From NCBI GenBank assembly GCA_942493105.1, contig OW818668.1:840001-872000 (forward strand): 32,000 nucleotides of DNA, read 5' to 3'. Origin of the DNA: an uncultured Erysipelotrichaceae bacterium. Lineage in GTDB: Bacteria > Bacillota_I > Bacilli_A > Erysipelotrichales > Erysipelotrichaceae. Made by a program: the position numbers and the translations under genes. The notes under the pieces were generated by a model. That model searched no databases and had not been told where the DNA came from. It worked only from the letters and a program-made list of their open reading frames with translations. Of the stretch, positions 1-32,000 are shown one piece after another. Numbering within the stretch: the stretch's first letter is position 1; the number at the start of each line of letters is the position of its first letter.

Positions 1-1
1 A

Positions 2-1084
2 CAAGTCGGCGTTACCCTAGATCAAGCGATTATTAGTGAACTTAAGACAGAAGGCGCAACCTTAGCAGAAGCGGGTTCTTCCAAGCAAATAACCTATACT
101 GTCTTACCTAATCGTTCACTCAACACAAGCATAGAAGCCACAGTCAAGAATTTTGAGATGGATCCCATCACACTTAATGGTGTACGTATGTCCTTAGGAT
201 TTGATGTGGATACATCGTCGCTTAAATCAGAATTGACTCAACTCAGTGATGCGATTGCTCAGTTGGATGATGGGGCACTAGAGCTTCAAAAAGGCATCAA
301 GGCATTGTCTAATGGATTCAATGATTACGTCTTAGGTGTTGCGCAATTTGATGCTGGATTGGCTCAATTGGTACTCAGTGGCGAAGCTTTGAAACAAGGT
401 GCAGCTGCACTTAGTACAAACCTTAATCTTCTTACCCAACAGAACCAACAGTTGTTATATGGGGCTTTAGCCATTCAACAAGCGACATTTGATGCGGTAA
501 ACACCAATCTGGCAGGATATGGTTTACCTACTTTGACTCCAGCAAATTACACACAGGTTCTTGATGCAATGCCATCCTTGGCAGCAGTTAAAGCACAGCT
601 TGATGGAGCAGTTCAATTTACACAAGGACTAAGTGATTATCTGGATGGTGTTGTGTTGTTGGCACTTGGTGCAGAGGACTTATCCAATGGACTTAACCAA
701 TACCAAGCAGCCAATAAATTATTGGCTCAATCTTCAAACCAACTCTATTTAGCTGCCCAAAAACTGAATACTGCGTTGAAACAGGTAAAAAGTGGTCTTG
801 CTGAATACACAAAAGGTACTGGACAACTTCATGATGAAACTCAGGACTTGGATACCACTTTAGAAAATGCTATTGAAGATATGATCAGTGACTTTACAGG
901 CAATGGAGATCCTGTTTTATCCTTTGTGTCTGAAAAGAATACAGCCATCTCAGCGGTACAGTTTGTATTAAAGACAGAATCAATCCAAGCTCCTAAGGCA
1001 GAAGAACCGGTAGAGCCGCTTCCAATTAAGCGTAATTTCTGGGAAAAACTTTGGGATCTTTTCTCGGGTTTGTTTAAATCCTAA
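2..1084 (+). CDS. 3' part of a YhgE/Pip-like heptad-repeat (X-X-X-Leu-X-X-Gly type) protein; the 5' end lies outside the window
   Basis: The frame of ORF 158..1084 stays open back to nt 2, so the listed Met is probably internal. Repeated Leu/Gly/Ala/Gln-rich segments (LDDGALELQKGIKALSNGFNDYVLGV, LVLSGEALKQGAAALSTNLN, LALGAEDLSNGLNQYQAANK) resemble YhgE/Pip-domain proteins. A hairpin plus T-run follows. Confidence 0.55.
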   Translation, partial: QVGVTLDQAIISELKTEGATLAEAGSSKQITYTVLPNRSLNTSIEATVKNFEMDPITLNGVRMSLGFDVDTSSLKSELTQLSDAIAQLDDGALELQKGIKALSNGFNDYVLGVAQFDAGLAQLVLSGEALKQGAAALSTNLNLLTQQNQQLLYGALAIQQATFDAVNTNLAGYGLPTLTPANYTQVLDAMPSLAAVKAQLDGAVQFTQGLSDYLDGVVLLALGAEDLSNGLNQYQAANKLLAQSSNQLYLAAQKLNTALKQVKSGLAEYTKGTGQLHDETQDLDTTLENAIEDMISDFTGNGDPVLSFVSEKNTAISAVQFVLKTESIQAPKAEEPVEPLPIKRNFWEKLWDLFSGLFKS

Positions 1085-1105
1085 CGATGTGATGTTGATA
1101 TTAGT

Positions 1106-1137
1106 GAACGTTCTGGGACAATCCAGAACGTTTTTTA
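1106..1137 (+). terminator. Rho-independent terminator
   Basis: GAACGTTCTGG / loop GACAAT / CCAGAACGTT followed by TTTTTT, 22 nt after the stop at 1084. Confidence 0.75.
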
Positions 1138-1252
1138 ATGAAATGGACGATTAAGTGAGTAAGGTGTATATTGAAGGTGATGGAAGTTGTTTAGCTTAAT
1201 AGATTAAATATACATATTTCATTTCTGATTGGTAAAACAAAGGAGGATTGAA

Positions 1253-1645
1253 ATGAAAACGATCATTAAGGATATCTTGGTTGGTTTTTTGGTTGTGGTT
1301 ATGATTATTTTATGTGAGTTTATCGTAACGATACCTTTTGGTTTGCCTAACTTTACCAGTCAAGCCGATTACATTGAGTTCATGAGTCGTGAATTCTTGC
1401 TTACCGCATTGCCGGCGCTATTTGTTACCTATGGTTTTGCTTGGTTACTTAAATCCAAGACAATGAAAGCAGCTGTTCAAAGAAGCATCATTTGGACATC
1501 TATGGTTCTCTTAAATTTCGTGATAATTGGTTTAGGAAATAATAATTTAAAGGAAATATTTAGAACATTAGGGATTTATGTCTTATTGGTTTGTACTTTT
1601 AGTGGTCCCATTATTTATTTAAAGTTAACTGCAAAGAAAATGTAA
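1253..1645 (+). CDS. Hypothetical small multi-pass membrane protein
   Basis: ATG at 1253 lies 6 nt after AGGAGG (1241-1246). The listed TTG at 1229 has no RBS. There are four hydrophobic segments and no motif I recognise. Confidence 0.6.
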   Translation: MKTIIKDILVGFLVVVMIILCEFIVTIPFGLPNFTSQADYIEFMSREFLLTALPALFVTYGFAWLLKSKTMKAAVQRSIIWTSMVLLNFVIIGLGNNNLKEIFRTLGIYVLLVCTFSGPIIYLKLTAKKM

Positions 1646-1754
1646 ATGATATCCATCTAAAGAGTATTTATCATCATCCCATGATAAAGAAGCGTCTTGC
1701 GATAATACTTATAAAAGCAATTTATCAAATATCGATAAATATCAATATATATAG

Positions 1755-1783
1755 TTGACATCTCTTTCTAATGTGCCTATAAT
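1755..1783 (+). promoter_or_regulatory. Sigma-A-type promoter for the permease/thioredoxin-like pair
   Basis: TTGACA (1755-1760), a 17-nt spacer, then TATAAT (1778-1783). It is flanked by ATATATAG boxes (see findings). Confidence 0.6.
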
Positions 1784-1819
1784 TCAATATATAGATGAAT
1801 GTCTATATATGGAGGTGTC

Positions 1820-2827
1820 ATGCAGATCTTTGGTTGGTTAAATGATAGTTTCTTAAAAATGACTTGGCTCAATGATTTAATGCGTTTGATTATTGAGAAA
1901 GTTTTTGGACTAGATAGTACAGGACAATTAGGCGCTAGCCTTCAGTTCTTTATGTATGACACCATTAAGATATTTATCTTATTATCGGTCTTGATTTTCA
2001 CAGTATCTTACATTCAAAGTTATTTCCCACCAGAACGTACTCGCAAGATTCTTGGAAAATACAATGGGTTATCAGCGAATATCTTTGGGGCATTGTTGGG
2101 AACCATTACACCATTTTGTTCATGTTCATCCATTCCGTTATTTATTGGATTCACCTCTGCGGGTTTACCTATTGGAGTAACCTTTTCATTTTTGATTTCT
2201 TCTCCTTTGGTTGATTTAGCTTCTGTTATTTTATTGGCCAGTATCTTTAATTGGAAGATTGCCATTGCTTATGTCATAGTTGGAGTCATTTTGGCTGTCA
2301 TCAGTGGAACCATCATTTCAAAGTTACACATGGAAGATCAAGTAGAATCTTTTGTATTTAGAAAATCGGATTTGCCTGAAATGGAATTGGATCCTTTAAC
2401 ACGTAAAGAACGGTTTCAATTCGCAGGTGATGCTGTAAAAGAAATCGTTCATAAAGTATGGATCTATGTCTTGATTGGAGTTGGAATAGGGGCATTGATT
2501 CACAATGTCGTTCCTGAAAGCATGATCACAGCCGTTTTAGGTGCTGACAAATGGTATTCTGTACCTTTGGCGACACTGGTTGGTGTACCGATGTATGCAG
2601 ACATCTTTGGAACTTTGCCTGTAGCAGAAGCTTTGGTTACTAAAGGCGTTGGAATCGGAACCGCATTATCATTTATGATGGCAGTTACAGCCCTGTCTTT
2701 ACCAAGTATTGTTATGTTAAAGAAAGTCATTAAAAATAAATTACTGATTGTCTTTGTGAGTATTGTGGTTATTGGAATCATGATTATCGGTTTCTTGTTT
2801 AATGCCTTTGGGATGTATTTATTGTAA
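1820..2827 (+). CDS. COG0701/ArsP-like permease (two-repeat membrane permease with a conserved cysteine motif)
   Basis: ATG at 1820 follows GGAGG (1811-1815). It is polytopic and has the family-typical ITPFCSCSSIPLFIGF motif. It is paired with a small redox-active thioredoxin-fold protein, as is usual for this family. Confidence 0.8.
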   Translation: MQIFGWLNDSFLKMTWLNDLMRLIIEKVFGLDSTGQLGASLQFFMYDTIKIFILLSVLIFTVSYIQSYFPPERTRKILGKYNGLSANIFGALLGTITPFCSCSSIPLFIGFTSAGLPIGVTFSFLISSPLVDLASVILLASIFNWKIAIAYVIVGVILAVISGTIISKLHMEDQVESFVFRKSDLPEMELDPLTRKERFQFAGDAVKEIVHKVWIYVLIGVGIGALIHNVVPESMITAVLGADKWYSVPLATLVGVPMYADIFGTLPVAEALVTKGVGIGTALSFMMAVTALSLPSIVMLKKVIKNKLLIVFVSIVVIGIMIIGFLFNAFGMYLL

Positions 2828-2859
2828 TTGGTTAATTTGAAAAAGAAAGAGAGAATAAT

Positions 2860-3108
2860 ATGATCATCAAAATCTTAGGTTCAGGCTGTGCTAACTGTGT
2901 CAGGTTAGAATTAAATGCAAAAGAAGCTGTGAAAAAACTAGGCATAGAAGCTGAGTTTATAAAAGTCACTGATTTTAAAGATATCATGGCCTACAATATT
3001 ATGAGTACTCCAGGTTTGGTTGTTGATGAAAAGGTCCTGTCTTATGGCAAAGTTTTAGCACCAGATACAATCAAAAATCTGATTCAAACCAATATCCTTT
3101 ACCAATAA
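2860..3108 (+). CDS. Small thioredoxin-fold protein (redox-active disulfide protein 2 type)
   Basis: 82 aa. N-terminal IKILGSGCANC CxxC motif, and a TPGLVVDEKVLSYGKV cis-Pro region typical of this glutaredoxin-like family. RBS is GAGAGAA. Confidence 0.8.
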   Translation: MIIKILGSGCANCVRLELNAKEAVKKLGIEAEFIKVTDFKDIMAYNIMSTPGLVVDEKVLSYGKVLAPDTIKNLIQTNILYQ

Positions 3109-3252
3109 AATATACATTAGAATTTAGGTGAAAGCATTACAAGATGTTTTATTGATTGCACTAAAACAAGATGCTTAAGGATTTAATAGGATTGTTTGCT
3201 TCACCCTAACTTGATTATTGATTCTAAATAGGGTACGATTTGTAGGCTAGAG

Positions 3253-3282
3253 AAAAGCAGGGTCTTAAGGCTTTGCTTTTTT
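3253..3282 (+). terminator. Rho-independent terminator (or leader attenuator) just upstream of tex
   Basis: AAAGCAGGG / 8-nt loop / CTTTGCTTT (two G-U pairs) running into a T-tract. It ends about 20 nt before the tex start codon. Confidence 0.55.
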
Positions 3283-3301
3283 AATCTCTCAAGAGGACAC
3301 T

Positions 3302-5443
3302 ATGGAAAAACTTGTCAAACCAATTGCAGCAACACTCAACATCAGTACAGCTCAAGTAAAAAATACACTCGATCTTTTATCGGATGGAAATACGATTCCT
3401 TTCATTGCACGTTATCGTAAAGAAGTAACCAAAGGTTTAGATGAAGAACAAATCAGATACATCGATGAACAATATCAATATCAAAAGAACCTGGCTAAAC
3501 GTAAAGAAGATGTGAAACGCCTGATTGAAACACAAGGTAAACTAACTCCTGAATTAATTTCTCAAATCGATGCCTGTGAAACACTTGCGACTGTTGAAGA
3601 TATTTATCGTCCTTATCAGCAAAAACGTAAGACCAGAGCGACTGACGCGATCGCTAAAGGACTTAAGCCATTGGCTGAGTGGATTTTAACTTGTCCTAAA
3701 AAAGGAAGTATTGAAGAAGAAGCCAAGAAGTATCTTACTGACCAAGTCATTACGATTGAAGATGCCATACAAGGAGCTAAAGATATCCTTGCTGAAATGA
3801 TCAGTGATGATGCGAAGTTAAGAAAACTTATTAGAGATATGATCTTATCTGAAGCTAAAATCGTCGTTAAAAAAATGAAGAATGCTCAAGATGAAGAGAA
3901 AACATATCGCTCGTATTATGAATACACTGAAAGATGCAGTTCTATGGCTCCTCATCGAATCATGGCCATCAATCGTGGAGAACGTGAAAAGATCTTGGAT
4001 GTCAGTATGGAATATAACTGTGAACGTTTCGCAAAATATCAATACAATAAATTGACCAACAATCAAGAATCAATTGTTAATGAATTGATCAATGAAGCCA
4101 TCAAAGATGGGTTAAAGAGACTTGTTTATCCTTCTCTAGAAAGAGAAATCAGATCTGGTTTAACTGAAAGAGCTCAGGAAAAATCAATCGATGTTTTTTC
4201 ATCGAATCTTGAACGATTATTGTCTCAAGCTCCTATGAAAGGTTCAATCATCTTAGGACTTGATCCAGCGTATCGTACAGGTTGTAAATTAGCGGTTATC
4301 GATAACACAGGAAAGCTTCTGCAAGTCTCTGTGATTTATCCTCATCCTCCTGTCAACAAGAAAACAGAAGCCATCCAACAAACCATAGACTTGATTACGA
4401 AGTATCAAGTTAATTTGATTGCGATTGGAAATGGAACAGCGAGTCGTGAATCAGAAGCCTTCATTGCGGAAATATTGAGAACGAATCCACATATTAATGC
4501 TCGATACGCAATCGTATCTGAAGCAGGAGCTTCTGTATACAGTGCAGGTGATTTAGCCCGAGAAGAATTTCCTGATTTACACGTTGAAGAAAGATCAGCA
4601 GTTTCTATAGCCCGTCGTCTTTTAGATCCTTTGTCAGAACTCATCAAGATCGATCCTAAAAGTATCGGTGTAGGACAGTATCAACATGATCTTGCTCCAG
4701 CCAGAATGCAAGAACGATTGGATTTTGCGGTCATCAAAACCGTCAATCGAATTGGGACAGATGTGAATACAGCCAGTGAAGAATTATTGCGTCATATTGC
4801 CGGATTGAATAAAAGTGTCGCAAAATCAATTGTTGCGTACCGCAATGAAAATGGTTACTTTAAAAGCAGAGCACAATTAACAAAAGTGAAAGGTCTTGGT
4901 GACAAAGCTTATCAGCAAGCAGCAGGTTTTCTTCGTTTGCCTTTGGCTAAAGAAGAACTCGATCGGACTGCGATCCATCCTGAAAGTTATGTTCTTACAC
5001 GACAAATCATGCGTGAGCTGGGTATTCAGTCACTTAGCGATGAAAATCGCGGATTGGCTATTTCTAATGCCCATCCTGAAGCATTAGCTCAACGTTTAAA
5101 TGCAGATATATATACAGTAAAAGACATCCTGAGTGTTCTAGAAACTCCGTTTAGAGACTATCGTGATCGATTTGATGGACCTTTATTACACAAAGACATC
5201 GTTAAGATCGAAGACTTAAAAGTTGGCTTAATGCTTGAAGGAACGGTTAGAAATGTGACTGACTTTGGTGCCTTTGTGGATATTGGATTAAAAAATGATG
5301 GCTTAGTACATATATCTAAGTTAAGCAAAGATCGCATCAGTTCTCCAAATGAAAAAGTTGCGGTTGGAGACATTGTCAACGTCACTGTAATTGAGATCGA
5401 TCTAGAACGTCATAAAGTATCATTAAGTATGCTTGATCAGTAA
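3302..5443 (+). CDS. tex: Tex transcription accessory protein (YqgF/RuvC-like, HhH and C-terminal S1 domains)
   Basis: 713 aa. N-terminal NTIPFIARYRKE signature, YqgF-like core (GLDPAYRTGCKLAVID), and a C-terminal S1 domain (GTVRNVTDFGAFVDIGLKNDGLVHISK). Confidence 0.95.
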   Translation: MEKLVKPIAATLNISTAQVKNTLDLLSDGNTIPFIARYRKEVTKGLDEEQIRYIDEQYQYQKNLAKRKEDVKRLIETQGKLTPELISQIDACETLATVEDIYRPYQQKRKTRATDAIAKGLKPLAEWILTCPKKGSIEEEAKKYLTDQVITIEDAIQGAKDILAEMISDDAKLRKLIRDMILSEAKIVVKKMKNAQDEEKTYRSYYEYTERCSSMAPHRIMAINRGEREKILDVSMEYNCERFAKYQYNKLTNNQESIVNELINEAIKDGLKRLVYPSLEREIRSGLTERAQEKSIDVFSSNLERLLSQAPMKGSIILGLDPAYRTGCKLAVIDNTGKLLQVSVIYPHPPVNKKTEAIQQTIDLITKYQVNLIAIGNGTASRESEAFIAEILRTNPHINARYAIVSEAGASVYSAGDLAREEFPDLHVEERSAVSIARRLLDPLSELIKIDPKSIGVGQYQHDLAPARMQERLDFAVIKTVNRIGTDVNTASEELLRHIAGLNKSVAKSIVAYRNENGYFKSRAQLTKVKGLGDKAYQQAAGFLRLPLAKEELDRTAIHPESYVLTRQIMRELGIQSLSDENRGLAISNAHPEALAQRLNADIYTVKDILSVLETPFRDYRDRFDGPLLHKDIVKIEDLKVGLMLEGTVRNVTDFGAFVDIGLKNDGLVHISKLSKDRISSPNEKVAVGDIVNVTVIEIDLERHKVSLSMLDQ

Positions 5444-5679
5444 ACAAAATCAACTAAAAACCATCGCATTGTATTTGTTATCATGACTCCTTATAATGAA
5501 GTTAGTGGAAACGTACTCACTATGAGTACCATAGAGATAAACTGTTCCTGTATCGAAAAAATTAAGACAGACTGATGACTTGATTATTAGGGATAAGTAA
5601 TTTTGAGAATTGATGTATAATAAAGCCCTAGAGTGAACTGTTGTTTGAATTATCCGATTGATTCACTTAGATAGGAATA

Positions 5680-6441
5680 ATGATCAAAAACGAAAATCTT
5701 AGAAAGCTTATTAGAATTGGGGCAGTCATTGCTTTGGTTTTCTCGTTGTATTTTTTTGCTGCAGAAGCTCTCAGTTACTTAAGTCATCAACAAGAGTTAA
5801 AAAATCTTCAAGATATTCGTGATGAAGTGTCAGAAGATATCATCGATACAAGTGGAGAAGTTAAAGAAGATACCTCAGACATCATGGGATCGATCCAATA
5901 TTACACAAAACTCAAGCTACAAAATGACGCCTATATTGGTTGGATCTATATGCCCAAGCTTAAGATTGATTATCCTATGGTCTTAGCTCCAAATAATGAA
6001 TATTATCTCAATCGTAGCTTTTATAAAACCTACAATAAGTATGGAACAATCTTCGCAGATTACAGAAATGTAGGGGTCTATGATGATGCTCATTTGATCA
6101 TATATGGACATCATATGAAGAGTGGTAACATGTTCAGTCGTCTTGATGATTTAAGGCAAAAACGCAACTACGAACCAAATAAGATCATCGAGATCTATAC
6201 AAAAGACGGACTTAAAAAATACATTATTTTTTCAATTTACGCGGTAGATGCGAAGAAAACCACATTTGATCTGCCCTATACAGGAGATATCCAAAATTTA
6301 CTAACAAGTTATGCAGAAAAATCTCTATATGCAACAAATGTAGATACATCTGAAGCTACCCATGTATTAACCTTGGTCACATGTACTTTAGCAGTAACCA
6401 ATGGCAGGCTTATTGTTCATGCGATACCTTATGAAGAATAA
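5680..6441 (+). CDS. srtB: Class B sortase
   Basis: N-terminal membrane anchor. Class-B-type NDAYIGWIYMPKLKIDYPMV...YYLNRSF...YGTIFADYRN block, catalytic His (IIYGHHM), Cys (LTLVTCT) and Arg (NGRLIVHA). Confidence 0.85.
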   Translation: MIKNENLRKLIRIGAVIALVFSLYFFAAEALSYLSHQQELKNLQDIRDEVSEDIIDTSGEVKEDTSDIMGSIQYYTKLKLQNDAYIGWIYMPKLKIDYPMVLAPNNEYYLNRSFYKTYNKYGTIFADYRNVGVYDDAHLIIYGHHMKSGNMFSRLDDLRQKRNYEPNKIIEIYTKDGLKKYIIFSIYAVDAKKTTFDLPYTGDIQNLLTSYAEKSLYATNVDTSEATHVLTLVTCTLAVTNGRLIVHAIPYEE

Positions 6442-6510
6442 GCATAGTTATTCAAAACAATTATTTAATTTGAAGTGTTCAAGATGATGACACTCAAAAA
6501 ATTATGATCC

Positions 6511-6549
6511 AAATACCTCTTATCCCATAAAGTGTAATGAGGTATTTTT
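6511..6549 (+). terminator. Probable terminator after srtB
   Basis: AAATACCTC ... GAGGTATTT 9-bp stem followed by T's. The 19-nt loop is large, so confidence is moderate. Confidence 0.45.
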
Positions 6550-6893
6550 AATCCATAGGGAGTCAACGCTACAGATTTAACATATTGTCTGTGTGAAGAG
6601 GTTTGCTATTGAAATTTGCAGTACAAATTAGGTGAAATTAATCCTTAAAATATCATGTTAATACTTAAGAAAATATTATGTGAATGCTATGTGAACTTAG
6701 TTTAAAGCAGTTAATAATCATGGAAAGTGCTATGATGTGGCCATGAGGTACTAATGAAAAACCTAAAAGAAATTTCTAAAATACGAAATTGAAAACAATG
6801 AACACAGAAGACAAAATTGTGATCAAAGCTTAAAAATCTATACATGAAGCATCTGCTGAAATCGAAGACTCTACCAATCAGTTGAAAGGTAAG

Positions 6894-7052
6894 ATGAAAC
6901 AGGTTGAAGGCAAGATTAAAATGGACATTAGCAAGAAAACTGACAATCCAAAACTGCAGGCAGAAGGATTAGCTGAAAAAGTATCTGGTGTTGCACAAGA
7001 AGTTAAAGGCAAAATTCAAGAATCCATCGTAGTCGTTAAACACAATTTTTAA
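6894..7052 (+). CDS. CsbD-family small stress protein (short form; the upstream in-frame extension from 6798 is broken by TAA at 6831)
   Basis: Translation is MKQVEGKIKMDISKKTDNPKLQAEGLAEKVSGVAQEVKGKIQESIVVVKHNF, which has the CsbD pattern (KGK..GK....D.KL.AEG...K.G..QE.KGK). GAAAGG lies 4 nt upstream of the ATG. It falls below the ORF-track length cut-off. Confidence 0.5.
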   Translation: MKQVEGKIKMDISKKTDNPKLQAEGLAEKVSGVAQEVKGKIQESIVVVKHNF

Positions 7053-7196
7053 TAAATAATCACGCATAGAAAATATTAACATAGAGTTCAATTACTCCTC
7101 TATAAAAAGCAATCCTAGATAGTTCCTACTATTCGGGCGCTTTTAGATTTTTAATACTAATAGCGTTTCTGAATACAGAAAGTTGAGGAACCCTTC

Positions 7197-9311
7197 GTGG
7201 CTATCACCGCGATTAAAGGTAGAAAAAGAAAAGACTCTAAAAAAGATAGTCAGGTACATCTTGAGAAAGATCCAAAGGAAAGAGATCTGCTTTCGGAATT
7301 GAATTTAGCCAATCAAGAGATCGCAGAACAACTTATTGAAAAGAAGAAACGTGAAGATGAATTAGCCATAGCCCATATTGAGTTGGTTTTTCAAGAGCAC
7401 GAGAAAGATATGCGTGCTAAAGAATTGGTTGTTGCTAATTCTGAACTCGCCTATCAAACTTCAGAGAAAGCAAAGCGAGCAGAAGAACTGGACATCGCCA
7501 ACAAGGAACTGGAATATCAAACTTCAGAAAAAGCAAATCGAGCATCAGAATTAGTTCTCGCCAACAAGGAACTGGAATATCAAACCTTAGAGAAAGCAGA
7601 TAGAGCTTCGGAACTCGATATTGCGAACAAGGAACTGGAATATCAAACCTCAGAGAAAGCAAATCGAGCGTCTGAGTTAGTCATTGCCAATAAAGAGTTG
7701 GCCTATCAAACTTCAGAAAAAGCGGATCGTGCATCTGAATTATTAGTTGCCAACATAGAGTTAGCCTATCAAACTTCAGAAAAAGAGGAAAGGGCTTCTG
7801 AGTTAAGGATTGCCAACAAAGAGTTAGCGTATCAAACCTCAGAAAAAGCAGATCGAGCCTCAGAACTAAAACTCGCAAAATCAGAACTAGCCTATCAAAC
7901 CACTGAAAAAGCAGATCGGGCTTCCGAGTTAAAAGTCGCCAATACAGAATTGGCCTATCAAACCTCAGAAAAAGCAGATCGAGCTACCGAATTAAAAATA
8001 GCGAATATAGAACTTGCCTATCAAACATCAGAGAAAGCAAACCGTGCTTCTGAATTAAAAATCGCTAATTCAGAATTGGAGTATCAAACATCAGAGAAAG
8101 CAGACCGAGCTTCGGAGTTAAAGATTGCCAACAAAGAATTGGCTTATCAAACCACAGAGAAGGCAGATCGAGCATCTGAATTGAAGATTGCTAATAAAGA
8201 ATTGGCTTATCAAACTGCAGAGAAACAAAAACGTGCAGATGAATTCATAATTATCAACAATACCCTCATTAATCAATATGAAAAGATTGAAAATCTTACC
8301 TATCGAGATCAAACAACAGGATTGTATAATCGCAAGTACTTTTTGAAGATGCTTGAGAATTATGATCATGACGAAAATCTTCCAATCAGTGTCATTGTTG
8401 GCGATGTTAATGGATTGGCACTGATCAATGACTCGTTTGGTAATGCACCGGTTGATGAAATTATGATCAAAGTATCCAAGCTACTTAAGAAATTTGTGCG
8501 TCGTGAAGATGTTATTTTTAGATTAAATCATGGTGGTTTTGCGATCATCCTACCCAGAACAGACTATGATACATCAAGTAAAATAGTCCACGATTTGAAA
8601 CTTCAAGCAAGTCAAGAAAAGGTGGGTCATTTTGATATTTCAATTTCGTGCGGTGTACAAACAAAGGGTTCTCTTAAAACAAAACTAAAAGAAATTATTC
8701 AAAGTGCTTATGAAGAACTTATAACAAATAAGAAAGCCGAAAGTACATTAGTAGAGCATAACACGATCAATTTAATTATGAAAATGTTGTTTGAAAAAAA
8801 CAGTCGCGAAATGTTGCACTCAGCTCGGGTTGGGAAGATTTGCGAAAGGATAGCGCAAAGGATGAATTTGAGTCAGGATGTCACCAATAGCATAAGAATG
8901 GCAGGGATGTTACATGATATAGGAAAAATTGGTATTGATGAAGCAATTCTAAATAAAGTTGGAAAACTAGACGATCAAGAATGGAAAGAAGTAAAGAAAC
9001 ATACTGAGATAGGTTATCGCATTCTAAGCGCCTCTAATGAATTTGCAAATTTTGCTGAAGATGTCCTAAAACATCACGAAAGAATGGATGGTAAGGGTTA
9101 TCCAAAAGGAATAAAAGGTGAAGATATTTCGTTGACTTCAAGAATCATTTCCATCGCTGATACCTATGATGCACTGACTTCGGATCGACCATATCGTTCT
9201 GCACTAAGTGAAGAGGTAGCCATAAAAGAAATTGTAAAATCATCAGGTCATCAATTTGATCCGGCGATTGTTGAGATATTTGTTAATTTGCTTCAGGAAC
9301 AAAGAATTTAG
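7197..9311 (+). CDS. c-di-GMP signalling protein: 15 x 21-aa helical repeats, a degenerate GGDEF domain (NHGGF, with RxxD retained) and an HD-GYP phosphodiesterase domain
   Basis: GTG start after GAGGAA. GGDEF-fold markers are present (TGLYNR, LALINDSFG, RRED-x5-NHGGF). Intact HD-GYP markers are present (HSARV, MLHDIGK, HHERMDGKGYP, DTYDALTSDRPYR). Confidence 0.9.
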   Translation: MAITAIKGRKRKDSKKDSQVHLEKDPKERDLLSELNLANQEIAEQLIEKKKREDELAIAHIELVFQEHEKDMRAKELVVANSELAYQTSEKAKRAEELDIANKELEYQTSEKANRASELVLANKELEYQTLEKADRASELDIANKELEYQTSEKANRASELVIANKELAYQTSEKADRASELLVANIELAYQTSEKEERASELRIANKELAYQTSEKADRASELKLAKSELAYQTTEKADRASELKVANTELAYQTSEKADRATELKIANIELAYQTSEKANRASELKIANSELEYQTSEKADRASELKIANKELAYQTTEKADRASELKIANKELAYQTAEKQKRADEFIIINNTLINQYEKIENLTYRDQTTGLYNRKYFLKMLENYDHDENLPISVIVGDVNGLALINDSFGNAPVDEIMIKVSKLLKKFVRREDVIFRLNHGGFAIILPRTDYDTSSKIVHDLKLQASQEKVGHFDISISCGVQTKGSLKTKLKEIIQSAYEELITNKKAESTLVEHNTINLIMKMLFEKNSREMLHSARVGKICERIAQRMNLSQDVTNSIRMAGMLHDIGKIGIDEAILNKVGKLDDQEWKEVKKHTEIGYRILSASNEFANFAEDVLKHHERMDGKGYPKGIKGEDISLTSRIISIADTYDALTSDRPYRSALSEEVAIKEIVKSSGHQFDPAIVEIFVNLLQEQRI
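7299..8243 (+). repeat. In-frame tandem array of 15 x 63 bp. The first two units are degenerate and the 13 from 7425 are well conserved. It encodes L-K-I-A-N-K-E-L-A-Y-Q-T-S-E-K-A-D-R-A-S-E units.
   Basis: The exact 63-nt period is read directly from the sequence. Units start at 7299+63n and end at 8243. Confidence 0.9.
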
Positions 9312-9751
9312 ATTGTTTGGCAATCTTACGCATAGAAAGATATTTATTTTGAACTGGATTTAGAGCGTAAATTCATTACGAATAAGCCTTAGTAAATGAG
9401 AAAATCAAATAAGTGAAAAAATGTTAAATGAGTGGATTTACTACAGTATTCACATATTCTAGTTAATAAGACTATACTGTGTATAGACCAACAAAGAGGA
9501 TAAGGTCATCAGTTAATGTTTTATTTTATATAAGGCTGTTGAAAATCAAATTATATCTCCTCAATGATATTGCCATGCTATGACTTCGAAATCACACGAA
9601 GTCACCATAAAAAAATAAGATACTGTATTCTCAAAGTATAAAGCAACACCTTGATCTAATAGAACTAATCTTACCTCCTTGATTACCTAGGAGTTTTATT
9701 GTCTTTTCGAATCCTTGTTGTTTGGAATCCCCAAACCGAAAGAGGCTAATA

Positions 9752-10585
9752 ATGATAAAGAAAAGTAATTCACGATGGACGATATTCAGCTTAACGCTAT
9801 CTTTGCTTATTTTGGTATCTACACCATTAACTATACTGGCCGCAACAGTTGAGGCTACAGTGCCGCTAAGTGACGCCTTAAGCTTTGCTGTATTAGCATA
9901 TTCTACAGTGACAAACACCGGAACAACCACAATCAGTGGCACTGCGGGAGGTGAAGTTGGACTGCATCCATCAACATCCATTACGGGAAAAGAAACAATG
10001 ACCATAAGTGGTACATATCATGAAGGTGATGCTGTTGCAGGATTGGCTCAAGCTGCTTTGCTAAATGCTATCACCAATGCTCATGGTCGATCAGCAACTA
10101 GGATAGCAACAGAGCTTGGAAATAAAACACTTCTAGGCGGTGTGTATGATACTGCAAGTGGAACATTTGGCATCACAGGGGACCTAACTCTTGATGGTCA
10201 AAACAATCCAGATACTGTGTTTATTTTTGATATGGCCTCAACATTAGTAACTGCGGCTGGAAGTAAAGTAATTCTAATCAATGGTGCTAATGCATGTAAT
10301 ATTTTCTGGCAAGTGGGAAGTTCAGCTACCTTGGGAACTACTTCTCATATATCTGGCCATATCTTAGCTACAGTATCCATTACTGCAAATGCAGGAGCTG
10401 TTATTGATGGATCATTGTTGGCGAACACTGGGGCAGTCACTTTAAGTGGTAATACGATTACAAATAATCTGTGCCCAACTAATGTGCCTAACACTGGTGT
10501 CCAAGAAGACTTCTTGATTATGGGCAGTTCACTGTTTATGTTGGCAATGGGTGCTTGGTATTTAACAAGAAAAAAGACTGCTTAG
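9752..10585 (+). CDS. Cell-wall-anchored DUF3494 (ice-binding-like beta-solenoid) surface protein with an NVPNTG sorting signal
   Basis: ATG at 9752 lies 6 nt after AGAGG, followed by a signal peptide. DUF3494 blocks are present (FAVLAYSTVTNTG.TTISG, LGGVYDTASG, TLDGQNNPDTVFIF, NIFWQVGSSATLGT, GHILATVSITANAGAVIDGSLLA..GAVTLSGNTI). The C-terminus is NVPNTG, a hydrophobic helix, then RKKTA. Confidence 0.85.
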   Translation: MIKKSNSRWTIFSLTLSLLILVSTPLTILAATVEATVPLSDALSFAVLAYSTVTNTGTTTISGTAGGEVGLHPSTSITGKETMTISGTYHEGDAVAGLAQAALLNAITNAHGRSATRIATELGNKTLLGGVYDTASGTFGITGDLTLDGQNNPDTVFIFDMASTLVTAAGSKVILINGANACNIFWQVGSSATLGTTSHISGHILATVSITANAGAVIDGSLLANTGAVTLSGNTITNNLCPTNVPNTGVQEDFLIMGSSLFMLAMGAWYLTRKKTA

Positions 10586-10654
10586 TACAAAACCTTGATG
10601 ATCAACAAAGTTGACATCAACATATTGGATTAAGGTAATTAGCTAAATTATGAT

Positions 10655-10687
10655 AAAAGATGATAATATTGTTTATCATCTTTTTTT
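10655..10687 (+). terminator. Rho-independent terminator (overlaps Fur-box-like GATAAT hexamers)
   Basis: GATGATAA / loop TATTGT / TTATCATC with A/T extension and a 7-T run. Confidence 0.8.
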
Positions 10688-10759
10688 GACTTACATCAAC
10701 ATGGGCACATGCTTTGATTTAGATCGCTAACATTGATGTAATGTTAGTGAGGTGATTTT

Positions 10760-11584
10760 ATGGAACTATTCTTGCCTGGAATGATTATGGGATTTAGAGA
10801 AGGACTAGAAGCTTTTGTAATCGTAGTCATTATTCTTCAATATCTTAATCATACGCAAAAACAAGCGTATAAGAAACATGTATTTAATGGAGTTACAGCA
10901 GGGGTTATCGCATCTTTGTTGATTGGTTTGGCACTTTATCTTTTGTCTCGCGAACTAAATCAGACAGATGAGTTTACTAAGATTTGGGAAAGCATTTCGA
11001 GTATGTTGGCTTTGATTCTCATTACCTTTTTTATTGTTTGGATGATCCAACATGGCCGTAATATGGTATCTGAAGTTCAAGATCAAGTTCAGCAGAATCT
11101 ATCTAAGTCAGGATTATTTAGTTTAGCATTCATGATGGTAGTACGAGAAGGTACTGAAATTGCAATCTTTACGTTTGCCGGACAATACACTTTATTTTCT
11201 ATTGGAGTAGGGATAACTTTGTCTTTGATCCTTGCGATTTTGATTTATAAAGCGCTGATTAAAGTCAATTTGAAATTTCTATTTAACATTACTTTGGCTT
11301 ATTTGATTTTACAGGCAGGTTTCTTATTGGGTTATGCTGTACATGAAGGTTTATCAGCATTAAAGTCTCTTGAACTTATTCCTACCAATAATGTCTTGCT
11401 GACTAAAGCATTTGATTTATCAGGGACAGTTTTCGATCATAAAGAAGGTGTATTAGGCATAGGAATGTATGTTGGATTGGGTTGGTATTCAAAACCCGAA
11501 TGGATCCAATTCATACTGCAATATGTGTACACATTTGGCCTATTTGCGTATTGGTCGCATGATCTGAAAAGAATCAAACAGTAG
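10760..11584 (+). CDS. FTR1-family high-affinity iron permease (EfeU-like)
   Basis: Two REGxE motifs (FREGLEAFV and VREGTEIAIF) in a 7-TM protein. RBS is GTGAGGTG. Confidence 0.85.
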   Translation: MELFLPGMIMGFREGLEAFVIVVIILQYLNHTQKQAYKKHVFNGVTAGVIASLLIGLALYLLSRELNQTDEFTKIWESISSMLALILITFFIVWMIQHGRNMVSEVQDQVQQNLSKSGLFSLAFMMVVREGTEIAIFTFAGQYTLFSIGVGITLSLILAILIYKALIKVNLKFLFNITLAYLILQAGFLLGYAVHEGLSALKSLELIPTNNVLLTKAFDLSGTVFDHKEGVLGIGMYVGLGWYSKPEWIQFILQYVYTFGLFAYWSHDLKRIKQ

Positions 11585-11603
11585 ACATTATTTGAGTCAA
11601 AGC

Positions 11604-11626
11604 CATCTAAATTAGATGTTTTTTTT
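11604..11626 (+). terminator. Probable terminator after the FTR1 gene
   Basis: CATCTAA.TTAGATG short stem followed by 8 T's. Confidence 0.55.
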
Positions 11627-11801
11627 CTATATAATGATGTGATATTTGATTAATTTATAGGAATTGATTGATTGCGAATCAGTTATTTGGTATATTTTAA
11701 CCGCATGATTTATAAGATTAAATTTAAAAATCATTGCTTGTTATAAAATCAAAACTAATTGAGAAGAGTATCAATATCCTTAGTTAGAGATTTGGGGTTA
11801 A

Positions 11802-12947
11802 ATGAAAAGACCGCGGAAATTAAGAAAAGAAATCATATTTGTCCTCATCATCATCGTGGGCATTTTAGTCACCAACATCACGATCAGTGCTTATAAAGAG
11901 AGTTTAAAAATAAAAGCCTATCAGATGAGAGTTGATGGTGAAGCTTGGTTTGTGGTAGAGGATAAGTTAGCACTGGAGAATATGATTGAAACCTACAAAT
12001 CAAGCTATTTAAAAGGCATCAATGAGAATGCGGTTGAAGTCAAGGCTGAGTTTGTTCAAGACATTCAAATCACAGAAGTCAGAGTTGAAAAAGATGAATT
12101 TATTACACTTGAAGAAGCCCAGAAAAAAATAGTTGCAATTGAAAAAGAGGCAACGATATATACTGTTGTACGTGGGGATAGTTTTTGGGCTATCGCTGAA
12201 AAATATGATATTCCCTTATCAACCATCATTAATCTCAATCCAAATTTAGATCCAGAATTGATTTTCGCAGGTACTAAAATCGTATTTGAACCTAAAGATC
12301 CAGTACTAGATGTGGTGGTCAGTTTTCAAACCACGATACTTGAAGATGTTCCTTATAATACTGAATACATCAAAGATGGCAGTTTATACTCAGGGTCCAG
12401 AGTCGTCGTTAAAAAGGGACAAGATGGCTCAAAGGAAATCACTTATGGTATAACCATCAGAAATGGATATGCCAGTGAAACAAAAGTTTTGGGTGAACTT
12501 GAAAAAGTAGCACCGATAGGTAGTGTCATCAAGGTAGGGACCATGAGAACGCTATCTAAAACAAGCAGTTCAAATTTCGGAGTCGTATCTGGACATTTAT
12601 CGAGTAACTTTGGTTGGAGAATTGATCCAATTTCAGGCATCAGAAAGTTTCATAATGGGATCGATATCGCAACCAATTATGGAGCACCTATATATGCATA
12701 TACCAACGGCACAGTCACTGAAGCAGGATGGGACAACACAAAAGGTTATCATGTCACAATTCAACACAGCGGTGGAATTAAGACGAATTATCTGCATATG
12801 TCTAAAATACTTGTGAGTAAAGGCCAAAGTGTCAAAGTAGGACAAAAGATTGGTCAAGTAGGTTCAACCGGATATAGTACAGGCAATCATCTTCATTTCA
12901 GTGTCATCAAAAATGGATCGTATCTTAGTCCTTGGGATTACCTATAA
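11802..12947 (+). CDS. Membrane-anchored LysM-G5-M23 peptidoglycan metalloendopeptidase
   Basis: N-terminal TM segment. LysM (YTVVRGDSFWAIAEKYDIPLSTIINLN), G5-like (VVVKKGQDGSKEITYGITIRNG...VIKVGT) and M23 motifs (HNGIDIA, GSTGYSTGNHLHFSV). Confidence 0.85.
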   Translation: MKRPRKLRKEIIFVLIIIVGILVTNITISAYKESLKIKAYQMRVDGEAWFVVEDKLALENMIETYKSSYLKGINENAVEVKAEFVQDIQITEVRVEKDEFITLEEAQKKIVAIEKEATIYTVVRGDSFWAIAEKYDIPLSTIINLNPNLDPELIFAGTKIVFEPKDPVLDVVVSFQTTILEDVPYNTEYIKDGSLYSGSRVVVKKGQDGSKEITYGITIRNGYASETKVLGELEKVAPIGSVIKVGTMRTLSKTSSSNFGVVSGHLSSNFGWRIDPISGIRKFHNGIDIATNYGAPIYAYTNGTVTEAGWDNTKGYHVTIQHSGGIKTNYLHMSKILVSKGQSVKVGQKIGQVGSTGYSTGNHLHFSVIKNGSYLSPWDYL

Positions 12948-13109
12948 TAAGTATTTTTATTCTGTTTATTTTTTGAGGATGAGATTTATATATACCAAAT
13001 CGACAAGCAAAATACTGCTTCTATTTAGGGAAGCATTTCTACTGAGTTTAGATGAGTGTGTTGTTCATTCATCATAAATAAAGTTTTTTATAACAAATGA
13101 GGACATTCC

Positions 13110-14024
13110 ATGAGACATAATCAAATCGATTTACATATGCATACCAACTTCAGCAATGATGGTCAATATTCACCTTCTCAACTCATGGAAATGTGTGCAG
13201 AAAGCGGTTTGAAAATTGTTGCAATAGCTGATCACAACTCAATGCAAGCGTATCAGGAAGCCTTAGCATTCATTCATCAGAAACAATTAAAACTTACTTT
13301 GATTCCAGCAATTGAGCTAGATTGTCAGTTCAATGGGATAAATCTTCATATTCTTGGTTATGGAATCAATCCAAAAGATAACTGGTTTATTGAATATAAT
13401 AACAATCTTGAATCTACAGAACGTCAACATTCACACATCAAAGTTGAGAAGATTCGTTCATTAGGTATTCATCTTGATCAAGAAGAATTAGAAAAAATTA
13501 GTATCAACGGCATAATAACCGGAGAAATGATTGCGGAAGTTGCTTTGAATGATCACCGAAATGAACGTCATCCTCTTTTAACCCCATATAGAATTAACGG
13601 AAATCGTCAAGATAATCCATATGTTAACTTCTATTGGGACTATATGGCTCAAGGTAAACTTGCATACGTTGAAATAAACTATGTTGACGCTAAAGAAGCC
13701 ATCCAACACATTAAAGATGCAGGAGGATTGGCTGTATTCGCTCATCCTGGAAACAATATTAAAACTAACGAAAAATTGCTTGATGAGATCGTGGCATTGG
13801 GTCTTGATGGAATTGAAGTTTACAGTACTTATCATGATGTTGATACAACTCATTTTTATAAACAGAAAGCATTGAAGCATCATTTGTTGATGACACTTGG
13901 AAGTGACTTTCACGGAAAAACAAAACCTTCTATCAAATTAGGAAATTTTGATTGTCTTGAAGAAGAGAATCTTACAGTTGCTTTTCTTAGTCGTCCCGAA
14001 ATATCCAGAGTTCACAATAATTAA
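13110..14024 (+). CDS. PHP-domain metal-dependent phosphoesterase
   Basis: IDLHMHTNFSNDG N-terminal motif, then AIADHN, FAHPG and GSDFHG metal-ligand blocks. RBS is GAGGA. Confidence 0.8.
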   Translation: MRHNQIDLHMHTNFSNDGQYSPSQLMEMCAESGLKIVAIADHNSMQAYQEALAFIHQKQLKLTLIPAIELDCQFNGINLHILGYGINPKDNWFIEYNNNLESTERQHSHIKVEKIRSLGIHLDQEELEKISINGIITGEMIAEVALNDHRNERHPLLTPYRINGNRQDNPYVNFYWDYMAQGKLAYVEINYVDAKEAIQHIKDAGGLAVFAHPGNNIKTNEKLLDEIVALGLDGIEVYSTYHDVDTTHFYKQKALKHHLLMTLGSDFHGKTKPSIKLGNFDCLEEENLTVAFLSRPEISRVHNN

Positions 14025-14096
14025 TCTCAATTATTTTAAGACCATCATTTCGATGGTTATGTTTAATAGGTATGACTTACTAAGATTCATAGTGAG

Positions 14097-14630
14097 ATGT
14101 TGATTTATGGTCAAATTTATAAAAAAAAGGGGAGAACTTGGTATACTTACCCTATGATCACGCAAGCATTCTCGTTACTTAAAACAAAAAAACTGCTGCT
14201 TCAAGGGGTAGGACTCTTCATTGTATTCATGATTCTTTATACGATGATAGACAACCTCAATCTAGAGATGAATCAAATGATTCTTACTTATGGAGTCAGC
14301 TTGGTTGCACTTAACATCATTACTAACCTCGTCATGGCTTTTGGTTCAGCATTGATGTTGAATCTCTCCACTGCAATGGCTTTACTCAAAGGGAAAGAAA
14401 GCATCGGTTCAAACTTGAGTTATGCATCGATTCTCTTTGGGATCTTGACCTACGGTTGCACCCCCTGTATCATCGCCTTCTTTGCTAGTTTTGGGATTGC
14501 ATTCTCTGTCATTGCCTTACCACTAGCTGGCTATCCATATAAGATCATGTCCTTGGTTTTGATTGCCATAGGTATCGGATGGACCTTGTGGGAAATTCAA
14601 AATTCGACTTGTAAAATCAAAACGCAATAA
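14097..14630 (+). CDS. Hypothetical polytopic membrane protein with an intramembrane CTPC motif (start uncertain; ATG at 14154 is an alternative)
   Basis: Hydrophobic segments throughout, with YGCTPCIIAFFASFG in a predicted TM helix. I recognise no family. Confidence 0.5.
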   Translation: MLIYGQIYKKKGRTWYTYPMITQAFSLLKTKKLLLQGVGLFIVFMILYTMIDNLNLEMNQMILTYGVSLVALNIITNLVMAFGSALMLNLSTAMALLKGKESIGSNLSYASILFGILTYGCTPCIIAFFASFGIAFSVIALPLAGYPYKIMSLVLIAIGIGWTLWEIQNSTCKIKTQ

Positions 14631-14646
14631 AGCAAATTCACTAAAA

Positions 14647-14707
14647 AAACTGTTCCCACTGAATTGACACGAGTTTTATATTTTGTGTCTTTTTTTGGGA
14701 CCAGTTT
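14647..14707. terminator. Bidirectional terminator between convergent genes
   Basis: The outer stem AAACTGTTCCCA / TGGGACCAGTTT (one mismatch) encloses the inner hairpin GACAC...GTGTC. T-runs are present on both strands. Confidence 0.6.
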
Positions 14708-14744
14708 ATTTTCTGGGTTTGATATTATGAACATTTTGAATCGA

Positions 14745-15341
14745 TTATTGAGTTTTTAACCAAGTCTTGGCCGCATAAATCTCAGGTTCAGTTAAGTTAT
14801 GTCCCCCATTTTCCCAATGAAGTGTAACTTTTGCGTTAGCGTTGGTTAGTAAGTCAGCTAATTCTTGAGTGACTTTAGGTTCACATAAGGGATCTTTCTT
14901 ACCGGCTGATATAAATACCGATCCCTGATGTAAGTTAGGTAGAGCCTTATGTAGGGGCACTACAGGGTGAAACAATATGGCTTTGTCTAAGGCGTCCTCA
15001 TAATGAAACAGAAGACTGGCAGCGATATTTGCCCCATTGGAGTAGCCTAAGGCAATCACTTTAGATCGATCAAACCCATAATCAAGTGAAGCTTGATCAA
15101 TAAATGATTTAAATTGGTGAGTACGATAAATCAAATCTGGTTCATCAAAGACACCTTCTGATTGTCTTTTAAAAAATCGATTCATTCCACGCTCTTGGAC
15201 ATCTCCTCGAACACTTAGGACGTTGTATCTGGGTTCGATCATGTGAGCCAAGGGAATCAAATCATGTTCATCTCCGCCTGTCCCATGAAGCAGTAAAAAC
15301 GTTGGCTGTGTAAGATCATGCTTTTTGAATAAATGGATCAT
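14745..15341 (-). CDS. Phospholipase/carboxylesterase-family alpha/beta hydrolase (MhqD-like)
   Basis: LLHGTGGDEHDL N-terminus, a GYSNGA nucleophile elbow, and C-terminal GGHNL. Its start overlaps the stop of the MarR gene. Confidence 0.8.
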   Translation of the reverse strand: MIHLFKKHDLTQPTFLLLHGTGGDEHDLIPLAHMIEPRYNVLSVRGDVQERGMNRFFKRQSEGVFDEPDLIYRTHQFKSFIDQASLDYGFDRSKVIALGYSNGANIAASLLFHYEDALDKAILFHPVVPLHKALPNLHQGSVFISAGKKDPLCEPKVTQELADLLTNANAKVTLHWENGGHNLTEPEIYAAKTWLKTQ

Positions 15342-15763
15342 AAAGATACACCTTGTTTTCCAAGTTTCTTTAAGAGGAATTGAAGTTGTATTTCTTCATC
15401 AGGCGTTAGAATATTGAGTATAGATCTAAGATGCTCTACATGTCTAGGATAAGATTCATCAAAAAGAGCTTTGCCTTGATCAGTAAGTTCACAAATATGA
15501 TGACGACGATCTTGAAAATCTTTTTCTTTACGAAGCAAGCCTTTTTGAATTAAAGTATCGATCACATAACTAAGCGATGAATTCGCAATTAGAACTTTTG
15601 ATTTAATAAGATGTACTGGTTGAGGTCCTTTATGATACAAGACTTCAAGCACTCCAAACTCAGTTACATTCAAACCATATCTTTGAACATCTTTTTGAAT
15701 ACATGATCTAACATAATCAGTCGCTCTAAATAAAATCGTGACTGTTTTTAGTTCGTTGTTCAT
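15338..15763 (-). CDS. MarR-family transcriptional regulator (MhqR-like by context)
   Basis: 141 aa. Winged-helix core (FGVLEVLYHKGPQPVHLIKSKVLIANSSLSYVIDTLIQKGLLRKEKDFQDRR). ATGA start/stop overlaps on both sides indicate translational coupling. Confidence 0.8.
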   Translation of the reverse strand: MNNELKTVTILFRATDYVRSCIQKDVQRYGLNVTEFGVLEVLYHKGPQPVHLIKSKVLIANSSLSYVIDTLIQKGLLRKEKDFQDRRHHICELTDQGKALFDESYPRHVEHLRSILNILTPDEEIQLQFLLKKLGKQGVSL

Positions 15764-16749
15764 TCATAAACCTCTTTGATGAATGTCTTTGTGCTTCTTA
15801 CAGTATCAATAGGTCTTACCAGTGATTCGATGACTTCACGCTGATTTCTGAACTTTGGTGGTAAAGCTAAGTGTTCTCCTAAAGTTTCATAAGGTTCTTC
15901 ATCATCAATAAAACCAGGTCCTTCTGTTGCGAATTCAAATAACAGACCAGGATATAATCGTGTATATAAAGATTTGAAATAGAAACGATCTACATAACCT
16001 GAGTGTCCAGCACGGAAGGATTCTAAACGTTTGATCCATTGATCCAGTTCAGTCTTATCTTCGATCCTAAAAGCAACATGATGAACCCCTCCATAACCTT
16101 GTGAAGCATCTTTAAGAGAAGGTTGATGATCAAGAATAACACTGGCCCCATTACCACCTAAACCCATCTCATAGAGCGTATATTGAGCTTCAGAGGACTG
16201 TTTTCTCATCAGCATGATTTCAGTTAATACCTTGTTGATTTTTGAGACATCATTGACTCGCATAAATATAGGACCCAATCCTGTAATCCCAAATTCATTA
16301 GGTACAGGTCCTTTTAACCATGGTGTACCAGATTCTATCCCAACATTATTTTCATCAGAAAATAGAGCATATTCTTGATCATCAAAATCCGTAAAGAAAA
16401 TTACTTTTCTTCCAAATAAATCTTGGATGCCGTCATGACTGACATTATAGTGATCAAAACGTTTGATCCAATACTCAAGTGAAGCATCATCCTTAACTCT
16501 CAATCCGATTCTAGAGATTTCATTGGTGCCTTTCTTTGCTTTTGAAATGCCTTGGAAATCAAAGAAAGTAACATCTGTTCCTGCATTTCCTCGATCATCC
16601 GCAAAAAACAAATGATAGGTTTGGATATCATCTTGATTCACTGTTTTCTTAACTAAACGCATTCCTAATACATATGTGAAAAATTCATAATTCTTTTCGG
16701 CACTGCTGGTGATCGCAGTAACGTGATGTATTCCTTTGAGTTGATTCAT
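15760..16749 (-). CDS. Two-domain VOC/glyoxalase-fold ring-cleaving dioxygenase (MhqA/E/O-like)
   Basis: GIHHVTAITSSAEKNYEFFTYVLGMRLVKKTVNQDD..TYHLFF N-terminus with a second GVHHVAFR module. RBS is GGAG. Confidence 0.85.
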   Translation of the reverse strand: MNQLKGIHHVTAITSSAEKNYEFFTYVLGMRLVKKTVNQDDIQTYHLFFADDRGNAGTDVTFFDFQGISKAKKGTNEISRIGLRVKDDASLEYWIKRFDHYNVSHDGIQDLFGRKVIFFTDFDDQEYALFSDENNVGIESGTPWLKGPVPNEFGITGLGPIFMRVNDVSKINKVLTEIMLMRKQSSEAQYTLYEMGLGGNGASVILDHQPSLKDASQGYGGVHHVAFRIEDKTELDQWIKRLESFRAGHSGYVDRFYFKSLYTRLYPGLLFEFATEGPGFIDDEEPYETLGEHLALPPKFRNQREVIESLVRPIDTVRSTKTFIKEVYE

Positions 16750-16770
16750 ACGTTTCTCCTATTGATAGAT

Positions 16771-16822
16771 GAAGTTTAGTTTAAACAACAACAAACTTCA
16801 AGAATAATGCTTCGAATTCGAA
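16771..16822 (-). promoter_or_regulatory. Candidate promoter and operators of the mhq-like operon
   Basis: Minus-strand TTGAAG (16801-16796), a 17-nt spacer, then TAAACT (16778-16773). The inverted repeat GAAGTTT (16771-16777) / AAACTTC (16793-16799) overlaps both hexamers. The perfect palindrome TTCGAATTCGAA sits at 16811-16822. Confidence 0.4.
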
Positions 16823-16936
16823 ATAATAGCTATGGTTGTAAAGAATTAGAGATCAAGTCGTGATAAATGTGCAATTTTCAATATTTAAAACCAAATACTT
16901 CATTATTTCAACTAAATCGAGTTTGTAATAAACAGA

Positions 16937-16993
16937 AATGTAATATAATGTTGACTAATGTCATTATAAATGTTATAAAATGATTGATAATGT
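16937..16993 (+). promoter_or_regulatory. Promoter of the PTS island embedded in six ~10-bp-phased AATGT/AATGA boxes
   Basis: TTGACT (16951-16956), a 17-nt spacer, then TATAAA (16974-16979). AATG(T/A) starts at 16937, 16947, 16957, 16969, 16979 and 16989. Confidence 0.5.
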
Positions 16994-17108
16994 TATATTA
17001 AGTTAGAAAATTTACACTAAAAGTTATAATTTGATGGAGATTTATAAATCTTGTTAAAAACAGAACACAAAACAACAAGATTGAAATAAAATAGAAAGGA
17101 GGTGAACT

Positions 17109-17843
17109 ATGAAAAAAATAATGATTGGAGAAATGAGTTGGATAGAAGCAAATGAAAGAATAAGAGAGTCTAGAGCAGTCATATTGCCTTTGGGATCTAC
17201 TGAACAACATGGTCCACACATGAGTTTAGCTACTGACACTACAGTTGCATCATATGTGTCAAAGGTTTTAGGTGAATTGACAGACTGTGTTGTTTTACCG
17301 ACCTTGCCTTTTGGGCAAGTTTGGTCTGCAAAAGATTTTCCGGGTACCATGTCGCTTAAAGAAAGAACTTTTATAGAGGTTGTTAAAGACGTTGTTATAA
17401 GTTTAGAAAAAGGTGGGGCACGAAACGTTATTTTGTTTTCGGGACATCTTGGAAACAACCTCCCCAGTAAGACAGCAGCAAGAGAATTGCTTGATGAATT
17501 TGGATATAAAAATGTATTCCATATTAGTTATACTGACATAAAAAAACACAGTTTAGGGATCATGGATACAGACCCATGGAATGGAAAAACCTTTCATGCT
17601 GCTGAACTCGAAACTTCAATCTTACTCCACATTGCGCCAGATGGAGTCGATATGTCAAAAGCGGTCCGTGAGTATCCGTTGGTTCCAGGAGATATAGAAA
17701 TAAGACCAATTCCTTGGAAGGATTTCAGTTCAACTGGCGTTTTCGGAGATGCAATTCCGTCAACCGCTGAAAAGGGAAAAAGATTCTTGGATAATTGGAT
17801 AAATGATATGGTTGAGATTATTGAGAAGAATGTTAAGTACTAA
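17109..17843 (+). CDS. Creatininase-family amidohydrolase
   Basis: Family signature LPLGSTEQHGPHMSLATD, later GHLGN and HAAELETS blocks. Strong RBS AAAGGAGGTG. Confidence 0.85.
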   Translation: MKKIMIGEMSWIEANERIRESRAVILPLGSTEQHGPHMSLATDTTVASYVSKVLGELTDCVVLPTLPFGQVWSAKDFPGTMSLKERTFIEVVKDVVISLEKGGARNVILFSGHLGNNLPSKTAARELLDEFGYKNVFHISYTDIKKHSLGIMDTDPWNGKTFHAAELETSILLHIAPDGVDMSKAVREYPLVPGDIEIRPIPWKDFSSTGVFGDAIPSTAEKGKRFLDNWINDMVEIIEKNVKY

Positions 17844-17874
17844 ATTGATCATATAGAGATCGGAAAGGTGGATT

Positions 17875-19254
17875 ATGGAATTCATTGCTTCAACATTTAA
17901 GATTATTGCTGGTCAGATCGAGTTGGTAATGGGAATTGTTGTTTTAATCGGTTTGATTATTCAAGGGAAAAAGCCATATGAAATTGTTAAAGGTGTTATT
18001 AAGGCTGTTGTAGGTGTTTTAATTTTAAAAGCAGGTTCAACACTCTTACAGGCACCTTATAAACCTGTAATGGAGATGATCAAAGCACAATTCAATATCA
18101 CAGGTATAATTACAGAAAACTACACTGGCATGGCTGCTATTAATACAGCCTTGTCTCCAGCAGTTTTGAGTATAATCCCTCAGGTTATGGTGTTTGGCTT
18201 CTTGGTCAATTTACTGTTGGCTCGATTTACCAATTTGAAATATGTATTCTTAACTGCCCATACTATGTTAGCTTTCTCAACTCTAACAGTATGGATGATG
18301 ACTTGGTTCTTTAAGGCAGAAGGATTACAATTATTACTTGCTAGTAGTCTCGTGTGTGGTGTTTATTGGACAATAATGCCAGCATGGGTTCATAAGTACT
18401 CTCGTCCTTTTGCTGGAGATAGTTTCACATTAGGTCACATTTCAGGATTTGCAGCAATTATAAGTTCACTCATTGGCCGAGTTCTTGGTAAATATAACAA
18501 GAAAGAACCAAAATTCTTTGATGAATCTGAAGAAGCAGAAAATAAATATTCTGGTTTATCAGTATTATTTAACGATAGTACAGTAGTAACAGCGATTTTG
18601 ATGACAATCGTATTGGGTGGAGCTACTCTGCTTGTAAAAAGAGAGTTGGTAGTTGCTGCTGCCGGTGCGATGAATCCTTATGTTTATATGTTTGAATTAG
18701 GCTTTAGCTTTACAGTTGGTATTGTAGTCTTGCTTACAGGTGTGCGTATGATGATTGCTGAATTGGTTCCAGCATTTAAAGGAATCTCTGATAAATTGAT
18801 TCCTAATGCTGTCCCAGCATTAGATATGCCAGTGTTTTATCCTTTAGCTCCATTCGCAGCTATTTTGGGTTTTATTGGAACTTTCCTTGGCGAATTCATT
18901 GGATTCTTTGTTCTTCTCGGAACAGGATCTGCCATTGTTATGATTCCTGGCATCATAGCTACCTTCTTTGATGGTGGTATCGCTGGTGTCTTTGGTTATA
19001 AATATGGTGGTAAAAAGGCAGCATTTATTTCAGGTCTTGTTGTTGGGTTGGTCCAAATTCTTGGCGGTGTATTCTTTACCAAATTATCAGGTATGTCAAC
19101 ACTTGGTGCAACCTATGGAAATACAGACTTTGGTTCCTTGTGGGCAGTGTTAGCCTTCATTATGAGTTTCTTAGGAAACGTATGGGTATTTATAGCATTA
19201 ATCGCAGTTCTGTTTGTAGTTGCAAATCATTTCTTAAAACCGAAAACAGTTTAA
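17875..19254 (+). CDS. PTS EIIC component, ascorbate (UlaA/SgaT) family
   Basis: 459-aa polytopic protein. The N-terminus and layout resemble SgaT/UlaA (..GIVVLIGLIIQGKK...IKAVVGVLILKAGSTLL..), and it sits in a cluster with EIIA and EIIB genes. Confidence 0.8.
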   Translation: MEFIASTFKIIAGQIELVMGIVVLIGLIIQGKKPYEIVKGVIKAVVGVLILKAGSTLLQAPYKPVMEMIKAQFNITGIITENYTGMAAINTALSPAVLSIIPQVMVFGFLVNLLLARFTNLKYVFLTAHTMLAFSTLTVWMMTWFFKAEGLQLLLASSLVCGVYWTIMPAWVHKYSRPFAGDSFTLGHISGFAAIISSLIGRVLGKYNKKEPKFFDESEEAENKYSGLSVLFNDSTVVTAILMTIVLGGATLLVKRELVVAAAGAMNPYVYMFELGFSFTVGIVVLLTGVRMMIAELVPAFKGISDKLIPNAVPALDMPVFYPLAPFAAILGFIGTFLGEFIGFFVLLGTGSAIVMIPGIIATFFDGGIAGVFGYKYGGKKAAFISGLVVGLVQILGGVFFTKLSGMSTLGATYGNTDFGSLWAVLAFIMSFLGNVWVFIALIAVLFVVANHFLKPKTV

Positions 19255-19335
19255 TTAGTAACTCATTGTGTGAATGAGTTTGATTATAAAATCAGACTCA
19301 TTCACATATTTATGAATGTTAGAAAGGAAATTACC

Positions 19336-20136
19336 ATGTGGTTTGATGAAGTATTTAAAACGAGAAAGCCAGTTATAGGTATGTGTCATTTTCAAGCTCT
19401 ACCTGGAGATCCGAATTATGACGAAGCAAAAGGAATGTCTTATGTAGTTGAAAAAGCTCGTCACGATTTGTTGGCACTCCAAAATGGAGGAGTTGACGCA
19501 ATTCTTTTCTCAAATGAATTTAGCTTACCTTACTTGACTGATGTTAAACCGGTAACAATTGCTGCAATGGCAAGGATTATTGGAGAATTAAAAAAAGAGA
19601 TAAAGGTGCCTTACGGAGTTGATGTGCTTTGGGATCCGTGTAAAAGCTTTGATTTGGCAGTTTCAGTTGATGCAAGCTTCGTTAGAGAGATTTTCACAGG
19701 AGTGTACGCTAGTGATTTTGGATTATGGAATACGAATTATGGTGAAACGATCAGACACAAAAATAGTATACACGCAAAACATGTTAGAGCACTATTTAAC
19801 ATTGTTCCAGAAGCGGCTAAATATCTTGCGGATCGAGATATCGAATCCGTTGCGAAGTCGACTGTATTTAACAATAACCCAGATGCATTGTGCGTTTCAG
19901 GCTTGACTGCAGGAGTTGCCACAGATACCGCAGTACTGACAAGAGTAAAAAATGCAGTACCCAACACAATGGTTTTCGTTAATACTGGAGTTAATTTAGG
20001 TAATGTTCATGAACAATTATCCATTGCTGATGGTTGTGTAGTTGGAACATTCTTTAAAAGAGATGGTCAGTTTTATAACGAAGTCGATGAAGCAAGAGTT
20101 AAATCTCTTATGGACAAAGTCAAGCAATTAAGATAA
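19336..20136 (+). CDS. BtpA/SgcQ-family TIM-barrel protein, paralog 1
   Basis: ATG at 19336 follows AAAGGA. KPVIGMCHFQALPGDP N-terminal signature and NTGV near the C-terminus. The listed GTG at 19270 lies inside an intergenic hairpin. Confidence 0.8.
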   Translation: MWFDEVFKTRKPVIGMCHFQALPGDPNYDEAKGMSYVVEKARHDLLALQNGGVDAILFSNEFSLPYLTDVKPVTIAAMARIIGELKKEIKVPYGVDVLWDPCKSFDLAVSVDASFVREIFTGVYASDFGLWNTNYGETIRHKNSIHAKHVRALFNIVPEAAKYLADRDIESVAKSTVFNNNPDALCVSGLTAGVATDTAVLTRVKNAVPNTMVFVNTGVNLGNVHEQLSIADGCVVGTFFKRDGQFYNEVDEARVKSLMDKVKQLR

Positions 20137-20172
20137 AGTTTATTGGAAAAGTGGATAATAAAAAAGGTGGTC

Positions 20173-20982
20173 ATGATGATAGCTGCTGAACGTAGAGAGT
20201 TAATAGTCCAAAAAATAAAAGCGAGTAAATTCGTATCAATTCAAGAGTTATCTAAGGAATTTAGTGTAACTGAGATGACGATTCGAAGAGACCTAGATTT
20301 TTTGACTCGCCAAGGCTTAATAAAGCGATCTCATGGAGGGGCTCTTATCAATGATAAGGTTGGTTTAGAATCAGAGTTCGATACAAGAAAAATTCAGCTA
20401 AGTGAAATAAAGGAAGTTATTGGTAAGAAAGCTGCAAGTTTAATTTCAGCAGGCGATTGTATTGCTATTGATTGTGGTACTACAGCGTACGAAGTGTCTC
20501 GATTTATATCAAATATCCCGGATTTAAAAGTGATTACTGCTTCAATCCCAGTTATTGCTGAACTGTTACAGTATCCGCAGGTAAATGTTATTTGTACTGG
20601 TGGAGAGCTTTCTATTAAAGATAAATCACTTGTTGGAAGCACGGCAATTCGTACTATTCAAGACTATATCCTGGACAAGGTTTTTATTGGAGTCGCTGGA
20701 ATCTCATTTGATTTTGGTTTCACCATGTTTAACATGAATGACACACTTGTTAAAAGAGCTTTTATTGATCGCGCTAGAGAAGTGATTGTTGTGGCGGACT
20801 CATCAAAGATCGGGGTTACTCGACATGCATATTTTTGTGAGATTGAAAAAGCAAATAAAATTATTACAGATAGTGGAATCAGCAACGAAGATTATCAGGA
20901 GTTCATAAATATGGGAATAGAGGTAATTATTGCTGATAAAGATAAAGTGAACTTTGGAGAAAATGATAACAAAAATCTTTAA
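20173..20982 (+). CDS. DeoR-family transcriptional regulator
   Basis: ATG follows AAGGTGG. N-terminal HTH (ERRELIVQKIKASKFVSIQELSKEFSVTEMTIRRDLDFLTRQGLIKRSHGGA) and a C-terminal DeoR sugar-phosphate sensor domain. Confidence 0.85.
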   Translation: MMIAAERRELIVQKIKASKFVSIQELSKEFSVTEMTIRRDLDFLTRQGLIKRSHGGALINDKVGLESEFDTRKIQLSEIKEVIGKKAASLISAGDCIAIDCGTTAYEVSRFISNIPDLKVITASIPVIAELLQYPQVNVICTGGELSIKDKSLVGSTAIRTIQDYILDKVFIGVAGISFDFGFTMFNMNDTLVKRAFIDRAREVIVVADSSKIGVTRHAYFCEIEKANKIITDSGISNEDYQEFINMGIEVIIADKDKVNFGENDNKNL

Positions 20983-21421
20983 TGAAGTTGAAGTTATTGA
21001 TGAGAAATTCGAAAATTGGATCCAGGTAGTTGACTTTGTTTGTGCAATTTTCACTAAAAGAAAATGGTCAACTAGTGATTACTTTGAACATATTAAAAAA
21101 GATATGATTGAAACGAAATCATATATGGTACTAGCACCCGGTGTCGTTTTATTGCACAGTTCACCAAAGAATGGTGCTCTTGATGATGCGTTCCATTTTA
21201 TAAAACTTAAACATTCAGTTAAGTTTGATCATGATTATAATGACCCAGTTCATTCAGTGATTACGTTTTCAGCAACAGATACTAAGAAGCATATTGAGTC
21301 GATTCAGAGACTGGCATATTTGTTGATTGATGAGGAATTTATGAATGAAATTAGACAGAATGTTAGTCGAATTGAGTTGATTAATATTTTATGTAAATAT
21401 GAAAATAAATCATTACAGTGA
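20963..21421 (+). CDS. PTS EIIA component (EIIA-2: mannitol/fructose/ascorbate type)
   Basis: About 150 aa with the EIIA-2 layout and a candidate phospho-His in APGVVLLHSSP. It overlaps the DeoR 3' end by 20 nt. TTG at 20954 is an alternative start. Confidence 0.7.
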   Translation: MITKIFNEVEVIDEKFENWIQVVDFVCAIFTKRKWSTSDYFEHIKKDMIETKSYMVLAPGVVLLHSSPKNGALDDAFHFIKLKHSVKFDHDYNDPVHSVITFSATDTKKHIESIQRLAYLLIDEEFMNEIRQNVSRIELINILCKYENKSLQ

Positions 21422-21439
21422 ACCGATGGAGGTTTCTAA

Positions 21440-21751
21440 ATGCTTAAAGTAAACACAGTATGTGTAAATGGAATGGGATCAAGTTTGATTCTTAGGATGA
21501 CTGTTGAAAAAGCCCTTAAAGAGTTAAACATAAATGCTCAAGTAACAGCAATAGATTTTAGTGGCTTTCAAGGGATGAAACCACATTTATGTATCACAAC
21601 TCCAGAGCTTGCAAAAAGTATTAAAGCTTCTGAAACCATGATTGTTTTAACAATAATCAATTTTACGGATGTTCAAGGAATAAAGCAGAAGATAGCTGAT
21701 GCTATTAATTTGTATCCGTTTCTTAAAGTTGAAGTTGATAAGAATAAGTAA
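21440..21751 (+). CDS. PTS EIIB component (ascorbate/lactose-type, Cys phosphocarrier)
   Basis: 103 aa. N-terminal KVNTVCVNGMGSSLILRM active-site Cys loop. RBS is GGAGG. Confidence 0.8.
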   Translation: MLKVNTVCVNGMGSSLILRMTVEKALKELNINAQVTAIDFSGFQGMKPHLCITTPELAKSIKASETMIVLTIINFTDVQGIKQKIADAINLYPFLKVEVDKNK

Positions 21752-21789
21752 GGGTACGTTCATATCCATATTTCAAAGGAGCGCAAAAT

Positions 21790-22596
21790 ATGTGGATTAA
21801 AAATACATTTGGAGTAATAAAACCAGTAATTGGAATGGTTCATATTGATGCATTACCCGGTACTGTTTTGTATAACCAAACTGGCGGTTTGAATAAAATA
21901 ATTGAGCATGCAAAACAAGATTATGTATCACTAGTAGAAGGTGGAATTAATGCGGTTATATTCTGTAATGAGAATGATAAACCTTATTCAAAAGAAGTTG
22001 ATCCTCATATTGTCTCCGCTATGACATTGGTTATTCGTGAAGTAGTAGGCAACAAAGTAATCATTCCTTTTGGAGTAGATATTCAATGGGATGCAAAAGC
22101 GTCATTAGCTGTTGCGAGTATGACAAATGCTTCCTTCATAAGAGGGATTGTTTCTGGTACCTATTGTGGAGATTTAGGATTCTTTACTCCAGATACTGAG
22201 GATATTCTCAAGTATAGGCACCAAATTAATGCTGACCATGTGAAGATTTTGACCAATATAAATCCAGAGTTTTCTGAATCACTTGATCGAAGATCGCTTG
22301 AATTAAGAATAATGACAATTTCTAAAAGTACTTTAGTTGATGGAATATGTGTATCAGGGATTATGGCTGGTGTTGCAACATCGTATGAAATGTTAAAGGA
22401 TGTTAAAAAACTGAATGGAGATTTCCCGATTATTGCAAATACAGGGATTAATTTTGATAACATAAATCAAGCTTTAGAGTATGCGGACGCTTGTGTAGTA
22501 GCCACATGTTTAAAAGTGAATGGCAACTCTAGGGGTCGGATTGATGTGAATAATGTTAAGAAGCTTATGGCAAAATTAAAAAAGGAGACAAAATGA
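21790..22596 (+). CDS. BtpA/SgcQ-family TIM-barrel protein, paralog 2
   Basis: KPVIGMVHIDALPGT signature. It is collinear with paralog 1 but strongly diverged. RBS is AAAGGAG. Confidence 0.8.
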   Translation: MWIKNTFGVIKPVIGMVHIDALPGTVLYNQTGGLNKIIEHAKQDYVSLVEGGINAVIFCNENDKPYSKEVDPHIVSAMTLVIREVVGNKVIIPFGVDIQWDAKASLAVASMTNASFIRGIVSGTYCGDLGFFTPDTEDILKYRHQINADHVKILTNINPEFSESLDRRSLELRIMTISKSTLVDGICVSGIMAGVATSYEMLKDVKKLNGDFPIIANTGINFDNINQALEYADACVVATCLKVNGNSRGRIDVNNVKKLMAKLKKETK

Positions 22597-23549
22597 AGTA
22601 TATACAAACTGTTTTAGGACAAATTAGACCTGAAGAATTAGGTGTTTCAAATTACCATGATCATTTGATTACCATTGGTGGTGGAGAAGAGAAAGCGGAT
22701 CGTGATTTAAGGCTTGATCGTGTTGATTATGCAATTGATGCGATGAAGAAATTTAAAGCGATTGGCGGCGATATGATGGTAGATATGAATCCAATCGATT
22801 GCGGCCGTCAAATTGAAATGCTTAAAGAAATATCTGAAAAATCCGGAATAAAGATTATTTCATGTACAGGTTTTCAAAGGTCTATTTATTACGATCCAGA
22901 GCATTGGGTCAATAAGTATTCAATAGAGGAAATTGCTAAGCTTATAGCTGAAGAAATAACGGTTGGTATTGAAATCAACAATTATGCTGGTCCAATCATT
23001 AGAAGAAGTACTGCAAAAGCTGGAGTAATAAAAATAGCGACTCATTACAACTGCATTCGTCCTATGGAATTACGCGTAATTGAAGCTGCTTGTTTGGCTT
23101 CGAAAATGACGGGAGCCCCTCTTTCATCACACACAGAAAGAGGAACAATGGGTCTTGAAGTGATAGAGCTAGTCAAGAAATTTGGAGTAGATCCTAGACG
23201 CTTGACTTTAGGCCATGTTGATCGAAACCCTGATCTTGAATATCACAAAAAAATGGCTGCCCAAGGTGTCACATTAGGTTATGATGGACCATCAAGAATC
23301 AAATATTGGCCCGACAGTGTATTAATCGAATTGATAAAAGGTATGTGTGATGCAGGATATTCAAAGAATATCATGTTAGGGGGAGATAACGGAAGAGCCT
23401 CAATGTGGCCTCAGTATGGTGGAGGTCATGGTCATAATTATATTTATGAGAAATTCATCCCAAGGTTGATAGAGGCGGGTGTTTCCCAAGATGATATAGA
23501 TAATATGTTGATTTATAATCCTAGAAGACAATTTTCTATTGAAAAGTAG
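22593..23549 (+). CDS. Phosphotriesterase-homology (COG1735, amidohydrolase-superfamily) protein, probable phospho-sugar lactonase
   Basis: Metal-ligand pattern is HDH (NYHDHL), KAGVIKIA, SSHT, LGHVD, GGD. It aligns by eye with E. coli Php along its whole length. ATGA start/stop overlap with the upstream BtpA gene. Confidence 0.85.
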   Translation: MKYIQTVLGQIRPEELGVSNYHDHLITIGGGEEKADRDLRLDRVDYAIDAMKKFKAIGGDMMVDMNPIDCGRQIEMLKEISEKSGIKIISCTGFQRSIYYDPEHWVNKYSIEEIAKLIAEEITVGIEINNYAGPIIRRSTAKAGVIKIATHYNCIRPMELRVIEAACLASKMTGAPLSSHTERGTMGLEVIELVKKFGVDPRRLTLGHVDRNPDLEYHKKMAAQGVTLGYDGPSRIKYWPDSVLIELIKGMCDAGYSKNIMLGGDNGRASMWPQYGGGHGHNYIYEKFIPRLIEAGVSQDDIDNMLIYNPRRQFSIEK

Positions 23550-23732
23550 CTGAGTACGCAAATCAATACTAACTCAGCAAACAAAGATATTATATATTTT
23601 CTTGAACTGAAAAGAGTTCAAAAAATCATAACGCATGACTATTCATCAATTCTACATAAGCTAACCGGCAAAATAGAAATTTGCTGATGTGGAAAACTTT
23701 TTATGCATCATTAATGAAGTGTTGATTTTAGT

Positions 23733-23769
23733 AAAAATAGACATTCAATATATTTGAATGTCTATTTTT
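23733..23769. terminator. Strong bidirectional rho-independent terminator
   Basis: AAAAATAGACATTCAA / TATAT / TTGAATGTCTATTTTT. A 16-bp perfect stem with A- and T-tracts, lying between the convergent PTE-like and mgtC-like genes. Confidence 0.85.
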
Positions 23770-23805
23770 AAATGATATATAAGTGCTATTAGAACAATTT
23801 CTATT

Positions 23806-24465
23806 CTAGTATTCAACCTGCTTAACAGTAGGTATTCTTGAAAGATCATTGATCAATTGAGGAACATGCTGAGCACGTATGATCACGATTTCGATTTCAG
23901 CGACATTGTCTTCAAACTTACTAACTTTAAATGAATTGATGTTGATTTTGTGGTTACGGAAGACTACTAAGACTTCTTCTATGGAATCAGCACTTGTTTC
24001 AACCAAAATAGTTTCTCCACTTCTTTCAATCCTTCGCATAAATTTTGAATGAAAGATGAGCTGGAAACACAAGAGCATGATTGTAGATGAGACCCCAATC
24101 AAGTATAAACCTGATCCAATGGTCATCCCAATTCCAGAGGTGGTCCAAATGATCGCCGCAGTGGTTAATCCACTGACGGTTTGCTTTTTAATCAAGATCA
24201 TTCCAGCACCTAAAAAGCCAATCCCAGTAACGATTTGAGCTGCTATTCTTCCTGGATCATTCAAGGTTCCCAAGGCATTATAGATGTCCATAAAACCATA
24301 CTTAGAGACAACCATGATCAAAGCCGATCCTAAGGCAACGACTGTATGCGTTTTGATCCCAGCTTCCTTAAGTCGGTTCATACGTTCAAAGCCAATTAAA
24401 GCGCCGCAAAAACCAGCTAAAGCTATCCTAAATACCAATTCGAATTCAAATGTAGGTGTCATCAT
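23806..24465 (-). CDS. MgtC/SapB-family membrane protein
   Basis: RIALAGFCGALIGFERMNRLKEAGIKTHTVVALGSAL family core, with a C-terminal soluble ACT-like domain. RBS is AGAGGA. Confidence 0.85.
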   Translation of the reverse strand: MMTPTFEFELVFRIALAGFCGALIGFERMNRLKEAGIKTHTVVALGSALIMVVSKYGFMDIYNALGTLNDPGRIAAQIVTGIGFLGAGMILIKKQTVSGLTTAAIIWTTSGIGMTIGSGLYLIGVSSTIMLLCFQLIFHSKFMRRIERSGETILVETSADSIEEVLVVFRNHKININSFKVSKFEDNVAEIEIVIIRAQHVPQLINDLSRIPTVKQVEY

Positions 24466-24686
24466 AAGTTATCCTCTATTTCATTGTTTATACATATCAA
24501 AAAGTGATCAAATCTCGTGAAAATCATGAACAATTCAACATCTTTAAATCCATTATACGAAATCTAATTGAACATTGTTGATTATTTATTGATTAATGCC
24601 ATTTTGTAAGCGTTTTCGATTGTAGGATAGGTCAAATAAGGTTAAAATTAAGTTAACTAATCGTTTATAGCGATTATAGGAGGAAC

Positions 24687-25712
24687 ATGAAGACATTTTT
24701 TAAATTGGCTTTAGTATCTATCGTATTTTTATCATTGTTGGTCGGTTGTGGATCAACAAAACAAGGCGGAGGCAAACTCGTTGTTTACTCACCTAACTCA
24801 GATGGAGAAATTGAAGGGATCTTGATGTTTTTTGGAGACAAATATGACATCGAAATCGAAATCCAATCCATGGGAACTGGTGAAGTATTATCCAAACTAA
24901 CAGCTGAGAAAGCAAATCCTCAAGCAGACGTTATGTTTGGTGGTATGAATTTAGGGGTTTATAACTCTAACAAAGATTTATTCCAAGAATATGTAGCTAA
25001 AGGTGATGATAAGTTGCCTGCTGGCTATCAAAACAAGACAAAATTCTTCACCAACTATTTATTGTCGGGAAGCAATCTCTTGGTCAACACGACTTTAGAA
25101 GCTGAATTGGGCATTACCATCAAAGGTTATGCTGACCTATTGAATCCAGTTCTAAAAGGCCGTATCGCTGCTGGCGATCCAACCAAATCATCCAGTGCTT
25201 GGGCACAATTGTCCAATATGCTCTTGGTTATGGGTGGATATGACAGTAAATTAGCTTGGGACTTCGTTGAAGATTTTGCCAGAAATCTCGATGGTAAAAT
25301 GTTAGGATCATCCTCTTCCGTATACAAAGGCGTTTCTGCCGGTGAATACGTTGTAGGGGTTACTTATGAAGATCCTTCCGTTTCCTTGATCGCTGCTGGT
25401 GCAAAGAACTTACGTGTAGTTTATCCTGAAGAAGGCGCTGTATGGTTGCCTGCTGCTTCCGCTATCGTTGCTGGAGCTAAAAATTTGAAAAATGCTAAAT
25501 TGTTTATGGACTTCTTGATTTCTGATGAATGTCAGACCATCATTGCTGGCTTGACCAATCGTCCAGTCAACACCAAGATCGTTCAAACCAATCAGTACAT
25601 GAAGCCGTTCTCAGAAATCAAATTGGTTTTTGAAGACATCGAATATGTCGCTTCCAAGAAATCGACTTATCAAGGTTATTGGACCGAAATTTGGGCAGAC
25701 GTTAATCAATAA
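24687..25712 (+). CDS. ABC transporter substrate-binding lipoprotein, Fe3+/thiamine-type (AfuA/FbpA-like); substrate unverified
   Basis: Lipobox LLVGCGS. KLVVYSPNSD...ADVMFGG pattern of the COG1840-type binding proteins. RBS is AGGAGG. Confidence 0.75.
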   Translation: MKTFFKLALVSIVFLSLLVGCGSTKQGGGKLVVYSPNSDGEIEGILMFFGDKYDIEIEIQSMGTGEVLSKLTAEKANPQADVMFGGMNLGVYNSNKDLFQEYVAKGDDKLPAGYQNKTKFFTNYLLSGSNLLVNTTLEAELGITIKGYADLLNPVLKGRIAAGDPTKSSSAWAQLSNMLLVMGGYDSKLAWDFVEDFARNLDGKMLGSSSSVYKGVSAGEYVVGVTYEDPSVSLIAAGAKNLRVVYPEEGAVWLPAASAIVAGAKNLKNAKLFMDFLISDECQTIIAGLTNRPVNTKIVQTNQYMKPFSEIKLVFEDIEYVASKKSTYQGYWTEIWADVNQ

Positions 25713-25748
25713 TCATCAATTGAATTAAAACGTTGGGAGACAAGAGAC

Positions 25749-26873
25749 ATGAGTGTGAACATCAAAATTCGTAATGCTGTCAAGCGCTATGGAAACAACA
25801 CCATCATCTCGGATCTATCATTGGACATCAAGGAGGGTGAATTTTTTACCCTCCTTGGTCCATCTGGATGCGGGAAGACCACTTTATTAAGAATGATAGC
25901 CGGCTTTAACTCGATTGAAGGCGGTGATTTCTATTTTAGTGATACAAGGATCAATGATTTAGATCCTGCTAAACGTAACATTGGGATGGTTTTCCAAAAC
26001 TATGCCATATTCCCGCACCTAACGGTTAAGAAGAATGTTGCCTTTGGTTTACAGAATCGCAAACATACAAAAGAACATATCGAAATCGAAACTGAAAAGT
26101 TTTTACAGTTGATGCAGATTGCCCAATATAAAGATCGTATGCCAGAAAAACTTTCAGGTGGTCAGCAACAACGTGTGGCTTTAGCCCGTGCCTTGGTCAT
26201 TCAACCTGATGTGCTTTTAATGGATGAACCATTAAGTAATCTGGATGCTAAATTAAGAGTTGATATGCGAACTGTTATCAAGAGCATTCAACATAACGTT
26301 GGCATCACAACGGTCTATGTTACCCATGACCAAGAAGAAGCCATGGCCATCAGTGATCGTATTGCCATCATGAAAGATGGATTTATTCAGCATGTCGGTA
26401 CTCCAAAAGATATCTATCAGCGCCCAGCAAATCTCTTTGTTGCATCATTTATCGGACGTACCAATATGTTTGATGCAGATTTGAAAATCAAGAACAATGA
26501 GACCTGGTTGGTCTTTGAGAATGGTTTTGAACTTAAGATCAATAATGTTAAAGACGAATATAGAGTAGACCAAAAAGTTATGGTTTCCATTCGTCCAGAA
26601 GAATTTGAAATTGCAGATGATCAAACGAAAGGTTTCATCGCTGTCGTAGAAGACAGTATGTTCCTAGGACTCAATACGCATTATCAAGTTAAATTCTCAT
26701 CCAGTAAAACAGCTGAGATCGTCCAAGAATCTCGTATAGACAGTATCATTGCTCCAAAGACTGAAGTACATCTGTCAGTAAAAACAGAAAAAATCAATGT
26801 ATTCAATGAGGATGGTTCCAAAAACATCTTAAAAGGTGTTAATAACGACTATGGCCAATTTGTCGGTGACTAA
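25749..26873 (+). CDS. ABC transporter ATP-binding protein (PotA/FbpC-like, with a C-terminal TOBE-type domain)
   Basis: Walker A GPSGCGKTT, signature LSGGQQQRVALARAL, Walker B LLMDEPLSNLD and H-loop YVTHDQ. Confidence 0.9.
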   Translation: MSVNIKIRNAVKRYGNNTIISDLSLDIKEGEFFTLLGPSGCGKTTLLRMIAGFNSIEGGDFYFSDTRINDLDPAKRNIGMVFQNYAIFPHLTVKKNVAFGLQNRKHTKEHIEIETEKFLQLMQIAQYKDRMPEKLSGGQQQRVALARALVIQPDVLLMDEPLSNLDAKLRVDMRTVIKSIQHNVGITTVYVTHDQEEAMAISDRIAIMKDGFIQHVGTPKDIYQRPANLFVASFIGRTNMFDADLKIKNNETWLVFENGFELKINNVKDEYRVDQKVMVSIRPEEFEIADDQTKGFIAVVEDSMFLGLNTHYQVKFSSSKTAEIVQESRIDSIIAPKTEVHLSVKTEKINVFNEDGSKNILKGVNNDYGQFVGD

Positions 26874-26874
26874 A

Positions 26875-28524
26875 ATGAAAAAGAAAAAGGTATTGGATAT
26901 TTGGAAAGTATTATCCATATCCATCTTGCTTTCTTATTTCTTATTCTTGATTTATCCGCTTTATATGATCCTCAACAGTTCTTTTACTGGAGCTGACGGT
27001 GGATTCTCTTTAGAGTGGTTTCAACAGTTCTTTGCGCAAAAATACTACTTCTCCACATTGACCAATAGTTTTAGTGTTACCATTTGGACAACGATCTTAT
27101 CTTTGATCATTGGATACATTTTAGCTTATTTCTACAATATGTTTGAAATCAAAGGCAAAGGATTCTTACAAGTCCTTATCATATTGAGTTCAATGTCGGC
27201 TCCTTTTATTGGTGCTTATGCTTGGATCCAATTGCTTGGACGAGCAGGTATCATAACGGTCTTCATCAAGAATCTTACGGGATATACCATGCCTAATATT
27301 TATGGATTCAATGGGATCCTGCTGGTTTTAACACTTCAGTTATTTCCTTTGGTTTTCCTTTACATATCGGGAGCTTTAAAGAAGATCGACAATTCTTTAT
27401 TAGAAGCATCTGCGAATATGGGAGTCAGTGGTATCAAACGCTTTTTTAAGATCATCGTTCCTTTAACAATGCCTACGATATTTGCGGCAGGATTGTTGGT
27501 CTTCATGCGTGCGTTTGCTGATTTTGGAACCCCCTTATTGATTGGGGAAGGATATCGTGTTTTCCCAGTAGAAATCTACAACCAGTTCATGGGTGAAGTT
27601 GGCCGTAACTATAACTTTGCAGCCACAATTAGTGTCATCGCGATCTTGATTACGACCTTCATCTTCTTAGGACAGAAGCTCGTTGCGGATCGTTTCCAAT
27701 TCACGATGAATTCATTGAATACGATTGAACGAAAAAAAGCCAAGGGTGTATTCAATGTGTTTATTCATTTCTTCTCATATTTCGTTGTTATATTGTCGTT
27801 CTTACCGCAGATTTTGATTGTGTATCAGTCATTTCAAAATACTTCAGGCAAACTCTTCACAACTGGATTTTCGCTCAGCAGTTACATTTTTGCGCTGGAT
27901 CGCATGAAAAGAGCTATTCCAAATACATTCTATATTGGTGGTATCGCATTGATGATTACCATTATCCTTGCGATCTTTATAGCGTATCTGGTTGTTAGAC
28001 GTAAGAATGCAATGAATAATGTCATTGATACCATGTCGATGATTCCTTATATCATCCCAGGTTCTGTCGTTGGGATCGGATTGGTTATGGCATTTAACAG
28101 ACAGCCTTTGGTATTGACCGGAACTGTATTCATCATGGTCGTTGCCTTGGTTATCCGAAGAATTCCGTATACCATTCGCTCCTCTGTTGCGATATTACAA
28201 CAGATCCCAATCACCATTGAAGAAGCCTCCATTAGTTTAGGTGCTTCAAAGATGAAAACTTTCTTTAGGATCACAGTACCTATGATGGCCAGTGGTGTCA
28301 TCGCAGGGGCGATTCTTAGTTGGGTCACCATCATTACTGAATTGGCCACAGCCATAATCTTATATAATGCCAAGACGATTACATTGACCTTATCGATCTA
28401 CTCCTTTGTATCCAGAGGTAATTATGGATATGCTGCTGCTTTAGCGACTGTCTTGACCGCATTGACGACAGTATCATTATTACTCTATATGAAATTGACT
28501 AAGTCTAACGAAATCACACTCTAG
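26875..28524 (+). CDS. Fused double-domain ABC permease (FbpB/ThiP-like)
   Basis: ATG at 26875 lies one nt after the ATPase stop. About 12 TM segments with two EAA-type loops (LEASANMGVSGIKRFFKIIVPL and EEASISLGASKMKTFFRITVPM). Confidence 0.85.
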   Translation: MKKKKVLDIWKVLSISILLSYFLFLIYPLYMILNSSFTGADGGFSLEWFQQFFAQKYYFSTLTNSFSVTIWTTILSLIIGYILAYFYNMFEIKGKGFLQVLIILSSMSAPFIGAYAWIQLLGRAGIITVFIKNLTGYTMPNIYGFNGILLVLTLQLFPLVFLYISGALKKIDNSLLEASANMGVSGIKRFFKIIVPLTMPTIFAAGLLVFMRAFADFGTPLLIGEGYRVFPVEIYNQFMGEVGRNYNFAATISVIAILITTFIFLGQKLVADRFQFTMNSLNTIERKKAKGVFNVFIHFFSYFVVILSFLPQILIVYQSFQNTSGKLFTTGFSLSSYIFALDRMKRAIPNTFYIGGIALMITIILAIFIAYLVVRRKNAMNNVIDTMSMIPYIIPGSVVGIGLVMAFNRQPLVLTGTVFIMVVALVIRRIPYTIRSSVAILQQIPITIEEASISLGASKMKTFFRITVPMMASGVIAGAILSWVTIITELATAIILYNAKTITLTLSIYSFVSRGNYGYAAALATVLTALTTVSLLLYMKLTKSNEITL

Positions 28525-28545
28525 ATCTACTATATAAACCTTGAG

Positions 28546-28576
28546 AGCACTTTGTTGAATAAACAAAGTGCTTTTT
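28546..28576 (+). terminator. Rho-independent terminator after the ABC operon
   Basis: AGCACTTTGTT / GAATA / AACAAAGTGCT, an 11-bp stem followed by TTTTT. Confidence 0.85.
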
Positions 28577-28674
28577 ATGACTGTTGATGAATATTTTTAT
28601 GCCTTGGTTTTATTAATAATGTTCATGGTTTATAATACACTTAAGGTTATAAATAAACATCAAGAGGAAAGATC

Positions 28675-29448
28675 ATGTGGAACAAATTTCAAACAGATGA
28701 GTATGAAGGGATGTTGGCAGAAACCATAACGATTCCTGGGTATGAAGGCGATCTTATTCACGCTTATTTCTCAAGACCTTTAGGGGCTGGACCATTCCCG
28801 GGAATCGTATTGATCCCGCATATCCCGGGTTGGGATGAATATTGTCGTGAAACAGCACGTCGCTTTTCCCAACATGGATATCTTGTGGTATGCCCTGATA
28901 TTTATTGTCGAGTGGGGCATGGAACCCCTGATGAGATTGCTAAGAAATCTAGAGATTTGGGTGGATTATCTGATGACAGTGTCATGGGTGACAGTGCCGG
29001 TTCTCTTGAACATATACACTCATTACCTTACTCTAATGGTAAAGTTGGAGTCATAGGAATGTGTTCTGGTGGCCGTCATGCGTTTATGGCAGCCTGTCGT
29101 GTTGATGGATTTGATGCGGTGGTGGATTGTTGGGGAGGTAGAGTTGTAGCGGCTCCAGAAGACTTAAAGCCTTTACAGCCTGTTCAAGCTTTAGATTATA
29201 CGCCTCAATTAAGTTGCCCAATCCTTGGAATCTTTGGGAACGATGATACCAATCCTACGCCTGAACATGTCAATATCCTTGAAGAAGAACTTAAGAAATA
29301 TAAGAAAGATTATCAGTTCTATCGTTATGATGGGGCACCTCATGGATTCTGGTATTATCATACTGATCGTTATCGTCCAAAGGCGGCTATGGATTCATGG
29401 GATAAAGTATTTGAATTCTTTGACTTGCATTTGAAAGAAAAAATATAG
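28675..29448 (+). CDS. Dienelactone hydrolase-family protein (Cys nucleophile)
   Basis: DLH layout with nucleophile elbow GMCSGG, a later D (GNDD) and H (APHGF). RBS is AAGAGGAAAG. Confidence 0.8.
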   Translation: MWNKFQTDEYEGMLAETITIPGYEGDLIHAYFSRPLGAGPFPGIVLIPHIPGWDEYCRETARRFSQHGYLVVCPDIYCRVGHGTPDEIAKKSRDLGGLSDDSVMGDSAGSLEHIHSLPYSNGKVGVIGMCSGGRHAFMAACRVDGFDAVVDCWGGRVVAAPEDLKPLQPVQALDYTPQLSCPILGIFGNDDTNPTPEHVNILEEELKKYKKDYQFYRYDGAPHGFWYYHTDRYRPKAAMDSWDKVFEFFDLHLKEKI

Positions 29449-29449
29449 T

Positions 29450-30631
29450 GTGACGAAGCTTATAACTCAACCTTATGTGGTCATGGCCAAACCGGTTGGA
29501 CCACTATGTAATTTAGAGTGCAGTTATTGTTACTACTTAAATACTGAAGGCTCAAAATCAAAACATCCTCAGTTACAGATGTCAGATGATGTGCTAGAAG
29601 AATTCATTAAACAAATGATACAAACCAACCCAGGACCTGTTGTTTCTTTTACTTGGCATGGAGGAGAACCAACTCTTGCTGGATTGGACTTTTATCGTAA
29701 AGCAGTAGCACTTCAAAAAGAATACTTACCTAAGAACTGGACCTGTTGGAACAACCTTCAAACCAATGGAATCAATCTTGATGATGAGTGGTGTTCCTTT
29801 CTAGCTAAAGAACATTTCGATGTTGGGATCAGTATTGATGGAACCCAAACACTTCATGATCATTTTAGAAAAGATAAAAAAGGTCAAGGATCTTATCATC
29901 GTGTCGTTGAGTCAATTCATCGATTAAAAAAGGCGGGTATATTACCTGACCTTTTGTGCACAGTTAACTCGCTAACCACGAAAGATCCTTTGGGGGTCTA
30001 TCGAACCTTAAGAGAACTAAATACAGGATGGATCCAATTTATCCCTATTCTTATTAAAAATAGCGATGGAACTCTGGCTAGCGATTCGGTAGATGCCAAA
30101 GCTTATGGAGAATTTCTTAAAGTGATTTTCGAAGAATGGATCCATCATGATTTAGGTGTGGTAGATGTTCAGATCTTTGCGGAAACAGCCATAATGTGGG
30201 CTGGTGGATCTGCCAGTGTATGTTGGCTCGCACCGACTTGTGGCCGTGTTATGGTAGTTGAACGTAATGGGAACGTCTATTCTTGCGATCATTATGTATC
30301 ATCACAATATTACCTTGGAAATATTGAAAATTCATCTTTAGCTGACTTGGTTGATTCTCCATTTCAGAAACAATTCGGTCAAAATAAACGAGAACACATT
30401 GCACAAAAATGTTTATCATGTCCATATCTTAAAGTCTGTAATGGAGGATGTCCTAAAGATAGGATCGATCACGGAGATCTAAAAGGTTTAAATATTTTAT
30501 GTGAAGGACTATATGCCTTTCATGAGCATGCTGAAAAACCTTTGAAAGAACTGATGAGACTTAGAATGCAAGGTTTATCCCCGCAAGAAATTATGAAACA
30601 ACTAAGACTCAAGTTTCCTAAAAGCACTTAA
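29450..30631 (+). CDS. Radical SAM/SPASM maturase, anaerobic sulfatase-maturating-enzyme-like (AtsB/ChuR/YdeM type)
   Basis: CNLECSYCYY (CX3CX2C), GGEPTLAG, and the C-terminal SPASM motif CLSCPYLKVCNGGC (CX2CX5CX3C). The GTG start lies 1 nt after the DLH stop (ATG at 29483 is an alternative), so it is co-transcribed with DLH. Confidence 0.8.
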   Translation: MTKLITQPYVVMAKPVGPLCNLECSYCYYLNTEGSKSKHPQLQMSDDVLEEFIKQMIQTNPGPVVSFTWHGGEPTLAGLDFYRKAVALQKEYLPKNWTCWNNLQTNGINLDDEWCSFLAKEHFDVGISIDGTQTLHDHFRKDKKGQGSYHRVVESIHRLKKAGILPDLLCTVNSLTTKDPLGVYRTLRELNTGWIQFIPILIKNSDGTLASDSVDAKAYGEFLKVIFEEWIHHDLGVVDVQIFAETAIMWAGGSASVCWLAPTCGRVMVVERNGNVYSCDHYVSSQYYLGNIENSSLADLVDSPFQKQFGQNKREHIAQKCLSCPYLKVCNGGCPKDRIDHGDLKGLNILCEGLYAFHEHAEKPLKELMRLRMQGLSPQEIMKQLRLKFPKST

Positions 30632-30653
30632 AAAGTCATCCTAGATGACTTTT
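30631..30653. terminator. Bidirectional terminator between the convergent maturase genes
   Basis: AAAAGTCATC / CTA / GATGACTTTT, a 10-bp stem with A/T tracts. It overlaps both stop codons. Confidence 0.7.
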
Positions 30654-31737
30654 ATTTTCTGTATAGTGTCTTTATTTTGGGCAATGCATAATTCAAGAAA
30701 TCTTGATAGCCACACATCTTCTCATCAAAATAGGTCACATTGAGTCTTTTACAATTCCCATTACAGATCGATTTAAATTGACATGAGTTACACAAAGGAC
30801 TCATTCTTTTGGGTTCATTTATAAATTTTACAGATATTTCTCGATGTCGTAATTCCATAATAGAATCTGTATTGATGTTGCCAACTTTATATTGATCTAG
30901 TACAAAGAAATCGCATGGATAAACAGAACCATCAGCTTCAATGACAAACTGTGGTGTACAAAAACCCAGCATTCCACATTGTTGGGGATATTCCCCAACA
31001 AACATAGGGATCACATTATCAAACAAGGTAACACTAAGATAATCCCCTTTTATATAATCTGTATACCATAAGTCAAAGAATGACTTATAGAATGAAGCAA
31101 AAAGCTCTGGAGTTAGGGCATATTTACTGTCTTTTTGATCCAAGTCCGGTAGACAAGGTATCAACTGCACATAGTCAAATTTTTGCTTCTTATAGAAAGC
31201 ATAGAGTTCTTTAGGATGCTTGGCTAGGATGCTGGTCAATACAGTTAAGATATTAAAATCAACTTTATGGCTTCTTAACAAATCGACAGTCTTCATGACG
31301 GAATCATAGGTTCCCAATTGATTCGCATTCTTTCTAAGAAAATCATGATTGGCTTGATAACCATCTAGGGATAACCCAACTAAAAATTGGTGTTGGGATA
31401 AAAATTGAGCCCATGTTTCATCAAGTTGTGAGCCGTTGGTTTGAAGGGCATAATGTATCACTTGGGTTGGTTGTTTAAACTGATCGACAGATTCAACAAA
31501 TGCTTTGAAATAATCCAAACCAGCTAAAGTAGGTTCTCCACCTTGAAAGGCAAAAGTAACATCTTCAACTTGTGGATTTTCTGTTGCCTTTTTGATTAGA
31601 TTTCGCATCGTATCAAAAGTCATAATGCCTGTTGATTTAACTTCTCTATGGTTGCTGACATCTGCATAAAAACAATACACGCAGCGGTAGTTACATAAAG
31701 ATGAAGCTGGTTTGATCAACATACTAAGACTGGCCAT
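30652..31737 (-). CDS. Anaerobic sulfatase-maturating enzyme (anSME, close to the Clostridium perfringens anSMEcpe type)
   Basis: LSMLIKPASSLCNYRCVYCFY, FAFQGGEPTLAGLDYF, LQTNG, FLVGLSLDG, DGSVYPCDFFVLD, and SPASM CNSCQFKSICNGNC. RBS is GGAGGT. Confidence 0.85.
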   Translation of the reverse strand: MASLSMLIKPASSLCNYRCVYCFYADVSNHREVKSTGIMTFDTMRNLIKKATENPQVEDVTFAFQGGEPTLAGLDYFKAFVESVDQFKQPTQVIHYALQTNGSQLDETWAQFLSQHQFLVGLSLDGYQANHDFLRKNANQLGTYDSVMKTVDLLRSHKVDFNILTVLTSILAKHPKELYAFYKKQKFDYVQLIPCLPDLDQKDSKYALTPELFASFYKSFFDLWYTDYIKGDYLSVTLFDNVIPMFVGEYPQQCGMLGFCTPQFVIEADGSVYPCDFFVLDQYKVGNINTDSIMELRHREISVKFINEPKRMSPLCNSCQFKSICNGNCKRLNVTYFDEKMCGYQDFLNYALPKIKTLYRK

Positions 31738-31795
31738 TTGACCTCCGTCACATTGTGATGATGAAGTTATTATATTCTATTTGAATGGTTATGAA

Positions 31796-31817
31796 AAGAC
31801 AGCTTATTAGCTGTCTT
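31796..31817 (-). terminator. Probable terminator after the GntR-family gene
   Basis: AAGACAGCT / TATT / AGCTGTCTT hairpin, followed on the minus strand by TTTTC. It abuts the stop codon. Confidence 0.55.
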
Positions 31818-32000
31818 CAGATACGTTGAATGGAAGTCCTATAGGAAGACTGGGTCACACTAAATCGATCAGATCGATAATAAGTCGAAGTAAATTCAAA
31901 GGCAGTGCCGTTTTTTAAATATGAAACCATGGTGATTTTAAGTAAAGGCAATCCGACTTCTACTTGAAGCAACTGAGCTAATCTTTCGTTCGCAACCACC
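31817..32000 (-). CDS. 3' end of a GntR/HutC-family regulator (UTRA effector-binding domain); the 5' end lies outside the window
   Basis: The C-terminal sequence ..LLKITMVSYLKNGTAFEFTSTYYRSDRFSV.. resembles the end of UTRA domains. The ORF is open to the window edge, so the listed start is an artefact. Confidence 0.55.
   Translation of the reverse strand, partial: VVANERLAQLLQVEVGLPLLKITMVSYLKNGTAFEFTSTYYRSDRFSVTQSSYRTSIQRI

What the first reader, a model, noticed from the sequence alone, without database searches (positions are those of the whole stretch)
7197..9311. HD-GYP phosphodiesterase with a pseudo-GGDEF domain (NHGGF with intact RxxD) on a 315-residue stalk of fifteen 21-aa repeats
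Seen: the protein has no signal peptide or TM segment. After a basic N-terminus, residues 35-349 are 15 back-to-back 21-residue units with consensus LKIANKELAYQTSEKADRASE. A GGDEF-fold domain follows. Its active-site motif reads N-H-G-G-F (nt 8526-8540) instead of GG(D/E)EF. R-R-E-D lies exactly five residues upstream, matching the spacing of the PleD-type RxxD inhibitory c-di-GMP site. The upstream DxD-type metal motif is D-V-N. The HD-GYP domain looks intact (HD at 8913-8918; HHERMDGKGYP with GYP at 9096-9104). Inference: this is a c-di-GMP hydrolase whose degenerate cyclase domain acts as a nucleotide sensor. It would be mounted on a very long helical element, about 47 nm if it forms one continuous helix at 0.15 nm per residue. 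Hydrophobic residues fall at positions 1, 3, 4, 8, 9, 10, 16 and 19 of each unit. No single heptad register gives a fully apolar a/d core, and the units are rich in E, K and R. The stalk may therefore be a single alpha-helix or a helical-hairpin repeat rather than a classical coiled coil. From memory, ANKEL-x-[FY]Q-x-x-EK-x-x-RA-x-EL occurs in one to a few copies next to PAS, kinase or GGDEF modules in other bacteria. An array of 15 would be exceptional, and the motif has no assigned function that I know of.
Basis: partly seen in the sequence, partly recalled or inferred. Interest (0 to 1): 0.7.

Follow-up and report, generated by a model that had tools for sequence, protein, structure and literature searches.

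The report
Repeat-stalk HD-GYP phosphodiesterase, dead cyclase domain
This gene encodes a probable cyclic-di-GMP-degrading enzyme with an inactivated cyclase domain on a very long helical stalk of fifteen 21-residue repeats; the stalk is not a one-off, because the same almost invariant and still undescribed repeat forms arrays of up to 26 copies in well over a thousand bacterial signalling protein families.

Summary
ORF 7197-9311 (+) encodes a 704-aa soluble protein. It has a basic N-terminus, 15 phase-perfect 21-aa units (aa 35-349), and a GGDEF-fold domain with NHGGF in place of GG(D/E)EF and RRED five residues upstream. An intact HD-GYP domain follows.

The enzyme reading holds. In the orthologue clade the A-site is lost ([SN]NGEF, and the catalytic Lys becomes Ala), while RxxD is kept in 35 of 36 sequences. 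This fits a c-di-GMP-sensing pseudo-cyclase that controls an HD-GYP hydrolase.

The claim that 15 copies is exceptional is refuted. A repeat profile finds 1379 representative proteins, 382 of them at E<=1e-30. Arrays of 15-26 units are common in Bacteroidota histidine kinases and in GGDEF, EAL and HD-GYP proteins.

The repeat has no Pfam, NCBIfam, PDB or literature match. All heptad a, d and g positions are at least 96% invariant (a=L,L,K; d=A,Q,R; g=E,E,E). Unit spacing is 21 or another multiple of 7. The array stays in heptad register with the GGDEF start or the kinase phospho-His. Copy number differs between near-identical proteins.

The array is most likely a continuous parallel dimeric coiled coil with a partly polar core. 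A CsbD stress-protein gene is a conserved neighbour.

The parts
6882..7052 (+). CsbD-family small stress-protein gene, a conserved same-strand neighbour of this gene
   Evidence: It matches Pfam CsbD at 5e-12. A CsbD gene lies next to the orthologue in L001, L004, L005, L006, L007 and L008, while the other neighbours differ. Compared with the 86-aa orthologues there is an in-frame TAA at codon 12 upstream of this ORF.
7185..7189 (+). Ribosome-binding site GAGGA, 7 nt before the GTG start
   Evidence: Read directly from the sequence.
7197..9311 (+). Complete CDS of 704 aa: basic tail, 21-mer repeat stalk, degenerate GGDEF, HD-GYP
   Evidence: An identical protein is present in the public collection, on a 2.03-Mb NCBI contig (P0001).
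7197..7298 (+). N-terminal segment aa 1-34: a Lys/Arg-rich tail followed by the conserved cap motif RDLLxEL
   Evidence: R29, L31, E34 and L35 are at least 90% conserved in 25 orthologues. AlphaFold pLDDT is below 50 for aa 1-27.
7299..8243 (+). Array of fifteen 21-aa (63-nt) repeats, aa 35-349, predicted all-helical
   Evidence: AlphaFold places helices over the whole array. The unit HMM scores 13 units at 8 bits or more; the two N-terminal units are degenerate.
8244..8306 (+). Sixteenth, degenerate unit (FIIINNTLINQYEKIENLTYR) that joins the stalk to the GGDEF domain
   Evidence: The distance from the last scored unit to the D of D.(L)TGL.NR is 42 residues here and in 45 of 56 relatives. It is a multiple of 7 in 54 of 56.
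8301..8741 (+). GGDEF-fold domain (aa 369-515), catalytically degenerate
   Evidence: Pfam GGDEF 1e-21. It matches PDB GGDEF domains by sequence and by fold (PleD, DosC).
8418..8420 (+). Ala408 at the position of the conserved active-site Lys (D-x-N-G-L-K becomes ...G-L-A)
   Evidence: This position is K in 45 of 47 intact-GGDEF relatives and A in 32 of 36 degenerate-clade members.
8499..8510 (+). RRED, an RxxD I-site motif five residues before the A-site position
   Evidence: R435 is at least 90% conserved and D438 invariant in orthologues. RxxD is kept in 35 of 36.
8526..8540 (+). NHGGF in place of GG(D/E)EF (dead A-site)
   Evidence: The clade carries SNGEF, NNGEF, ANGEF or SSGEF. This protein has additionally lost the last Glu.
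8772..9269 (+). HD-GYP domain (aa 526-691), with all metal ligands present
   Evidence: Pfam HD_5 1e-39. Sequence matches to PDB 5z7c (V-cGAP3, 1e-41) and 4mcw (PmGH, 2e-39). Foldseek finds 4mcw, 4r8z and 9rbz. H541, H573, D574, H602, H626, H627 and D655 are invariant in orthologues.
9072..9104 (+). HHERMDGKGYP signature (HH metal ligands plus GYP)

Best explanation
The gene encodes a soluble cyclic-dinucleotide phosphodiesterase, most probably homodimeric.

Shown: the HD-GYP domain has every metal ligand and the GYP loop, so it is the catalytic part. The substrate, most likely c-di-GMP, is inferred.

Shown: the GGDEF domain cannot make c-di-GMP. GG(D/E)EF has become NHGGF and the active-site Lys has become Ala. 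Its lineage has nevertheless kept the RxxD inhibitory-site motif under selection.

Inferred: this domain now binds c-di-GMP at the I-site and couples messenger level to hydrolase activity. I favour substrate-dependent activation, by cross-linking or re-orienting the two GGDEF domains that sit at the base of the stalk.

Shown: the 15 (16) x 21-residue array is one continuous helix, strictly in heptad phase with the helix that enters the GGDEF domain.

Inferred: two such helices form a parallel, in-register coiled coil about 47 nm long. Its core alternates apolar layers (L1, A4, L8) with invariant polar layers (Q11, K15, R18, flanked by Glu at every g position).

Shown: this repeat is a widespread module without any family model. 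It always sits immediately upstream of a dimeric output domain (HisKA, GGDEF). It expands and contracts in 21-residue steps, which preserve the register.

Inferred: in this protein, which has no other sensor domain, the stalk acts as a dimerisation and spacing element. Its marginal, length-dependent stability helps set the activity of the output domains. The conserved CsbD neighbour suggests use during stress.
For: Domains and motifs. Loss of the A-site with retention of RxxD across the clade. More distant stalk-GGDEF-HD-GYP relatives keep GGDEF and the Lys, so the inactive state is derived. Helicity. Heptad phase: 2505 of 2589 unit spacings are exactly 21, and most of the rest are 42, 28, 63, 35, 14, 49 or 56. 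Register to the output domain: a multiple of 7 to the GGDEF start in 54 of 56, and mod 7 = 2 to the phospho-His in 57 of 82. Arrays begin 10-11 residues after the PAS 'DIT' motif in many kinases. Invariance of the a, d, e and g positions over 2065 distinct units. Selection on the peptide rather than the DNA. Copy-number differences: 3, 4, 5, 7 and 8 units among full-length members of one 90%-identity cluster with the same termini. Also 14 against 7 units in two loci with the same flanking genes, where the proteins are 93-95% identical outside the array. CsbD adjacency.
Against: There is no biochemical evidence for PDE activity, substrate, I-site binding or oligomeric state. Only 3 of the 6 a/d positions per unit are apolar. 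K15 and R18 would face their own copies in a parallel dimer. I3 and F/Y10, conserved hydrophobic residues, fall at outward-facing c positions, which hints at a further interface such as a tetramer or a partner. AlphaFold was run on monomers only, with moderate confidence on the stalk (pLDDT 60-80). The residue matching PleD R390, a second I-site contact (numbering from memory), is Asp here. The best PDB sequence match of the HD-GYP domain is a 3'3'-cGAMP-specific enzyme. Whether this organism makes c-di-GMP could not be checked from a 32-kb window. Some copy-number differences could be assembly errors in metagenomes.
Confidence: 0.6

Rival explanations
1. The repeat array is itself the input module. 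It would be a marginally stable coiled coil whose folding or register responds to temperature, ionic strength or crowding and so gates the dimer-dependent output domain. Copy number would tune the set-point.
For: Many array proteins have no other sensor domain, with the array starting at residue 8-20. Examples are this protein, P0035, P0045, P0076 and P0080. The polar core layers are invariant. Copy number changes quickly. Several hosts are cold-adapted genera: Polaribacter, Psychrobacillus, Sporosarcina. CsbD stress-gene adjacency.
Against: This is inference only. Many other members carry PAS, REC or CHASE3 domains upstream of the array, which argues for a linker role. No stability data exist, and the cold-habitat link is anecdotal.
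Confidence: 0.2
2. The HD-GYP domain hydrolyses 3'3'-cGAMP or another cyclic dinucleotide rather than c-di-GMP, and the pseudo-GGDEF senses a different nucleotide.
For: The best PDB sequence match is V-cGAP3, a cGAMP-specific phosphodiesterase (5z7c, 1e-41).
Against: The c-di-GMP enzyme PmGH scores almost the same (2e-39) and is the top fold match. The retained RxxD motif is a c-di-GMP-binding motif. Relatives pair the same HD-GYP domain with an intact GGDEF cyclase.
Confidence: 0.12
3. The stalk is a single alpha-helix (SAH) domain or a solenoid of helical hairpins, not an intermolecular coiled coil.
For: No register gives an apolar a/d core. The full-length AlphaFold monomer folded the array back on itself once.
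Against: Charged residues make up only 38% of a unit, and L1, I/V3, A4, L8 and F/Y10 are 93-98% conserved. There is no Gly or Pro and no conserved turn. The AlphaFold break lay at the exact midpoint and disappeared when the array was truncated, leaving a continuous 202-residue helix. Heptad-quantised spacings and output-domain register are properties of a coiled coil.
Confidence: 0.07
4. The protein acts mainly as a scaffold or 'trigger' enzyme. The distal basic tip and cap motif, or the exposed I3/Y10 ridge of the stalk, would bind a partner such as CsbD, the membrane or nucleic acid, and hydrolysis would be secondary.
For: There is a conserved N-terminal cap (RDLLxEL) and a basic tail. Outward-facing hydrophobic residues are conserved. 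The CsbD gene pairing is conserved.
Against: The catalytic residues are fully conserved. No partner has been identified. The I3/F10 ridge is present in all array proteins, whatever the neighbouring genes.
Confidence: 0.1
5. The GGDEF domain is still an active or bifunctional cyclase.
For: The overall GGDEF fold is kept, and degenerate sites such as AGDEF can be active (PMC3974145, title and abstract).
Against: Both Gly and both acidic residues of GG(D/E)EF are replaced (NHGGF), and the conserved Lys is Ala.
Confidence: 0.03

Closest known systems
HD-GYP c-di-GMP phosphodiesterases (PmGH 4mcw, PA4781 4r8z, DvhD 9rbz) and the cGAMP enzyme V-cGAP3 (5z7c)
   Same: The HD_5 fold, the H/HD/H/HH/D metal ligands and the GYP loop are shared.
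   Different: The N-terminal partner differs: here a pseudo-GGDEF on a 315-residue repeat stalk, instead of REC, PAS, GAF-like or a second HD-GYP domain. The Glu that binds the third metal in PmGH aligns with Arg537, with an invariant Glu538 next to it.
Degenerate GGDEF domains that act as c-di-GMP receptors through the RxxD I-site (PelD, PopA; from my own knowledge), and GGDEF-EAL/HD-GYP tandems in which one domain is inactive (PMC6205966)
   Same: The A-site is lost and RxxD is retained at the canonical five-residue spacing. The tandem includes a hydrolase domain.
   Different: Binding has not been shown. The partner is HD-GYP rather than EAL. Only three papers in the searched library even mention the GGDEF-HD-GYP tandem.
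Signalling helix (S-helix) and coiled-coil linkers upstream of HisKA and GGDEF domains (PMC1592074; DgcR, PMC8041772)
   Same: It sits directly upstream of, and in heptad register with, dimeric output domains. It often follows PAS or REC domains. It has conserved polar residues in interface positions, including an Arg at a 'd' position.
   Different: The S-helix is a single module of about 40 residues with an E-R-T signature. Here a 21-residue unit with x-R-A at c-d-e is repeated up to 26 times, and its copy number varies.
Long coiled-coil thermosensor TlpA of Salmonella (from my own knowledge)
   Same: A long two-stranded coiled coil whose stability could serve as a signal.
   Different: There is no sequence relationship. 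TlpA is not built from a near-invariant 21-mer and is not fused to an enzyme. A thermosensing role here is speculation.

Membership tests
HD-GYP phosphodiesterase (Pfam HD_5) | The profile match exceeds the curated cut-off | tested here: met
   136.4 bits against a cut-off of 27.2, covering aa 526-691 and profile positions 2-170 of 170.
HD-GYP phosphodiesterase (Pfam HD_5) | Metal ligands H, HD, H, HH, D and the GYP motif | tested here: met
   H541, H573-D574, H602, H626-H627, D655 and G634-Y635-P636 are present. They align with PmGH and V-cGAP3, and all but Y635 (at least 90% conserved) are invariant in 25 orthologues.
HD-GYP phosphodiesterase (Pfam HD_5) | Hydrolysis of c-di-GMP | not testable with these tools
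   This needs an enzyme assay. The cGAMP-specific V-cGAP3 scores as well as the c-di-GMP enzymes.
Active diguanylate cyclase (GGDEF) | GGDEF fold | tested here: met
   Pfam GGDEF 77.8 bits. Fold matches to PleD and DosC.
Active diguanylate cyclase (GGDEF) | GG(D/E)EF A-site motif | tested here: not met
   NHGGF occupies aa 444-448. The ungapped alignment with relatives that carry GGDEF places N-H-G-G-F on G-G-D-E-F.
Active diguanylate cyclase (GGDEF) | Conserved Lys after the metal-binding Asp (D-x-x-x-x-K; PleD K332, numbering from memory) | tested here: not met
   The residue is Ala408. It is K in 45 of 47 intact relatives and A in 32 of 36 of the degenerate clade.
I-site c-di-GMP receptor GGDEF | RxxD five residues upstream of the A-site position | tested here: met
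   RRED occupies aa 435-438. RxxD is kept in 35 of 36 degenerate-clade sequences.
I-site c-di-GMP receptor GGDEF | Measured c-di-GMP binding | not testable with these tools
   This needs DRaCALA, ITC or a similar binding assay.
Canonical coiled coil | Heptad periodicity maintained over the whole length | tested here: met
   The unit is 21 = 3 x 7 residues. 2505 of 2589 spacings are 21, and nearly all exceptions are other multiples of 7.
Canonical coiled coil | Apolar residues at a and d positions | tested here: not met
   In the best register a = L, L, K and d = A, Q, R, so only 3 of 6 are apolar. No other register does better.
Canonical coiled coil | Two or more helices wound together; oligomeric state and orientation | not testable with these tools
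   Only monomer AlphaFold runs were possible. Parallel orientation is inferred from continuity with the GGDEF and DHp entry helices.
S-helix (Anantharaman, Balaji and Aravind 2006) | Position between a sensor domain and a dimeric output domain | tested here: met
   Arrays lie between PAS, REC or CHASE3 and HisKA or GGDEF in relatives.
S-helix (Anantharaman, Balaji and Aravind 2006) | A single module of about 40 residues with an E-R-T signature at c-d-e of the central heptad (PMC1592074) | tested here: not met
   There is no ERT. The unit has [K/D]-R-A at c-d-e and is tandemly repeated. No S-helix profile was available to run.
Single alpha-helix (SAH) domain | Very high E/K/R content with dense i to i+4 ion pairs and no hydrophobic seam (definition from my own knowledge) | tested here: not met
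   8 of 21 residues are charged, and L1, I3, A4, L8 and F/Y10 are conserved.

The most novel reading that the evidence does not exclude
The near-invariant 21-residue 'ANKEL-x-[FY]Q-x-x-EK-x-x-RA-x-EL' array is a previously unrecognised class of signalling module. It would be either an autonomous physical sensor (temperature, ionic strength or crowding) or a conduit that carries a register or rotation signal over 50-80 nm. Its set-point or gain would be tuned by heritable changes in copy number, in more than a thousand families of kinases and cyclic-di-GMP enzymes across several phyla.
Probability: 0.2. Interest if true: 0.75.

Novelty: new variant of a known kind. Interest (0 to 1): 0.5.

Why it matters
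The enzyme part is an ordinary kind of c-di-GMP signalling protein, although GGDEF-HD-GYP hybrids have hardly been studied. The stalk is the more useful result. It is built from a repeat that no domain database, solved structure or searchable paper describes. Yet the repeat is found in about 1400 representative proteins from Bacteroidota, Bacillota, Spirochaetota, Synergistota and other phyla. It always lies in register with a dimeric output domain, its interface residues are almost invariant, and its copy number changes between close relatives. This provides a natural series of register-preserving linker lengths, from 1 to 26 units, for an open question: how, and how far, coiled-coil linkers transmit signals in bacterial sensor proteins. 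It also merits a family model so that these regions stop being annotated only as 'coiled coil', or picking up spurious hits such as PH_SLA1.

Tried and rejected
1. Literature searches for the motif strings (ANKEL..., EKEKRAAEL, YQTSEKADR and others), for '21-residue repeat' with histidine kinase and coiled-coil, and for HD-GYP, GGDEF, coiled-coil and tandem repeats together. None found a paper on the repeat; the last one only surfaced the S-helix paper and reviews used for comparison.
2. The Pfam hit PF24081 (PH_SLA1), listed for many array proteins, is spurious. It has no significant individual stretch and lies inside the repeats. No NCBIfam model covers the array.
3. A PDB profile search with the repeat found no chain at E<=1.
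4. An exact look-up of the window's own protein found no contig. The genome scan did not return the source genome, so the organism is inferred only as a relative of an Erysipelotrichaceae MAG (L001: 81% identity, shared sortase and ice-binding-like neighbours).
5. The full-length AlphaFold model suggested an antiparallel hairpin. I rejected it as a monomer artefact, because the break sat at the exact midpoint and disappeared in a truncated construct.
6. The promoter and terminator scan was not above the shuffled expectation. Rfam found nothing in the window, including no c-di-GMP riboswitch.
7. Pfam annotation of the other ORFs scanned across the window showed no other c-di-GMP gene or functional partner apart from CsbD.
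8. I considered and dropped 'DVN' as evidence of decay, because intact relatives carry it too.
Full report
**1. Observation**

The ORF 7197..9311 on the + strand encodes 704 residues. It starts at a GTG that lies 7 nt after a GAGGA ribosome-binding site. Cutting the protein into 21-residue blocks from residue 35 gives 15 consecutive units with no phase break. Units 3-15 are close to LKIANKELAYQTSEKADRASE, and units 1-2 are degenerate. A 16th, strongly degenerate unit (aa 350-370) merges into the next domain. Tandem Repeats Finder reports a 63-nt period with 12.4 copies and 78% matches. Pfam places GGDEF at aa 369-515 (1e-21) and HD_5 (HD-GYP) at aa 526-691 (1e-39). The most hydrophobic 19-residue window scores 1.13, so the protein has no membrane segment.

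**2. The enzyme part**

The HD-GYP domain aligns over its whole length with V-cGAP3 (5z7c, 1e-41) and PmGH (4mcw, 2e-39). The AlphaFold model of this part finds the same structures by fold, together with PleD and DosC for the GGDEF part. All metal ligands (H541, H573-D574, H602, H626-H627, D655) are invariant in 25 orthologues, and the GYP loop is conserved with them (Y635 at 90% or more).

The GGDEF domain is degenerate:
- NHGGF aligns without gaps on GGDEF.
- The conserved Lys after the metal-binding Asp is Ala408.

Comparison with relatives shows how this state arose.
- Stalk-GGDEF-HD-GYP proteins of Sporosarcina, Psychrobacillus, Synergistota and others keep GGDEF (49 of 49) and the Lys (45 of 47).
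- The clade that contains this protein comes mostly from metagenomes, with Erysipelotrichaceae the only taxon named. It has SNGEF, NNGEF, ANGEF, SSGEF or NHGGF, and Ala, Ser or Thr instead of the Lys in 35 of 36.
- RxxD is kept in 35 of 36 of that clade.

Retention of RxxD after loss of catalysis is the best available argument that the domain still binds c-di-GMP. I could not establish substrate identity, I-site binding, or whether the host makes c-di-GMP.

**3. The repeat is a large, undescribed family**

The first homology search returned 4075 hits. Many Bacteroidota histidine kinases cover 45-47% of the query at about 60% identity, which means they match the whole array. Reading the sequences shows arrays of 15-25 units in:
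- kinases: P0018, P0020, P0035, P0042, P0047, P0050, P0074;
- a GGDEF-EAL protein: P0038;
- GGDEF-HD-GYP proteins: P0016.

A 63-residue profile built from this window's own units was run against 1.84 billion representative proteins. It found 1379 proteins at E<=1e-3, 885 at E<=1e-10 and 382 at E<=1e-30. With a unit HMM, the top 145 representatives carry 4-20 units (median 9). The proteins reach 26 units. This protein scores 13 units, plus its two degenerate ones.

Nothing describes the repeat:
- No Pfam or NCBIfam model covers it, and the PH_SLA1 hits are spurious.
- No PDB chain matches the profile at E<=1.
- No paper in the searchable library contains the motif strings.

**4. Anatomy of the unit**

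I collected 2065 distinct units from 287 proteins. Conservation by position is:

| Position | Residue | Frequency |
|---|---|---|
| 1 | L | 98% |
| 3 | I/V/L | 93% |
| 4 | A | 97% |
| 5 | N | 90% |
| 7 | E | 97% |
| 8 | L | 98% |
| 10 | F/Y | 96% |
| 11 | Q | 98% |
| 14 | E | 96% |
| 15 | K | 98% |
| 18 | R | 97% |
| 19 | A | 94% |
| 21 | E | 97% |

If L1 is taken as heptad position a, then every a, d and g position is invariant: a = L, L, K; d = A, Q, R; g = E, E, E. Two of the three e positions are also invariant, whereas b and f vary. That is the conservation pattern of a coiled-coil interface. Only half of the core positions are apolar, however, and two conserved hydrophobic residues (I3, F/Y10) lie at outward-facing c positions. 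An Arg at a d position is also the hallmark of the S-helix ('ERT' at c-d-e; PMC1592074). The resemblance is functional only, because the ERT signature is absent here.

**5. Evidence for a continuous, in-register coiled coil**

- Of 2589 spacings between neighbouring units, 2505 are exactly 21. Most others are 42, 28, 63, 35, 14, 49 or 56, all multiples of 7.
- The distance from the last scored unit to the Asp of the GGDEF 'D.LTGL.NR' motif is 42 in 45 of 56 proteins and a multiple of 7 in 54 of 56.
- The distance to the phospho-accepting His of HisKA is 2 modulo 7 in 57 of 82 proteins. In many kinases the array runs straight into the H-box.
- At the N-terminal side, arrays often begin 10-11 residues after the PAS 'DIT' motif.

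Established structures of these families show that the helices entering GGDEF and DHp domains pair in parallel in the dimer (for example DgcR, PMC8041772). The array is therefore most simply a parallel two-stranded extension of those helices.

AlphaFold, run on monomers only, predicts helix throughout. The full-length model breaks once, at aa 188-200, which is the exact midpoint of the helical region. The construct aa 119-704 gives one uninterrupted helix over aa 120-321, with no break at that place. The fold-back is therefore not encoded in the sequence. A single alpha-helix is unlikely, since only 38% of residues are charged and hydrophobic residues are conserved. A hairpin solenoid is unlikely too, since there is no Gly, Pro or turn motif.

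**6. Evolution of the array**

Units 3-15 are 59-86% identical in DNA. Identity is 84% at codon positions 1+2 but 51% at position 3. The peptide is thus under purifying selection and the array is not a fresh slippage product.

Copy number is nevertheless labile:
- In the 90%-identity cluster of P0115, full-length members with the same N-terminus and the same 356-residue C-terminal part carry 3, 4, 5, 7 or 8 units.
- Two loci with the same flanking genes (L004, L005; about 90% DNA identity upstream) encode proteins that are 93-95% identical outside the array but have 14 and 7 units.
- Within the degenerate clade the range is 1-17 scored units.
- The closest named relative, an Erysipelotrichaceae MAG (L001), has a shorter array. 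Its gene carries a frameshift in the array and a stop in the inter-domain linker.

Caveat: most of these sequences are metagenome assemblies, and tandem repeats can be mis-assembled.

**7. Genomic context**

The gene stands alone between a sortase gene and an ice-binding-like (DUF3494) surface-protein gene. The other ORFs scanned across the window are ordinary housekeeping and transport genes, with no other c-di-GMP component and no Rfam hit.

One neighbour is conserved. A CsbD-family gene lies next to the gene on the same strand, 120-145 nt upstream of it in the window, L004, L005, L006 and L008, likewise upstream in L001, and downstream of it in L007, although the other neighbours differ. 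The intact-GGDEF relative in Psychrobacillus has no such neighbour. This suggests, but does not show, a link to stress.

**8. Mechanism**

Shown:
- an intact HD-GYP catalytic site;
- a dead cyclase A-site;
- a conserved RxxD motif;
- an all-helical stalk in heptad phase that is continuous with the GGDEF entry helix;
- a widespread repeat family whose copy number changes in register-preserving steps.

Inferred:
- a homodimer held by a parallel coiled coil of about 47 nm;
- c-di-GMP binding at the I-sites at the base of the stalk, which changes the mutual arrangement of the GGDEF and HD-GYP domains and so adjusts hydrolysis (I favour activation by substrate);
- a marginally stable, partly polar core, which makes the stalk a tunable element rather than an inert one.

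Rivals, with my estimates: the stalk is itself a physical sensor (0.2); the substrate is another dinucleotide (0.12); the protein is mainly a scaffold or trigger enzyme (0.1); the stalk is a single alpha-helix or hairpin solenoid (0.07); the cyclase is still active (0.03).

**9. Verdict**

The protein is a new variant of known kinds: an HD-GYP hydrolase with a pseudo-GGDEF sensor, and a coiled-coil signalling linker. What replaces it is a moderately interesting result. The repeat is a large, strongly conserved, structurally unsolved family with no Pfam or NCBIfam model, and it deserves a family model and a biophysical test.

Noticed in passing
window 6798-7052 (+); L004 5620-5880, L005 5620-5880, L006 2597-2857, L008 2605-2865, L007 4781-5044: A CsbD-family small stress-protein gene lies next to the repeat-stalk phosphodiesterase gene on the same strand in every degenerate-clade locus examined, while the other neighbours differ. 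In the window, the frame that matches the 86-aa orthologues has an in-frame TAA at codon 12. L001 has a 1-nt difference at the same spot. This lineage therefore either makes a shorter CsbD (start near 6882/6891) or the gene is damaged.
   Followed up: partly
L001 1900-3420 (Erysipelotrichaceae MAG WSYG01000045.1): The closest named orthologue has a shorter array. It is interrupted by a frameshift inside the repeats and by a stop codon in the GGDEF-to-HD-GYP linker. It is either a pseudogene or an assembly error in a repeat-rich region.
   Followed up: partly
L004 6001-8076 versus L005 6001-7635: Two metagenomic loci share the same flanking genes (P-type ATPase, PadR, MFS, chromate transporter, SOUL, HAD, CsbD; Mnh antiporter downstream). 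They encode the same protein with 14 and 7 repeat units, which is a two-fold difference in stalk length between close relatives.
   Followed up: yes
window 9722-10585 (+) and 5680-6441 (+): An ice-binding-like (DUF3494, PF11999) protein with a signal peptide and a C-terminal hydrophobic anchor lies just downstream, and a sortase gene lies upstream. Both neighbours are conserved in L001. Several hosts of the repeat family are cold-adapted genera (Polaribacter, Psychrobacillus, Sporosarcina). This may be coincidence.
   Followed up: no
P0018, P0035, P0050 and many other array proteins: Precomputed Pfam annotations list PF24081 (PH_SLA1) and other families (G8, Zein, ATG16, PNPase) on the repeat arrays. 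These hits have no significant individual stretch. They are artefacts of summing weak matches over many repeats, so database annotations of these proteins are misleading.
   Followed up: yes
window 29450-30631 (+) and 30652-31737 (-): Two convergent radical-SAM/SPASM-domain genes lie at the far end of the window, possibly peptide-maturase-type enzymes. They are unrelated to the finding.
   Followed up: no
window 17109-23549 (+): A PTS ascorbate/galactitol-type cluster (EIIC-GAT, EIIA, EIIB, DeoR regulator) is interleaved with two BtpA-family genes, a creatininase-family gene and a phosphotriesterase-family gene. This is an unusual sugar-utilisation locus, and I did not examine it further.
   Followed up: no

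Follow-up and report, generated by a model that had tools for sequence, protein, structure and literature searches.

The locus described here raises the question of what a bacterium degrades with a set of genes that pairs a PTS of the ascorbate family with two metal-dependent hydrolases and two BtpA/SgcQ proteins. It lies in a window of 32,000 nucleotides (the whole stretch of DNA that was analysed) from an uncultured Erysipelotrichaceae bacterium, where ORF calling places eight tightly packed genes with two overlaps on the plus strand at 17109-23549. Their order is creatininase-family, EIIC, BtpA-1, DeoR, EIIA, EIIB, BtpA-2, and COG1735/PTE. We consider it likely that they form a horizontally mobile, self-contained, DeoR-controlled operon for the PTS-dependent catabolism of a sugar lactone or sugar-acid derivative. 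The eight-gene operon also offers a practical route to learning what the widespread BtpA/SgcQ proteins do.

The first-pass annotation of this DNA had read the eight co-directional genes and all of their families by eye, and both readings hold: all 8 ORFs were found on the plus strand, and the profile-HMM check places 8/8 in the families named earlier, with a strong Pfam match for each and with NCBIfam concordant. The overlaps it described are likewise present, namely 20 nt between DeoR and EIIA (EIIA ATG at 20963, DeoR stop at 20982) and an ATGA between BtpA-2 and PTE (22593-22596). Two starts were corrected. BtpA-1 begins at ATG 19336 and not at GTG 19270, which gives 266 aa, the length of all homologs, and leaves an 81-nt spacer between EIIC and BtpA-1; for DeoR, an AAGGTGG ribosome-binding site points to ATG 20173 as the start, which gives 269 aa, as in the call for the close relative L034. 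The flanking genes are unrelated to the cluster, with MarR, glyoxalase, and esterase genes on the opposite strand upstream and MgtC (opposite strand) plus an ABC importer downstream. A terminator scan and hairpin analysis found no convincing internal terminator within the operon. As far as the sequence tells, the eight genes are a real, self-contained operon, whose spacing suggests co-transcription.

Uptake can be assigned to three separate plus-strand genes. EIIC (17875..19254; 459 aa) is of the ascorbate (UlaA/SgaT) type, with a match to PF03611 (EIIC-GAT) at E 1.1e-87. EIIA (20963..21421; PF00359 E 5.8e-20) is of the EIIA_2 type and has an identical 152-aa gene call in L034, and EIIB (21440..21751; 103 aa, PF02302 E 5.3e-11) carries Cys8 within a VCxNGxGSS motif, as read from the translation. 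The DeoR-family protein (20173..20982, plus strand), with a DeoR HTH and DeoRC (E 3.3e-46), is presumed to be the operon repressor. This arrangement resembles E. coli ula (ulaABCDEF, ulaG, ulaR; L-ascorbate), which has the same PTS family, separate EIIC/EIIB/EIIA genes, a DeoR-family regulator, and a first step that opens a lactone (predicted in our case). However, EIIC and the regulator both fall under the ascorbate-specific equivalog cut-offs of NCBIfam: EIIC scores 346 bits against the ascorbate EIIC model NF006919 (cut-off 380), and DeoR scores 95 bits against the UlaR model (cut-off 244), its nearest model being AgaR (205 bits, also under the cut-off). The operon also lacks the MBL-fold UlaG as well as UlaD, UlaE, and UlaF. 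The earlier statement that the Ula enzymes are missing is therefore right for families, no member of any of the four being present, but "none of those folds" was too strong: the BtpA barrels fall into the same broad class of folds as UlaD and UlaE, with no family-level homology detected. E. coli K-12 sgc (sgcXBCQAER) likewise combines a PTS, a DeoR-type regulator, and SgcQ, but it has an RPE-like SgcE and an M42 peptidase, SgcX, and is without a PTE, a creatininase homolog, or a second BtpA; a tblastn comparison of EIIC with E. coli SgcC gave nothing at E<1e-5.

Two binuclear metallohydrolases stand at the ends of the operon. The creatininase-family member (17109..17843, plus strand; 244 aa, PF02633 E 2.9e-61) lies below the NCBIfam cut-offs of the creatininase, MftE, IolN, and ArfB equivalogs. 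Aligned to 1J2T, it retains the positions matching creatininase E34, H36, D45, H120, H178, and E183; metal ligands and the catalytic His are intact, and the creatinine-binding residues are replaced. The COG1735/PTE-family enzyme (22593..23549, plus strand; 318 aa, PF02126 E 1.3e-53) is predicted to be a phospho-sugar lactonase. Its closest solved sequence relatives are the mycoplasma proteins MS53_0025 and MAG_6390 (PDB 3MSR and 3OVG), with 3MSR as the top PDB match (E 2e-67), and the kinship with characterised phospho-lactonases proposed at first pass is borne out by 39% identity to MS53_0025/3MSR and 33% to Lmo2620/3PNZ. All six metal ligands are present (H22, H24, K147, H180, H208, D265) and common to MS53_0025. 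Among the five phosphate-binding residues of that enzyme, three are identical (K237, Y238, R268), one is changed from K to R (R211), and one from Y to M, so that four are shared or conservatively changed. Its specificity may nevertheless differ, given 33-39% identity to characterised enzymes and a score of 276 bits against the phospho-furanose lactonase model NF045706 (cut-off 630). The in-vitro substrates of its characterised relatives were reportedly drawn from small libraries, and these may not be the physiological ones.

The first-pass annotation knew of no demonstrated biochemical function for BtpA/SgcQ proteins, and none is reported in the searchable literature, not even in a 2026 E. coli study. 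BtpA-1 (19336..20136, plus strand; PF03437 E 1.4e-92) is the SgcQ ortholog, 66% identical to the E. coli protein and with homologs at ~70% identity across phyla. BtpA-2 (21790..22596, plus strand; 268 aa, PF03437 E 5.8e-66) is a cluster-specific paralog: its clade comprises ~65 sequence clusters at at least 49% identity, after which identity falls to 43% or less, and it lies directly upstream of PTE in all related loci covering that region. Against TIGR00259 (cut-off 153) they score 324 and 229 bits, respectively. With 37% identity to each other and different distributions, they are ancient paralogs and not the local duplication that had been proposed. Both keep all family-wide invariant polar residues and have Gly-rich loops following strands 6 to 8. 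Structure prediction, suggested earlier for both, gave confident (beta/alpha)8 barrels (AF2 pLDDT 94.7 for BtpA-1 and 93.4 for BtpA-2). The closest solved structures found by Foldseek are PcrB/GGGPS, RPE, KDPG/KDPGal aldolase, and PRAI, generic matches (TM 0.5-0.6, E about 1e-7 to 1e-9) that assign no reaction. To judge from these models, BtpA-1 and BtpA-2 are phosphate-binding (beta/alpha)8 barrels. Elsewhere, SgcQ-type BtpA genes adjoin FGGY sugar kinases, RPE, or eIF-2B-like sugar-phosphate isomerases.

The cluster had been called an orphan, a label that is too strong. The neighbourhood survey proposed at the time found the same eight families together in ~20 species of gut and environmental Firmicutes (carriers include Hungatella, Clostridium, Pseudoflavonifractor, Oscillospiraceae, and Erysipelotrichaceae), with the gene order shuffled between species, differing flanking genes, and only HPr and EI as further recurrent neighbours. 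Because BtpA-2 served as the seed, the survey tells us that where BtpA-2 is present the other cluster genes are too; it does not tell us the converse. A ~90% identical relative carries the module between other flanking genes, and a further copy has IS elements on its flanks; the module thus travels as a whole and presumably also works as one.

The core of the module also surrounds a characterised enzyme. In the clusters of Listeria monocytogenes Lmo2620 (LMOf2365_2620, PDB 3PNZ) and of Paenibacillus, a UlaA-type EIIC/EIIB/EIIA is followed by COG1735/PTE and a creatininase homolog, as here; the Listeria and window creatininase homologs match at 41% over 223 aligned residues (BLASTP). This core is joined by a SIS protein, with or without a KDGP aldolase (phospho-sugar enzymes). 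The Listeria set is completed by a SIS_2 protein and a PF07071 KDGP aldolase, where the window has two BtpA barrels instead, and its regulator is of the PRD/EIIA-domain type, unlike our DeoR. The Paenibacillus cluster carries its own HPr and EI, like some window-type clusters. Within the Lmo2620 cluster only the lactonase has an in-vitro activity, reportedly on D-lyxono- and L-ribono-1,4-lactone-5-P. In mycoplasmas, the phospho-furanose lactonase gene adjoins ascorbate-family PTS genes and fills the slot of the missing UlaG, so the earlier idea that PTE replaces UlaG stands as a pattern. Mycoplasmas, however, keep the rest of the Ula pathway and lack UlaG only, whereas UlaD, UlaE, and UlaF are absent here too.

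The gene content, its conservation as a unit, the intact catalytic residues, and the phosphate-binding features are observed; which compound is degraded, in what order the steps run, and what reactions the creatininase homolog and the two BtpA proteins catalyse we infer from family chemistry only. The UlaA-type EIIC with EIIB and EIIA would take up the substrate, possibly the lactone, lactam, or sugar acid suggested at first pass, and phosphorylate a terminal hydroxyl. The PTE-family enzyme would open the phospho-lactone ring by hydrolysis, yielding a phospho-aldonate or keto-aldonate, and the creatininase-like enzyme would perform a second hydrolysis, on an amide/N-acyl group or a beta-dicarbonyl C-C bond. 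The open-chain phosphorylated product could then pass to the two BtpA barrels, which would isomerise, epimerise, decarboxylate, or aldol-cleave it to deliver a central metabolite. A phosphorylated intermediate would probably lift DeoR repression.

Since four enzymes here could stand in for four Ula enzymes, the operon might instead encode a non-orthologous pathway for L-ascorbate (or an analogue, e.g., erythorbate) ending at D-xylulose-5-P, with PTE acting as UlaG, the BtpA pair as the UlaD decarboxylase and UlaE 3-epimerase, and the creatininase-like enzyme as UlaF. EIIC is indeed nearest to ascorbate EIIC models, and the mycoplasma PTE-family gene next to ascorbate PTS genes has been proposed for the missing UlaG step. 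RPE is among the top structural neighbours of the BtpA phosphate-binding barrel models, E. coli SgcQ adjoins the RPE-like SgcE, and an RPE-like gene follows one SgcQ homolog from Actinomycetota; the pairs of FGGY kinase and SgcQ are reminiscent of LyxK and SgbH of the yiaK-S operon. We nonetheless find this pathway unlikely. EIIC misses the ascorbate cut-off and the regulator lies far under that of UlaR, KGPDC/OMPDC are absent from the top 50 Foldseek matches of the BtpA models, and the PTE phosphate site matches enzymes taking 5-phospho-1,4-pentonolactones, whose phosphate is one carbon nearer the ring than in ascorbate-6-P. Moreover, the characterised creatininase-family members are, to our knowledge, all hydrolases, with no epimerase among them.

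Most of those characterised members cleave amides (creatinine, formamides, peptides; NCBIfam names), which would suit a nitrogen-containing substrate: an N-acylated amino-sugar acid or lactone (e.g., the oxidised chitin product GlcNAc1A), a lactam, or a glycated compound. In that case deacylation or amide opening would fall to the creatininase homolog, and the BtpA pair would do the job of the Listeria SIS protein and KDGP aldolase. Listeria couples PTE and creatininase with precisely these two, and its aldolase is of the DgaF type, which belongs to the D-glucosaminate pathway. Besides, SgcQ-type BtpA genes recurrently adjoin the metallo-amidohydrolase SgcX (M42 peptidase), and induction of the E. 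coli sgc operon has been seen with nitrogen-containing carbon sources (2026 E. coli study), although sgc mutants have no phenotype on 190 carbon sources. All of this is context, the creatininase family also includes IolN (75 bits here), which hydrolyses a C-C bond in a cyclitol diketone, the cluster has no deaminase, PLP enzyme, or acyl-handling gene, and hhalign detected no homology between the BtpA profile and the KDGP aldolase of Listeria, so we regard such a substrate as improbable. That the BtpA proteins are not enzymes but help to assemble or chaperone the membrane PTS permease, leaving a pathway of lactonase and creatininase homolog only, seems very improbable. The idea draws on names, as the cyanobacterial BtpA is described as a photosystem I biogenesis factor (NCBIfam NF045918) and JGI calls homologs "membrane complex biogenesis" proteins, and on the "PTS chaperone-like features" given to SgcQ in the 2026 E. 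coli study. Against it, the family has ~20 invariant polar residues, many located at the C-terminal end of a barrel strand, as well as Gly-rich loops of the kind that typically bind phosphate. Identities of 66-70% across E. coli, Firmicute, and spirochaete proteins are typical of an enzyme whose small-molecule substrate is fixed, SgcQ homologs are found, too, alongside ABC transporters and soluble FGGY kinases without a nearby PTS, and every cluster retains two paralogs differing at specificity-position residues.

The borders of the operon had both been recognised at first pass. On the left, a 359-bp control region between divergent genes (16750..17108; 24% GC vs 36% for the cluster) contains a 32-nt tandem direct repeat at 16936-16999, and an AGGAGG ribosome-binding site precedes 17109; within this region no cre-like site rose above chance, and promoter-like hexamers were no commoner than in shuffled sequence. 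The EIIC/BtpA-1 spacer holds a long plus-strand stem-loop (19259..19321; dG -29 kcal/mol, z -6.2), which is absent at loci L001 and L009 and kept in L034 with compensatory inner changes. On the right, a hairpin at ~23732..23770 (dG -20.4 kcal/mol, z -6.05; 0/200 shuffles equally stable) has a stem computed as 17 bp, against 16 bp noted earlier. A simple terminator scan did not pick it up; preceded by an A-run, followed by a U-run, and placed between convergent genes, it is a probable bidirectional intrinsic terminator.

The eight ORFs that run head-to-tail on the + strand from 17109 to 23549 belong among the PTS-linked sugar-acid or lactone operons, which are already known as a kind. Their main value lies in offering a tractable way into the biochemistry of the BtpA/SgcQ family, for which the searchable literature reports no activity. 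This family is large (more than 6,500 homologs at E ≤ 0.001 in a word-limited search) and is present in E. coli K-12, cyanobacteria, and many gut Firmicutes.

The first-pass annotation had assigned all eight ORFs to families from the sequence, and Pfam and NCBIfam profile matches bear out every one of these assignments. In order, the genes encode a creatininase-family protein (PF02633, E 2.9e-61), an EIIC (PF03611, E 1.1e-87), a first BtpA protein (BtpA-1, 19336..20136; PF03437, E 1.4e-92), a DeoR regulator (20173-20982), an EIIA (EIIA_2, PF00359, E 5.8e-20), an EIIB (PTS_IIB, PF02302, E 5.3e-11), a second BtpA protein (BtpA-2, 21790..22596; BtpA family, E 5.8e-66), and a PTE-family protein (22593-23549; PF02126, E 1.3e-53). 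Based on homologs and ribosome-binding sites, two starts were moved: that of BtpA-1 to 19336, yielding 266 aa as in every homolog, and that of DeoR to 20173, behind AAGGTGG, yielding 269 aa as called in a close relative. The intergenic distances from gene 1 to gene 8 then become 31, 81, 36, -20, 18, 38, and -4 nt; both overlaps described earlier, of 20 nt between DeoR and EIIA and of ATGA between BtpA-2 and PTE, are present in the sequence. Upstream, a 359-bp region with a GC content of 24% (versus 36% in the cluster and in the whole window) separates the operon from a divergent MarR-glyoxalase-esterase unit. Downstream, the PTE gene is separated from a convergent MgtC gene by a hairpin (17-bp stem, with an A-run on one side and a U-run on the other; dG -20.4 kcal/mol, z-score -6.05). 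Neither flank carries genes related to the cluster.

Some further elements may bear on expression. The AT-rich control region holds a 32-nt tandem direct repeat (16936-16999, 72% identity), which is a candidate operator for the DeoR regulator. The 81-nt spacer between the EIIC and BtpA-1 genes is filled by a long stem-loop (19259-19321; dG -29 kcal/mol, z -6.2). Its outer stem is kept in the close relative L034, where the inner stem carries compensatory changes, and it is absent from the more distant clusters L001 and L009; it may serve in RNA processing or stability or act as an attenuator. A whole-window scan for cre catabolite-repression sites gave a number of matches not above chance and none in the control region, and an Rfam search of the window returned neither a riboswitch nor any other RNA family.

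The PTE-family protein keeps six out of six ligands of the binuclear metal site, namely H22, H24, K147, H180, H208, and D265 (aligned to 3MSR and 3PNZ), following the amidohydrolase-superfamily pattern of HxH, carboxylated Lys, His, His, and Asp. The solved structure closest in sequence is that of Mycoplasma synoviae MS53_0025 (3MSR/3OVG; E 2e-67, 39% identity), followed by Listeria Lmo2620 (3PNZ; E 1.8e-51, 33% identity), with E. coli Php as a more remote solved relative. MS53_0025 reportedly hydrolyzes D-xylono- and L-arabinono-1,4-lactone-5-phosphate, and Lmo2620 and Bh0225 are said to act on D-lyxono- and L-ribono-1,4-lactone-5-phosphate. In MS53_0025, K217, K244, Y245, R275, and Y278 bind the distal phosphate; these residue numbers agree exactly with the PDB sequences. 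The corresponding positions in the window protein are R211, K237, Y238, R268, and M271, giving three identities, one conservative replacement, and one loss. The nearest NCBIfam model is "phospho-furanose lactonase" (NF045706), matched with 275.7 bits, below the equivalog cut-off of 630.

The creatininase homolog was aligned to the Pseudomonas putida enzyme (1J2T), and the positions of E34, H36, D45, H120, H178, and E183 (the binuclear metal ligands plus the catalytic His) are all conserved. On the other hand, Y121, E122, W154, and W174, which we take to be the creatinine-binding residues (also according to the mutant entries 3A6E-3A6L), are replaced by L, G, T, and K. With 150 bits, the protein stays below the cut-off of 235 of the creatininase equivalog TIGR04448, and it is likewise under the NCBIfam cut-offs for MftE, IolN, and ArfB. 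A kept metal site, lost creatinine contacts, and scores under all of these equivalogs thus describe, as far as sequence can tell, an intact metallohydrolase with a substrate other than creatinine.

The transporter has the domain set of the L-ascorbate (UlaA/SgaT) type, with a PF03611 EIIC and separate PTS_IIB and EIIA_2 proteins. The closest NCBIfam model for the EIIC is "PTS ascorbate transporter subunit IIC" (NF006919; 346 bits, cut-off 380), and the remaining ascorbate EIIC models score far under their cut-offs. The DeoR protein is not of the UlaR type (NF010034; 95 bits, cut-off 244), and its top NCBIfam model, AgaR, is also under cut-off.

Both BtpA proteins exceed the TIGR00259 cut-off of 153 over their full length (324 bits for BtpA-1 and 229 bits for BtpA-2), whereas neither reaches the photosystem I biogenesis BtpA equivalog NF045918 (146 and 168 bits versus a cut-off of 400). 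The pair had been described as a duplication, a wording that should be changed, as the two paralogs are only 37% identical and fall in different groups. BtpA-1 belongs to the very conserved SgcQ group, with 66% identity to E. coli SgcQ (b4303, over 265 aa) and about 70% to proteins from Paenibacillus, Brevibacillus, Cohnella, spirochaetes, and Chloroflexi. The clade of BtpA-2 is small and comprises about 65 sequence clusters (≥49% identity; the next ones are at ≤43%), and the PTE gene lies directly 3' of BtpA-2 in every locus covering that region. All polar residues that are invariant across the family are kept in both paralogs (in BtpA-1 numbering K11, H18, D44, N60, E61, Y66, W99, D100, R117, D127, E159, R167, D183, S188, N216-T217-G218, D232, and K241). 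Clade-specific positions include D63-K64 in BtpA-2 versus S63-L64 in SgcQ, and G119 versus E118.

AlphaFold confidently models both proteins as (beta/alpha)8 barrels (pLDDT 94.7 for BtpA-1 and 93.4 for BtpA-2). A PDB sequence search with BtpA-1 found no relative, and Foldseek searches of the PDB with both models gave moderate, generic matches only (TM 0.5-0.6), all of them phosphate-binding barrels: PcrB/GGGPS, ribulose-phosphate 3-epimerase, KDPG and KDPGal aldolases, PRAI, ThiE, and PdxJ. The best superpositions were with the KDPG/KDPGal aldolases (TM up to 0.79 on target). The models thus support a role for BtpA as an enzyme with a phosphorylated substrate, but they do not name the reaction, and an assignment from such generic matches was dropped. 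A metagenome protein listed with both BtpA and PTE domains (P0184) was considered as a gene fusion pointing to functional coupling and was rejected. Its 364 aa, from a contig of 1697 bp, pass from the first 190 residues of BtpA-2 into the second half of PTE and lack the HxH metal motif, so that we read it from its sequence as a deletion chimera and not a functional fusion.

The operon had also been called an orphan, which no longer fits, given a related cluster around the characterized Lmo2620 and the same gene families in 18 surveyed loci plus the separately found L001. In Listeria, the order is PRD/EIIA regulator, EIIA, EIIB, EIIC (PF03611), PTE, creatininase homolog, KDGP aldolase (PF07071), and SIS_2. 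Like the window, the Lmo2620-type cluster of Listeria and Paenibacillus thus combines a UlaA-type PTS, a PTE, and a creatininase homolog in one operon. Unlike Listeria, the window has no SIS_2, KDGP aldolase, or PRD-type regulator but two BtpA proteins and a DeoR regulator instead. Paenibacillus has the Listeria-type set without the aldolase and with HPr and EI added, whereas Enterococcus avium has only PTS and PTE. The latter is seen in L027 (1-9993), an E. avium-type contig on which two UlaA-type PTS units adjoin: one is followed by a transketolase and the second by an Lmo2620-like PTE alone, with no creatininase, SIS, or BtpA gene, making it a minimal PTS-plus-lactonase variant.

The creatininase homologs of Listeria and the window are 41% identical over 223 aligned residues; taken together, the Listeria and Paenibacillus contexts show a core of UlaA-type PTS, COG1735 hydrolase, and creatininase homolog common to two clades whose proteins have drifted to 33-41% identity. 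What each clade adds to the core differs: SIS with or without KDGP aldolase in the bacilli and two BtpA barrels in window-type clusters. Non-orthologous displacement of the downstream phospho-sugar steps is the simplest reading. This comparison leads to the hypothesis that the pair of BtpA barrels stands in for SIS and KDGP aldolase together. When the BtpA profile was compared by hhalign with the PF07071 aldolase of Listeria, no homology was detected (probability 0.1%); the test was weak, as the target was a single sequence.

With E. coli sgc the window shares an SgcQ ortholog (BtpA-1), but it lacks SgcE (RPE-like) and SgcX (M42 peptidase), which are found with PTS genes beside SgcQ; the window EIIC has no tblastn match in the sgc locus, that is, no SgcC-type EIIC. 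A systems study of E. coli treated sgcABCEQX as functionally unassigned and found sgc mutants to be free of growth defects across 190 carbon sources (PNAS, 2026). Elsewhere, an SgcQ-type BtpA gene was seen three times beside an FGGY sugar kinase and an M42 peptidase. Such a gene adjoins an SgcX-like M42 metallopeptidase and an FGGY kinase or PTS in the comparison loci L024 (9974-16000), L030 (7463-11006), and L031 (6343-9813) and in sgc itself (L033), suggesting a conserved partnership of SgcQ with an amidohydrolase, parallel to that of BtpA and creatininase in the window. Other partners are an RPE-like gene or two eIF-2B-like sugar-phosphate isomerases. The latter case, an Anaerolineales MAG (L022, 9046-12779), has DeoR, an SgcQ-type BtpA, and two ORFs of 328 and 312 aa that by eye resemble the eIF-2B/MtnA family, and is a further phospho-sugar context for the family.

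To see how widely the module occurs, one genome per species was surveyed with a profile of the BtpA-2 clade, yielding 22 loci. The same gene families surround the BtpA-2 match in 18 of them, which, given this seed, means that BtpA-2 implies the rest of the cluster and not the reverse. Among the hosts are Hungatella hathewayi, Clostridium lamae, Pseudoflavonifractor, Oscillospiraceae, Erysipelotrichaceae, and a Faecalibacterium MAG. Two blocks, creatininase-EIIC and DeoR-(EIIA)-EIIB-BtpA-2-PTE, are constant, whereas the arrangement is otherwise variable, with BtpA-1 coming after EIIC in some loci and after PTE in others and with EIIA shifting position. The encoded proteins match those of the window at 73-81% (PTE), 60-79% (BtpA-1), and 50-64% (BtpA-2) identity. 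Clustering of all neighboring ORFs returned only two more recurrent families, HPr and Enzyme I by motif, and no dehydrogenase, kinase, dehydratase, or known aldolase traveling with the module. The four enzymes thus appear to form the whole dedicated pathway.

The module also appears to move horizontally as a unit. L034 (1-20801), with proteins about 90% identical, has the same eight genes in the same order among completely different neighbors. In L001 (6233-16652), an IS110 element flanks the module, and an IS66 insertion interrupts the PTE gene. Plasmids searched by tblastn with BtpA-2 yielded only generic BtpA genes (≤41% identity, mostly from Rhizobium), and by this search the cluster is not on plasmids. 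One locus labeled as a Bacteroides thetaiotaomicron MAG (L007, JAWZDV010000022.1) holds the Firmicute cluster and has several flanking gene families in common with L013 from Hungatella hathewayi; its taxon label is probably a binning error.

We consider it likely that the operon works along a general scheme in which the PTS would phosphorylate an incoming sugar lactone or sugar-acid derivative, the PTE homolog would open the phospho-lactone, and the creatininase homolog would carry out a second hydrolysis. The two BtpA barrels would then take the phosphorylated open-chain product to a central metabolite, and DeoR would sense a phosphorylated intermediate. A further reading is doubtful: BtpA/SgcQ could be an unrecognized family of enzymes, for example new decarboxylases, epimerases, or aldolases, with phosphorylated (keto)aldonates or pentulose phosphates as substrates. 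This would make the operon a complete four-enzyme route, non-homologous to Ula, from a PTS-delivered phospho-lactone to a pentose-phosphate or glycolytic intermediate. BtpA-2 would then be specialized for the compound released by the PTE lactonase, and SgcQ would catalyze a widely shared funnel reaction.

Rather unlikely, in our view, is an ascorbate-type pathway with the four enzymes in place of UlaG, UlaD, UlaE, and UlaF. The transporter is of the ascorbate type, and in mycoplasmas a PTE-family gene adjoining ascorbate PTS genes has been proposed to take the place of UlaG, the one step lacking from their Ula pathway. The ula regulon pairs its PTS with UlaG (an MBL lactonase), UlaD (KGPDC), UlaE, and UlaF, whereas the eight window proteins match none of these in Pfam or NCBIfam; together with the unrelated flanking genes, this upholds the reported absence of Ula catabolic enzymes. 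We give a similarly low chance to an N-acyl or amide-containing sugar acid as substrate, for which the creatininase homolog would serve as deacylase. That the BtpA proteins are non-catalytic assembly factors seems very improbable: their active-site-like residues are conserved, and SgcQ homologs occur without any PTS. Literature searches on BtpA/SgcQ, the Listeria locus tags, and the combination of PTE, creatininase, and PTS returned no experimental work that assigns a function to this cluster or to an ortholog of it.

The operon combines two different BtpA paralogs in one small set of four enzymes, among them a PTE whose relatives take phospho-pentonolactones; these known substrates narrow the candidates for BtpA to a short list of phospho-aldonates that are accessible to synthesis and in vitro assay. 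Cultured hosts of the cluster (Hungatella hathewayi WAL-18680 and Clostridium lamae) make genetics and growth tests possible, and a function, if successfully assigned, would define a nutrient niche for a module common in gut Clostridia. The rest of the window contains some features unrelated to the cluster: a GGDEF and HD-GYP signaling protein (7197-9311), an Ice_binding-like protein adjoining an FTR1 iron permease (9722-11584), and a radical SAM/SPASM protein downstream of a dienelactone hydrolase (29450-30631).
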